Shown: in pieces, positions 1 to 64,000 of the stretch
Layout of the letters: each line of letters opens with the position of its first letter
Numbering within the stretch: the first letter of the stretch is position 1
Assembly: GCA_054600435.1 (NCBI GenBank)
Contig: BAAIJX010000041.1
Location: forward strand, 1 to 64,000
DNA: 64,000 bases
Reading direction: 5' to 3'
Origin: Neophaeotheca triangularis
Lineage: Eukaryota
Made by a program: the position numbers and the translations under genes
The notes under the pieces: model-generated
Seen by the model: the letters and a program-made list of their open reading frames with translations, nothing else
The model's database searches: none
Told to the model about the DNA's origin: nothing

Positions 1-122
1 ACCCTAACCCTAACCCTAACCCTAACCCTAACCCTAACCCTAACCCTAACCCTAACCCTAACCCTAACCCTAACCCTAACCCTAACCCTAACCCTAACCC
101 TAACCCTAACCCTAACCCTAAC
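1..122 (+). repeat. Telomeric tract (CCCTAA)n, left chromosome end
   Basis: 20 perfect ACCCTA units (1-120) plus AC, then unique sequence; C-rich strand at the 5' end as expected for a TTAGGG telomere. Confidence 0.98.
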
Positions 123-541
123 TCGAAGAGGGTGTCGTCGAGCAGTCAGACTGGATCCTCTTCTCGCAAATCTCTTTCGATCACCCAGATAGCCTTACAG
201 GGTTTGAACGCCCTGTCGGAAAGAAGGTTGTTCAGGTGGGCATGGCCCCCCGCGACGACCCGGAGGTGATAAAAGACTACCATGCTTGGTACAAGGAGGA
301 GCATATGCCTCGCCTTGCGACTGTGAAGGGATGGCGGGCTGGTTTCCGATATCATTTTCTGTCGAGGCATGGCGCTGGCGCAGAACCGGTACGGCCTTTC
401 CTAGCCATGCACATCTACGATGAGGAGAATGGGCTGGGTGGTGCTGCATGGAAGTCATCGATCGATCACCCATGGACAAAACGTGTGCAGTCCAATGTGA
501 CGCAGTCGAACCATAGGCGGACATGGGAAATAGTTTCGTGA
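122..541 (+). pseudogene. 5'-truncated EthD-like / dimeric alpha-beta barrel protein (C-terminal part)
   Basis: Frame is open from base 122 (LEEGVVEQSDWILFSQISFDHPDSLTGFERPVGKKVVQVGMAPRDD...) to TGA 541. YHAWYKEEHMPRLATVKGW resembles EthD-type barrels. There is no promoter space and no ATG before 242. Confidence 0.65.
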
Positions 542-1103
542 AGTGTGGCATCATGGGAGTCAGATCACTGCGATCTGGCAGCGTTTAACGCTTCATAGCA
601 GTCGACAGACCCCGAAATACATGCACCAGTTGAGCACTCAATCTATCTATCTGTGTCAGGATGTCCAAACTCAATGGGCGCCGTCTCTGATATGCCTCCT
701 CCCTCAAACGGTCTATAGCTAGAGCGTTCGTAAGCATTTTACTTCGTCATACGAACATCGACTCTGAACCCCACTATCCACACAAGTCCTAGTCTGCAAG
801 CATACCAGCCCTACTTTCCATGCATCGTTGACATCAATGGCGGGACCCATTGGAACTCACCGCGAGCTTTCACCACGGATATTGCACCTCCGCAACTGAT
901 TCTCCGCAGCGGATTCCAACCCCCGAGTCCCACCCAAACCCTTTCTATGCACTTTGGACGACCACCCACTTTGAGATATAGTATCTTTCTGTGATTTATC
1001 GCTTTGTGCGTAACAGGATCCAGTTCACCACAGAGTCTTGAATCATTCCTTTGCATTTCAAGCCATTGTCAACCTTCTGAGGTCTGAACCTCACGAGCTC
1101 AAG

Positions 1104-2898
1104 ATGCCCAAAGTAGACGACAAACCCGACGTCATGTATCTGGAAGACGCAGAATCTGGCAAGACTGACGATCGAGTCCAGTCGATCGAAGTCAGCCACG
1201 CAGACATGAAGAGCATCACTCGACGTATCGACTGGCGCCTTATCCCTGCACTAGGCATCCTATTCGGCATCTCTTTGATGGACAGAAAGAATATAGCCAA
1301 TGCTTCCATTGCAGGCCTACGGACAGATCTTGGGCTCGAGACCGGCTACCGATACGCCTTGATTGCGTCTGGGTTCTTTATAACGTATGTGCTGGCTCAG
1401 ATGCCCATGACGATCATCTGCCGCAAAATGGGTCCAAGATACTTCCTCTCCGGCGTCTGCGCCGTCTGGGGCTGTCTCATCGTCGGGTTCGGATTTATCA
1501 ACGATTGGGTCGTGATGTTTGCTCTTCGTCTGATACTGGGCATTCTGGAAGCTGGATATTACCCGGGGTGTGCCTATCTATTGCAGACCTGGTACCTCAG
1601 AGGTAAGCTCGCCTTTTCACAAAACCATTTCTCGTTGCTGATGTGGTGTAGACCAGATTGCCGTACGCTATGGTATCTTTTACTTTGTCGGTAGCTTCGC
1701 TTCCGCCCTCTCGGACATCCTCGCCTTTGGACTCATGCAGATGGAGAATGTAGGAGGTTTGAGGGGATGGCGGTGGATATTCGTTGGCGAGGGCATAGTA
1801 TGTCAAGTCCTTGGAGGGGAAACGATCGCCTGGTCTCACAACTGATATTCTCGGCAGATTACCACCGCAATTGCGATACTGTGCTTCTTCGTCCTACCGA
1901 TGTTCCCAGACCAGGAGCGCAAAAAGCCGTCTCCCAGATTTCTCAACTCTCATGAACTGGAACTGGTCAACAAGAGACTCAACGATGAACGGGGTGATGT
2001 CGATGCCGAAGACTTCTCCTGGGCCCTTTACTTCAGCTCAGCAAAAGATTTCGAGATCTTTGGCTTTGCCATGATGCAATTGTGAGTCGACAACGACATT
2101 TTGATATTGTGTCCTAGCACTGATTCGACTTTCTTCAGCTTCATTTGCACCGCGTCGTATGCATACACCTGTAGGTTATCTACACAAATCAGTGTATCCC
2201 TCCAAGTCACCTTCATACGCTGATTGCCGATGCCAGTCTACCTTCCCATCATCCTGGTCGACTCATTAGGGTTTTCCGTCGGAGCCTCACAGTGCTTGAA
2301 CGCTCCGCCTTACGCATTTGCAGGCTTCCTGATCTGGTTCTCCGCATGGTACGGTGATCGCAAACAGCTCAGGGCACCTATCATCATTGTAGTGGCATTG
2401 ATCGGGCTAGTGGGTCTGAGTATAATCGGTTTCGTGTCCAACCCATGGGGACGATATGTCGGTGCTTTCGTTGCGATAAGCGCCATCAATAGCAACATTC
2501 CGTTAATCATGACATACCAGGTGATCTGCCCCCTACATCATCCCTTTCAGAATCGATGCTGATGCTTTTTATCTCCAAGGCCGTCAACATTCGTGGGCAG
2601 TGGAAGAGAGCCTTCTCGGTTGCCCTTATGACCAGTTTCGGCGGTTCAGGAGGCGTTGCCGGCAGCTATATCTTTAGAACGCAAGACGCACCGAACTACA
2701 TCCCCGGAGTGATCGCGGTCATGGCGTATGTTCTCTCGATTCGCAACGGGAGACATTCGCTAATCTTTGAACAGCTGCATGGGGCTAACGGTCGTCTTCG
2801 GGGTGATCCTATCGGTGTATTTCAAACGACAGAACGCACGAGCCGACCGCGGCGAGATCGTGATCAACAAGAGCCCGGATTTCAGATACACTATTTGA
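1104..2898 (+). CDS. MFS transporter, anion:cation symporter (Dal5/Tna1-like) family, multi-exon
   Basis: RRIDWRLIP, MDRKNIANA, LRLILGILEAGYYPG, GWRWIF, NIRGQWKRA, FRTQDAPNY and C-terminal GFRYTI*; several short GT-AG introns join the ORF-track pieces. Confidence 0.9.
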
Positions 2899-3380
2899 GC
2901 GTGCGGCGATGCTTGGGAAGTCGAGCAGAGGTTTGTACTGAGTAGCTTTAGTAAACACATATCCCGCCTCAAAAGCATTTGTAAGCAGTATTATGCGGCT
3001 TCCATCTCGGACCTGCTGAGAGTGTCACAGCCTACATGACCAAGGACTGACTCCATTCAATTGCCTATAAGCTAAGCGACTAAAAGTATTGAAGGACTAG
3101 ATTGGCGGAACAGTCGTTTTGTTGAGCATCAACGGTAACTTTACTAGAAATACCATATCAGAACGGCCAAGCCGGTAAAGGGCCAAGGTAGGCAGTGCTA
3201 CGCTACACTCTAGGAGTTGCACTCGGGCCTTGAACGTACGACCATCGACAGCTCTTAAAGCTTGATGTGCCGCTGGTTAGAAAACCGTTTCGCGATGGCG
3301 GGCAACTCTCCAATCAAATCAACCTCGACCAGATCATTAAACCGAAGAACAATGGAGAATCTAGGGAACATCTATTCGAT

Positions 3381-4282
3381 TCACTCCGAGCTATCTGTAT
3401 CCGACGAGCATCCATAGCCTCTCAAATGGCCAAAACCACCCGCCCACGACTGCACAGAGACTCTGGAAGCGCACTGGCTCGCACTCAACCTGGAAATATC
3501 CGTCAGCAACCGACATCAATTCTAACAGCATCACGCGAAACAACATACTTGCAATATCTGAGAGAAGGCGACAAAACTTCCAGAGCAATATTCGCGGTCG
3601 GACGCAACGACGGCGTGCGAATGCGCTCTACCAATACCATCTCCGTGCTGCCTCCCTCTCTAGAAGCGAGTGGGAGACAGGTAAGCAGGGCCTCGTCGTG
3701 TTGGCCTTGGGCGGCGTACTTTTCCAAAGCCTCCAAAAGCTTGGGAGCGTTGCCTTCGGTAACCTCGTAAGAAGTCGTCACCATGATGTCTTTAGACGAA
3801 GAAGCGGACAGGATGTTGGTCTCGTCGTCTCGGACCAGCCACCATGTGAGCGTTGCCGGCTCCATGAGTGTCAAAGATGGCGGTCGCTCGAACAGGTTGT
3901 CCCGTGGGACGATTTGGCGCATTTTCTTGTACTGTTCGCCTGAGCGATGGGTCTCGGTGAGGTCTGTCTCCTGTTCGTACCTGCTGGGATAAGCGGTTGT
4001 CTTTGGTTTGCTAGAAGTAGTGTAGTGATTGAGCGACTTACACTTCCAAGCCAAAAACGTGAGGGCCGTCTAGGGTATTGTCGGTGGCCTTTGGTAGCCA
4101 ACAGTACGATTTATTCTGATGCTCGTGCTCAAGGGTGTGAGCAGCAATGTCGCGGAACAGATCAAGTGTCTAATATCTCGTCAATGGCATGATCCGGGCG
4201 AAGCTCTATCTTCTTAGAAAGGCACCTTTGCTTCCTTCTCCCCCGACACAAACGGAATCGTCATAGCTAAAGCGAGAGGCAT
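3381..4282 (-). CDS. Putative ABM-type (antibiotic biosynthesis monooxygenase-like) dimeric alpha+beta barrel protein, 4 exons
   Basis: Spliced by eye: MPLALAMTIPFVSGEKEAK / TLDLFRDIAAHTLEHEHQNKSYCW...VFGLEV / YEQETDLTETHRSGEQYKKMR...LRYC / KLSASQCASRVSVQSWAGGFGHLRG...*. The LEVY...H.S..YK pattern is ABM-like. Confidence 0.55.
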
Positions 4283-4627
4283 TATTGCAGGGTATTTTCC
4301 AGCGTTTCTTACAGCAGGATTTCAAGGAGTTCGAAGTCGTTGACTGATGAATTGTCGAGGCGAAGCAGATCACACCCCCGAGCTCCAGAAAATAGGTCAT
4401 AATTACCTTCGACCCGACCGACACTTCGTCGATTCATTGAGCAGAATCCCCGAGCTGAATGCGTGTTGCGGATTTGCAACGCCGGAGAGTGCAAGGAGAC
4501 GGACTTCTAACCCCGACCAACAACACCTCACGCTGATACTATAGAGCCGAGCTAAACTGCCTAACACTCAAAAGATGTGGGCGACATCTCTCATTCCCCC
4601 GTTTCCAAGCGCCTAAAAATCGTACAC

Positions 4628-5521
4628 ATGGCGACTCCGCTCCTCGACGACGCCTTCATCGCACACCTAGCCAGCATTGGGCACAGAGACGGATCGCCGT
4701 ATACATGGCAGCTGTCGGCTCTTGTGGCGCTGGGCGGCTACAATTACGCCGAGGAGATACCTCATTTGTACAAACGGCTCTTGGATGAGTATATACCCGA
4801 GCAGGAACAGAAAGCGGAAACTCGTAAATTCCGGGAGGCGCTGACGAAAGCGTGCGGTATTTGGGGCGCGGCCAAGGTGCGAAATCATGTGGTGGTGGTG
4901 GTGGTATGCTCGTGAAATCAAGGGCCTCGGTTGACTGATTGCCACAGACTGGGGAGGCAGTGAGGGCTCTTGCGAGCGTTATTCCTCCGGAGCTGGACGA
5001 TCGGACGTGCTATAGGTAGGTTCACGTCGTGGTCTCCCTCCGCACGAAAGCTGACAATTCAGGGAACACGAAACGTTGGAAAGCGCTACGCAGAGGGGTC
5101 ATAAGATGTGGCACGACATCTACGAACCAATCCCAGGCTACGACCTCCAAATGACCGAAAAAGCTTGCCCGGACTACGCGTGGATTGCGAGCAGTAAGTC
5201 GAATACTCCAACCCGGCTTGAACTCGAACCGAGCCATTAAAAGGCGCATCAGATCTTTTGTACGGCTTCGTCTTCTCCTTCGATCAGATTCTACCCTACC
5301 AAGAATCCGCGCAAGCGATGGTGAGCGCTCTATACAGTATAGACTGCCCGAACCAGGCTCGCAACCATATGAAGGGTATGATGCTACAGGGGGCGCGAAG
5401 GGATGATATCGAGGCTTTTCGCGCCGTTGTGCTTACGATAGGGGAGAAGTTGGGGGTAAGGTTCAAGAACGAGCCCATCCCGGTGCCACAGATGGTAGAG
5501 AGGCGGGAGGTAGCCGAGTAA
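4628..5521 (+). CDS. AhpD / carboxymuconolactone decarboxylase-like protein, multi-exon
   Basis: KFREALTKACGIWGAAK, YGFVFSFDQIL...ALYSIDCPNQARNHMKGMMLQGARRDDI match the fungal AhpD-like pattern; GT-AG introns present. Confidence 0.75.
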
Positions 5522-5639
5522 CAGCTAGGCCTAATATCTATAAAACAACGCTCTTACCGACAACCTCGCGCTCGTACGCAGACGTATTCGTTTTTGTCGC
5601 ATAACAGTGATGCCTAAATCCCTCACAACAGTGGAGAAC

Positions 5640-6495
5640 GCTATAACTCATACTACTCCTCTTACCTACCTAGCTATAACCCCTCCCTAGAGACATAAAA
5701 GAGCCCTAGGCACTCCCCTCCTAAATCCCGGCCGACCCCTCGAAATAACACTTTACTTAAGGGCCCTATAGGTATAATAGTAGTATATAGTATTACTCTT
5801 TTCCTTAGTAAAGACACTACTAACGTTTTATACGAGGATACTAACATAGGCGCTATATATAGGGCTATATAAAGGAGATACTTATAGGAGTAGCTTATAG
5901 ACAAGCTACTAGAGAGGGAGGCAATTCTAATGACTATAGCGCTAATAGGATAATAGTAGCCTAGCTATAGAGAGCTTAGGAGTGCTAAGTATATACACTA
6001 TAAAAGTTTATAAGATAGCTAATAGAGAACCTTCCTATTAGCTATTAATTAGCTTCTACATTAAAGGACTATTACTATTATTACTATTATTACGTTCTGC
6101 CTTTACTATACCATAATCCTAGGGTTATGGTTTTTTTTTGTTAAGGATATGTATCTATCTATAAGAGTATTAGTATAGTTAGCTTAAGGCTTAGTTGCGC
6201 TAGCTTAGGACTAGATTAGAGATGTTAGGGTATTATGTGTTATATCACATGACGCGGCTTGGCAAAGCTACCACCTTCTTCTCTATGTCTTTATAGTTAC
6301 TAAATACTAATAAATTGAAAATGTTTCTTTAACACGACTTCCTAATTACGTAATGGCAGTAGACTCTACTATGTATAAAACTTATGCAGTTATATAGCTA
6401 TACGTTGATAACGAGCTGTAATCCTACTAAAAACTAGCGGCTATACTAGCGTAGACTTCCTACTCTCCCTAAGATTTTTCCTATTCTCCCTATTA
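5640..6495. mobile_element. AT-rich RIP-degraded repeat relic
   Basis: Abrupt AT-rich, TpA-rich and CpA/TpG-poor sequence with no credible ORF; boundaries approximate. Confidence 0.7.
6139..6334. mobile_element. Possible LTR remnant (~196 bp) inside the RIP patch
   Basis: Begins TGTTAAGGA and ends TCTTTAACA (TG...CA, 8/9 inverted match), with AATAAA near the end; no matching TSD seen. Confidence 0.35.
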
Positions 6496-6773
6496 GGTCC
6501 GGTGACTTCGAGCGACCGACATTATGCGACCGATAGAACGACAAGGTGTAGGCATGCAGCTCGATATTGCAGTGGGTATATGAATCGCTTTTCGCATGTT
6601 ATTACCAACTCTTGCTCGTATCACGGCTCCGATATATATAGAGTTAATGCACCTACCTCAAACAAGAAGGGCTTGGTGTAGACAATAACAATTGACTGCT
6701 CCTTAAGTACCTGTCTACGACTCGCTCTTCTTAACCAACGAAATTTACTAACAACCTAACATTTCCTACCACG

Positions 6774-7818
6774 ATGAAATTCGCCCTCGCCCTCGTCAGT
6801 CTGACCGCCCTCGTCGGCGCCGACGACACCTCATGCCCACTGAATTCTACCTCTACACGGAGCTACGATAGGACTACCACGTCACGCTCCACGTTCTGGG
6901 TTGACGCCGTGACACCTCTACCGAGCACGACAATAACACTCGCCAACTTCGAAACTACTGGGACCGTCACAAGTACTGTCCCTGGCGTCACCACTTTCTT
7001 CGTCTGCGAGACGACCACTACTGAGTAAGTGCCGTCCTAACCCACGTTCGGAGACGACTTGACGTTAACCGCCTCGGCACAGGTTCGTGGACCATGTCCC
7101 GACAGCATACACTGGCAACTTCTCTTCGTCGTCCCTTCGTGCCTCGACTTCCTGCGCTCCGCAGACGACTGTGTTCGACGAGTACCTGGCTACGGAGACT
7201 GTGACGCCTACCTTCACCCGTGACGAGTATACCGTCACCGAGTACTATACCACACCTTACGAGGCCACCTACGAAGTCACATCTGGCTTGAGTACGACGA
7301 CAACACAAGGAAACAGGGGCTGCACTCATACCGTGACCTCCGCTACTGCGACAGCCGCCACCTCCACTCAAGACCTCAAGTGCGCCCCGTCAAACCTCAT
7401 TGGAACTGACGGAAAGGCCGGCGAGCCTGGCAGAGCCTCTGTCGCCGATGGCATCGCATCGTACGGTTCCGGAGCAAGCACGCCCGAAGGTTTCCAAGAC
7501 CGTGCTGGTGCTCACAAAGATGCCTCGGCCTGCTGCCAGGCGTGCCAGGATGACCCCAGTTGCAAGGGCTCTCTGTTCGCTGGTTTCACAAATAACTACC
7601 CAACTTGGAGGCCACCATTCTGTCAACATTGGCTCAAGGATTCCCACGATGATGCGTCCGGCACTTGTGGCATTGCTTTCACTATCTTCCCTGGTGACCA
7701 AGCCTGGGGTCAGACCGGCTGCGGTGTCGTCGCCGAGAATGTATATGCTCCAGGCCCGTGCAGCGAGGGCATGAGCCCCCGGCAATGTCAGCGAAGTGCT
7801 GGTAGAGAAATCCGCTAA
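6774..7818 (+). CDS. Secreted Thr-rich, Cys-rich protein with an Apple/PAN-like C-terminal domain (2 exons)
   Basis: Signal peptide MKFALALVSLTALVGA; intron GTAAGT at 7025 to CAG at 7082; Thr-rich stalk followed by ASACCQACQDDPSCKGSLF...FC...C. Confidence 0.75.
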
Positions 7819-8043
7819 GAGTAGTTGACTGGGTGGGAGATAGCATGCTGGTGCGGAGCATGGCTACTAATGAGCCCTCTTGAGCGTGCAGGTGGGGGCG
7901 CAAGACCAAGCGTAGATGAAAGACCGCGGAAAGATCATAGGAATATACACGATAGAAAGACTCAAACCGTTCCATCATCGCGCTGTTCAAAACGCTACTC
8001 CTAAAGCCTTGACTCGTTTTCCACCCTACTTGATCCAACTCAA

Positions 8044-9093
8044 CTATCTCGAACCCCGAAAGAACCACGCAGCCCCAACAAGCACCACAGGCAACACGAC
8101 CCACGACACCCGCCTCTTCAGTCCACTGAGAAGATCCATCCACCAAAGCACCCCAATTAGCTCTTTGATAAACAATGCTTCATTGACATTCGGCATAGCC
8201 TCTCTCGGTACTGGCTTGTCAAGGAACTTGCACAACGGCTCCCAGCCTTGCGAAACGTGGTAGACCAACAGCCTATCATCGGGAACGACGGCGCGGATGT
8301 GTGCGTTGTGGGCCTGGTAGCCGCGGCGGAGGGCTTGCATATCGTGCACGTCGCCGGAGGTGAGGATGCGGAGGCTATGACGGACTTGAGGGATGAAGTA
8401 GCTGGCGTGAAGCTGGAGTATCCACGTCAGGCGGCATGATCGGCGGGGTGTCACGGGGAGGCGGATAGCAACATACCGAGTCAATCATCTCGACTAGCGG
8501 CCAGCTCTTCCAACTCAAAACCTTGTAAAAGGAATTTTGCATTGAGCGGACCCAGGCGCTTTCGTCGCGCTCGGTGAGAATGACTTTAGCGTCAGGGTAA
8601 GCAGCGAGGAGCTCATCGGCGAAAAGGACGGCGGGAATGTCCGTGACGGCCTGGATAGCGATTAGCCATGGTTTGGGGCATTGGATGTGTACTGGCGTGG
8701 TGCAAAAAGGCCCACCTGATACCGCCAAAGCAAGCGGTCGAAATGCTCCGGTGTTTCCAGCCTTGCTGATTGCGGCCCGTACAAGTATTTGGCTTCGATA
8801 CCTTCTACCCATGTTTTCAGCGAGCCGTTGCTGTTGTCGCGTCCAGCTTCGGTCGCATGGTAGCAATTGAGTCCGAGCTTGTTGAGGGCGAGATAGAGGG
8901 CTGTATGACGGTCAGCAATGACAGACATCCTTGGTTGACTTGATGGAGGCTTCAACATACACATTGTGCCTGTTCGTGATAGCCCTAGGCATAGCACTTC
9001 CATGGATTTTGTCCGTGGTTGTGGAGCTTGAATTGGATGGGGTGTGATCTCGTAGCCTTGCGCTCGGGCGTCCGCGAGCATCTTTGCGGCCAT
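8044..9093 (-). CDS. P-loop sulfotransferase-like protein (Sulfotransfer_4 family), multi-exon
   Basis: VLCLGLSRTGT, AVTDIPAVLFADELLAAYPDAKVILTERD..AWVRSM, HNAHIRAVVPDDRLLVYHVSQGWEPLCKFL; hydrophobic C-terminal tail. Confidence 0.88.
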
Positions 9094-9447
9094 GGCGGGG
9101 ATAGTATAGGAGGTCCGGAAACGGCGAATTTGACGACGGTGCGTAGAAAGTAACCAGCAGAGAACAATTATAGGGCAGAGGCAGTCGTACATTCAAGTAC
9201 TTGACACGCGGCGTCCGGGCTGAGCGTTCCCGAGATGGTCCTATTTACGGCTGCGGCAGCACACAATCGTGTGATCGGCCTGCTGACAATATTCGCGTTC
9301 GAGTTCAAGTACGATGTGTTCCGGCAGGGAGGTCGTCCATGCGCTTACAAAAGACAGATGAAGCCTCAGCCGCACCTTGGCATCCAATGGATGCCTTGAG
9401 CGCATGTATCTGACAGCGTACAGTGGGCAAATCAGCAGAGCATGTTC

Positions 9448-10392
9448 TCACGCCTTCACTTTGGGCTTGACTCTCGGGTGCATGAGCAAATGGTCCGGTT
9501 TCCTAGGCCGTCCCCGTTTCCTAGGCTGATCTTCAACAGCCGGAGGTTCCCCATTCGCTTCCCTCGCCTTTGCTGCTTCCGCAACTTTGGCCTTCTTCAT
9601 TTGGTAGACTTTCGGATCGATGCGCGGGACTTTGAGCAAGTGGTCCGGTTTGCGCGGCCGTCCTCGTCGCTCTTTCTTCGCCTCGGGCGTCGTTGTAGCA
9701 GCTTCGACGTTGGCATTGGGTTGCGATTCGTTGCGTATAGTCTGACTGCGAGAACCACGTCGCTCGGCAATAGAAGCTGAGGGGTTCGAGTCGTTCCTTG
9801 GAGTCTGAGAGCTGTCGACGGTCTTGAGTGTGTGCTCAGGTGTTGGTGTGGGTACAGCGACGGGCGCTGGTGGTCTTCCGTTGAGCCGGGATATATTAAG
9901 TGTCTGCGATATCTTTCTCGGTCTCCCTGGTTTTTGTTTCGCGACAGGCCCTGGCGCGAGTAAGGCCGCTTCGTCCTTCATTGCGATCTGGCGTGGTCTA
10001 GGCGGCTGGCCGTTCTTACGAGGCCGGCCGCGCGGGCGTTTGGCTGCAATGTTCGGCGCCAATTCGCCGGGTAGTGAAGTCGCATTTTCCTCCCCTCGCT
10101 CCTCCTCTTCCTCTCCTTCGTCATGTTCGTCCAGCACTGGCGTCTTCGGCGGGGGAATATCTGCTACAGCTTCTACCTTTGCATCTCGACGTGGATGCTT
10201 GAGTAGGTGATCGAGTTTCTTCGGCCTGCCTCTTCCTCGTCGCTCTACTGGCGCATTGGTATCGATAAGCGCGTTCGTTTCGCTAATGGGTCGGACGCGT
10301 TTGAATCGCGATTCGGGCTCAGGGCTGCCCGCTTTGCGCTTCGGGGGGCGGCCGCGCTTCTTGGGAGCCGGTGCTGGATTGTCGTCTGCCAT
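9448..10392 (-). CDS. Multi-AT-hook (HMGA-like) DNA-binding protein
   Basis: Intronless ORF with six GRP-core AT-hooks (KKRGRPPK, RGRGRPKK, RPRGRPRK, KPGRPRK, RRGRPRK, KRGRPRK) and an acidic stretch; start taken at MADDNP. Confidence 0.85.
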   Translation of the reverse strand: MADDNPAPAPKKRGRPPKRKAGSPEPESRFKRVRPISETNALIDTNAPVERRGRGRPKKLDHLLKHPRRDAKVEAVADIPPPKTPVLDEHDEGEEEEERGEENATSLPGELAPNIAAKRPRGRPRKNGQPPRPRQIAMKDEAALLAPGPVAKQKPGRPRKISQTLNISRLNGRPPAPVAVPTPTPEHTLKTVDSSQTPRNDSNPSASIAERRGSRSQTIRNESQPNANVEAATTTPEAKKERRGRPRKPDHLLKVPRIDPKVYQMKKAKVAEAAKAREANGEPPAVEDQPRKRGRPRKPDHLLMHPRVKPKVKA

Positions 10393-11733
10393 GCTTGCTC
10401 TGATATGAGCGGCGGTTTTGGTGATGATGGAAGGCTTGGGGGAGACGTGAGTAGAGGGAGGATGCATAGTGAGCTACGAACAAAGAGCAACTTGGGTAGT
10501 AGTAGACATCACGAGGCAGGGCGTTAACCCAGCTTAGGTAGGTACGGTAGGTTTGGATGTAGGCGGGGCAGAGAAACTATCTATGGACATTAGTCAGCAC
10601 AACAACGAACGATGAGGTCCAGTGGGACAGCCCAAGCCCAGGTGAAAGTCTACCTCCTGCCTACGCTCCCTCTTATCCAAGAAACATCCCGACCGGAAGA
10701 GGCATACAAGAGCGGCGACTGCTCGAAAGCAGCAGCAAGCTCCAGAATCGTCTCATGCTCCCAACCGAAGGCATTTCCCTACAACACTGGGCCCAACCAG
10801 CACATGGATCAATCCTGAGCCTCGCAATGAATATTCACCTCCTCGAAGCCATGGAAATCAAAGCGAGACGACAAAAATAAGCGAGAAGATCGCAAATGAC
10901 ACCAAGCCGTGAACAAATTCGATGTCAGTCTCCCGCATACTCTGAGGTGTCATTTAGCAGCCATGGGAACGGCAGAGCGCCAGTTGGGCCCGAACTTCCC
11001 TCGATTGGGGGTTGATGGTGACGCTCGGAGCCAGACATCTTACTCCTGCAGAGTTGGAGCAGCTCGCCCACGGGGCTGGTATGAAGGTCGTGAACTTTTG
11101 GCGGCACCCACAAGGGCTGGATTCACTCGTCCAATGTGAGTTGGCTTGAATTGCGACGAATCGGGATGGGGCGTGGGCCGGTCTTTTCTCTGGCCACTCA
11201 GCCTACGGTAGACTTTTGAATAATTGCATGCTCGTTGGCCCAGCCTGGTGCCTACGACTACTCCCCTATCTTTGGATCATGCCACTATAGGCGTTTAGGT
11301 TTCCCCGTTCATGCGCTCCGACTTTGTGCTTGCATGGCAGTAGGACTCGTATACCTCGCTGCTTCTAGGCCTGGCTAGCGGCCATCTATTGATCGTCTGC
11401 CTACGTACTCCCAGCGCTGGTCTGCATCGTATGTAGTAGACGCAAACTCTAAGCTTGACATGTAAAAGTGCTGCGTTCAAAGCCCATGGCAGTGCCGCCG
11501 TGGCTGGCATAGACACTCTAACTGCTGAACGACCGGCCAATACCTTTGGAAGGCTTTGCAATTGTTCGCCTTGATTGAGTTGAACGTTAGGACGAACGAA
11601 CGTAGCTCGACCGCCCGTCGTGTCACTTGAGAGTTGAGTCTCGCCACGGCAACAACTTGATGAAGACTTGATTCTCCCCTAACCAAAAGCCAACACAGTT
11701 CACAAGTCCTAGCTAGAAGCAATTCCACACCGA

Positions 11734-13405
11734 CTATCCCGCGTCTACGTGGGCAGGTTTTGAGTGTCGAATGCGCCTCCATCCGACTTCCTTCAGAGGT
11801 AGCGGCAAATCGGGGTGTGCTTGATGCAAGCCATCGTGAGGATGATGGCCGCCTCGCGCATGGAAATGTCCATGACGCAACGTCTCGATCTCCTTGTCTT
11901 TCCACTCGCGGAGACTGTAGTGCTTGGGCTCATCCCGATGGACAACCCGCATTTTATGAGCGACGTATTTGCTTGCTTGGAGGGCGGAGATGGAGACTCC
12001 GAAGACGATCTGGTGGGTTTGCGTGTTAGTAGGCTGCAACGATACGGCATTGTTTCGCATCTTTTGGAGACTTACTGTGCTGAAGATCACGATAAACCAG
12101 ACAACAGTGAGCAACATTTGCCGAAGCCTCTGCTGCTGCTCTTCAGCCTCGACATCAGAAGCTTCGACGTTACTTTCCAGGAACTCCAGTGACTCGTATA
12201 GGTAGAAGATGGCAGAGACGCCCACCGGTCCAAAGTAACCCATGTAGAGAGCATTTCTCATTCTCTCCACTTCCCCGAGGAAATAATGCAAGCAGGCAAT
12301 GACAGGAGGTCGGCGGAGGATGAGGATCAAAAAACCTAGAGCAACCAGTCTCCCAAGGCTGATGATTTCGCCGCTCGATGTGAAGTCGGGCCAGGGACAG
12401 ACAGCCCCCAGCCACAGGAACATCGCTTGATTCAACATCATATCCAGCGTCGGCTGGAAAGAGTCGTCCATGGTCTGTTCACGAAACCAGTCGTCCCACG
12501 AAATTACGTTGCCGGCCACAAAGCAGGAAAGGATGTCGTCCGAGCCGACCAGTCCGCAGGTGCCAATGAGGAGAAGCACCAAAAACACCGGGAAAGCGTG
12601 GAAGGACTCGCGCTCGACGTAGCGAACACTGTAGCATAGTTTCAATGCTTTTCCGCCTATTAAGCCGAATACTGCTCCCCAGACGACACTGAGGAGTACG
12701 ACATAGACCCAAGTGTCGGCAAACCAGTACCCGATGCCTTCACCGGCTGAGAAGGCGGGCTCCTGCCGCGCCTTGAACAGCCAGAGGCCGAGGAAGACGA
12801 AAGGGTACCCAAGGCCATCATTCGCGCCTGACTCTGCCGCAATGAGCTGCGCCATGTCAGGGGGAATCTGCTCATCTGCGAAACGTCCCTTGATAACGGT
12901 ATTAGCGAGCACGGGATCTGTTGGGCAGACGCACGCTCCCGCAATCAAACACTCCAGGAATGAGACGTTCGAGGTCAAGGCCCAGATAAGTAGCGATGAG
13001 ATGATCCAGCTAATGCCCATTGCTGGACCGACGAGGATCAGCAGTGACCGCCAATGATTGCGGATGTATTGAGCCGGTAGCTGCCAACCAGTGATGAAGA
13101 CCTGGATGCACAGTACTAGGCGTGTGAAGTGGAGGTTAATGGTCGCTATGCCAGCTTCATTCCCAGCGTACTCTAGAGGGCGAATGAAGTTGGCGCCATA
13201 AGATACGGCGACGCCGGCAAGGAGAGCGAGTACTAGTGGGCGTTAGCAGTTGCGATCCAACTTGACGGCAGGTCGACCAACAGGCTTCGGAGATGAACAG
13301 TCGCTCTTTTATCAAATAAGAAAGCAATGCGAGAGCGGTCGTGAACGTTCCTAAAACGCCGCATACTATCTGGAACGTTTCTGGCTCCCATTCCCAGGAC
13401 GCCAT
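11734..13405 (-). CDS. Na+(K+)/H+ antiporter, CPA1 / Nha1-Sod2 family
   Basis: LSYLIKERLFISEA, CVCPTDPVLAN, AESGANDGLGYPF, GSDDILSCF, YFGPVGVSAIFY; introns near both ends. Confidence 0.92.
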
Positions 13406-13895
13406 CGCCGCCGACTACTCGTGAGGTACGAGAAGCATTGGCGGTAATAGTTGTGATACCATGATAATACTACTTATTGATGGAACAGTAAATTTTGTCT
13501 TCGTGCCCTGCTTGGTCCCCTTTATGGCCTTTGCCGCAATCATATATAGGGCTGAGTTGCCTACGGGCCGTCGGAAGCTGCATCAGTGCGGCACATTGCA
13601 TGGCAAATGACTCTGTTTCCCTGGAGCGATGGCAAGACGTTGGTAGTCCAGCAGTAACCCTGGGAACATAGGTAAGTTACGATGGGAAGCTAATGCTCTG
13701 ATGAAGGCGGTTGAGGACTGTCTTAGTTGTTCGACCTCCTTCGAGACCACAATCACTTTAGTAAGCGCTCCGTGTGTGATCGTCGTCCCGAGGTGCGATC
13801 ATGATGTCAATCGTAAACATGTCCACTGTTTGTACCCGACGTCGACAAATAATGTCTATTGCCATCGTTGCCAACACTCGTGAAAGTATTCGACC

Positions 13896-14890
13896 ATGGC
13901 AGCACAATCAAGAGTGGCCGCCGTGACGGGCGCAAACAAGGGGATCGGTCTGGCAATCGGTATGCTCGTCAATGCGCATCAAATGGAGAAGTACGAGTAA
14001 ATGCTGACACCAGACATCACCAAGTCCGCCAACTAGCCCTTCAATACCCAACCTCCACCATCTCAGGCAGCCCTTTCCTGATATACCTTACCGCCCGCTC
14101 TGCCGATCGAGGCGCCGCTGCTGTCAAAGAGCTCAACAATGACCCCCAGCTCAAGCAAGCCAAAGTGCTCGTACAAGACGGGGGTGACACAACCATCAAG
14201 TTCGCGGAACTCGACATCAGCCAGACCAAAAGCATCCAGCAATTCCGAGACTTTCTAAAGAGCGAGCATCCAGACGGTCTCGATGTAGTGATCAACAATG
14301 CTGGCATTGCCATGGACGGCTTCAATGCCGAGGTCGTGAAAACAACGTTGCAGACGAATTACTACGGGACGCTGGAAGCTACGCAAGATCTATTACCGTT
14401 GATGAAGAATGGTGGCCGCATGGTGAATGTCTGCTCCATGGCGGGCAAGTTGAATAAATACTCGGACGAGACGCGGAATGCCTTCATCAAGGCTTCTCAG
14501 ACGGATGTGCCTGCTGTGACGGCGGTGATGGAAAGGTTCAAGGTTGCGGCTGCTGAGGGTAAAGAGAAAGAAGCTGGATTCCCCAGCGCAGCGTACGCCA
14601 CCAGCAAAGCTGGAGAGATTGCTATGACCAAGGTCGTTGCAGCAGAAGAAGCCAAGAGGGGAAGAGGGGTTCTTTTGAACGCTTGCTGTCCGGGCTATGT
14701 GAACACGGTGAGTAATGCTTTGCCAGTTCATCCTTTCAAACGTGCTGATGATTCTCGCCAGGATATGACCAAGGGTCGCGGCGCGAAGACGATCGATCAA
14801 GGCGCACAAACGCCCGTAATGTTAGCTTTGCAAGACATTGGCGGAAAGCATGGCGGCTTCTGGCAGAGTGAGAAGGAGCTCGAATGGTAG
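13896..14890 (+). CDS. Carbonyl reductase-like short-chain dehydrogenase/reductase
   Basis: Exon 1 MAAQSRVAAVTGANKGIGLAI; NNAGI, YATSK catalytic YxxxK, CCPGYVNT/DMTKG; two introns. Confidence 0.92.
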
Positions 14891-16060
14891 CCGAGCAGTG
14901 AATGAATATGATTCCAAATCTACGAGGGTTTTGTTTAAGACGATCATTAAAGACTGGGTGCCATAGCAATAATGAGTGCCTCCAGTTGGCGAGGTCAATC
15001 ATTCACGGGCGGCCTCGCAGCGAGTAAATCGATGGATGGACGAAGAAGGTAGGTTCAGTCTAGGTTGACATGGCTAGGACAACGGACGACATTGTCGACT
15101 GAGAACCCCCTTTGCCGCTGCCGAACTCCGGAGGAAATCCTGCCAGGTCGGACCTTATTAGGACCTAGACCCCTCCTAAGGAGCGAACGATCGCGATGGT
15201 AGGCGTCAAAGTCGGTCACACTACCGTAGAAATGCTCTTCGTCGTCCAAGTTGCGAGGAGGGGCGAGCGTTACTCTTAAGGCAGAAGCCCTTCTCAAAGA
15301 ATACGGGCTACCGCATACTCGGATATCTAGCTCGCTAGAGGAACGCGTTACGGCGGACACCGCATGTCATTGAGTTGAGATCTTCGTGATGGGATGGCAG
15401 CCAGGAAAACGGCTCCTTGCCGAGTTCTTCGCTTGTCTTGGTTGAATCGCTATTCACGCGGGTAAGGCAAACGGTCGAGAGAAGGAGTGGAAGCCAGTAG
15501 ATGGATAGAAGGCTGCTCCAACTGGCTTTTTCGTGCGATTCAAGTAGCCAAGTGGGGTGGCGGTGCCAGTATCGAGCAGGTAGAGATCTAGGAGGTAAGC
15601 CTTCTGGTGCCGCGGGGATTGCCGCCAATTATCAACGACATGCAATGTTCGATTGAGACAGGAGAATCAGGGCTTTTCTACAACCTGGGCAGGAAAAGAA
15701 TCCGCATACCACCATTCTTCCCCACGGCGTGATGTCAAATCGCAGTCGTAAACTTTTATCTTCGCACCGTAAATGGCTTGTCTACTTAAATGTAGTTGAG
15801 GGGCCTTTAGTACTGTTCGTTTTCGCAGAGACAGCAAGAACGGGTGTTGTGTTAGGGGCGTAATTTTTTTCGTGCTTAGGTTTCTTTTGTGATTTGATTG
15901 AGACTGAGACCATGACAGCCTTCAAGTTGACAAGAGACTAAGAATGCGTTGTAATTATTTGAGCGTGCCTTGACCTAATTACCAGTCGTCAAACACCGCG
16001 ATATGTAGATTGCTCCTTCTTACTAGTATGTAGAGCAATGACTTTGCTATCCCTAAGCTC

Positions 16061-19000
16061 TTAAATCGCCCCATTTCTCAACTCCCCTAGATCACTCCGC
16101 CAGTTCGCTTCCGAAGCCAAAGCCTCCGCAAGCCGGATGACTTCCGCCAACATATCCTCGACCTCCGACGGCGTGAGCTGAGCATCGTCCCAACTCGGCA
16201 TGACGGCCACCTGAGTCGCACTGAGCTGCATGACATTCCACAAAATGCCCACGTCCGTACGACTGACCTGCTGGATCTTTCGAAGACTCTGAAAATCTCC
16301 TAGTCTTGAGCTTGGAAGCCAGTTGAAAATCTGCCGGCGCAAGGCATCGACCATGACGTCGCCATCACCACTGCCGTCGGAGTTTAGCTGCGCGACAACG
16401 TCGTCAAAGGGCGCGTGGGCGTTTGCGGTGAGCTCGCCTTGCTCGGTTTGGGCTTTTTGGAGTAATTCGAGGACGGAGTCGTGACCTGTTGTCTTAATTG
16501 CGACGACAATGGCCTGTACCATTGGACCGTCTACTTCCATCGCAGGTGGCAGGCGGGATATCTGCCACTCTTGCAGGTGAGGCCAAGTCCGTGAGGCCTG
16601 ATATTGAGCGAAGAGGGCCGTGTCTCCTCCGGTGAGCTTGGTGTTGAGGAGAGCCAGTGCAACTTCCATGACCGTGGAAGTATCGATGCCGTGCTTCTGC
16701 TTGAGGGTCTGAGTATCAGGAAGATCGCATGTGTTTGAGAGCCCCGTCACGCCATCTCCGCCAGGGGTCAACGAGGTGCGGCTCGGGCCTGGCTTCCCAG
16801 TGGACAAGTCCAGCCAGGCGGTAGAGTCACCTTTGAACCATTCTGGCGCTCTTTGCTTGGGAAACAGGCAGTTTTTCTTGGTGCCACATCCACGCAGTCG
16901 GCTTACGTTCCAATCCACTGCCAGCTTCGAGGATTGCGAATGCCTCAACATGTACTCCGAGTCGATCCACGCTTTGAAGGGCACTCGTTGCGCTAGCGAA
17001 GCCACATCCTTGCCGCTGATGAGTGCGTCCAGGTCTTCTAAGAAGAACGGAAGGCTGATGCCATCGAAGGTGGAGTGCTGAGCCATGTAAACTATGCCTG
17101 CGCAGTTCTCCTCCTTGACATGCGCCAGGGCGACGCGGAATAACGGGCTTGGGAAAGCGGCAAAGTCGTATTGCTGATTGTTCCACAATAGTCGTTTCAA
17201 GTCCTCCGCTGTATCAACGGGCTCGGCTACTATGATGCAGTGTTTCCATAACTTCTCTGAAGGCCGGACAATGACATGGAGGGGAGTATCTTCATCAAAC
17301 CGGATCGCGAGCGTACGCAGCATGTCGTGCTGTGAAAGGGCCTTTTCGACGGCAATTTGACAGTCTTTGACGCTTCCTCCGTCAGCTACGAATGCGTGTC
17401 GGTGATTGTTGCTCTGCGGTCTACGCTTTTGGAGAAAGCGTTTTTGGAAGCTGTACATGGGAAGGACGTCTGCAATCATCAAAATTAGTCTATGCTTCCA
17501 GGTAAGGTCATGATCAAACCGGCCTTACATTGCACGTCATCCCAATCTGACCCCATAGGGCTCATCAGCTCCTCGCAAAGCCTACGTGTCCTCTCGAAAC
17601 GTTCGTGGTTGCCATGCGCGTGAACCATTTCTTCCAGTCGAGTAGGCCCCGAGGGCAATTCAATGATCGGCGCGCTTTGCTCCGTTTGCTGAGAACCTGT
17701 ATGTCTGTCAGCGGTTCTGCGTCACCTTCTTCCACGAGATGGCTCATACGACTGTTGAGTAACTCAGGTTGAGCTGCTGGGGTGTTGTGGGCGGCTATCT
17801 CCTGCCTGATAGCAAAGTCAGCCAGTCCTCTGCACTCATTTTCTTGAACGATCGACTCACACGGTGATCTGGAGACCAGTACGCCTTCGTAAGACACCCG
17901 GGAAACGAGCAACGACCAGACTGTCTGCCCAGTCGGAGACTTGATTGTCTGTCGTGAATTTATCCACCCCCAGTAAATTCCGCCAAATATCTGTCACCTG
18001 TTCGGCGGTGGCGCCAGAGGCGCCATCTTGAACTTTGACGGCGTCGGCTTGAGAAGCTCGCTCCATATTCTTGACCAGCCGTTCTTGCAAGACATTTTTT
18101 TGAACCATACCACTAGCAGTCTTGGGAAAATCGGTCAGCTCCAAGGCATCGAGTCGGATGGTTTCTTGTAAAGCATATCCTTGGCCCAAATGTTTGATTA
18201 GAGTTTCTTGTATGCTTGAGAAAGGAACGTCGTTTTCAGCCGCGGCCTTGGTAACAGCGACAGGAACCTCGCCGGCGACTTCATCGGGTAGTCCTACAAA
18301 ATCCGACTGCAGGCCGAATTTCCCGATCAGTATATCCTCGATGTACTTGGGCGAGATGTTCTCTCCGCCGCGGATGATTAGATGTTTGTATCGGCCAACA
18401 ATTTGGATGGCGCCGTCTTTGTGCATGATTGCCTGGTCACCGGTTTTCAACCATCTCTCACCTTCGACTTCTACAAACACTTTGTTTGATTCTTCAGGAG
18501 TCTGACTCCAGTACCCGGATAGGACCATAGAGCCACTCATCCAAAGTTCACCGTCCACCCCCCGTTCGCACAGTGCTCCAGTGGTCGGGTCGCAGACGCG
18601 GAGTTTGGTGCCGGGGAGGGCCTTTCCGGATGTAACCTTGTCAGGGACCTGCTCCATGATATTTGAAGACGCTATCGCGCCTTCAGTCATACCCCAGGTT
18701 TCGCCAATTCTAGTGCAGCTCAAATCATCCAAGACGTTTTTCACGCAACTTGGACTGATCGTCGTGGCCCCTAGAAAGCCGAATTCGAGGCAACTAGTAT
18801 CTGTTCCGGCTTTGTCGGGGTGCTCAAGTAGTGCGGTCACTTAGGGTTAGGTAACTGCTCTTGAAGAGAGGGCTACCGGCGTGCGAGGCGAGCAAATCGG
18901 CGGGTTGGTGCAAGCATACGAGGGCAAAGTCGCTGGGGTTTTTGGGCCCTTGCTTGAGCAAGTCATGGAGTGCTGTCGAAGCATTGGAAGTCAGCGTAGG

Positions 19001-19124
19001 TTCCGTCCGCTTTGAACGGTGATCTTTGGTGACCGAACTGTGTCTTGGAGAGAACAAGGCATAGGCACACACCAGGGAATGGTCCTGCCACACCTCCGTC
19101 GTACGTAGACAGTAACTTTTCCAT
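16061..19124 (-). pseudogene. NRPS-like A-T-C (acyl-CoA ligase-type adenylation, carrier, condensation) gene with a large internal deletion and frameshift in the A domain
   Basis: N-terminus MEKLLSTYDGG...ALVCLHQPADLL...SYLT is joined out of frame at ~18841 to VTALLEHP...WGMTE...WLKTGD...GRYKHLIIRGGENI...PKTASG. Then carrier WADSL and C domain QHSTFDG. No TSG(T/S)TGxPKG P-loop is present. Confidence 0.8.
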
Positions 19125-20221
19125 ATTCCTTGAACAGTTGATGATCTTGAAGCTGTATGGCGTCGAAGATCAGGGCGCCGGCGTCCTTCAATAAGTCCTC
19201 ACTACTGTTCATACCGGGCGTGTGACAAGCTCAATGTTTGTATTAGCCCTTTGCGTCATCGAGCAAGCAACTACACCTATACCTCCTAACCAAGTAATTG
19301 CAAATGGAGTCCAAAGTCCACACTAAGTCGTCAAGAGCCACTTGGAACACTTTACCGGGAGGGTGGGCAGATCTACAGCCTTGACGATCGGATAACAGGC
19401 GTTAGTAGAATTCTAATGAGATCACAGGTAGTAGTAGTGAAGAAATCGGAGCCTTCGGATTCAGAATCGAGACTTTCGGCGATCCTCGAGCTGTTTGGCC
19501 TTGCCAGTAAGAGACTGGAAATATTTCCATGAGGTTGTGTTTACAATAATAATGATGATGATAGTAACAAACGCGTTCGAGGCCGGGTCATCCAGTGCGA
19601 GAGTTCAAAGCATGACGAGTTCAACCCTGTTCGTAAATGTGGCCCAAATCCCCCGTAGATCATTGCCTTGTTGCGGGATTGCACTTGTTCCACGGGCAGG
19701 TGAAATTGGGATGGTCGGAACAGACCGAGCTTGAGGTTAATAACGCTTGGTTGTTGATGAGTTTGCGATTGGGATCCAGTAGTGGAGGATCTGTAAGATA
19801 ACTGGAGACCTAGAAGTTGCTTGAGATGTGGTGGTGGCCAATCCGCCCTGCCAAGTCCCCGCTTGTAGAAGCTTGTATATTACTTTGACCTTACCCCCAG
19901 CTTAGCTCGCCTCCGATAGACCAGACTTCTATATGGTGATGCATCTTTTCGTAGGTATGTACTTCAATCAAGCGAAGGCTCATCTGCTCCCTTGAATGAC
20001 ACAAGTAGTATACAAATGCAGTTGCTATCTACTCGTGCTCTACTGTAGCGTGCCCTAACCCGTACCCTATTTAAGCTGCTTGAGTTGCTCTAGAGGACAG
20101 GGGGCATGGCGAGGAAAAGATATGCTTGAGAAGATTCCACTACCGCAAAAGCCCGCCAACAGTTCTCCTTACTTCCGTTGCTCAACGAACCCTGAGTCCT
20201 GCGAGCTTCTCCTACGACCTC

Positions 20222-22652
20222 TCATCCCCCACCCTTAGCCCGACTCATCGGCCCCCAATTCTCGCGCGGATTCTGCTGATAGCGAACAAGTTTCTTCGCC
20301 TTGCCCTTGCCCTTGCCCTTACCAACATTCTCATCCTTACCCAACACTTCGTCAAAAACGACCGTCAGGCTCGAAGGATCAGTGTTAGCAGGTGGAGGCT
20401 GCGGGGGAGAAAGAACCTTCCCCTCAGAGGAGAGGGCCAAGTCTTGCACTTGGGCAGCCTTTTCAATGACGATTTCGGGCGTCTCGGCGTCCTCTTGCCC
20501 GCCGACTGCTTCAGTGCCCATCGCCTCCGAGCTTGTAGTAGCCGTTTCCCCGCCATCCACTTCAGCGCGTGGCTCGACCATCCTAGCCTTCCTCATGATC
20601 CTCTCGCCGACGCTCCCTTCCTTCAGACTCCCAGGCTTTATAGGTTTCCTCTGCCGCGCCCATTCGCGCATAATCTCCCATATGATATTCCACGGCGCAT
20701 TCGTCTTGATACTGCCGGGTTTGGCATGGGATCTTGTGGCGACATAGCCGAGGTGGCGGAGAGCGCCTTTGATAGCCGCTTCGGGCGGGGCGATGCAGTG
20801 GATTATACCGGAGAGGAGGGAGGGGAAGAAGAAGAAGGGATGGGGATCGCCTGCTTCGGCAGGAACGGCGGGGATCAGGTCAGGAGTTTGGTTGGTTGCG
20901 TCGATAGCAGAGTTTGAAGACGGTTTGAGGGGGTTCGGGTTGACGAGGAGCTCGTCGAGGGCCGTGTCCAGCATGCCTTCTAACCGGGGTTTGGTGGCAT
21001 AGACGGTTGGGTCAGCGCTTTCGACTTCCGCAAGGACGTTCTCGATGAAGGCTGAGTTGTGCAAGGGGCCTGCCCACATGGGTCCGGCGACGTGGGTTTT
21101 ACTACCGCAATGTTCGCAGAATCGGTCGGCGGAGGGCGCTTGCGAGATGCTATGTTTCCAGATGACATTGCCGTTTTTGCTCGTCTGTTTGGTGTCGCGG
21201 CCGAGCTTCTGTGTAGTCCAGGCTCCGCACCCACTGTCGCAACTGTACACTAGCATTGTTTTACCGGCGAGGAATTTCACATCGGCAGGACTTTTGCGCA
21301 CGCGGATAAAGACTCGCACGTAGTAGTCTATACTCAGCGAGAGCAGGGGTTCAATCGAAAGGCCCTGGCGGCCGGCCGAGGTGGCGACAGATTGGATTAT
21401 AAGGCGAAGACCTCCTTCGTGGGAGTGCGCACCTTTGATTGGGAGACCACCGTAAAGTGAAAAAGTCTTTTCGGAGTACCCGCAGGATGCGAATACGCCG
21501 GAGTCGGTGCAGGTTACGCAGAGCATGCCGCCGTCGTTGAGGGCTTGAAGTGCGGCATCAATGAAGGGGGCTGCTGTACCGTAGGGGTCTAGATCTATTA
21601 CGTCGTGTTTCTCGTTGATATGACCTGGTCCGTGACTGTGTGCTGGTGGATGCGCGACAGAATACATGTGCCCAATAGCGTTGCCGACATTCGTGCTGAT
21701 CTTGGGAGTGAGTTTGTTGTGTTGCACGTTCAAGGCTATGCTTTTGGTGGCGTTTTTGTCCATGTCGTTGGCGACGATGGAGGTCGCAAAGGGTATTTCC
21801 TGAGCATATCGCAGAGCTCGTAGGCCTGTAGCGGACAGCGCGTCGAGAATGCGAAACTTGGTTTGAGAAGGCGCAGGCCGCCCATTAGCATTGTCTGTGT
21901 GGTTTTTGTGCGGTCCAGAAGCGTCCTTGGGTTGGTCTGCTGAGCTTGTCCCACCCTTCTCGTCCGCATTTGTATCCATTCCTTCACTGACGGCCAGCAC
22001 AGCTTCATCTCCAGCCTCAGTAACTGGCGGCCCATCCTCTGTTGTCTCCCCAGCACCTCGAGACGGACCCTCATCGTTCCTGGGCAGCTTCACTCCTCCC
22101 TCATCCTCTCCACCTTCAACCTCCTTGCGCTTCCTCTTCCTCTGCTTCTTCCCAGCGCTCCGCTCCTTCAACAACCCCGACCTCACCTTCCTTTTCTTCA
22201 CCAGATCTTCCCCGAAGGCCTTGATAGCCAGAACACTGAGATCGCGGTTGAATTGCTGTATAGGATTGTAGAAGACACTCTGAGGAACATCGTCATCTGC
22301 ATTGACCTACCTTTTAGCTAGCCATCCAAGCTACCTAGCATGGCGTCCTAGGTGTGATATAGCGCTTACCTGACTTGGCTTTGGTTGGGTTCTGTGAGGT
22401 TTTCGCTTCAGGTGGGATGAGGATGTAGGCTAGACCTTCTTGTACAGTGGTGTAGGTTTTACTTTCATGGTCGACAAGTTGTTTCGCTTTTGGGGCGGCA
22501 GTGATGGGCACTGCCTGCTCCTGCGAGACCATGTTGGTCGTGGTCGTTCTGCGCAGTCCGGTCTGGGTAGGGTAAGACGAGCCCGTCGTAATGCACCAAA
22601 TATAGCGGATCCTGCAGGTTCGCTTTGTTATGGCAGTGAACGAGGGAAACAT
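20222..22652 (-). CDS. TRM1: tRNA (guanine26-N2,N2)-dimethyltransferase
   Basis: VQEGLAYIL / VFYNPIQQFNRDLSV, ILDALSATGLRALRYA, DVIDLDPYGTAAPFID, LSIDYYVRVF, Zn-finger C..C, YQQNPRENWGP; alternative ATG at 22532. Confidence 0.95.
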
Positions 22653-23195
22653 GCGTGAAGCACAAGTCTCGACAATACCACTACTACTGATTTGAACGGT
22701 AAAGGTAGCGCAGGCAAGCGAAAAAGTTGGAGGTGAAGTCGAAAGTTCGGAGTTCGGAGTTGGGGTCGGTGAAGACGGCAGACAGACACCTCAGGCTCCG
22801 GCCGGATGTGGATGTGGATGTGGACCCTGACAATTTCCGGGGCGGGTTCCAATTGTTGCTGAGTCTCATCGTCGTCTCATCCGACGGCAACCTCGGCCAA
22901 GAGGATGCCCAAAAGTGTCCATATCACTCAGACCACTCCTTCTTCCACTCAACCGCTCCGCATCCCCCCCAGAAACAAGATACCCTAAGACTCTACCTAT
23001 GAAGAAGCGGGTATATATGGCGCACTCCAACTAGTGGCTGTCATCTGCGAGGTAATCCAACAAGGAACAACATTCACCGGCGCAGCTATTAGGTTACCGC
23101 ATCGGGAAGGCAGCACGTGCTCCTGTACCACCCACCCCCTGTTCACGCCGCCACCATCGTCAGGGGCAAAACGAAAAACCACCAAAGAAATCACA

Positions 23196-24810
23196 ATGGC
23201 AGACACAATTAGGCCCGCAAGCAAACGCCGCCGTATATCCAGCAGCGCGGCAGACCTCCACACGACAATCTCGCAACCAGGGAGCATCAAAATAAACGTT
23301 TCCGGCGCCTACATAATCGACCACGACAGCAGCAGTAGTGGCGAAAATTCACCTCCTGAAAGCAGCTCGAGCAGTCCGCGTAGCCAACACGCTAACGCCA
23401 ATTCTCTCTCCAAAATCTCAAGCAGCCACAGCCAAGAGGACGCCGAACAAGGCTACCAGCACCACAAACGCGACATCCGGTTACCAAACCACACGGCGAC
23501 GGTCTCGCACGTAGCAGCTGACATTGGAGGCTCCCTGGCCAAAATCGTCTACTTCTCCCGCGAAGGCAGCGGCAACAATGCCTCTAAAGCAACAACAGGA
23601 GCCTCACCACAGGGATCGACAGAGAGTGGCGGCCGGCTGCACTTCCTCTCCTTCGAAACGGAGCGCATAGACGAATGCATCGAGTATCTGCGGGGTCTGC
23701 AGAGCAAACATGCCGAAAACAACGCCGCCTCCACAACGCCATCAAAACAAAACAGCTCCAATGCCAAACTGTCCGTCATGGCCACAGGCGGCGGCGCATT
23801 CAAATTCTACGACCTGATCAAAGACCGTCTAAACTTGGACATCATCCGCGAAGACGAGATGGAATGTCTGATCAAAGGCTTGGATTTCTTCATCACCCAG
23901 ATCCCCGATGAGGTTTTTACCTATAGCGACGAGAGCGCAACGTCCGCGGCTGACAGCAGCGGCGAGAACGAGGCCGCCATGTGTTACCAACCCGCCACTG
24001 CAGACGTCTACCCGTACTTGCTCGTGAACATTGGCAGCGGCGTGAGTATGATCAAGGTGTCCGGACCGTCGCAGTACCAGCGGATCGGGGGCACGAGTTT
24101 GGGCGGCGGGACGCTGTGGGGGTTGTTGAGTTTGCTGACGGGTGCGCGGAATTTCGACGACATGCTGGACATGGCGGACCGAGGCGATAACGCGAATGTG
24201 GATCTGTTGGTTGGGGATATTTATGGGAGTGGCATGGGGTATGAGAAAATTGGCTTGAGTGAGCGGACGATTGCGAGTAGTTTCGGGAAAGTTTTGAAGA
24301 GGAAGAGGGAGGCTGAGAGGAGCGCGGAAGATGGGAGTCAGTTGGGAAATGGAGAGGGGAAGGCTGGGGTGGATGATGAAGGGGAGGTGAAAGTTGACGT
24401 CGAGAGGAGGCAGTTGGTGGGCGATGGGAGGATGTTCAAACCTGAGGATATCTCGCGGTCGTTGCTTTATGCTATCAGGTATGGCCTACCACGCTCACGC
24501 CTACTAATATTCGCATGCGCGAGGAATCTTTGTAGTTTACTAACTATGCCCCAGCAACAACATTGGCCAAATTTCCTACCTCCAGAGCGAAAAACACGAC
24601 CTTCAACGCATCTATTTCGGCGGCAGTTTCATCCGAGGCCACTTACAAACCATCCACACGCTCTCTTTCGCCATCAAGTTCTGGTCCAAGGGCACAAAGC
24701 AAGCGTACTTTCTGCGTCATGAAGGCTACCTTGGTGCTGTGGGAGCCTTTTTGAAACGCAAACCCGTTAATTGGGGACGTAGGGGAAGTTTTGATGTCGT
24801 GGAGGAGTGA
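23196..24810 (+). CDS. CAB1: Type II pantothenate kinase (Fumble family)
   Basis: [44 protein letters not shown]; intron 24479-24554, then NNIGQI...[15 protein letters not shown]. Confidence 0.95.
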
Positions 24811-25126
24811 GCGTGAACTTTTTATGGTCTCAAGCGTTCGCCAATTGCATGGACGGAGATAGACGGATACCTGGTAGATTGTGTGTATACAAGATACAGC
24901 TGTATTTTACAAGTTACAGTCGACAAGCGGTTTGCGTACAGCTTCTTGGGCACTGTGGCAATGCTGGGTATGTGCTTGCGCGCCGTTGTCAAAACACCGC
25001 CGTGAAACCAGCAACACCAGACTCCGCGCTCCAAAAGACAACCAAATCCATGTTTTAACCCAGCCGAATCAAACTCCACACCCCATCTCATGCTAGCAAT
25101 GTCCAATTCCATAACACATGCAACCA

Positions 25127-26116
25127 TCAACAACACCTCCCCTCCCTCCGCCCCCTCGCCGCCTCGTCATCCGTATCCCCCTCATCCCCAAAATTGGTCA
25201 AACCCCCGGGCGTAGTCGGAAACCCCAACCAACTCCTCCTCTTATCACCCCCAGCATGTCCGAGCCTAAAACTCCCATTTCCCCCACCAGGCAAATCAAA
25301 ATACCCCGGGCCATCAAAACCACCTGGCGTCTTCATGAGAGCTTCCCTAGCGAGCCGCTCGTGCTCCGCCCGCCGTTGCTGCTGCAGCACCAGCTTCTGC
25401 GTGATGATGCGAAAAACCTCATCCACGCCCTCATTGTTCGCAGCGCTCACCTCATGACAACTCGTATACAGCGCCTCATGCTCCTGGCCCCACAAGCCGC
25501 TCGAGCGGTTAGAGACCGGACTCGATAACGCGCCTGGCCCCCCATTAGCAGCAGCAAACCCCCAGCCCATCGCCGTCGGAGGACTGCCCACACCTCCAAA
25601 TCCCTGCTGCTGCTGTTGTCCGGGAGAAAACAACTCCTCAGCCACAAACCCCAAACACCGCTCGAACCCGACCTCCCTCCTGCCAGGATCCGCTTGCACC
25701 AAATCCACCTTGGTGCCCACGACATGCACGACCAAATCACCCAAACCATGCCCGCCACAGCCCCCACCAACACCCTGCCTCAGCTCCTCCAACCACCCCC
25801 CCAACGCCTCAAAGCTCCTCCTGTCCGTGACATCATAACACAACACCACGGCATTGGCACCTCTGTAGTAGAGTCGGGAAATACTTCGAAACCGCTCCTG
25901 GCCCGCCGTGTCCCAGATCTGGAGCCGGAGGGTCGTGTTCGTTTCCGGGTCGTGGGCGCGGTGAGTGTGGAAGGAGGCGCCGATTGTCGGGGTCGAGCGG
26001 GTGGGCGGGTGGAAGGTGGAGTGGATGTGGCGGGTTAGGAGGGCGGTTTTGCCGACGGATTGGGAGCCGAGGAGGACTAGTTTTGCTTCGAGGGAGGGAG
26101 TGGGTTGGGCGGTCAT
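25127..26116 (-). CDS. Atypical Rab-family small GTPase (Rab5/21/24-related)
   Basis: GSQSVGKT, TIGASF, WDTAGQERF, YYRGA, GTKVD, EVSA and C-terminal CC prenylation motif. Confidence 0.9.
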   Translation of the reverse strand: MTAQPTPSLEAKLVLLGSQSVGKTALLTRHIHSTFHPPTRSTPTIGASFHTHRAHDPETNTTLRLQIWDTAGQERFRSISRLYYRGANAVVLCYDVTDRRSFEALGGWLEELRQGVGGGCGGHGLGDLVVHVVGTKVDLVQADPGRREVGFERCLGFVAEELFSPGQQQQQGFGGVGSPPTAMGWGFAAANGGPGALSSPVSNRSSGLWGQEHEALYTSCHEVSAANNEGVDEVFRIITQKLVLQQQRRAEHERLAREALMKTPGGFDGPGYFDLPGGGNGSFRLGHAGGDKRRSWLGFPTTPGGLTNFGDEGDTDDEAARGRREGRCC

Positions 26117-26779
26117 CTTCTATCTATTGAGGAAGAGGGTGGGAGGTTGCTTTGTAGATCCGCCGGCGGTTGGGCTTAGGTGCGTGGCATTTTTGATGGC
26201 TCGGATTGGGGTGCGTGGGGGTATTGCGTAAGGTTGTCGCGATGGAAGGGTAAGGCAGAGTAGGTGGGGGCTTTGTCGACTTGTCCCGTCGTCTCGCGGA
26301 TGTTGTTGCAAATGGTTTTATAGCGCGATCTGAGTCGCTGTGGTCATATGGCGTGTTTGATAAAATGGAACGCCTCTGTTTGTTAAAATGGGCAAAGTTG
26401 CTCATTTGTATTGATCGTCTTGGTGACGCAAAGTAAATAGAGTCAAACACGCGATGGAGCGCACGTTGTGCACGTTGTTACGGAGTGCTTAAGCGAGGGG
26501 CGTTCATGGGGATGCTGTTTCAGAATCAGAGGTCGTTTCCTAGGCGTCTCATAATCATAATCAGTCGCCGATTATGGTGGCCATTATGGCGCGTGTGCCG
26601 ATCGCTCGGTTAGGTCGGTTTTGGTCCTAGTTATAGTGCTCTATTTACCGCTCTATAGCCATAATTGCCGTTATTAGTTTAGTGCATGCTAAGGGTAGTG
26701 TCGCTATCAACTCTATGTCGTTTTTAATGCTAGTAATCTGTCTATATACCGCTATATTGCTGCCAAAACCTGTCGCTAT

Positions 26780-27850
26780 AGACGAGTAATAAGTAGTCGT
26801 CTTAAACAGCTAGAGCCCTCCTTCTCGTAAAGCGTCTATTACGGCTCTACCGTCTACTAATAAGCGTAAGCGGTCTATAAAGTCTACACTAAGAAAGAGT
26901 CGAAAAATAGCCTATAAGGGCTATAAAGAGTGTTATAGTGTAAGCTAAGAGGGGGATAGACTAGTGTAGTCGGAGCCTATAGTTATAGCTATAGTAGATA
27001 AGCTCTATACGCTCGTTAAGGATAGTAAATAGATAGACAACGTAGGGTTTAAGGACGTCGATTTATAAGAGGTTATAAGGATAGTTAGCTACTCCTTTAG
27101 TTACTCTATTAGTATGAAACAAGCTTATACGAAATACGACTACCTTAAGCGCACATAGAAGCTTTAGAAGTAATACCTTAGAGTAATTAGTAGTTAGGGT
27201 ACGTAGTCTAGTAAGCCGGAGCAAGACGGTCTACCTCTACCCCCTTCTACGGATATAGAGGTTAAAGAGGAGTACTTTAAGGAGTATAAGGACTACTAGC
27301 CGTTTAAGTAGAAGCTCCTACCTATATACCTTTAGTGTCTAGAGCTTTTTAGTAACGGTCTCGCTACTAGCGACTTCGTAATAGATCCGATTAAGGCGTT
27401 TAAGTCGACTACGTCCGAGGACTCTAATAGTAACGTAAGCCTTAAGATACTAACGTATAGTAGCCTCTTAGGGTTACGTAAGGAGGCTACTTATAAGGCT
27501 AAAAAGGCCGCTAAAGTAAAGGCTTATAAAGGAGCCTATACCTCTACGTCTAAGTCGTTACCGGCCGTTAATCTAGCCTTATAACACTCTAAAATGATGA
27601 TACGGTCACTAGACTATATAAGCTCTAACTGCCGGCGCTAGACAGTAGTTACTAAGGCGGTAACTACCCTTAGTAGACTTAAGGACTTCTAGGATCTAGC
27701 CTTAGAGGAGCGACTAGATATCGTCGAGAGGATAAGAGTTAGTAGAAGGGTAGAGGTACTCGTTACTCTACTAGAGCGTAACCGTGTCCCCTATACGAAG
27801 CGTTTCCTTAGTATTAGGGTCCCTAATCTACCTCATTTTACGCTATAAAG
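26780..27850 (+). pseudogene. Harbinger Myb/SANT-like DNA-binding ORF relic
   Basis: De-RIP reading gives LV(W)SEP...VKD.K..DNVGFKD...KYDYLKRT(W)KL(W)K, resembling Myb/SANT-like domains; many TAG/TAA stops; boundaries approximate. Confidence 0.6.
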
Positions 27851-28329
27851 GCTATCACTATATAGATATCTAGGTCTACCTCCTTCCTCCGTACCCTCCG
27901 GACCTATTTATAGAAGTCAGTATAGGCCTAGTGTAGTTAGGAGCTAAGAGTACTAAGGGTATAAGGAATATACCTCGCTATATCTAGTACTAGATTGTCT
28001 AGGGTAGAACAGTTAGTAGTTAGTATTACATAGTGACCCCCGTACTACTAATTTGTATTGTTTATAGTCGTTGTGAATAATGCCTCCCCGAGTAAAACTA
28101 GTCTCCGCTCGATAGTATAGTTAGTAGTAAAGAGTAGGAGGTAAAGGAGTAGGAGGTATAAGAGGTAGAGTTACGAGTTAGATTGCTAAGCTATTAGTTA
28201 GCTGCTTACCGCCTTTAGTCTATTACTTATACTTAATAGTATAGGGGTAGGAATTACTAGTAGTCTCTACGAGATTATACCTTGTCAGTATCTTTATAAG
28301 GTAAATAGACAAAGTCATGTATCTAGTAG

Positions 28330-29760
28330 AAAACCTAATTTGCACTTCCATGATATCTTTACTACCTACTACTATTCACTACTACTCTCGCTACTAGTAA
28401 CGACCTCTTTACGCTCTCTTACCTCTCTACTAAGGAGTACATAATTATTAAACATAGCCTAAGCAATACGCTTACGCCTACTACTAACTACGCTCGAAAC
28501 AACACTAAAATCCTACTCTTTAAGCGGTACCTCCTACTCTAGATTACTAGGGTCTTTAAACTCGGTAAACCGGACCTCGTCTTTAAGTAGTACACCTACG
28601 TTAATAAGCTAGTTATAGAGAGTAGAAAGAGTATAGACAAAGCGTATTTAGGACTTCATTAAAGTACTCTTATATAGTCTAAGGGTAAGGATTAGCTACC
28701 GAGCTTTTATAACACTAAGGAGACGCTCGATTATATTACGGTATTACGTATAGTAGAGGTTAAACAGCTCCTCCTTTGTCTTTAGCCGTTACGAAGAGGC
28801 ATATTGCTCCTAGAGGTAATAACGTGTCTTTTGATATAGTACTAAGAGCATAGGATTATTAGGAGAGTAGCTACCGTTAGTAAGGTAATACCGCTCTCTA
28901 TAGGTATTAAACCCTTACTAAACCGCCTTACGTAATATAGTACCGTTATACGCTAATCCTTAGTAACTAGCTACGACGAAGGTTATATGTATATTAAAGT
29001 CGTATATAATGAAGACGTTCTATAAGATAAACCCCTTCCTATTACGCTAGGCACTACGGTTACTATTCGCCTTTAGTAGTATTACGAGCGGTACTTACGA
29101 GCCGTCTATAGCACTAATATAGTCCTTAATCTAAGGCTAGCCTTTACTAAGTTTAGGACCTTAAAACAGTAGAGGCATAAGCTCTATTAGCTAATTTATA
29201 GTGACCTAATAGAGACTACTAAGGGCCTTTATAACTACTCGGATATACCGCTATATCGAGTATGCGGAGTACTACTATATCTAGCGGAGCTCCCTTATAG
29301 TCTTACGGTAGCCTGCCTACTAGAGGTATATCACTAATTACTCCCTAGTAACCATATCTCTTATATCTTAAAGGCTATGTTCTTAACATAGATCGAGTAA
29401 TAACCTCCGTAATAATAGCTGTCGTAACTACGTTGTTTTAAAGCACTAATTAGTATTAGGGCTATAAAGTAATATAGTAGCCTCTTAAGCGCCTCGAGTA
29501 GGTATATAAAGGATAGTTACTACCCCTAGCGGTTAGTATCGAGGCCGTCGACTATCTACGACTAGTGTCTCTACTAACGCAAGGTAGGAGACTATTATGC
29601 TATATAGTATAAGGTGCTGAATATCCGCTATAGTGTTAGAGTTAGAGTCGTCATTTTGGTCGCTCTTGAGCTCGTCATTTTAGTCGCTCTCGAGCTCGTC
29701 GTTTTAGTCGCTCTCGAGCTCGTCTAGAGTGTCTATAACTACGGCTATATATAAAGGCTA
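28330..29760 (-). pseudogene. Harbinger DDE (DDE_Tnp_4-type) transposase relic
   Basis: Minus strand reads RYYL(A)(D)G(G)YS (~28867-28893), LV(P)YQKTRY(H)L, KEELFNL....RNIIERL..VIKAR (~28700-28775), RKRIA.AMF.NY; RIP stops; boundaries approximate. Confidence 0.8.
29645..29724. repeat. 24-bp tandem repeat (~3 copies) within the transposase 5' region
   Basis: Unit GAGCTCGTCRTTTTAGTCGCTCTC; reads as an acidic DELESD.N repeat on the minus strand. Confidence 0.8.
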
Positions 29761-30323
29761 TAGTAGACACCCCTGTAGGCTCCGCTATAAACTTTATAAT
29801 AGACAAGGGTCTGTTACGACTAGCCGTATACAGTAATCGGAGGTGCTATTATGGTCGAGGGTAGGTATATTTCCATAATGGCGACACGACACGACCTAAT
29901 CGAGTAATCCGACAGACTCCATGCCATTATAGCTATAATAAGGAAACAATAAACCATAACAGTGACTCGATCAAAAGCCGACGGCCAAGACCGGACATCT
30001 TATCCTAATCGAGCCAAAACCGCCATTATAGCGCCGATTTTATGATTATGAGACGCCTAGGAAACGACCTCTCAGATCTGACATTTTAACCGAGATATCA
30101 GACTATATCTCTGGCATTTATGATTTACCACAGAAACGGCACAAGTCTCAGGATCAAATGAAGCAGCATCTATAAATGGAGATAAGCAACGGTCATGAGG
30201 AGACGGGGAACCACAACCATTGATTCTCGACTTTTGCAACCAGGTCCATGATGACCCTCTCTCCCATGTAATCTCTTCTAGCTCCGGCAGTCATCCTCTC
30301 ACTTTCAAGAACAATTTCTAACC

Positions 30324-32321
30324 TCACTCGCCCTCTTCCTGCACCAAATCAACCGCCACTCCCACAAGCCCCTTCAAAGTCCCTCCCTCAACCTCACCAT
30401 CCTCATTCATAAGCCACTCACACCTTCTCTCCTCCTTCTCCGCTCTCCAAACCCTCAGCGCCAGATATTCACCCTCCTTCCTCAATTCGACCTTAACAAC
30501 ACACCTGTCGATATCCTTGCCCCTGCAATCACGCGATCGGACTAGAACCTCTCCTCTCTGCTCAAAATGCCAGTCCCCGCCAACCTCGTGCTCCAAAGCC
30601 TCAAGCAAGACCCTGTAGATTGTTTGGCGCAAGGCGTTGTCCACGGCGACAAGAACCTCACTGAAGACCGTGGAAGCGAAAGGTAAGATTGCAGTTGTGA
30701 TGCTCTCGCCGCTGTTGCCGGGGATGAAATTGTAGCGCGGGGGGTCCGAGTGAGGAGTGTGGAGGTGAAGGACGGAGGCTTTGACGTCGGCGTGGAGGCG
30801 GAAGGAAACGCGCCAGTGGAAGACTTCGAGGAGGGTTTCGCCGAAATCCGGGATGCGCGGGATGGGGTTGGGGCTGTTTGCTACTGGGGGATGGACTTCG
30901 AATTTCGGGGTGCCGATTGAGAAGGGTAGAGAGGCGGAATTGAGGAGGCGATAGAGGTTGGTGAGGTAGTGGGTTAGGGCTGTGGAGGCAAGGCTGTGGT
31001 TGTTGAAGGACATTATGGGGCGTAGAAGAAGGAGTGGATTGGTTGTAGTAGTTGAGGTCGTGGTATTGAATGTTGTTGTTTGTGAGGAGAGAGGTCGTGG
31101 TATTCCGCTGCGTTTGGCTTGTCGTGTGTTGTGTGCGTGAGTGAGAAGAAGGCGCGAAGTGAGGGTTGCGGCTTGGGCGAGGTTGTTGTCTTTTTGAGTT
31201 GTATCGGCTTCACAGTTGTCGGCGATGCGATCTTGTAATGTAGCAAGCGTTACGATCATCTCTCCATCACTGCTGTCTTCTGATCCCAGTGGTATGACGA
31301 TTTCGTCTCCTCGTAAACGCACTCCCTTCGATGCGAGCGTCCTGCTTTCGCGTATCATCTCGTGGAAGAGTTCCTCGTCAAACAGACTATCCCGAGCGTG
31401 CCGTATCTTAGGCTCCAAGTCCGCTTCATTCTCTTCCAGCACGGGAAGTTTCGACGCTCCAACAACCTTCCCCTCCCTCCTAACAAGCACCCTCAAATAC
31501 CGAGGACGGCTTGCCACGCCTCTGTCCAACCTAACCCTCCCCTCTGCATCCGCATTCAGCGCCGCAATCCCCCTCTTGGCAAACTCCGGCCCACTCTCAC
31601 TGAACCCAAATCTCACCCCCAACCTATGCTGCCTTTGCCCGGGCATTTGACAAACATTCCACCCCTTTTCACTGACGCTCAACACCTGCCCCCAATACCT
31701 CGCCTCCCTCTCCACACTCCGCTTTAAACCCTTCGCAGCGCCCAAAAGCACATTCGCACTCTGCTGTAATCCCGCCATCCGTACATTATCCGCCAACCTT
31801 CTATCCTCGGCTTCCCTCTCCTCATCCCGCGGCATGCGCTGCCACCGGTCCAGCCCCAATGATCCCGCCGGCACATTCTGTTTCAGATACGGCGACAGCG
31901 TTTCACTACCCCTCCCACCGTTTTGCTGCGCAGCATGCCCAGAGAGAGCCAAAGACATAAAGTCCAACCCCATCAACACCTCCTGCTCAGCGGAAGCAAT
32001 ATGCTGCAGCATCTCGAACTTGGCTTTGAACAGCTCTTCCCGTGTAGTGATGGCGTCATCTTTGCCCTCCCCACTCTGCACTTTGTCGTCCTGGTCTTCA
32101 TTCTCATCTTCCGAATCGCTGTCGGAGGTGTCCGATGCGCTCTGCCGTTCCTGTTCCAGTCCATTTGTCGTTGCGAGTTCCACTTGCAATGAGGCTTCGC
32201 TGATTTCGCGGAAGTGACCGCGTTCGAGGTTCATGCGGGCGAGGACGGTGCCCAGGTTGAGGGACTCGGGGGCGGAGCGCGACCATGGCTGGAGGGTGAG
32301 GGAGGTTTGGGATTGCGACAT
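30324..32321 (-). CDS. MED17: Mediator subunit Med17 (Srb4)
   Basis: LARMNLERGHFREISEASL, LDFMSL, EARYWGQVL...GW, LGVRFGFSESGPEF...G.AAL, ARDSLFDEELFHEMIRESR. Confidence 0.9.
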   Translation of the reverse strand: MSQSQTSLTLQPWSRSAPESLNLGTVLARMNLERGHFREISEASLQVELATTNGLEQERQSASDTSDSDSEDENEDQDDKVQSGEGKDDAITTREELFKAKFEMLQHIASAEQEVLMGLDFMSLALSGHAAQQNGGRGSETLSPYLKQNVPAGSLGLDRWQRMPRDEEREAEDRRLADNVRMAGLQQSANVLLGAAKGLKRSVEREARYWGQVLSVSEKGWNVCQMPGQRQHRLGVRFGFSESGPEFAKRGIAALNADAEGRVRLDRGVASRPRYLRVLVRREGKVVGASKLPVLEENEADLEPKIRHARDSLFDEELFHEMIRESRTLASKGVRLRGDEIVIPLGSEDSSDGEMIVTLATLQDRIADNCEADTTQKDNNLAQAATLTSRLLLTHAHNTRQAKRSGIPRPLSSQTTTFNTTTSTTTTNPLLLLRPIMSFNNHSLASTALTHYLTNLYRLLNSASLPFSIGTPKFEVHPPVANSPNPIPRIPDFGETLLEVFHWRVSFRLHADVKASVLHLHTPHSDPPRYNFIPGNSGESITTAILPFASTVFSEVLVAVDNALRQTIYRVLLEALEHEVGGDWHFEQRGEVLVRSRDCRGKDIDRCVVKVELRKEGEYLALRVWRAEKEERRCEWLMNEDGEVEGGTLKGLVGVAVDLVQEEGE

Positions 32322-32824
32322 GGTGTAAGTGGTTCGAGGGGTTTTGGAGGGGTTTTGGAGGGCGGAGTTCAATTGGCTAAGGGTCTTGGTTGAGCTGGGG
32401 TTACTTGCAGTTCCTGGACATGCCCGTAGATTGTCCTACGGGAAAATTTAGGTGGTCCCGCACTCACTATGGCCAATAATGTGGTATGAGTTAAGGTGTA
32501 GTATCGACCGATTGTAAGAATTCCACAATGGAAGTCCTCAAAGCTCGAAACATCAACAAATGGCCCCCACTGGCAGCAGCGGACCGGCCCTTAGCTTTAC
32601 TTCTAATCGATCCACATGGCAATTAGAAGCTAAATCTGGGGAAAGCTCATGAAACCCGTGGACGGCCAGAGCGACACGACGGACCCGGCCGATGCTCTGT
32701 TGTTTGACAGGTGACCACCCTCCATCCCTTACACTTTGTTTGCTTCACACATCTTCTTTCCATCCTATATTCACACTCTTCGACAGGAGACAAACTTACT
32801 ACGGATTGACCCCGACTAGCCATC

Positions 32825-34362
32825 ATGACCACCAGATATCGGGTCGAGTGTTAGTTTCAAACTTAATCCTTTATTTTCCTTCCAACCATGAGCTGACTGT
32901 ACGCCTTCAACGTTATAGATGCCCTCAAGGTAAAACAAGCATTCATTACCCGGATCCAGAGACCTAGTGCATTAAAAGCTGACAAAAGTACAGACACACC
33001 GCAGAGATCAATTTGTACGCTAATCACCAGCCTCGACTTCACACACAAAACATCTCCTCAAAGAGACCAACTAATCCTACCTCACCAGATCGAATGGATC
33101 AAAGGCCTCTTAGCCGTGCCCTTTGTCCTCCTTTCCCAACCCCCAGCAATCAATTCGCGTGACCCCAACAACCGCGCCAGCATCCAGCAAATGGCCGCCA
33201 ACGCGCACCTCCGGTACAGCCAAATCATGCACGACGTCGAAGAACTGATAGAACAGCACCTGGCCTTCCAGCAAGAATCCCGCAAACCCGGCGGCACGGG
33301 CAGAACCACGCAAATCTCCAAGCTCAAACTGCTCGTGCCGTCGGTGGGAGACTTCTTCACACGGTTGCCGCTGAGAGAGGCGTTTGTGTGGCAGGATGCT
33401 CGCAGGTTCATTTCCAGTCGCCGGTTCGTGGCGCCTAGCTTCAATGACGTGAGGTTGGTGCTCAATACTGCGCAGTTGATGTCTTTGGTGCGCGGGGGAA
33501 GATTGGAGTTGGTGACTTTTGACGGAGATGTTACGTTGTATGATGATGGCGAGAGCTTGACCCGCGACAACCCCTGCATACCGCGAATTCTGGATTTGAT
33601 GGCTACGGGGACGCGGGTGGGCATTGTGACTGCCGCGGGCTATACCGAGGCGGAGAAGTATTATGAGCGGTTGCATGGGTTGTTGGATGCCGTTGCCGAG
33701 GCGGATGGGGAGGGGAAACTGGAGCACAAGCTTGTGGTTATGGGTGGAGAAGCGAATTTTTTGTTTACGTATGAGAAGGCGAGTGCTTGCAAGCTTGTCC
33801 CGGTTGAGGAAAAGGACTGGATGCTTCCAGAGATGCGCAGCTGGACAGAGGAGAATGTTAAGGATTTGCTCGATGTGGCGGAGGCAGCTTTAAGGGATTC
33901 GGTTGATTGTATGCAGTTGCCAGTGCAGGTACTGCGGAAAAGCCGGGCGGTTGGTATCTTTCCTCCCAAGGGAGTGAGGCTGTCTCGAGAGCAGCTGGAA
34001 GAGACTGTCCTGGTGGTGCAGAGGATTCTGGTGCGTAAAGTGTCGAAACGCATCTTGAACAGCGACCAGCTAACGGTTCGCAGGAAATGTCCGAGGCAGG
34101 CAAACGCATCCCCTTTTGCGCCTTCAACGGTGGCAACGACATCTTCGTCGACATTGGCGACAAGTCGTGGGGAGTGATGGCCTGTCAAAACTATTTCGGC
34201 GGCATCGAACCGAGCAACAGCTTGCATGTGGGCGATCAATTTCTGTCCGCTGGCGCCAACGATTTCAAAGCACGTCTCGCTTCTACTACGGCATGGATCG
34301 CAAACCCGAGAGAGACGGTGCAGTTGCTGGACGAGATCGAGCAGTTGCAAAAAGCATCTTGA
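32825..34362 (+). CDS. ISN1: IMP-specific 5'-nucleotidase
   Basis: Spliced N-terminus MTTRYRVEYALKTHRRDQFIEWIKGLLAVPFVL; SRRFVAPSFNDVR, TFDGDVTLY, FNGGNDIFVDIGDKS, HVGDQF, NDFKAR. Confidence 0.95.
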
Positions 34363-34485
34363 AAAGCTGCGGCTCCTCTTGTGTATTTCGTAGAGACGAT
34401 ATCCAGATAGAGTTGATGAACAAAACCCCCAAAACGCCAGACACCTTGCTCAAGTCCACATGTATACCATAGTCGCACGTTTACT

Positions 34486-34963
34486 TCAAAGCACACCATC
34501 ATGTTCTCCAGGTAGCCGCTTGACTCTCTTCTGCTCCCAATTATCCAGATCTTTGGCCGCGAGTTTCTGCAGTCTCGAATTAGCACATTTCTCAACCTCG
34601 TTATCCTCCTGTATCTAGAACGCATCTAGCCAATACCCCGACCCTCGAACAGCAGCGACCATGCTCACCGGCCAAGGGACATCAAAGACTCACATAATAC
34701 TCCTCGCGCATGTCGATCCTCCGCCTCTCCTTCCGAATCCCCAACTCCTCGTCCTTGCTAACCTGCTTAACTTTCCTATCGTGTCTCTCGTACCGTAGAG
34801 CCGTGGCGGGCGTCAGGAAGAAGGAGCCCAGCACCATTGTCGCGATGAATGGCAGGCCGAAGAGCGCGAAGGGATGTCGGGCGAGGAGCGTGCGGTAGCG
34901 AGCGGCGAAGGAGGATTGTTGGTGGGCGCTGCTGCGGAACTTTTTGGATTGGAAGACTGGCAT
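34486..34963 (-). CDS. COX16: Cytochrome c oxidase assembly protein Cox16
   Basis: HPFALFGLPF...GSFFLT...RYERHDRK...EEYY / KLAAKDLDNWEQKRVKRLPGE; one intron. Confidence 0.92.
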
Positions 34964-35398
34964 TGTTGTGGTTTGGTGGAGATGGCAGCAGTGGGTTGAG
35001 TAAATTGAGTGAGTGGACTAGCTGTGGGATCTCGAGACTTTACTCATGTATCTGCGAGGCTGGTTGGCTGGTGGGTGGTTTGGTGAAGTTCAAGTTGTGG
35101 CTTCATAAATGCGCATACAGTGCTTGCAGTGGAGTTGTGCAAGATCATGTGACTGCGGGGGCTAGCGCGTTGGTCGGATCGCGTCTTCCGCAAGGCGTCA
35201 ATCTTTCGAGGCAACAACATCATCTGAAGTATCTTCGCATAGGTCAAGTTTTGTGACAACCCGAGTGTGGCGAGATAGGCTTTGCTCGTTGGAGATGAAG
35301 AAGCAAAGTACGACGAGAGCAACACCATGACCATGCATATCTGAAACACCCTGGATCTTAACAACCTCAGCCCGAGGAATGGACGGTCAACCTTCAAC

Positions 35399-38300
35399 AT
35401 GGCCCGCCAAACGCATTCTCAAGCTTCGAGCCATCCCCAAACCAACGGAGTAGGAGACAGTTTCCAAAGAACCGGCGACGTACCACCAACATCGACACTC
35501 GCAGCCCAAATCGTGCAAAATCAAAACCGTCACACCACCACGCAAAAGCCCTCCTCATCTCAAAACGTCAGCTTCGAGCAACTGCTTCGAGAAATCCTCC
35601 ACAATGATGCCGCACCCCCTGAAACAGACGTCGACGTCAACGTCCAGCTCATCAGCGTCGTCGCCGAAGCCGGTCTGGGCCCTCTCACCACGAATGACCC
35701 TTTTGCCCGGAAAGACTCGCTCCTTCGTCAGGCTTCGGACAGTCTTGCTGTAATCTGGGCGACGGTCTCGCGGCAGCCCGAAGTGCTGTTAACGCCGGTA
35801 TCTTCTCAGGGACCGCCGCTGTTTTTCCTGCTGGTAAGTCGGGTTTTGGCTTGTTGTGGTAAGGATGCTGTGGGAGTTTTGAATTGGCCGGAGATGCTGG
35901 GGAGTTTTGTGGATGCTCTTTGGAAATCGACATTACTGTGGCGGTATGCCGATGTTGTGCGTGCGATTTACAGGGAGTGCATTGATGGTAAGTCGTCGCA
36001 GAATGCAAGGCGGGTCGATGGTTGCTGACTACTCCCAAGACTGCATTGTTGCTCTTGAAAAGGTCACTTCGCCGACAGTAGACGTTTCCCTCGAACTTCC
36101 CCCAGCGAGGAGTATTTCGAGACTCTGGCCAAGGTCTGAAGGCATTATCACGTCGCCACAGGGATGTCAAGCTACCGTTGCCGACAACAGCAAAGCTTTG
36201 CTACTCGCTTTGCAAATGGTCAAACTTTCACAGCTCAATAGCGTATGGCAGGAAGAAGCAAGCGAGCGACTTCAGCGTCTACTGCCTCAGTTGAGATATT
36301 CTCTGGACAAAAATGGCCAGTGGAGCATCGCAGCGAGCCAGGCACTCGACATGAGCAACGTCGCAACCACTTTGAGTATGCTGCTCAACGATATGCTATC
36401 TGACCACAACGGCCAACCAGTATCTACCACGCTCAACGTCCAAAAGCAGATGGCACAAGTTATGACCGAGTTGTTGCATCGAGAACTTGACAGTCATCAC
36501 ATTCTAATGTCAGTCATAACACGGTACAACAACAGCCCCATGTTCTCGGATCTCCATGACGATCTAAAGGCAGCTATTGCTGTTTGGGTGGTCTCAGTCC
36601 TTGGTGAAGAGAGTCTGTCAGCAAGTATGGCCACGCTCAGAGATCTGATCTTGCAGGAGCCACCTGCGCCTGAAGGTAGTTTAAGGGCTCTACATCAGAA
36701 GATATTCCAAGGCTCTCCTCCGCGTGATCCCTCTGAGAGAGCGAGAAAGAGAAGGAAAATCACCCCCGCAACTCGTGCGCAGCAGCAAACTTCGCTAGAG
36801 CAGATTACTCTACTCCTCACAGGCATGCGATCAGAAGGCCTCGATCTCGCAGCTATAGGTCCGCAGACTTATCCCAATCTCGACGAGGCTCAGCAATGTT
36901 CAGTCTGGGCACAGCTTCGAGTACTAGCACCACGACACGCCGCTGGCATCTCCGCAACTGTCGCCCGACTGCTCGAATTACCCGAAGTGCGAGACAATCG
37001 ACAATGCCGCGTCTTGTCCATGCTGGTAATTCGCACATGTCTAGAAAATACTACGGATGAGAACTACTTGCGCATTCGCTCCTCGCCTTTCGGACAAGCT
37101 TGCTTGGCGTCAATACACAGTTCTCTGAGAGATTTCCGCATCGCTGGAGGCCAGTGTCTTACTGTATTTCTTCGCGAGACTTTGAGAGATGACGTCAAGG
37201 AACAAAACCGCAGAGATGTCATGGAATACCTCCGCGACCTGTCCGAGCGTGAAGTCCCAGGTGTTCACGAGGAGTTGATACGTGCATGGGGAAGGGTAGC
37301 CCTAATTTGCAGCGACAAGGAGCGCAACCTCGCCCTGCTTCGATTGGTAGACTTTCTCGGTCATGGCAACCCGCTTGTCTGCGCCCATGCATATACTGAG
37401 CTTGACGCAGTCGCAAGTGAGAGCCAGCAGACACCAGAACAGCTTTTCGCCCCCTTCTGGCAGAGCATTGCTGTCGCGGTAGTTCAAGACATGCTCACCC
37501 GACCGCAGAAGATACAGCAACTGTGCGACTTGCTGCAGCTCGACGTCAATCGTTTCCTCCTTCTCACCCAGGAGCACACATTACCGTTCTTGATTTTGAC
37601 CAAACGAAAGGACATGTTACAACGCATCGCGACGGCGCGCGGTGAGGGCGCCTCTGTACGTGATCTTTGTGTGCAACCTCGGTCCAATCTGGCGAGCATT
37701 CTCTCCTTACTGTTGGCGCAGCAAGCAAAAGATGTGGAAGAAGCCACTCTTGACTGTTTGAAAGATGTAGCGCCGGCGTTTCGAGACAACGATCTAAGCC
37801 AGCTAGTCAAGTCCGACCCCGTGGGCATCGCCTGCGAAATGCTCAAAGCTGCTGGCGACGCGGAGGAAAGCCGAAAGTCACGAGCCTACCAGGCCTTCCA
37901 GGTGTTCGCCAATCTAGTCGAACGGCCACCGGGTCAAAAGAAGGCTTCCTCAAAAGCTAGCCGCACGGTAGCTAAGTTCTTTGAAAGGCACATCCTCGGC
38001 ATCATGACACAGTTCTCCGACTGGCTCGAGACTCCGGCTGGATTTTTACCGGTCGCAGAGAAGCGCCGATGCGTGGCAGCGATATCTGAGATGCTGAAGC
38101 TCACGAAGAGTGATGCTGAGCTCGCTTTGCCTCAAATACGAGCTTGTCTGCAGTCTGCCATTGAACAACCTGATTTGAGACAGCAAGCTGTCTCTGCTTG
38201 GTTCACGCTCATTTCCGTCCTTGACGATGACAATCTGGCGCGTGTAGTCAATCAGGTATTCGCTCTTGTGTTGGAGTACTGGCCGACTCTTCCCTCGCAC

Positions 38301-41300
38301 TTGCAAAATTCCGCCCACCAGGCCATTGGCGACCTCCTCCGACAGCATGGTACTGTCATTCGCGAACATGCGATCACGATACCCTCACTTGCCGCCATTC
38401 CTCTCCTGTCAAAATTCGCGAACGAGATCAATCATTTGAAAGAGCATCACAGCGTCGATAGCCTCTGCCAGGCATATGCAAGTAGGCTTCGAGACGAAAG
38501 TACAGTCGTAGTCGTCACTGGACTTTCAGAGCTTGTCGCCTTCCTCGAAGCACACCAGCATGCAATTCACGACCTTGCCGTCAGCGAGCTGCCAAGCGCC
38601 TCTCTGCGAGATCTCGTCCGAGCACTGCTGGACGTGAGCGTGAAGCTCGCAACATCGAACGCACCAGCATCCGAGCTGTGCAGCAAGGCTTTGGGCATCA
38701 TTGGATGCCTCGATCCCAACCGCATGGAGGCTTTAAGAACGAAACGACAAGTCTTCGTACTTTCCAATTTCGAGCGGGCGAGTGAGACCATCGACTGGGC
38801 GGTTGCGATTCTGGAAGAGGTATTGATCAAGGCTTTCAAGTCAGCCAGCACGGCAAGAGCTCAAGGCTTCATTGCCTATGTTATGCAAGAGCTTCTTCGG
38901 TTTTGCGGATTCAATGAGGACGCGGTGCTTCGACCACGAGCGTCCCAACCCAGCGATCTGCAAAAGCGATGGATGGAGCTTCCGGAGCAGACTCGTATTA
39001 CACTGACGCCGTTCTTGAGCTCAAGATACCTACTTACGAGCAACGCGGCTGTGGCCCAAAGCTCTCGCGATTATCCGGGCTTTTCTCTCGAGCAATCGCA
39101 CGGCACTTGGTTGCGCGGCTTAGTGTACGATTTGATGTTCAAAGCGAAAGGGGACAATGCCAAGATGGTGTTTCCACTGCTAGCCCGCGTGATTCGAGGC
39201 CACGATCTAGCAGCGGCGAGCTTCATGTTGCCGTATGCAATGCTCAACATAATTGTCGGAGGTACCGTCAGTGAGACCAATGGAATATCAGGAGAGCTAC
39301 TCAGCGTTTTGAGTTGCCTGCCCACCAACAGCGAGCAGCTGGAAACGGCCAAACTGTGTAGCTCCAGCGCTTTCGCGGTGCTCGACTACCTCTCGACCTG
39401 GGTTCAGCAGAAGAAGAAAGCGCTAGGAGAGAACCGAGCTGTTGCGTACCGTACAGGTCATTCGTCGAACGAATTCGACGAAGAGACGGAGATGGCTCAG
39501 ATCGATAGTGTTGAAAACCTGCTCAAAACTATCCCAGCGGATGTCATAGCTACGCGAGCGATCGAATGCGGATCATTCGCTCGTGCCCTCTTCCACTGGG
39601 AGCAGCATATTCGCCAGAAGCGTCCGCTCATTCCCAAGGACGTTAAGACGGACGACGAGAGGGACATGTACGATCGCCTGCAAGACATCTACGCCCAGAT
39701 CGACGAACCGGATGGTCTGGAAGGTCTGACTGCCCACTTGCCGTTCTTGAGTGACGAACAACAGGCTGCGCAGCACTGCAGGACGGGCAGGTGGGCTGCC
39801 GCTCAGAGCTGGTATGAGATGCAACTCAGCGACGAGCCTGGCGATATTGGTCTGCAAATTAGTCTTTTGACTTGCATGAAAGAAACGGGTCAGTACGAGA
39901 CATTGACTAGATTCGCCGACGGCTTCCTTCAAGACGACGAGCACGGGCAGCCGGACCGAGCGAGATACCTACTTCCCATTGCGACGGAAGCATCTTGGAC
40001 TGGCGGACAGATGAAGAATCTTTGCAACTTTGTCGATGCCACCGATTACAAGTTTGTGTCGGATGATTTTGCTAAAGACTTCAATGTCGCTCTTGGCAAG
40101 ATACTGGTAGCCGGCCGACGTGGGCAAGAGTCCGAAATGGGGGAGAGAATCAAGGCATTGAGAAAGTCGGTACTGGAAGGCATGTCCATGGCGAGTACCT
40201 CGTCGCTCGCTGCTAGTCACAACGACCTAAAGAAATTACATGCTTTGGAAGAGATCGAGACTATTCGCAACTTTCGCAAAACTGGACAGGACTCTGTGGA
40301 GCTTAACCCAACCCTCGATAAGCGCCTGGGGATCATTGGATCTTTCACCGCGGATAAGCAATATATGCTTGGACTTCGCCGAGCCGTCATGGAGGGCATC
40401 TACCCAGACAACTACCCTAAATTGCAAATCGCTGCCTCTTGGTTAGCAACGGCACGGCTAGCTCGCAAGGCTGGTGTGAAGACCACAGCTTACAACGCTG
40501 TTCTCAAAGCCGCAGCATACGGTCATGGAGGAGCGAAGCTTGAGCAAGCGAGGCTTCTGTGGGACGACGGACACAAGCGACAAGCGATTCAAGCACTGAG
40601 CAACGCCATTGCTTCGCATGCCTTCGACGCACATGACCAGCGGATGTCCAGCGGTAGCACCGCGACCCTATCCAGGCCCGAGCAGACGCAAAACATGCTT
40701 GCGGCCCGGGCTCACGTCTTGTTGGCCAAGTGGTTGGATGCGTCCGGACAGCAGCAGTCTAACATGATGACGGAGAAGTACCAGTACGCTGCCAAGAACT
40801 TTCAACGCTGGGAGAAGGGTCACTACTACCTAGGCAAGCATTACAATAAGCTGCTGGAAGCGGAAAAATCTCAGCCGAAAGCGAAGCAGACGCCGACGTA
40901 CCTTGGTGGTGAGCTCACGAAGCTCGTCATTGAGAATCTACTTCGTTCCGTGCCTTTTGGCAACAAGTACTGGCACGAAACCATCCCGAAAGTCCTCACC
41001 CTCTGGCTAGATCTCGGCATGGAGACGATCAAGCAGACTCCAAGAGAAGATCCTGGCTTGTTTGACAAGCGTGTAAGATCGTTGACAGCTATCCATCGGC
41101 AATTGAACAAGTACATCGATAGGATCCCTGCATATGTCTTCTTCAATGGGCTGGCGCAGATGCTTTCGCGAATCAGCCATCCTAACCCCGAAGTCTGGAA
41201 GACTTTGTCGAATATCCTCGTGCGGATCGTCTCTGCTCATCCCAGTCAGGCGCTGTGGAGTGTGCTGGCTCTGGTAAAAGCGACTGATCCCACGAGACGC

Positions 41301-42635
41301 GATAGGGGAAACGAGGTCTTGAACAAAGTCAAGGACCCAAAGAGCAAGGCCAAGCCTGACACCAATGGCATCGATCTTCGAGTCTTGATTACGCATGGTC
41401 AAAGACTGTCTGCCGGGCTGCTGCAAGCTTGTGAGCATCCTGTTGAGACACGAGCGAACAAGGCGAGCCTTTCACGAAATCTGGGCTTCAGCCACAAGCT
41501 CGCACCTTGCAATCTCGTCGTGCCGGTTGAGACCACTTTGACAACAAGTATACCCAGTGGATCTGATGCCGAACGCATCCGCAAGTTCAAGGCCTTTGCT
41601 CAAGATCGCATCACCATTCAGTCGTTCGAAGACGAAGTTCTGATCTTGAGCTCCCTGCAGCGACCAAGGAAGATTGTCGTGCGCGGCTCCAACGGCAAGC
41701 GATACGGCCTGTTATGCAAACCCAAAGACGACTTACGAAAAGATCAGCGTCTCATGGAATTCAACGGCATCATCAACCGAGCATTGAAACGAGACGCCGA
41801 AAGCAGCAAGCGTCGTCTCTACATCAAAACCTACGCAGTCACCCCATTGAGCGAAGAGTCCGGCACGCTAGAATGGGTCGAGGGAATCAAACCCATACGC
41901 GACATCCTTCTCGGCATCTACTCACGTAAAGGCGTGCGGCCCAACTACACCGAACTTCGCCAACAGCTCGACATGGCCGGAACCTCGCCGGACAACGCGC
42001 ACTTGTTTCAAGATAAGGTCCTCAGCAAGTTCCCGCCAGTCCTCCATGAATGGTTCGCCGAAGGCTACCCGGAGCCGGAAACATGGTTCACCGCGCGCCT
42101 CCGCTACGCACGCTCCGCAGCCGTCATGTCCATGACAGGCCACGTACTAGGCCTCGGGGACCGCCACGGCGAGAACATTCTCCTAGAAGAAAGCACTGGC
42201 GGCGTCTTCCACGTCGATTTCAACTGCCTCTTCGACAAGGGCATGACCTTCGAGAAGCCCGAAGTGGTGCCTTTCCGCCTTACTCACAACATGGTCGACG
42301 CCATGGGGGCATACGGCTACGAAGGCCCGTTCCGCAAGTCCTCGGAACTAACGCTGGGACTGCTACGACAGAGCCAAGACACGCTGATGACGGTTTTGGA
42401 GACTTTTCTTTACGATCCGACGGCAGATTTCGTCGGCAAGAAGCGTCGCACGACCCCCGGCGTGCCGGATACGCCGCAGGATATCCTCGATAGCGTGGCG
42501 AAGAAATTGAAAGGGCTGTTTGCGGGTGAGACCATTCCGTTGAGTACCGAGGGCTATGTTGAAGCATTGATCAGGGAGGCGACGAGTCATTATAATTTGG
42601 CGCAGATGTATATTGGGTGGTGTGCTTTTCTGTGA
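35399..42635 (+). CDS. MEC1: ATR / Mec1 / Rad3 / UvsB checkpoint PIKK kinase
   Basis: ~2400 aa with HEAT/UME and FAT regions; KPKDDLRKDQRLMEF, GLGDRHGENIL, HVDFNCLF; FATC LAQMYIGWCAFL*; one intron at ~35988-36039. Confidence 0.96.
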
Positions 42636-44543
42636 AAGTGGGAAAGGAAGGGATTGGGCTGTGGTTGCTTGTACATCATATACTGAAGGGGAATTGCACG
42701 AAGGGAAGAAATATTTGGCTATGAGATGCATATACCGCTGTCGAATGGTGCTTCCTCCAAGGCACGCTTGCTGTCAACCCGCGAGCAATTGATTCCACCA
42801 GTTTCGGTAGTCGATGCAGACCATCCACAGACCGGACATCTACACCTCAAACTCTGCTTGCCAAAGCAACGCAAACCATCATTGCCAACACTCGTCGTAA
42901 ACCGGGAGTGCAATATGGGTAAGTGTCACTTGAAAGGTAAAGGCGCGGGGAGTCTCAAACCCGGACCCTACATACCCGACCCAAACCTTGCAAGAAGACC
43001 ATGTTAACAGTAAAGTGCTGGTTCTTTAACGCGAGAGGTGGCTTCAGGCAATGATAACCTGTATCTACACTGCCCGCGCGACTACCCTCACACGTTGGCG
43101 CGGAGACCAGTATGCGGCAGGCAAAGGGAATAGGCATATGGGACCTACAACAACAGGTGCATTCTTGATGTAGATGGCCTGGCTTATCCGTGCCAGTACT
43201 CGAAAGATAGATAGAAGACAAGCCAGAGGAAGAAAGCAGGGCGATGTAGGGGAAAGAGAAGAGGGAACGGAAGGAAATGTGGAATGGGGACGTAGCTCCG
43301 GTAGATACAGACAGCCCCGGTGTCCATTGAGCACTTTGGAGAATTGCCGAATTTCAACACGAGTGACCATAGGTGGTCGCTCGATCGCGCCCCTTACCTG
43401 GTCCTCAAGAATCAACCCGCGAGCAGGAGTGAAGGCGACAGAAACTCTGCCAGGAGCGAGCGCATCGCGATCACTCTTGTAAGGATATAGTTTAGTACGC
43501 TCTCAGCTCAAACCAGCTATGCTATGGATACCAGGCCCCATTATGAAACCGATGGAACGTCTCGCTGTGCGGAAAGCGATCCGAGCCAAATCCTGGCTGG
43601 CTAAGAATCGCAACGTTACCCATGACCAAGGCCGCGAAAAACCCATCCAACAACGACAACCAACAATAATAACAAGAACCCCGACTAACCACGTTCTACA
43701 ACGCACTCCCTCACAACTATCTCAGGCTCAGCAGCAGGCGCCTATACATCCGTCCCTCGCGCCCTTCACCAGAACATGGGACACCAAGACAAGCCCCTCG
43801 GACGCAGTCTCGAAGCCCTGCGAATGCTGTGGCAGCGAGAAGACCTAGGCCAAACTGACGGGCAATGAGAGCTCTTGCTCTAGGAAGCGAGAATGGAGAG
43901 TGAGAGCTTGGGGACCCTGCAGCGGGACGGCGTGGACGGTACTGTGATGGCCGAATAAGGCCGTTTGTCCGTGTTGCACGTTCGGCGCGCCGGAGGGGGT
44001 GCAGGCAGAGTGGATAGGGGAGTCGAGGGAGTGGCGATGGTTGTGCGGATGTCACTGTCGCCGTCGCTGCTGATTTGGCTGTGTAGTGGAGGCCTATGAC
44101 GCTGTCTCATCCGCCGTCCATGTCGGAAATGTGCCGAGTTAGATCTGAGCGATATACCACTGGCCCTGTGCCATTAGGTTGGAGGCCGCCACCTACGCTG
44201 TCCGAGAAAGCTTTGATGTCAAACCAGGCCTTGAGAGTAGTATAACAAAGGTAGGAGTTCTTGTGGGCCAGTCTGACGGGGGATACCATCCTTCCAAGAC
44301 GGCATTGACTGAATGACAAGTCGTGTGAATTGAAAAGTACCATCCCGCACGGCATGGGTCGCTGTGAAAGCCGAAGTATCGTATCCACGGTACGTTTGCG
44401 ATATTTTGCATGCAGTTGCTTCGGCATACTGTGTATATCCGAGCTGGAGTGCCCAGACTGCAGCAGCGATTCCTTGCTGTGGACGTATTCATTCGAAAAG
44501 CTCCATCAAGCGTCACCCGTTGCTTTCACGCATACATCGGCCG

Positions 44544-45677
44544 CTACTCGGGCTTCTGCCCATAGATCACGTATCTGCCATCAAAAGTCAGCAGCCTGCA
44601 CACGCCCACAATCCTTGGTTTCACTCACATGGGAAAATAGCTGTGGATATTGCGATTCCGGAGCTCGCCCCTGACTTGCATGAGCAACAGCTCCATCTCC
44701 TCAACCCCCCAGCCCAAACCGTGCGTAAAGACCTTCTGACTCAAACCACTCAACCCTTCCTCCATGCCCAGCAAATTGAATTTCCCCGCATGCCTCAAAC
44801 GCTTGTCCTTGGGCCAAGGCCCAATGGGCATTTTATACTCGCGCAGCACGACGTTCACGAAACCCGCCGCCGTCATCTGCTCCATCATGCGGCGCGGGTA
44901 GCAATGCCCCGTCAGACCGAACTTGGCAATGCCTTCATTCCAGAGATTCATCCAGCGTACCGTCGCACTATCGGGCGCGAGAGTGCCATCATCGCTCTGA
45001 AAATCGACGCCAAATTCTTGGTTCTCGACCCAGCCGCCCGGCCTGAGGGAAGCGAAAGCTTGTTCGTAGAAGAAAGGCCAGGACTTGATGCTGAAACCGT
45101 TCATCAGACGCGTGTGGACGAGGTCGAAGCGCGGGCCGAATTCCCACGCCTCGTCGGCGTCCATGATTTCGAACTCGAGGTTCGGGGGCACAAGAGTGGG
45201 CTGGATGGGCGAGAGGTCGACGCCGATGACTTGAGCTCCCGGATGGTCGTCGGCGACGTCGAGCGCCCAGATACCCGTTCCGGTTCCCACGTCTAGGACT
45301 GAGACTGGGTGCTCCATGGGCGCGATCCAGTGTTTCTCTTCCAGCGTGAGGCGGAAGCTGTGGTAGGTGATGTCCATGCGGTCCTGTTCGCGTTCGTCAT
45401 TGGGCATGACGTATTTTCCGCGGCGAAAGGCGTGGTAGGAGCGGCCGTTTTCTTCCTCGTACTCGAAGATGCTAGAGCGGAGGGAGGCGGTGCTGAGGGC
45501 TGCTTCATCGTAGCCGGAATCGGCGTCGCTGGCGCTGCTGTGGGTGTCCTCGGAATTTTGGGCTTCAAGGAGTGCTGGCGGACGTTCCGAAGGGGGTGGG
45601 GGATACATGACCCCTGTTCCTGTTCCTGTTCCTGTTCCTGTTCCCGTTGCAGGAATGGGCTCGGTCTTGTCTTCCAT
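44544..45677 (-). CDS. LaeA-like class I SAM-dependent methyltransferase
   Basis: ENGRSYH..GKYVMPNDEREQDRMD, VLDVGTGTGIWA, GVDLSPIQP, LRPGGWVE, PIGPWPKD; last exon YVIYGQKPE*. Confidence 0.92.
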
Positions 45678-45787
45678 TTCTACTTGAGTAGCTTGGGAGG
45701 CGTGGTCTTGCGTCTTTCAGCAAGGCAGGTCGAGTGGTCTATCCAGCTGGCGGTTGATTGTACGAAAAGGGCGTGTACAGTAGTTAC

Positions 45788-45840
<53 letters not shown>
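45788..45840. repeat. (AGT)n microsatellite, ~17 units
   Basis: Perfect trinucleotide run ~110 bp upstream of the methyltransferase ATG. Confidence 0.95.
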
Positions 45841-46429
45841 GTGTCGTGAAAGAGGAACCTCACGGCGAGGTGCTACTTTCGACAGCTGCTGTCAAGATAA
45901 GGTTGGTTGTATCCCGACGCTGCTCATCATCGTGGTCCAGAATTGGAATAATGGCCTCGTTTTTTTCGCCTCGGTTGCTCGTGATACTACTACTAGTACT
46001 GACCGGGTTACCGGTTGAATTGGTAAGGTAAAGGTAATTAATGCATCGGAAGAGAGCAGCCGAAGCCAGCGTGAGCCACGTCAAGTTCTCAACCCTTGCC
46101 CTTGGTACAGTAGTGATACGGTGGTACTGGGCCCCCCCTCCCCCCGAGCTAGACCGGGTGTCAACCATAACCTTGTGGGAACAAACTGTCTGCGATATTT
46201 CATCATTACAATATTCCATCCATATTATTAATCAAAGAAGGCTGCCTGCTTCGCAACCGCACTTGAGTCAAACCACCCACGACTGCGGTTCGGAATCTCT
46301 GCTGGAAACGCTCACTTGCATGAACACCGGGCGCACCAGACGTCCACGTGTTATAGTGAGATCCATACCGTCGGGCCCGTTGAAACAAACTGAATCTGAT
46401 GGTGATGCTTAGTAGCACGAGTTAGCATC

Positions 46430-48206
46430 ATGCCCACGCTTGTCGACGCCTTGCGCAGCCTCGACGGCCGCACAGTGCTCATTGCATTGTTCGCATCCGT
46501 CTTCACCTACATATTCGTCGGAGGCTTGAGCAATTACAGGAAACTCTCCCAATTCAAAGGGCCGCCCGTTGCCGCTTTTTCGCGCATCTGGCTGTTCAAG
46601 CATTCTCTCTCGGCCGATGTGAACAGGGCGCAGTTCGAGGCGCTGGCGAGATACGGTAAATCCTTGTCGGAGAATATTGACCAGTATGTGCGTAGGTGTT
46701 TAGCTGATCAACTGATCCTGCAGGTTCACCATGCCGTATTGGTCCAGATCTGCTCATCACCGACGATGCAGATCTCGTCAGACATATGAACGCTCCCGGG
46801 TCAAACTGGCGGAGATCGGATTGGTATGATGCCGTTCGACTCGACCCAAGGCATGATTCCGTCTTTTCCACGAGGGACGAAAAGATCCATGCCGATCTCA
46901 AAGCTCGCGAAGCTGGAGGCGTAAGTTGACAGCGAATGGCCATTAAACGACGATGGTTTGAATTGACTCCTTTCGCAGTATCAAGGCCGAGACATAGAAT
47001 CTCTTGAGACCGACATCGACGCCCGTACTCTCGACATGTTGGACCTCATCAAGCGAAGCTACAACGACAAAGTCATGGATGTAGCAGAAATGACTCGCTT
47101 CTTCACCATCGACGTCCTCTCCACTGTAGCCTTTGGCAAACCCTTCGGCTTCCTCGCCGCCAACAAGGATCTCTGGGAATACAACCGAAACACTTCCAGC
47201 TTCATGATCGCCCTCGAATGGGTCGCAAATCACAAGACCATCCGCACTCTCTTCCAATCCCGTATCATGCAAGCTCTCGCCGCGCCCAAAGAAACCGATA
47301 AGACCGGCATGGGCCCCATGCTCGCCTTCGCCCGCAGCGCAGTAGCCGAACGCTTTCACCCCGACCCCAACAGCAAAACGCCACTCAAGAAAGACATGCT
47401 CAACCACTTCATAAGCAAAGGTCTCTCGCAACTCCAATGCGAAGTCGAAGCCAACCTCCAAATCGTCGCCGGCTCCGACTCAACCACCACCGTCCTCCGC
47501 AGCGCCCTCTTCCTCCTAATCAGCACACCTATAGCCTACAACACCCTCCGGCAAGAAATCGACCTCGCGACCGCAGCAGGCACTCTCACTTCGCCCCCAG
47601 GCGTCACGAAATACACCGAATGTCTCAAACTCCCCTACCTCTCGGCCGTAATCTGGGAAACCCTGCGACTATTCCCGCCACTCTTCGGTCTCAAGTCCAA
47701 ACTCTCCCCTCCCGGCGGTGAGACTTTCAAAGGCGTCTTCTACCCCCCGGGCACGCAAGTGGCGATTTGCGACGACGCGCTGTGTCGACGGGAAGATGTC
47801 TTTGGAGCGGACGCGGCCATCTTTCGCCCTGAGAGGTGGTTGGAGATGGACGAAGCCAGTTTCAAGGAGAAGAAACGATGGGTTGATGCTGTTTTTGGCA
47901 GCGGGAGGTTCTTGTGTCTGGGGAGGCATATTGCGCTCATGGAGTTGCATAAGGCTGTTGTTGAGGTGAGTTTGCTCTTTTCGTTCTTTTCGTGTTTGGA
48001 CGAGAGTCGTCTTCGGTCCGAAGCTGCGAGGGTTTGGCTATGCTGTGGGCTGATTTACTGATTCTCTCTCTCTCTCGCTATCTGTCTAGTTGATTCGCAC
48101 TTTCGACTGGCAGATTGCCGATCCCATGCGTGGCATCGATACGCATGCGCATAATATTCACGTGCAGTCGAATATGAATGTGATTGCTAGGGCCAGGGCT
48201 AGGTAG
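46430..48206 (+). CDS. Cytochrome P450 (pisatin-demethylase-like group), 4 exons
   Basis: N-terminal TM plus KGPP, RIGPDLL, I-helix AGSDST, ETLR, FRPERW, heme motif FGSGRFLCLG. Confidence 0.93.
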
Positions 48207-49088
48207 TGTAGGGTAGGGTAGTTGTGTATTTGGACTCTGGTCATGGCTGAGGTGTTGTGTCTGTGCAGATATTTTAATCTTGTCATTCTTCGTACCTCTT
48301 TAAGTATTAGATGGTTGTTGCTAAGGGTTCGAGTTTGAGCTCGAGATGCAGCGTTTGACTCGCCATTGTTATGACCACGTGTATAAGTTGAGGTATTCTT
48401 GGCACATGTCTCGTCCCTGCTGTGGTTTGTCGTAGCTCACTCACTGTTCAAGTGTTGATGGTTCAGGTTGGCTGTGGAGGTGGAGGTGGAGTTTAGTTCC
48501 GATCGATCTCACACTGGACGTGTCCACAGTTTTCGCGGGTGAAAGGGTGAAGATCTGCAGGCGTGTCCACTTCTTCTCCACACTTTTGCTAATTCTGGCC
48601 ACGAGCGATTACGAATGTCTAACGCCCGTGCCGCGTCCAGATGCGGTCTTCGAACCCAAGCCTCCCGTCATGTCTCTATCCCAATCGAGGTACAAAGTCC
48701 AAACGATAACTAAGGTACCTAGACTTCTCTTTCCTCCTCACGTGTTTTTTCTATAATCCATTTTTCCATCTTATCCTCTCTTTCCATTGATTCAGGTCAT
48801 CATTCACTTGCATTATCCATTGACGGCCCCATTGACGGGCGTTTAGGTTACCTGCATCCGCGAGCATTCATTCATTCATTCATTGGACGCCGCCCCTTAC
48901 GACATTCAACCGCCAGCCACGCCATTCCCCTGATCGGCAAGTAAAACTTCAGAAACAGCTCCTTTCGCTTCACTCGCGCCGCCAGAGGTGAAACACGCCT
49001 TGCAGAGAAACCCACAGGCGGTTGGCGCTAGCTACCACCTCACTCGCCGACTCGCCTTGCTTCTCCTCCCTCCTCCTCTTACGCCGGA

Positions 49089-52070
49089 ATGTCTAATAAA
49101 CCCTACTCGCCCAAGCAGGCCCATTTCTCCCGCGAAGGCTTCCAGCCCATAGCCAGCGACATGTCGCGCCACGACGCAACCATTGACATCCCGCTCGAGC
49201 AAGTCCCGTCCAATGGCGGAGGCCTCCGACACGAAGACAGCAGCGCCCCCCTCAGACCCACCACCGACGAGACAGCAAACGATACCCCACCGCAAGAAGG
49301 AGGGAAAGGTGGCTTTACCCGTGGACATCGCAAGAGATACTCCGCCCCGGGGAGACCGAACCATGGCAGGCCCAAGATTGGTTACGATGGCGAGGAAAAC
49401 ACTGTACATACCATGGGAAGGATCTATGACAAGATCAAGCACTTCTCCATCATCACGCGCTACTTCCTGTATGTGTGGCCGCTGGCGCTGATGATCGCGG
49501 TGCCCATCATCGTAGGAGCAACTGCGGCCAAAAATGCGAGGATAGGCGGGGTGCGGATTGTGTGGTTCTTCACCTGGGTCGAGGTTGTCTGGTTGAGCTT
49601 GTGGGGCTCGAAGATTGTCGCGCATTTCTTGCCGAAGCTGTTTCAGATGATTGTCGGTGTCGTCAGCTCCGGGGTGCGCAAATACAGTTTGGTGCTCAAA
49701 TCGCTGGAGATACCGCTTTCGCTGGTCGGCTGGGCCGTCACTTCGTTGGCGACTTTTATGCCCTTGATGACGCTGAACCCGAGCAAGCGAGCCGCTGGCA
49801 ACACCGACAGCGAGGAGTGGATGAGGATTGTGCAGAAAGTTCTGGGCGCTTTCGTCGTGGCCTCTCTTATTCTCTTGGGCGAGAAGTTCATCATCCAGCT
49901 CATCAGCATCAACTACCATCGCAAGCAGTTTGCTTCGCGCATCAAGGATTCGAAACGGAATGTCTACCTTTTGGGACAGCTCTACGATGCTTCGCGGAAC
50001 ATGTTCCCCGCGTATTGCAATGAGTTTGCTGAGGAGGACTACATCATTTCTGATCAGCTCAACCTATCCCTGGCCCTCGGCAGCAAAGGCGCCAAAAGCC
50101 ACGCTCGTTCGGGTACCGCCACGCCCGGTCGGATGCTGCTGGACGTACAACGATACGGCGACAAGATCACGAGCGTTTTTGGCAACGTCGCGGCCGAGGT
50201 GACGGGAAGGCAGGTCTTCAATCCAAACAGCAGCCACTCTGTGGTGATAGAAGCACTGGAGAAGAAACGGAGCGCCGAGGCTTTGGCTAAGCGGATCTGG
50301 ATGTCGTTTGTCTCCGAGGGAAAGGAGGAGCTACTTTTGGATGATGTCGTGGACGTGCTGGGTTCAGAGCGGAGGGAACTGGCCGAAGAGTGCTTCTGGA
50401 CTCTCGACACGGATGGCAATGGCGACGTTTCGCTGGACGAGATGATCTTGACTGTTGCCGAAATCAAACGCGAGCGCAAAGCAATCTCCACGAGTATGCA
50501 CGATGTCGATCAAGCTATCAACGTGCTTGATCGGTTGCTTTGCGTTGTGGCGTTCGTCGCTGTCATCTTCGTCTTTGTCGCCTTTCTCAACGCCAACTTC
50601 ACGACTACCCTGGCGACTACTGGTACGGCACTGCTGTCGCTCTCTTTCGTCTTCAGCGCTACCGCTCAGGAAGTTCTAGGCAGTTGCATCTTCCTCTTCG
50701 TCAAGCATCCATTCGACATAGGCGATCGGGTAGACATTGGCACCAACCAATTCACAGTCGACCACATCAGCCTTCTCTACACCGTCTTCCGCCGTGTTTC
50801 CGGCACGGGCGTCGGCCGCTCAGTCCAAATTCCCAATCTCATCCTCAACAGCCAATGGGTCGAGAACGTCACGCGCTCCAAAGCAATGGTCGAGCAACTG
50901 ACCATCGACGTCGATTTTGCGACAACTTTTGACGACATTCAAATTCTCAAACGCGAGCTCCTCAACTTTGTAACCGACAAGGACAACGCCCGCGACTTCC
51001 AGCCGAGCCTTGAAGTCGAGGTCCTTGGTACTTCTGACATGAGCAAGCTCAGCCTGCAAGTCGAAATCAAGCACAAATCAAACTGGGCCAACGAATCCGT
51101 CCGAGCGTCCCGGCGTTCCAAGTTCATGTGCGCGCTCGTCGCAGCCCTCAAAGCCGTACCCATTGCTCCTCCGGGCGGAGCCGCCGACGCCGCTGGCACG
51201 GCCGCGAACCCCAACTACTCCGTCACAATTTCCGACGCCGAAGCGCAAGAGAACATGACCAAATCCGCCACCGACAAGGAAAAAGCTCGCCTTATCCCCA
51301 CCAAAAAAGACGACGAGGATGACGCCCCCGGCAGCGACGGTCTCAGCCCCCACCAGGGCAAAGTCATCGACGACCTCACAACACGCGCCGACCCGGGTGC
51401 GGATCCCGCTAGAGACAAAGCCTGGACATCCTCCCGCGAAGGCGACGACAGCAGCACTCTCGGCCCGGACCGCGCGAGCCTCGACCGCCAGGACCTAGAA
51501 GACGTGCGTGGCATTTTACGCCGGCAGAGCACGCTGGGCAAGCGCCGTCCGGGCGATCGTTTACGGTATAGGTTGCCAAACATCCCATCGATAGCCGAGC
51601 CCGCGGACGGGAGCGGAGGCAGCAACGGCGGCGCTCCAGAGGCTTTCGCGGACTACGCGCATTTCCGCCGCAGCAGCCAAGTCTCGCAGCGCTCGCAGTC
51701 ACGGGGCGGCTCTAACAATTACGGCCTCCGTAGCCCGAGTAACGCTAGCAATCGCGTCCCGCCGTATGCCTCGCCTTACCTTAGCGCCGCTGGGGGTCAG
51801 GGACATGGACAAGCGGTGGAGATGACGCAAGTGCCGCCCGCTGCGACGACGACGCCTACGGGGAGGAATAGCTGGAACAATCCTTATCGCCAGCCGAGTG
51901 TGCATAGTGGGTTGAGTTTGCAGCGGAGTCGGGGGGAGAGCGTGAGCTATCAACAGAGCGGGGGGAGGCCGGCGGGGGCGAGTTTCGAGGAGGGGGATGA
52001 GGAGGACGGGAGTGGAGATGGCAGGGGTAACGGGGGCAGGGGGGATTATCGGTCGTATTCGGGAGTTTAG
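49089..52070 (+). CDS. MscS-like mechanosensitive channel with EF-hand (Msy1/Msy2-type)
   Basis: Several TM segments, EF-hand DTDGNGDVSLDEM, FLFVKHPFDIGDRV, ISLLYTVF, IPNLILN..VENVTRS. Confidence 0.93.
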   Translation: MSNKPYSPKQAHFSREGFQPIASDMSRHDATIDIPLEQVPSNGGGLRHEDSSAPLRPTTDETANDTPPQEGGKGGFTRGHRKRYSAPGRPNHGRPKIGYDGEENTVHTMGRIYDKIKHFSIITRYFLYVWPLALMIAVPIIVGATAAKNARIGGVRIVWFFTWVEVVWLSLWGSKIVAHFLPKLFQMIVGVVSSGVRKYSLVLKSLEIPLSLVGWAVTSLATFMPLMTLNPSKRAAGNTDSEEWMRIVQKVLGAFVVASLILLGEKFIIQLISINYHRKQFASRIKDSKRNVYLLGQLYDASRNMFPAYCNEFAEEDYIISDQLNLSLALGSKGAKSHARSGTATPGRMLLDVQRYGDKITSVFGNVAAEVTGRQVFNPNSSHSVVIEALEKKRSAEALAKRIWMSFVSEGKEELLLDDVVDVLGSERRELAEECFWTLDTDGNGDVSLDEMILTVAEIKRERKAISTSMHDVDQAINVLDRLLCVVAFVAVIFVFVAFLNANFTTTLATTGTALLSLSFVFSATAQEVLGSCIFLFVKHPFDIGDRVDIGTNQFTVDHISLLYTVFRRVSGTGVGRSVQIPNLILNSQWVENVTRSKAMVEQLTIDVDFATTFDDIQILKRELLNFVTDKDNARDFQPSLEVEVLGTSDMSKLSLQVEIKHKSNWANESVRASRRSKFMCALVAALKAVPIAPPGGAADAAGTAANPNYSVTISDAEAQENMTKSATDKEKARLIPTKKDDEDDAPGSDGLSPHQGKVIDDLTTRADPGADPARDKAWTSSREGDDSSTLGPDRASLDRQDLEDVRGILRRQSTLGKRRPGDRLRYRLPNIPSIAEPADGSGGSNGGAPEAFADYAHFRRSSQVSQRSQSRGGSNNYGLRSPSNASNRVPPYASPYLSAAGGQGHGQAVEMTQVPPAATTTPTGRNSWNNPYRQPSVHSGLSLQRSRGESVSYQQSGGRPAGASFEEGDEEDGSGDGRGNGGRGDYRSYSGV

Positions 52071-52774
52071 GAAGCGGGAGGGCTGTGGTCTGAGATGATT
52101 TCGGGTCGATCGCTTTGAGAGGCGAGGGTTTGTTTTGGGCCCGTGGGGGTTTGGTGGTTACGAGCTATGCTTGTATGCTTGCAAACGATGGTTTACGCTT
52201 GCTTTGATAGAATGGGACGAGACTAGCTTAGACTAGACTACGTTACGGAAAAGCGACGGAGTTGCTGGTTTCTTCTGAATAAAGAAAAAGAGGGCATCGC
52301 GGCGGGCTAGGAGGGTATGGGCGCTTAAAAGGGGCAGTGGGAGGAGGGAATGCTGACAGTATAGATTGTATTAATGTCTTGTACTATTGGGAATTAGAGC
52401 AAATTTCCACGGCTTTCGCGTTCGCTTTCGAGGGTTATTGTTACTTGCTGCTTGAGTTCCGCTTTGGGGGATGCTGGCTTGGGTGTTGTTTTGAGTGTAC
52501 AGTAGATGTGGCAGTGGAGGCATCCATACTAACTTATGTACATGTTGTGCCCGGTCACGCTTCATCTTATCTCATCTTATCGAGAGGTAACCCCATCTGC
52601 ATCTTATCACAATCGTCGATGGACGCTTGGGGTGAAGCTACCTCTCTAGCACCTGACCCCCTTTTCTTGGCAGTCGTCTCATTTTCAAACTTTCAAGTTC
52701 TCCAGCTTCGTTCTTTCTGCTTTATCGTCCACCACCAATCAGTCCATCCCACACGCAATAATATCGGAAAGACC

Positions 52775-53470
52775 GACGAATTTTCCATTGACCTTGAAAA
52801 ATTCACAAAGGATTACTAGTTATCGCGCTCACAGGAAAGGTAGGAACCCAACGAACCCTCCCACACGCCCTCGGATTCCCCCATCTCCTTCCACCCACCC
52901 CATTCCCTTTCTCCGCTCCAGAAACCCCCAACCCCCCACCACCATCCCCCTCCCCCCCTTCCCCTCCTCTCGACCCGCCCAGACAACAGCCCCACGCAAC
53001 CAAAAAGCGTAGCTGTAACTGTCCGCTCGCCACAAAAGCACAACATGAGCCTACGGTACCCCGTCGGGGCGAAGACGAAACAGACCCCGCAGGTCTTGTC
53101 TCAATTTTGGGACGGCTTGTGGGGGAGATCACGATTAAGCCGGAGCGCTTTCTTGAGCCCTGTGTTGATGAGGCATGGGGTGGGTGGAGGGTGCTTGACT
53201 TTGTTGGTCGGACATTTATTTCGTTGCTTTGGTTGCTTTGTTTTGCGATGCTTTGTTTTGCGACTAGGTTTGGGTTTGGGGTAGAGGGTGAAGGTGAGGG
53301 TGAGGGTGAGGCAGAGGGGGGGAAGTGGGGTTGGTGGTTGTTGGTGGGTGGGTTGGTAAGGTGGATTGAGGAGGTGGATTGGGGGGTGTGTAGCTGTCTT
53401 GGAGCCTAGATCTGTGAGGTATGAACGTTTTGTCTGATAGCGTTTGCCGCGCTGGATGCGGGAATCTCAG
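52775..53470 (+). ncRNA. Candidate large structured non-coding RNA (unidentified)
   Basis: At least nine correctly nested complementary segments between a C-rich 5' arm and a G/U-rich 3' arm, many with G-U pairs that favour the + strand; no credible ORF. Confidence 0.5.
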
Positions 53471-53642
53471 GCTTCTTTAGTTTGTCGTATGCTCTTCATT
53501 GCTATCGTGCCTAAACCTTCGAATCCAAACGCCATGGCACCTTAGACTCTTTCCGACTCCAACGCCTGTCCATGCATAGATCAGCCATAGCCTCGTTCCA
53601 TTTCGTCGGCAGCATCTCCCACTCTCACAAAAGCCTCTGCCA

Positions 53643-54290
53643 CTACATAACCACGCAACACGAATTCTGCTTCTTGGCCTGCGTGTAAAACATCTTACTC
53701 TGCGCACTCAACCCATCACTCTTAGCAACCAAATTATCAATCTTCTCCCCTCTCTCCAACACACTCTCAATAGTCTTATGCAACACAATCTTGGTCTCAT
53801 CCAACTCCCTCTGCACCTTGAGAATCCCATCCGCCTGCGCGGGATCCTGATACTTCTCCAAATACCCCTTCAACTCCGGAAACGGCACACCGGCATCGCT
53901 GCTCTCCCAAACCTTCCGCGGGTTCTTGCTCAACCACTCGTCCATGATCTTGCTCAGCAACTGATGCGCCACGAGCGCCGGGTACTCGTGGTCGGAGATT
54001 ATGATGCCGCAGACGCCCTCGCTGCGCCCGTAGGCGTGGAAGGTGTAGGATTGCTCCTCGACGTCTTGGCGCTGGCCGGCGCGCGTGCGTTCGGCCACCG
54101 TGCGGGAGAAGAGAGACATGAATTCGCCCACGCTGGTGCGGGTGAAGCGCGAGTAGGAGGACAGGTCGCGTTCGGCTGTTAGTTCGACTGCCGGTTTGGA
54201 TTCGTTTTTGAAGATCTAGCCATTTTAGTCTGAGGGGACTGGTTTTGGTGGTTTTGGTGCTTTACTTACGCCTATATAGAGGAGCTTCAT
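53643..54290 (-). CDS. YKT6: Longin R-SNARE Ykt6
   Basis: MKLLYIG / ...LSSYSRFTR..VGEFM, YQDPAQAD, QRELDETKIVLHKTIESVLERGEK, C-terminal CCVVM. Confidence 0.97.
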
Positions 54291-54762
54291 GGTTGCGGTT
54301 GTGGGTTGGGTGATCTCAGTGAGGGCTTTGGAAGGGTGGGAGGTCGAGGTTGCTAGGTTTGCTTGTCGGCTGGATGGGTGATTGTTGTTAAGATGTCTGG
54401 AAAGTGTTTTGAAAGGTTTAGTGCAGGCAGCAAAGGTAGAGTAGGGTAATAGGAAGGCTGTCCACGGTACCTCCACTGATAGCTGTATGCGGTCAGCGAT
54501 GGCGAAGGAGGACCAGGACCAGGACCAAGAGCTGCCTCGTGCTTTGTGTGGGGTTTGGCCCGGCAGTTCCCGCTGTCCCATGCATGTGCTTCGATCAAGT
54601 CACCAAGTGAAGGTACAAGCCATACTACCTGGTACCGGCTGTACCTTTGGCTCTGTAGACATAAAAGATTCAACACAGTCTAGGAGTCTTCACTAGAATC
54701 AAGCTGGATCACCACACTACCAACAGCTGTACTAAAACACCACCCTCGAACAGCCCCCCAAA

Positions 54763-55341
54763 ATGGCGCCCATAACAACAGCCTCAAACGACGAAACCCA
54801 CGCCGCCCTCCTCGACACCCTAGACATGCACAAGATCCATAAACCCTTCCGCAACCCCAACTGGAAACCACCACAACGCCGCAACAAGAATCTCAAACAG
54901 ATTCTATCCGAAGCGCAACGCGCCCAACAGGCCAGCGTGCAAAACACGCAACAAAACAGCGGCGCCTCTACTCCAGCCGCAGCCACATTAGCAGACGGCA
55001 GCACCACCCCAGCTCTGAGCACGAATCCAGCACAAGCGAGTCAGGATCTTAGTCGAAGGGTATTGGAGAAGAATGCCAAGCAGGGCGGCGGCAGCACCTT
55101 GACCTTGGGAGGTGGTGGCATGACTGTGCCCAGTGTCACGTACACTAGCATTGCTGCCGCGCCGTCGTTGAAGCCTAAGAAGAAGTATTGCGATATCACC
55201 GGATTGCCGGCGAAGTACAAGGACCCTAAGACGGGCTTGTACTATTGCAATGCGGAGGTTTATGCGGTGATTAAGGGATTGGGGACGGAGCAGGTGCAGG
55301 AGTATCTTGGGGCCAGAGGCGCGAATACTGTACTCAAGTGA
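54763..55341 (+). CDS. IES6: INO80 complex subunit Ies6 (YL1_C domain)
   Basis: KPFRNPNW...RRNKNLKQIL; TYTSIAAAPSLKPKKKYCDITGLPAKYKDPKTGLYY...YLGARGANTVLK. Confidence 0.93.
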   Translation: MAPITTASNDETHAALLDTLDMHKIHKPFRNPNWKPPQRRNKNLKQILSEAQRAQQASVQNTQQNSGASTPAAATLADGSTTPALSTNPAQASQDLSRRVLEKNAKQGGGSTLTLGGGGMTVPSVTYTSIAAAPSLKPKKKYCDITGLPAKYKDPKTGLYYCNAEVYAVIKGLGTEQVQEYLGARGANTVLK

Positions 55342-55702
55342 AAGGAGGGGGTATCAGGCGTTCAAGAATATGTCGACGTCGCTCTATTGCGGCGGGTTTG
55401 GACTTCATGGCTGGCGCGACGCTTCACGCTGGAGCCTCGCATACCAGGGGCACCTATTCGAGCAACACCGGCTATCAACGGCAACTCCAGCTCGGCAGCT
55501 TTTCCCGCATCTGGAGAAAGAGGGTCAAACCCCACCAAACCAGTGTGGCAGTGACGCAGTGTCATCAAGTACACATACTGTATATACAGGAAGACGATCG
55601 TGCATCTCTACGCCATACTGTCTGGAAGGAGCCTGCACCAGACACCACCACTAGACCAAACAAGACACAACCACTCTTCCTACCAAGGCAAAACAAAAAA
55701 TC

Positions 55703-56386
55703 ATGGCCCCCGCCACCAAAGTCCACGCCCACCACCTCGCCCCGACGCCCCTAATCCCCAACTCCCCACTCCCCCTCCTGCACTATCCCTCCGCTCTCCC
55801 CAATCCAACGGCGGCACTCGCCCGCCAACTCTACACCAAAAACCACTGGCAAACCGCCTGGATCTTCCGCTACGGCCCAACACAAACCTCGCACTACCAC
55901 AGCACCAGCCACGAATGCATGACCGTGCTAAGCGGAACCGCAACCATCCGTTTCGGCGTCGCAGACCTCTCCCCCGACATGGAAGCCAATACCCACGGCA
56001 CACGCGGACAAGACTACGAAGCGGGCGGTGTGGAAATCGCCGCCAAGGCCGGCGATGTCTTCCTGATCCCCGCGGGCGTTAGCCATAAAACCTACGACAC
56101 CTCGCCGCCCGCCTCTTTCGCGCTGGTGTCTCCCGGTGATGGCCACGGGCTGGGTTGTACTAGTGATGCCGAGGCGGATGAGAAGTTGGGAGCGGTGAGG
56201 TTGGAGGGGTTTTGTATGCTGGGTTCGTACCCGGAGGGCGCGGATTGGGACTCTTGTAACGGTGGAGAGCATCGGGGGAGGGAGGGGGTGGTTTGGGATG
56301 TGCCGAGGCCGGAGTTGGATCCGGTCTTGGGGGAGAGTAGGGATGGGATTAATGGGTTGTGGGCGTATGGATTAGCGAAGATTTAG
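55703..56386 (+). CDS. Cupin-domain protein (YjlB-like)
   Basis: IPNSPLPLLHY, HYHSTSHECM.VLSG, GDVFLIPAGVSH, GSYP, DPVLG. Confidence 0.88.
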   Translation: MAPATKVHAHHLAPTPLIPNSPLPLLHYPSALPNPTAALARQLYTKNHWQTAWIFRYGPTQTSHYHSTSHECMTVLSGTATIRFGVADLSPDMEANTHGTRGQDYEAGGVEIAAKAGDVFLIPAGVSHKTYDTSPPASFALVSPGDGHGLGCTSDAEADEKLGAVRLEGFCMLGSYPEGADWDSCNGGEHRGREGVVWDVPRPELDPVLGESRDGINGLWAYGLAKI

Positions 56387-56608
56387 GCGGGAGATAGCTG
56401 GTAGGCTGGCTGATGTTGACGGAGGATTTTGCCTTTTGGGGAGAGTTGGTCGGAATGCCATGTGTATGTACAATTCAGTCATCTACAAGCTACCCAACAA
56501 TCTAACCCAGCCATTTCGCTGTTTGAAGAAAAAAACATCCCCCCCCCCCCCAAAACGCCCATCCATTCGTCTGCAATCCCTCCTGCCCTTCCCCCCCAAG
56601 CCCGAAAA

Positions 56609-58395
56609 TCAAAGCTTACTCCTGCCCTTCTCGTTAGGGAAAGCTGGCAACGGCGGCCCATTGAGCGGATCATAATTCTGCAACCCCAGCGTATCACTCG
56701 GCACAGTCTGCACATGCTGGCTAATGGCGCGCGCATCCACCAACTCCGGGCCCAACTGATCAATCGACGTGCAGCCAATCAACCGCATATTCATCTCCAT
56801 CTCGTCCTTGAGCAATTGCATAGCGCGATCGACACCGGGGAGTCCGTACGCCGACATGGCGTACAAGAAGGGGCGACCGATGCCGACGCCCGTGGCACCC
56901 AAGCAGAGGGCTTTGAGGATGTCCGTGGCGCGGCGGACGCCGCCGTCGACGAAGATCTCGATGCTGTTTTCGAGGCCCAGGCGCCGGAGCTCGGGCATCA
57001 CTTCCGCGAGCACTTCGACGCCGGATCGCGACGTGTCGAGTTGACGGCCGCCGTGGTTGGAGAGGACGACGCCCTGGACACCGGCGCGAATGGCCAGGAG
57101 CACGTCTTCGAGCCGTTGCACGCCTTTGAGGATGATGGGCATTTTGGTGACGGATTGGAACCAGGGGATGTCGCTCCATTTGAGAGCGGGGTCGATGAAA
57201 GAGGAGATGGCGCGAGCGGCGCCTTGGGAGCGGTCGACGTCGTTGCCGCCCGAGGATTGCACGTTGGAGCCCACGTCGGAGAATTTGGAGCGCATGTCCT
57301 TTTCTCTGCGGCCGAGCTGGGGCGCGTCGACGGTGATGAAGAGGCCTTTGCAGCCGCGCGCTTCGGCGTGCTCGATGATCTTCTTCGTGATGGCGCGGTC
57401 TTTGTTGACGTAGAGTTGTAGCCATTGCACCTGGTCGCCCTCGGCGGCGTCGACGATTTCGTCGAAAGAGCACGAGGCGAGGGTCGGGATCATCTGGATC
57501 ACGTCGTGTTTTTTGGCGCCGCGGGTTAGCACCACTTCGCCCTCGGGGTTGCCGAGTTTGCCCAGCGCCGTCGCGGTTACGTAGAAGGGGATGCTGCATT
57601 TGCTGCCGAGCATGCGGGTTGAGAGGTCGACGGACTCGACGTCGACTAGCACCTTGGGTCGGAACCAAATTTTGTGGAAGGCCGAGTGGTTTTCGCGCAT
57701 TGTCTGAGTTTGTCATGTGTCAGCGAGGCTTGCTCCTCAAAAGCGAAACACGAACCGCCGCCGCAACTTGCAAAGCCTCAGGGGTGAAGATGTCCAACTC
57801 ACAATCTCATCATCAGCACCACTAGAATAGTAAGCCCAAGCCGTCTTCTTCATCACCCTCCTAGCCACAGCCTCGAAATCCATCAAATTATAACACTGCT
57901 CCAAAATCGGCATATTCTTGATCCGTAATTGCCTCTCCTCCTCTTCCGGGTCGAAAGCCTTCTCCTCTTGCTCCACAGTCTGCATGTCGACTTCGCCGAG
58001 GTGTTTGCTCTGGTCGAGGAACTTGTCGAGAGTGTCCGGGGCTGTGGAGGCTGCCGTTAGTATTGTTACGGGTTGGATTGATACAATGGGTCAAGGGGCG
58101 ACTTGCGGTGGATAGGCGCGTACTCTTCCGTAGCGTCTTTGCCGGCGTATTTGAGGATGATCTTGGGGCCGCCGGGGTGTTCGGGGAGGAACCTGCGAGC
58201 GGTCTCTGGTTAGTCTTCCTAGCTACCCAAAACGTACTGTCGTTTTGCCTGGCTGAGCCTGGGTAGGAGCACGTACTCGGTGACATCGTAGGCCCGGCCG
58301 TGGATGATAACCCAGCAGTCATCGCGGCTGTTGTGCTGGGCGATCTCCTCGCCCGTGAGCTGCTTCCTCTGGGTGTTGTTGCTATCGTGGTTCAT
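56609..58395 (-). CDS. Flavocytochrome b2 / L-lactate (2-hydroxyacid) dehydrogenase with PTS1
   Basis: Cytochrome b5 domain HNSRDDCWVIIHGRAYDVT..HPGG; WAYYSSGADDE, LQLYV, TVDAPQLGRRE, SNHGGRQLD, DGGVRR; ends SKL*. Confidence 0.93.
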
Positions 58396-59132
58396 CTTTG
58401 CGTTCTTGTCTTGGGTGTCGCCACCTGGACGTGATATGGGTATCTGCTTGCCCGAGCTTTTGAGGTGTAGGTGTGAAGCGGCTGGAAACGAATGTATCGA
58501 TGTAGGCGTGGACTTAGGTTGGAGATGTACTTGAGAGAGTTGTCTACAAGAGATGGGAGGAAGAGGAGGAACAGGACAGAAACGGGACGGAGAGACAGGA
58601 GTGATCTATCTTCCTACCCTTCAGAGCTAATCTTCCCAAGTAGTAATGTCTCACTCATGCCAGCGACGGCAAAGGGTGCGGTTTACCGTTTGTCGTCGTC
58701 TCAAAGGCTCCACGCTCGCTGTCCTTTTGTCCGAGGTCGACTTTGTCCCCACTGCCCCAGAGTCTAGAGAGCATTGACCGATGCCGTGGCCAATGAGAGC
58801 TTATGGGTTTCAAAGAAATGCCAAGCGCGGTATCGAGTTGGCCCGTAGCGTCGGGGACGAAGAGCGAGCGCGAGGTGGTAATGGCCGGGCTTAAGTGGTA
58901 TTCCCGAAGTCAATCGGATTCGTCTGCATCTGGTATGGTCGAAGCAGCAACATATGTCTCCCAAAGAGTGAGAAGCATCCAGTCAAGTTCACTTGACCTT
59001 TTGTTGGTTAAGTGAGCAGATCCTACGTCTAGAGTTGCTTTTTTGAACTTGATTATGTTTGTATTCGTTTCAATCGTTGTATATAACATCGCTCATCCTC
59101 CTACACAGTCATGGCTTTCCACCTCTTCCTTC

Positions 59133-61107
59133 TTACCTCCCCCAGCCCTCAACAGCAGAATCAATGTTTTTCCGCCACTCCTGCTGCTGCTCGCACTGCT
59201 TCAAGAAGATCTCATACTTGCTCATCAACAGTTTCTTCTCACCGGGGTCCTTGTTTGGGTAAACAGCTTTGCCGGGCTTCGACATGCGGTCCATAATGTC
59301 CCACAAGGGCTCGCTGTTGCCCTCTTTGTCGGTGCTGGCGGCTTTGGCGCCCAGCATGGCCGCGCCGTGGACTACAGCAGCGTGCACGTACCTGGGGATC
59401 AGGACGGGCATGTCGCACGCCGTGGCCATCAGGCTCATGAGGATCTCGTTCTGGCATTGGCTGCCGGACATGAAGATAGAGCTGATGACGTGGCCGGCGG
59501 CGTTCATTTGCTCGACGATCTGGTGGGTTTGGAGGGCAATGAACTCCATGACACCGTAGTAGTGCAGGGCCAGGCTGTCGATGCTCTTGTCGCTGCTCAG
59601 ACCCACCACGGAGCCCTTCATGTCTGGGTCCGCAACGGGCGAGCGGTTGCCGAAGTGGTCGCCGTAGAAGAAGAAGTGTCTGCCCAAGTAGCTTACAGCG
59701 GGCGCTCCAACCTTCTCTTGCATCTCGCGGAGGTGCTCGTTGAGGTAGTCGTAGATGTTGGCGTTAAAGGTCTCGGCCACCGACATGGCTTCCTGGAAAG
59801 CAGGATGGGTTTCGCAGATATGCTTGAGCAGCTCACCTGTCGCACTCTGGCCGCCTTCTGCCATCCAGTAGTCGGGAAGGAGGACGTCGCGGTATGGGCC
59901 CCACACGCCATTGACGAAGACTGGCTTGTCGGACATGGCGAGATGGCAGGTAGAGGTACCGGCGACCGCTGCTAGACGGGTGAAGGCCTGCGAGACGTGG
60001 TTCTTCGCCTGGCCGGAGGCAAGAGCGCTAGAGCCTTGCAGGTTCACCTTTGCGCCGACAGTGCCGATCCAGCCTGCGTAGGCATCAATGACACCACTGC
60101 CGACCGCAATGCCTGCCGGAAGACCCATGTCCTCAGCAGCCTTCTCGCTGAGGGTGCCAATCAGCTCGCCAGCAGTCGAGTATCTACCGTTCTAGGGACA
60201 ATGTCAGCTTGCATTCTCGTCTTGCTTCACTAAGGGTGGAACGGTACCACTTTGTCGACGCCTCCCAGACGCTTGAAATCATCCTCGGCAAGATCCCCAA
60301 GACCAATCTCGTTCAAGAAATCGCCTTGCCAGCCCTTGACACTGCCGTCAACACCCACCGGCACGTAGCCCTGCTTACAGACCACACTGCAGAAGCTGCG
60401 GGTCTCGTTGCCGGTGGCCATGTGTGTGAGGGCATCGCCCAAGTCGTAGAACTTGCAGCGGTCGAAAAGCTCCTTGGGCATGTTGTTCTTGAGCCACAAA
60501 ACTTTGGGGATTTCCATCTCAATGCTCATCTGGCCACCGACGTAACGGAGCAGGTTGTGGTTGGTAGCGTTGATCTTCTTGGTCTCCTCAATGGGGCGGT
60601 GGTCGAGCCACAGAATGACGTTGCGGTCGTTGCCATCGGCATTGTTGAACTTCGGGCCAGTCACTGATACGGGCTCGTCCTTGTCTTGAGAAAAGACGGT
60701 GAGTGAGCAAGTTGCGTCGAAGCCAATACCACGGATGGTGTTGGGTTCGATGTTGTGCTGGTTCATGGCACGCTGAATGGACGAGCAGATGCATTTCCAG
60801 ATGTTTGTGGTAGATTGCTCCTGTGGATAAAAGGTCAGTATTGTATTGCAGTCAAAACGCCTGGTGCTGCAGCTGGAGCTCCTACATAGTAGCCTGGCTC
60901 TGGTTGCCAAAGGCCAATGTTCTCGCTGGCCAAGCCGACAATGTCGCCCCTGTCGTTCATGATACATGCTCTGGCACTACCGGTACCGACATCGATACCG
61001 ATGTAGTGCTCCTTGTGCACTTGCAGCTCGTTGTGCGGGTCGACAGACATTTGGCGAGACTGCTGCCGCGACTGCTGGCGGTATGGCATGGAAGTGTACC
61101 CGGACAT
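59133..61107 (-). CDS. FGGY-family pentulose/ribitol kinase
   Basis: YIGIDVGTGSARA, GIGFDATCSL, WLDHR, EMEIPKVLW, IDAYAG, AGTSTCH, EGGQSATG, GNRSP, SGSQCQN; two introns. Confidence 0.93.
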
Positions 61108-61931
61108 GATTGCGGCGGGCTCTTTTGTAGATATGTGGCCGTAGCTGTAGCTTCGCTTGGGAAAAAGGATTCCTGACAGGAGCTCCCTTGCTTGGTGTTG
61201 CGTGTGCCCTGTCGTTCGATTGGACTGATGAACCGGGACTTGTCTTGGAGAGTACCGGTTTGGGTAGTCTCAGTCACTCTGTACCTGTTACAGGTGGTAC
61301 AAGTGAGAAGGATATTGTGGCTTGCGGGGAAGAGAGGAAGCTGAGATGTTGGTACAGGCGATGGATTGCTTGTTTCTTGGAGGAAAGATACAAGTTTGAG
61401 CAGAAGGAAGTTGTACTTGAGAAGAAATAGAAGTCGGGAGAATTGGTTGAGAACTCCTCACCGTCCTAGCAATCATACTCTGGGCTCTTGCCTGAGAAAC
61501 TCTCGAGACCCTGAAGGTTCCAGGTTTAGCTACATGGCTATGACGTGAGGTCGCAGTGCCCGGTGGGGCGTCGAGGTCCGGGGATGAACAAATGCCCAGA
61601 CGTCATTGATGCCTTTGAAGTGAGGTGAGTGGAAAAAGAAAAGAAAGGGAAAATGAATGTGAATCTCCTTATTAATGCGCTTCGGTGGTGCCAGCTGTAC
61701 GGTTCGAAGTGAGACACAGCGGCACGTGAGGTCTCTCCCACGAAGGCACATGGCATTGGAACGGGCATTATTATTCTCCAGGCACAGCTAAAGCTCGGAC
61801 GCTCGCCAAGCATCGCGAGATGGTGGTAGAACAGCAGTACATAGAACAGTACCCAAGCGATTCAAACATAGCCGTCTCAAGAGCCATACCAACCACCACT
61901 ACACAATTACCTCCCCGCCAGCCAGCCAACA

Positions 61932-62597
61932 ATGCGCCTCAACGTCCCCCTGACCCTCCTCCTAACCTCCCTCACGACCCCCACCCACGCCCTAGAAGAA
62001 GCCCACCGCAACGTCGACATCTTCGCCTGGCCGCTCACAGCACCTGCACCCTCCTCCCTAGCTAAGATAACCTACAATACCACCCACGCCGCCATCTCAA
62101 ACTACGCATCCCCCAAGCTCAGCCCGGAAGACAGCCTCGTGCGCATAGGCTTCCACCCTGATACCGGGGATAAAGACTCCTGGACGGGCATCGCGACCGC
62201 GGCGGGCAATCTCGTCGACGACGTGCAGAAGACGCTCACGCTGCACTTGAATCCCTCGGGGCAGATTAGCCACGTGGGCTTCAAGGCGGAGAGGGGAGGG
62301 GCGAGGAGTCCAAAAACCGGGGGCAAGAGTGCGGATGGCGGGTTGGCAGTGGAGGTTGTGAGCATCCCGCCGGCGCCGGCGCCGATTTTGAACAAACCTG
62401 TCGTTGTTAAGGAGGATGGGAGTGCGGATGGCGAGGAGCCTGAGAAGAGTTTCTTCCAGAAGTGAGTAGTGGTTTTGTTTTTGCTAAGGCATGATTTGGG
62501 TGTCTGTGTGCGTGCTAACTGATTTTGTTATAGGTATTGGTGGGCTTTAGCTGGTGTGCTTGTGCTGCAGCTTGTCTTGAGTGGTGGGGGAAAGTAG
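61932..62597 (+). CDS. EMC10: ER membrane protein complex subunit Emc10-like
   Basis: Signal peptide; P.LNKPVV...EPEKSFFQK / YWW followed by a C-terminal TM and GGGK*. Confidence 0.75.
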
Positions 62598-63086
62598 CGT
62601 GGAAGAATATTCGCATGTTTAACTAGCCAGCGGCTCCGGTCTGTGGCCAACAACGATCTACGAGAAGCCTTCGGCCCGGAGTAGAAGTAATGTGCGGCCG
62701 TTTCGCGATTCGGGAAGAGCACAAGCGCCCGAGCAAGCAGATGAGGCTGACTTGAGCCTGCTGCAGATCCGACAGACCTTTTCGAAGGGACCGGGGAACT
62801 TGGTAGATCTGTTGGCTGGGCTCGACACGATGTCCCTGCAAGGCAATCCAGTACCAGCACGACGTTGACACAGTCCAGTCCCCTAGAGAGATCAAACGAC
62901 AAGATCGAATCTGTCGGGGCGAATTGGTAAACGATACCAGAAACGACACGAGAGTTCTACTACACTGTTTGGCCGCCACCAATGCAGCAATCTATCAAAA
63001 CCTCACACATTGCCCCTATTTGCCTTAATCTCGACTTTCAGTGGAATAGCTCTCTCTTGCCCGCCAAAATCTCCTTCATCCTCGAC

Positions 63087-63912
63087 CTATAACATACCCT
63101 TCCCCACCTGCTCCTTTCGCTCCTCCCAAACGGTCTTCCCACTACAACTACAAACCGTCTTATCATTATCCCAAACCCCAGCACTCCTCGCAATAACACC
63201 GACAAGCGTATCGACATCCTCCCTATCCGTCCGCACCTCGCGATCCTCCACCTCCCCCTCCCTCAACCGCCTAACAACAATACTCCTCCCAATCATTTCC
63301 CAAATCTGCACCGGACGATCAACAAAAACACTCCCCAACCCGCCCTTGCCAACGTCGACAACCCCCCACCACCCTCTCGCCCTGCCCCCCTCTCTTCCCG
63401 CATCCTCACCCCCCCAAACCCGTCCCGTACTCTCCGCGCCCCGCGAGATATCCCCGCTCTCCCTAACACTAACCCCATACCTCCCCTCCCCGACCCCCTG
63501 CAGCGTGAGATCACACAGCGTCATCCCCGCGCTGACTTGCACCATGCGTATCAGGCCCCTGACGGCATTGTCCAAATTCACGGATGGGTGCGAGCTATGG
63601 GTTTCGAGAATGCAGACGGCGGCGCTTTCAGCTTTTCCTGAGCCGCGCAGAATGGCGTCGCGGCCGGTCGATTGGATTGTTGAGACGATTTGGCTTGGGG
63701 GGGTGGTGCCGGTTATTGAGAGCAGTTGGGAGGGGAGGTTAGCGGTTACGGTGGAGATTCCTGTGCCGGGCGTGTGAGTTTGGAGAGGCTGCTGGCATGG
63801 GGTTTGGGGTGAGGGAGCTACCGTCGAGTTTGTAGAGAGAGGTTGAGACGTCTTGGACGCAGCTTTCGCAGGTCATGGGGACCGCGAAGGTGGTTTCGAA
63901 GGGCGGGATCAT
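63087..63912 (-). CDS. CCS1: Copper chaperone for superoxide dismutase
   Basis: HMA motif FAVPMTCESCV, GRDAILRGSG, SAAVCILE, IGRSIVV, GVIARSAGVWDNDKTVCSCSG. Confidence 0.96.
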
Positions 63913-64000
63913 GGTTGGGGTTTGTTCTTTGGTTTGTGCAGTAGTGAGGCTTTGCTTTCTAGCTTCAAGGAGGATAATCCTTATCGTGTACTGGGTAAAG

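Follow-up and report, generated by a model that had tools for sequence, protein, structure and literature searches.

The locus and its surroundings

What kind of RNA, if any, is encoded in the intergenic DNA at positions 52775–53470, and how much of this sequence does it occupy? The stretch that we analyzed (64,000 nt; hereafter the window) has the appearance of a filamentous-fungal chromosome, and the locus lies in the interval between two convergent genes, one for an MscS-like channel on the + strand and one for a YKT6-like SNARE on the − strand. A first-pass annotation had described here a nested stem-loop of about 650 nt and proposed it as a structured noncoding RNA of a novel type, read from the + strand. 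The neighboring features are as follows.

Ends at 52070, + strand: gene for an MscS-like channel, 993 codons (PF00924)
53438..53645, − strand: stretch that is probably the YKT6-like 3′ UTR, based on a contig from X7, a poly(A) metatranscriptome run
Last exon ends at 53646, − strand: gene for a YKT6-like longin SNARE, with Longin and Synaptobrevin domains within 53646–54215

The X7 contig spans 53438–53802, with Illumina adapter letters abutting position 53438, and because it begins there, the outermost 3′ pairs of the giant hairpin probably overlap the YKT6 3′ UTR. X7 is one of four runs that we compared, all of them as contigs, from which neither strand nor RNA ends can be read. Run X2 carries the same organism label as the source of the window, and run X4 comes from another organism, its library type being RNA by guess. 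No X7 contig covers the conserved core described below, and no X4 contig covers the coding parts of the MscS-like or YKT6 genes; neither observation was counted as evidence.

Folding of the giant hairpin

The pairings quoted for the giant hairpin are real: all 11 segment pairs are present at their coordinates, complementary by Watson-Crick or G-U pairing, and RNAfold draws the minimum free energy (MFE) structure of 52775–53470 on the + strand as a single long hairpin. Compared with dinucleotide shuffles, the + strand showed an excess of stability that was present but modest (−283.6 kcal/mol versus −261.8 ± 9.0, z = −2.43, 0 of 20 shuffles as good), and the − strand showed none (z = −0.20, 10 of 20 as good). 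The two arms are oppositely skewed, with a GC skew of −0.64 in the C-rich 5′ arm and +0.77 in the G-rich 3′ arm, and we therefore also shuffled within the C-rich, core and G-rich segments, which gave z = −2.46 on the + strand (2 of 60 as good) and z = +0.36 on the − strand (35 of 60). With the native core retained and only the flanks shuffled, the native flanks were better by 14.6 kcal/mol (z = −2.29, 3 of 100 as good). Among 151 background tiles of 696 nt across the window, two folded equally well or better. GC-skewed tracts are common over the 64 kb.

The strongest strand-specific signal came from the core alone. Positions 52991–53239 gave z = −3.27 on the + strand (0 of 200) and z = −0.30 on the − strand; the shorter segment 53040–53200 gave z = −3.45 (1 of 200) and z = +0.24, respectively, and the two remaining core cuts gave z = −1.8 on the + strand (6 of 200).

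A conserved core in YKT6-bearing fungal loci

With the YKT6 exon as query, 395 candidate stretches were collected; 117 of them proved to be relatives, and 80 fungal metagenome loci were retained from these. The core of the window was homologous to nine of the 80 by blastn, with E values from 4e-17 to 9e-7 (L012, L032, L065, L066, L068, L069, L071, L072 and L079). Three of these are identical to one another (L065, L066, L068), as are two more (L071, L072), leaving six distinct homologues, or seven sequences with the window. The covariance model R1, run against the window and the 80 loci, returned full-length matches of 139–198 bits, on one strand, in its training sequences only; the match in the window covers 52981–53222 (cmsearch, 139.6 bits), and weak partial matches were obtained in L026 (E = 0.3) and L029 (E = 0.75). 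The presence of the RNA beside YKT6 in diverse fungi points to a long-lived linkage, though order and strand change.

Sequence conservation among the seven is blockwise, comprising the stretches GCTGYAACTG, CGGTA, GATCAC.ATTAAGCCGGAGC, CTTGAGC, GTGG.T.GA and GCTTGACT, and it stops about 3 nt on the 3′ side of an invariant ACA. A block of 35–41 nt, corresponding to a hairpin at 53085–53124, is present in the window only and is a gap in the six other distinct homologues. At shorter distance, run X2 differs over 52973–53263 by two substitutions and a 5-nt insertion (TCTCA after 53098), with neighboring intergenic pieces differing by 3–8%. Run X4 provides a complete 226-nt contig at 52985–53210 with a depth of 24 and three differences; as noted above, its being RNA is a guess.

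The RNAalifold consensus of the seven distinct sequences consists of two domains with a hinge between them and contains 41 pairs, 13 of which have changes on both sides. In this fold, 93.4% of cells are paired, versus 35–42% in controls with the 3′ partners slid 1–3 columns along, and the 13 pairs with double changes compare with 1–5 in the slid controls. None of 500 shuffles reached the observed covariation score, a result that, with only seven related sequences, is good but not overwhelming. Aligning the relatives' loci, as had been proposed for the giant hairpin, thus revealed covariation in a two-hairpin core, and neither conservation nor covariation in the arms.

The core has the anatomy of a box H/ACA snoRNA

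The elements of the core are listed below in 5′ to 3′ order, after the gene as a whole.

52981..53217 (ends approximate), + strand: predicted box H/ACA snoRNA gene; 5′ end from the covariance-model match, 3′ end set at the ACA plus 3 nt
52989..53070, + strand: 5′ hairpin domain (HP1), RNAalifold helices 1–3, with 5 of 18 pairs changed on both sides
53073..53078, + strand: H box AGACGA (consensus ANANNA), with ANANNA following the 5′ domain in all seven sequences
53085..53124, + strand: extra hinge hairpin, lineage-specific, folding as a 17-bp hairpin
53127..53209, + strand: 3′ hairpin domain (HP2) with pocket, RNAalifold helices 4–6, with 8 of 23 pairs changed on both sides and 95–96% of cells paired
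53134..53142, + strand: 5′ guide strand of the HP2 pocket, ATTAAGCCG, within which TTAAGCCG (53135–53142) is invariant in all seven
53197..53201, + strand: 3′ guide strand of the HP2 pocket, GACTT, with GACT invariant in all seven
53212..53214, + strand: ACA box, invariant in all seven

The two-hairpin layout, the hinge and the tail are those of box H/ACA RNAs, the branched 5′ domain being unusual. HP1 comprises a closing stem (read by eye for the window's own sequence), a side hairpin, and a helix ACTGT/ACGGT at 53018–53022/53053–53057. The hexamer in the hinge reads AGACGA, AGAGCA (four sequences), ATATCA or AGACAA and starts 1–2 nt past the closing stem; an ANANNA is found in seven of seven, the three A's being its only fixed positions, and so short a motif is weak evidence alone. 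On the 3′ side, conservation ends about 3 nt beyond the invariant ACA; the X4 contig, which as a contig does not show a true end, stops at 53210. The distance from the top of the HP2 pocket to the ACA is 15 nt in four sequences and 16 nt in three, within the 14–16 nt rule for this class; for HP1 the corresponding distance to the H box is 15–23 nt and falls within the rule in two of seven. In the extra hinge hairpin, the TCTCA of run X2 is a duplication, a second X2 variant (A>G at 53091) turns an A-U pair into G-U, and an A>T at 53104, present in X3 and X4, lies in the loop.

Judged by sequence comparison, the core very likely represents a + strand box H/ACA snoRNA some 235 nt long. The earlier proposal of a structured noncoding RNA on this strand is borne out as to the existence of a conserved structured RNA and fails as to its length, which is about 235 nt rather than about 650 nt; nor is the type novel, since boxes, pocket and two-hairpin fold place the core in a well-known class. 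The inner long-range pairs of the giant hairpin (TGTCCG/CGGACA, AAGCAC/GTGCTT and GCCT/AGGC) are paired in 70.4% of cells across the homologues, compared with 93.4% for the H/ACA fold; such pairing joins the 5′ domain to the guide region and to the ACA box, and would bury the latter.

That the RNA belongs to no known family holds for Rfam. Neither the window core nor its homologues match any family of Rfam 15, whose models include U1, U2, U3, RNase P/MRP, SRP, snR30, telomerase RNA and snoRNAs of yeast and S. pombe. At E ≤ 10, 51800–54300 and the 251-nt core gave chance matches only, of at most 16 bits versus cut-offs of 40–80 (four such matches for the 251-nt core, far below gathering), and at the gathering thresholds there were none on the six homologue loci; L065 7150–7360 likewise gave no match. 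Two other RNA classes were considered and rejected: for a telomerase RNA, neither strand has a stretch with 1.5 copies of a CCCTAA template (by eye) and the interval is too short, and for a C/D-box RNA, the TGATGA at 53165 is unconserved and no D box lies in register.

The arms are lineage-specific flanks of biased composition

The arms of the giant hairpin correspond to the two tracts on either side of the core.

52860..52980, + strand: C-rich 5′ flank (the proposed 5′ arm), outside the conserved RNA, its composition being set against that of the homologues
53218..53400, + strand: G/T-rich 3′ flank (the proposed 3′ arm), with a tandem TGCTTTGTTTTGCGA in two copies and GGTGAG repeats, outside the conserved RNA

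The 150 nt upstream of the core contain 56% C in the window versus 18–31% C in the six homologues, and the 150 nt downstream contain 47% G and 35% T, versus 19–25% G in the homologues. None of the six distinct homologues aligns with the window in the flanks, where their composition is ordinary. Because the arms are missing from all six, they are lineage-specific and lie outside the conserved RNA. Among closer relatives, the differences listed include at least 12 substitutions inside 52775–53470. When the 12 were placed on the MFE structure, four fell on unpaired bases, five converted a pair to G-U and three broke a pair; among these listed substitutions we found no compensatory double change in the arm pairs. 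Run X3 has 1-nt deletions in C runs of the 5′ flank, which are likewise uncompensated.

C-rich and G-rich flanks of low complexity make up the outer two thirds of the giant stem-loop, and their complementarity, which is mostly compositional, is the source of the apparent 650-nt hairpin. The pyrimidine-rich tract reported directly upstream of the structured RNA is present; it is probably a promoter or leader, and the G/T-rich tract is probably a terminator region. More generally, where a C-rich low-complexity tract lies next to a G-rich one in the intergenic DNA of fungi, the two can resemble a giant RNA hairpin, an effect for which whole-sequence shuffles control incompletely.

HP2 is complementary to 18S rRNA around a single uridine

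As a source of rRNA we used 41 eukaryotic 18S contigs found inside bacterial assemblies by the NS5 primer pattern; the same pattern had no match in viral_contigs, and with the LR0R primer pattern no LSU was detected in the three assemblies that carry the fungal-like 18S contigs. The target scan used a simple bipartite scheme that considered every U and covered partial SSU, ITS and 5.8S sequences and 3 kb of protist rDNA. The 18S stretch past the NS5 primer is alike in most of the 41 contigs; four differ in the 21-base segment that surrounds the target described here, and five end before it.

For HP2, the scan of partial SSU revealed bipartite complementarity around an unpaired U-N. Counted from the first base of the NS5 primer site, the top-scoring U lies 43 nt downstream; its surroundings read ggagcc[U]gCGGCTTAATT, and on the fungal-like partial 18S this U ranks first for seven of seven homologues. 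Together with G53133, the 5′ guide forms 8–10 contiguous pairs to 18S just 3′ of the predicted target; its first base (53134) is A in six sequences and T in L032, and the remaining eight of nine are invariant. The 3′ guide pairs through G-C, an A·C mismatch, C-G and U-A, that is, one pair, a mismatch and then 2–5 pairs on the 5′ side of the U, with further G-U pairs into the lower stem in the window and three other homologues. The mismatch at the second position of this helix is invariant. Shuffled guides reached the score of the window in 10 of 1000 cases (L107) and 5 of 1000 (L097). The next-best site for HP2 (7 + 3 pairs), located 35 nt upstream of the NS5 primer, was rejected, as its score falls to 9 in three homologues whose 3′ guide differs. 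For HP1, no target site common to the homologues was found in the SSU/ITS/5.8S set or in the start of an LSU from a protist-like rDNA contig (L122). Given the lack of a common HP1 target in this set and the 15–23 nt spacing to the H box, the RNA is probably a single-guide snoRNA.

On the strength of this complementarity, we think it reasonably likely that HP2 directs the pseudouridylation of a single uridine in 18S, immediately 5′ of helix 31. The human sites 1232–1248 presumably lie in this same 18S stretch, with the m1acp3-pseudouridine in the helix-31 loop. In human 18S rRNA, Table 1 of Taoka et al. 2018 (PMC6182160) gives pseudouridines at 1232 (98%), 1238 and 1244 and an m1acp3-pseudouridine at 1248, and the pseudouridine at 1232 is also described from cryo-EM (PMC10164566). 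Within the retrieved 18S stretch, the only local register that places all four human sites of that table on a U sets 1248 at the primer start plus 59, which makes the target correspond to 1232. By this argument, the predicted target seems to be equivalent to pseudouridine 1232 of human 18S.

Alternative explanations

How probable is it, then, that the interval encodes something other than a snoRNA? A single structured RNA of about 650 nt, with the C-rich and G-rich arms forming a long functional stem that closes a multi-hairpin head, would account for the quoted pairings and the single giant MFE hairpin, for an excess stability confined to the + strand (z of −2.4, against about 0 on the − strand), for the advantage of native over shuffled flanks (14.6 kcal/mol, z = −2.29, 3 of 100) and for the five relatives' substitutions that keep an MFE pair as G-U. 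It would not account for the absence of the arms from all six other distinct homologues, nor for arm changes that are never two-sided among those listed, with three of the eight substitutions on MFE pairs breaking them and C-run indels left uncompensated. Moreover, 2 of 151 background tiles fold equally well, the outermost 3′ part probably runs into the 3′ UTR of YKT6 on the other strand, and the inner long-range pairs, present in 70% of cells only, sequester the ACA box. The homologue comparison appears to have largely refuted this reading, which we regard as highly improbable. That the interval holds a small protein-coding gene, such as the ATG frame of 79 codons at 53045–53284 or an exon within the open frame of 203 codons, is virtually out of the question. 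The ATG at 53045 is in fair context and two frames of about 200 codons, on both strands, are free of stops, but the long open frames are due to the C/G-rich composition, and none of the three over the element has a Pfam hit, in agreement with the first-pass annotation's finding of no credible ORF. The TCTCA insertion in the related strain shifts every frame and the homologue indels, including the 35–41-nt block, are not multiples of three, so that the core is not coding; conservation, moreover, tracks base-pairing and not codons.

If the core is a box H/ACA snoRNA, as we prefer, two further matters concern its flanks and its function. The mature RNA might derive from a longer precursor in which the flanks zip into a stem that joins the ends and offers an entry point to a processing or termination activity, of RNase III type or otherwise. 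RNase III (Rnt1) processes yeast pre-snoRNAs, the complementarity of the flanks goes modestly beyond composition, and a perfect 9-bp match connects 52996–53004, in the 5′ part of the snoRNA, with 53228–53236, 11 nt beyond the inferred 3′ end. The significance is weak (3 of 100), though, GC-skewed tracts are frequent in the window, and the homologues do without such flanks, so that a precursor stem is no general requirement of the snoRNA; we consider this scenario very unlikely. A related arrangement in which the snoRNA is embedded between C-rich and G/T-rich tracts of about 120–180 nt, their stem and the 9-bp clamp acting as a lineage-specific processing or termination device, would be quite unlikely. 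As to function, the RNA could have another target, in LSU rRNA, an snRNA or an mRNA, or it might accompany pre-40S assembly as a chaperone of the helix-31 region, without modifying it. The invariant A·C mismatch in the guide helix would fit such a role, as would the invariant block GATCACGATTAAGCCGGAGC, which is longer than a guide requires, and the target scan covered partial SSU, ITS and 5.8S sequences and 3 kb of protist rDNA. Nor is S. cerevisiae known to have a pseudouridine at the equivalent position, which we take to be U1175. Against these points, the spacing of 15–16 nt from pocket to ACA obeys the modification rule in seven of seven, all seven choose the same uridine, and the human equivalent is 98% pseudouridylated according to the table in PMC6182160. 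We hold a different role to be unlikely, and guided modification of 18S remains our preferred reading.

Proposed mode of action

The conservation, covariation, box motifs, pocket geometry and complementarity are established here, and a course of events compatible with them can be proposed. The snoRNA gene would be transcribed independently from the + strand, over approximately 52981–53217, into an RNA consisting, from 5′ to 3′, of the 5′ hairpin domain, the H box, the extra hinge hairpin, the 3′ hairpin with its internal-loop pocket, and the ACA 3 nt from the presumed 3′ end. This RNA would join a particle with Cbf5, Nop10, Gar1 and Nhp2 as probable partners, in which ATTAAGCCG and GACTT could pair with 18S on either side of one uridine in GGAGCC-U-G-CGGCUUAAU. 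Such pairing would present the uridine for isomerization to pseudouridine.

What had appeared as an exotic 650-nt RNA may accordingly be read as an annotatable gene, a predicted box H/ACA snoRNA missing from Rfam, with a testable target in the form of a single uridine 5′ of 18S helix 31.

Comparison with known guide RNAs

The RNA resembles box H/ACA guides in its hairpin-hinge-hairpin-tail order, the ANANNA hinge, the ACA, a pocket 15–16 nt from the ACA and bipartite complementarity to rRNA. Yeast snR85, snR36 and snR35 guide the neighboring 18S sites 1181, 1187 and 1191. Unlike these, the RNA described here has no Rfam H/ACA match, a branched 5′ domain and, in this lineage, an extra hinge hairpin, and the uridine that it is predicted to target is another one, lying 6, 12 and 16 nt, respectively, upstream of these sites. 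With the guide for human 18S 1232 it would share the same rRNA uridine by the register argument above, a likeness of target site alone that depends on the tabulated human positions.

A closer counterpart may be HACA_53 (S. pombe AJ632016), described in PMC5824354 as an orphan of Taphrinomycotina and Pezizomycotina with a conserved predicted hairpin-2 target, at alignment position 18S-1302. The only nearby calibration in the parts of PMC5824354 that bear on this numbering equates alignment position 18S-1400 with yeast 1271. From this point, 18S-1302 would correspond to about yeast 1173–1204, a range that includes the predicted site at about 1175 in the yeast numbering that we assume. Compared by description, not by sequence, both RNAs have a predicted target in hairpin 2 and the two sites may coincide; from this and from the fungal distribution we tentatively suggest, as a plausible assignment, that the snoRNA belongs to HACA_53, the family described by Canzler et al. 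2018. If it does, the human site would retrospectively support a fungal prediction made in 2018 for a position then thought unmodified, as far as the account in PMC5824354 goes. A more modest reading is that of a fungal guide for the uridine equivalent to human 1232, one that is not known to be modified in S. cerevisiae.

The conserved 12-mer of the core is absent from the 20 cloned N. crassa H/ACA sequences in supplement 2 of PMC2780460; among these, Nc ACA19 shares a 9-mer only, in a different context. A literature text search found the 12-mer printed in none of the papers that it covered. The H/ACA-like RNAs of Pezizomycotina described by Gao, Jones and Rivas 2021 (PMC8216456) are likewise intergenic and supported by covariation, with lengths of 92–177 nt, and the present RNA may overlap with the intergenic structures of that study for which no target is given. 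The targets stated in PMC8216456, namely SSU-203, SSU-743/744 and sites in LSU, differ from that of the snoRNA in the window.

Linkage of the snoRNA to YKT6

The linkage between the predicted box H/ACA snoRNA and YKT6 is kept in the window and across the fungal metagenome loci that hold a snoRNA homologue (L012, L032, L065/066/068, L069, L079 and L071/072), while its arrangement varies. In seven loci, representing five distinct sequences (L012, L032, the identical L065/066/068, L069 and L079), the snoRNA shares its strand with the YKT6 match and sits downstream of it at a distance of 1.4–1.7 kb, a gap that could fit another small gene. It is also on the same strand in the identical loci L071/072, located 1.35 kb upstream of the YKT6 match. 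In the window, where the two genes span 52981–54215, the snoRNA occupies the strand opposite YKT6, 430 nt past the YKT6 stop. No snoRNA copy was found within 5 kb in L004 and L008, two long loci with a closer YKT6 (82% identity).

Repeats and composition around the snoRNA

Two repeats flank the snoRNA:

52562–52611, TCATCTTATC / GCATCTTATC present three times, within the spacer that precedes the C-rich tract
53234–53263, two identical tandem copies of the 15-mer TGCTTTGTTTTGCGA, just beyond the snoRNA

A contig of X2, a sequencing run with the same organism label as the source, has a loose end at 53234 that consists of one further copy of TGCTTTGTTTTGCGA, which suggests that the copy number of this 15-mer differs between strains.

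C-rich and G-rich tracts are frequent at 50000–56500 of the window, where the GC skew alternates at intervals of a few hundred bases, reaching about −0.6 and about +0.8. The folding energies of three other 696-nt tiles were better than, or within 5 kcal/mol of, that of the hairpin proposed in the first-pass annotation (52775–53470).

Contigs beyond the MscS-like gene

Two complete short contigs, obtained from separate studies, map beyond the MscS-like gene, which ends at 52070:

52218–52381, 164 nt, run X4
52214–52399, 186 nt, run X7 (poly(A) metatranscriptome)

Their starts lie at most 4 nt apart, at a point that a DNA contig of X2 crosses uninterrupted, and the interval includes an AATAAA at 52280. 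Positions 52214–52399 are probably the end part of the 3′ UTR of the MscS-like gene, although 52070–52213 is not covered.

Eukaryotic 18S rDNA in prokaryote-labelled assemblies

The eukaryote-specific NS5 primer site was present in at least 41 genome contigs (L081–L121) from assemblies labelled as bacteria or archaea. Because these contigs carry 18S rDNA of plant-, fungus-, animal- and protist-like kinds, the assemblies holding them are contaminated with eukaryotic DNA; among the matches listed, only one record title flags contamination.

In L103, a contig that bears the label Nostoc, the 18S copy diverges from all others directly after ...CCAGGAGT, approximately 37 nt past the start of the NS5 site and 7 nt before the predicted target uridine. 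The unrelated sequence beyond this break point may represent a group I intron or reflect a joint in the assembly.
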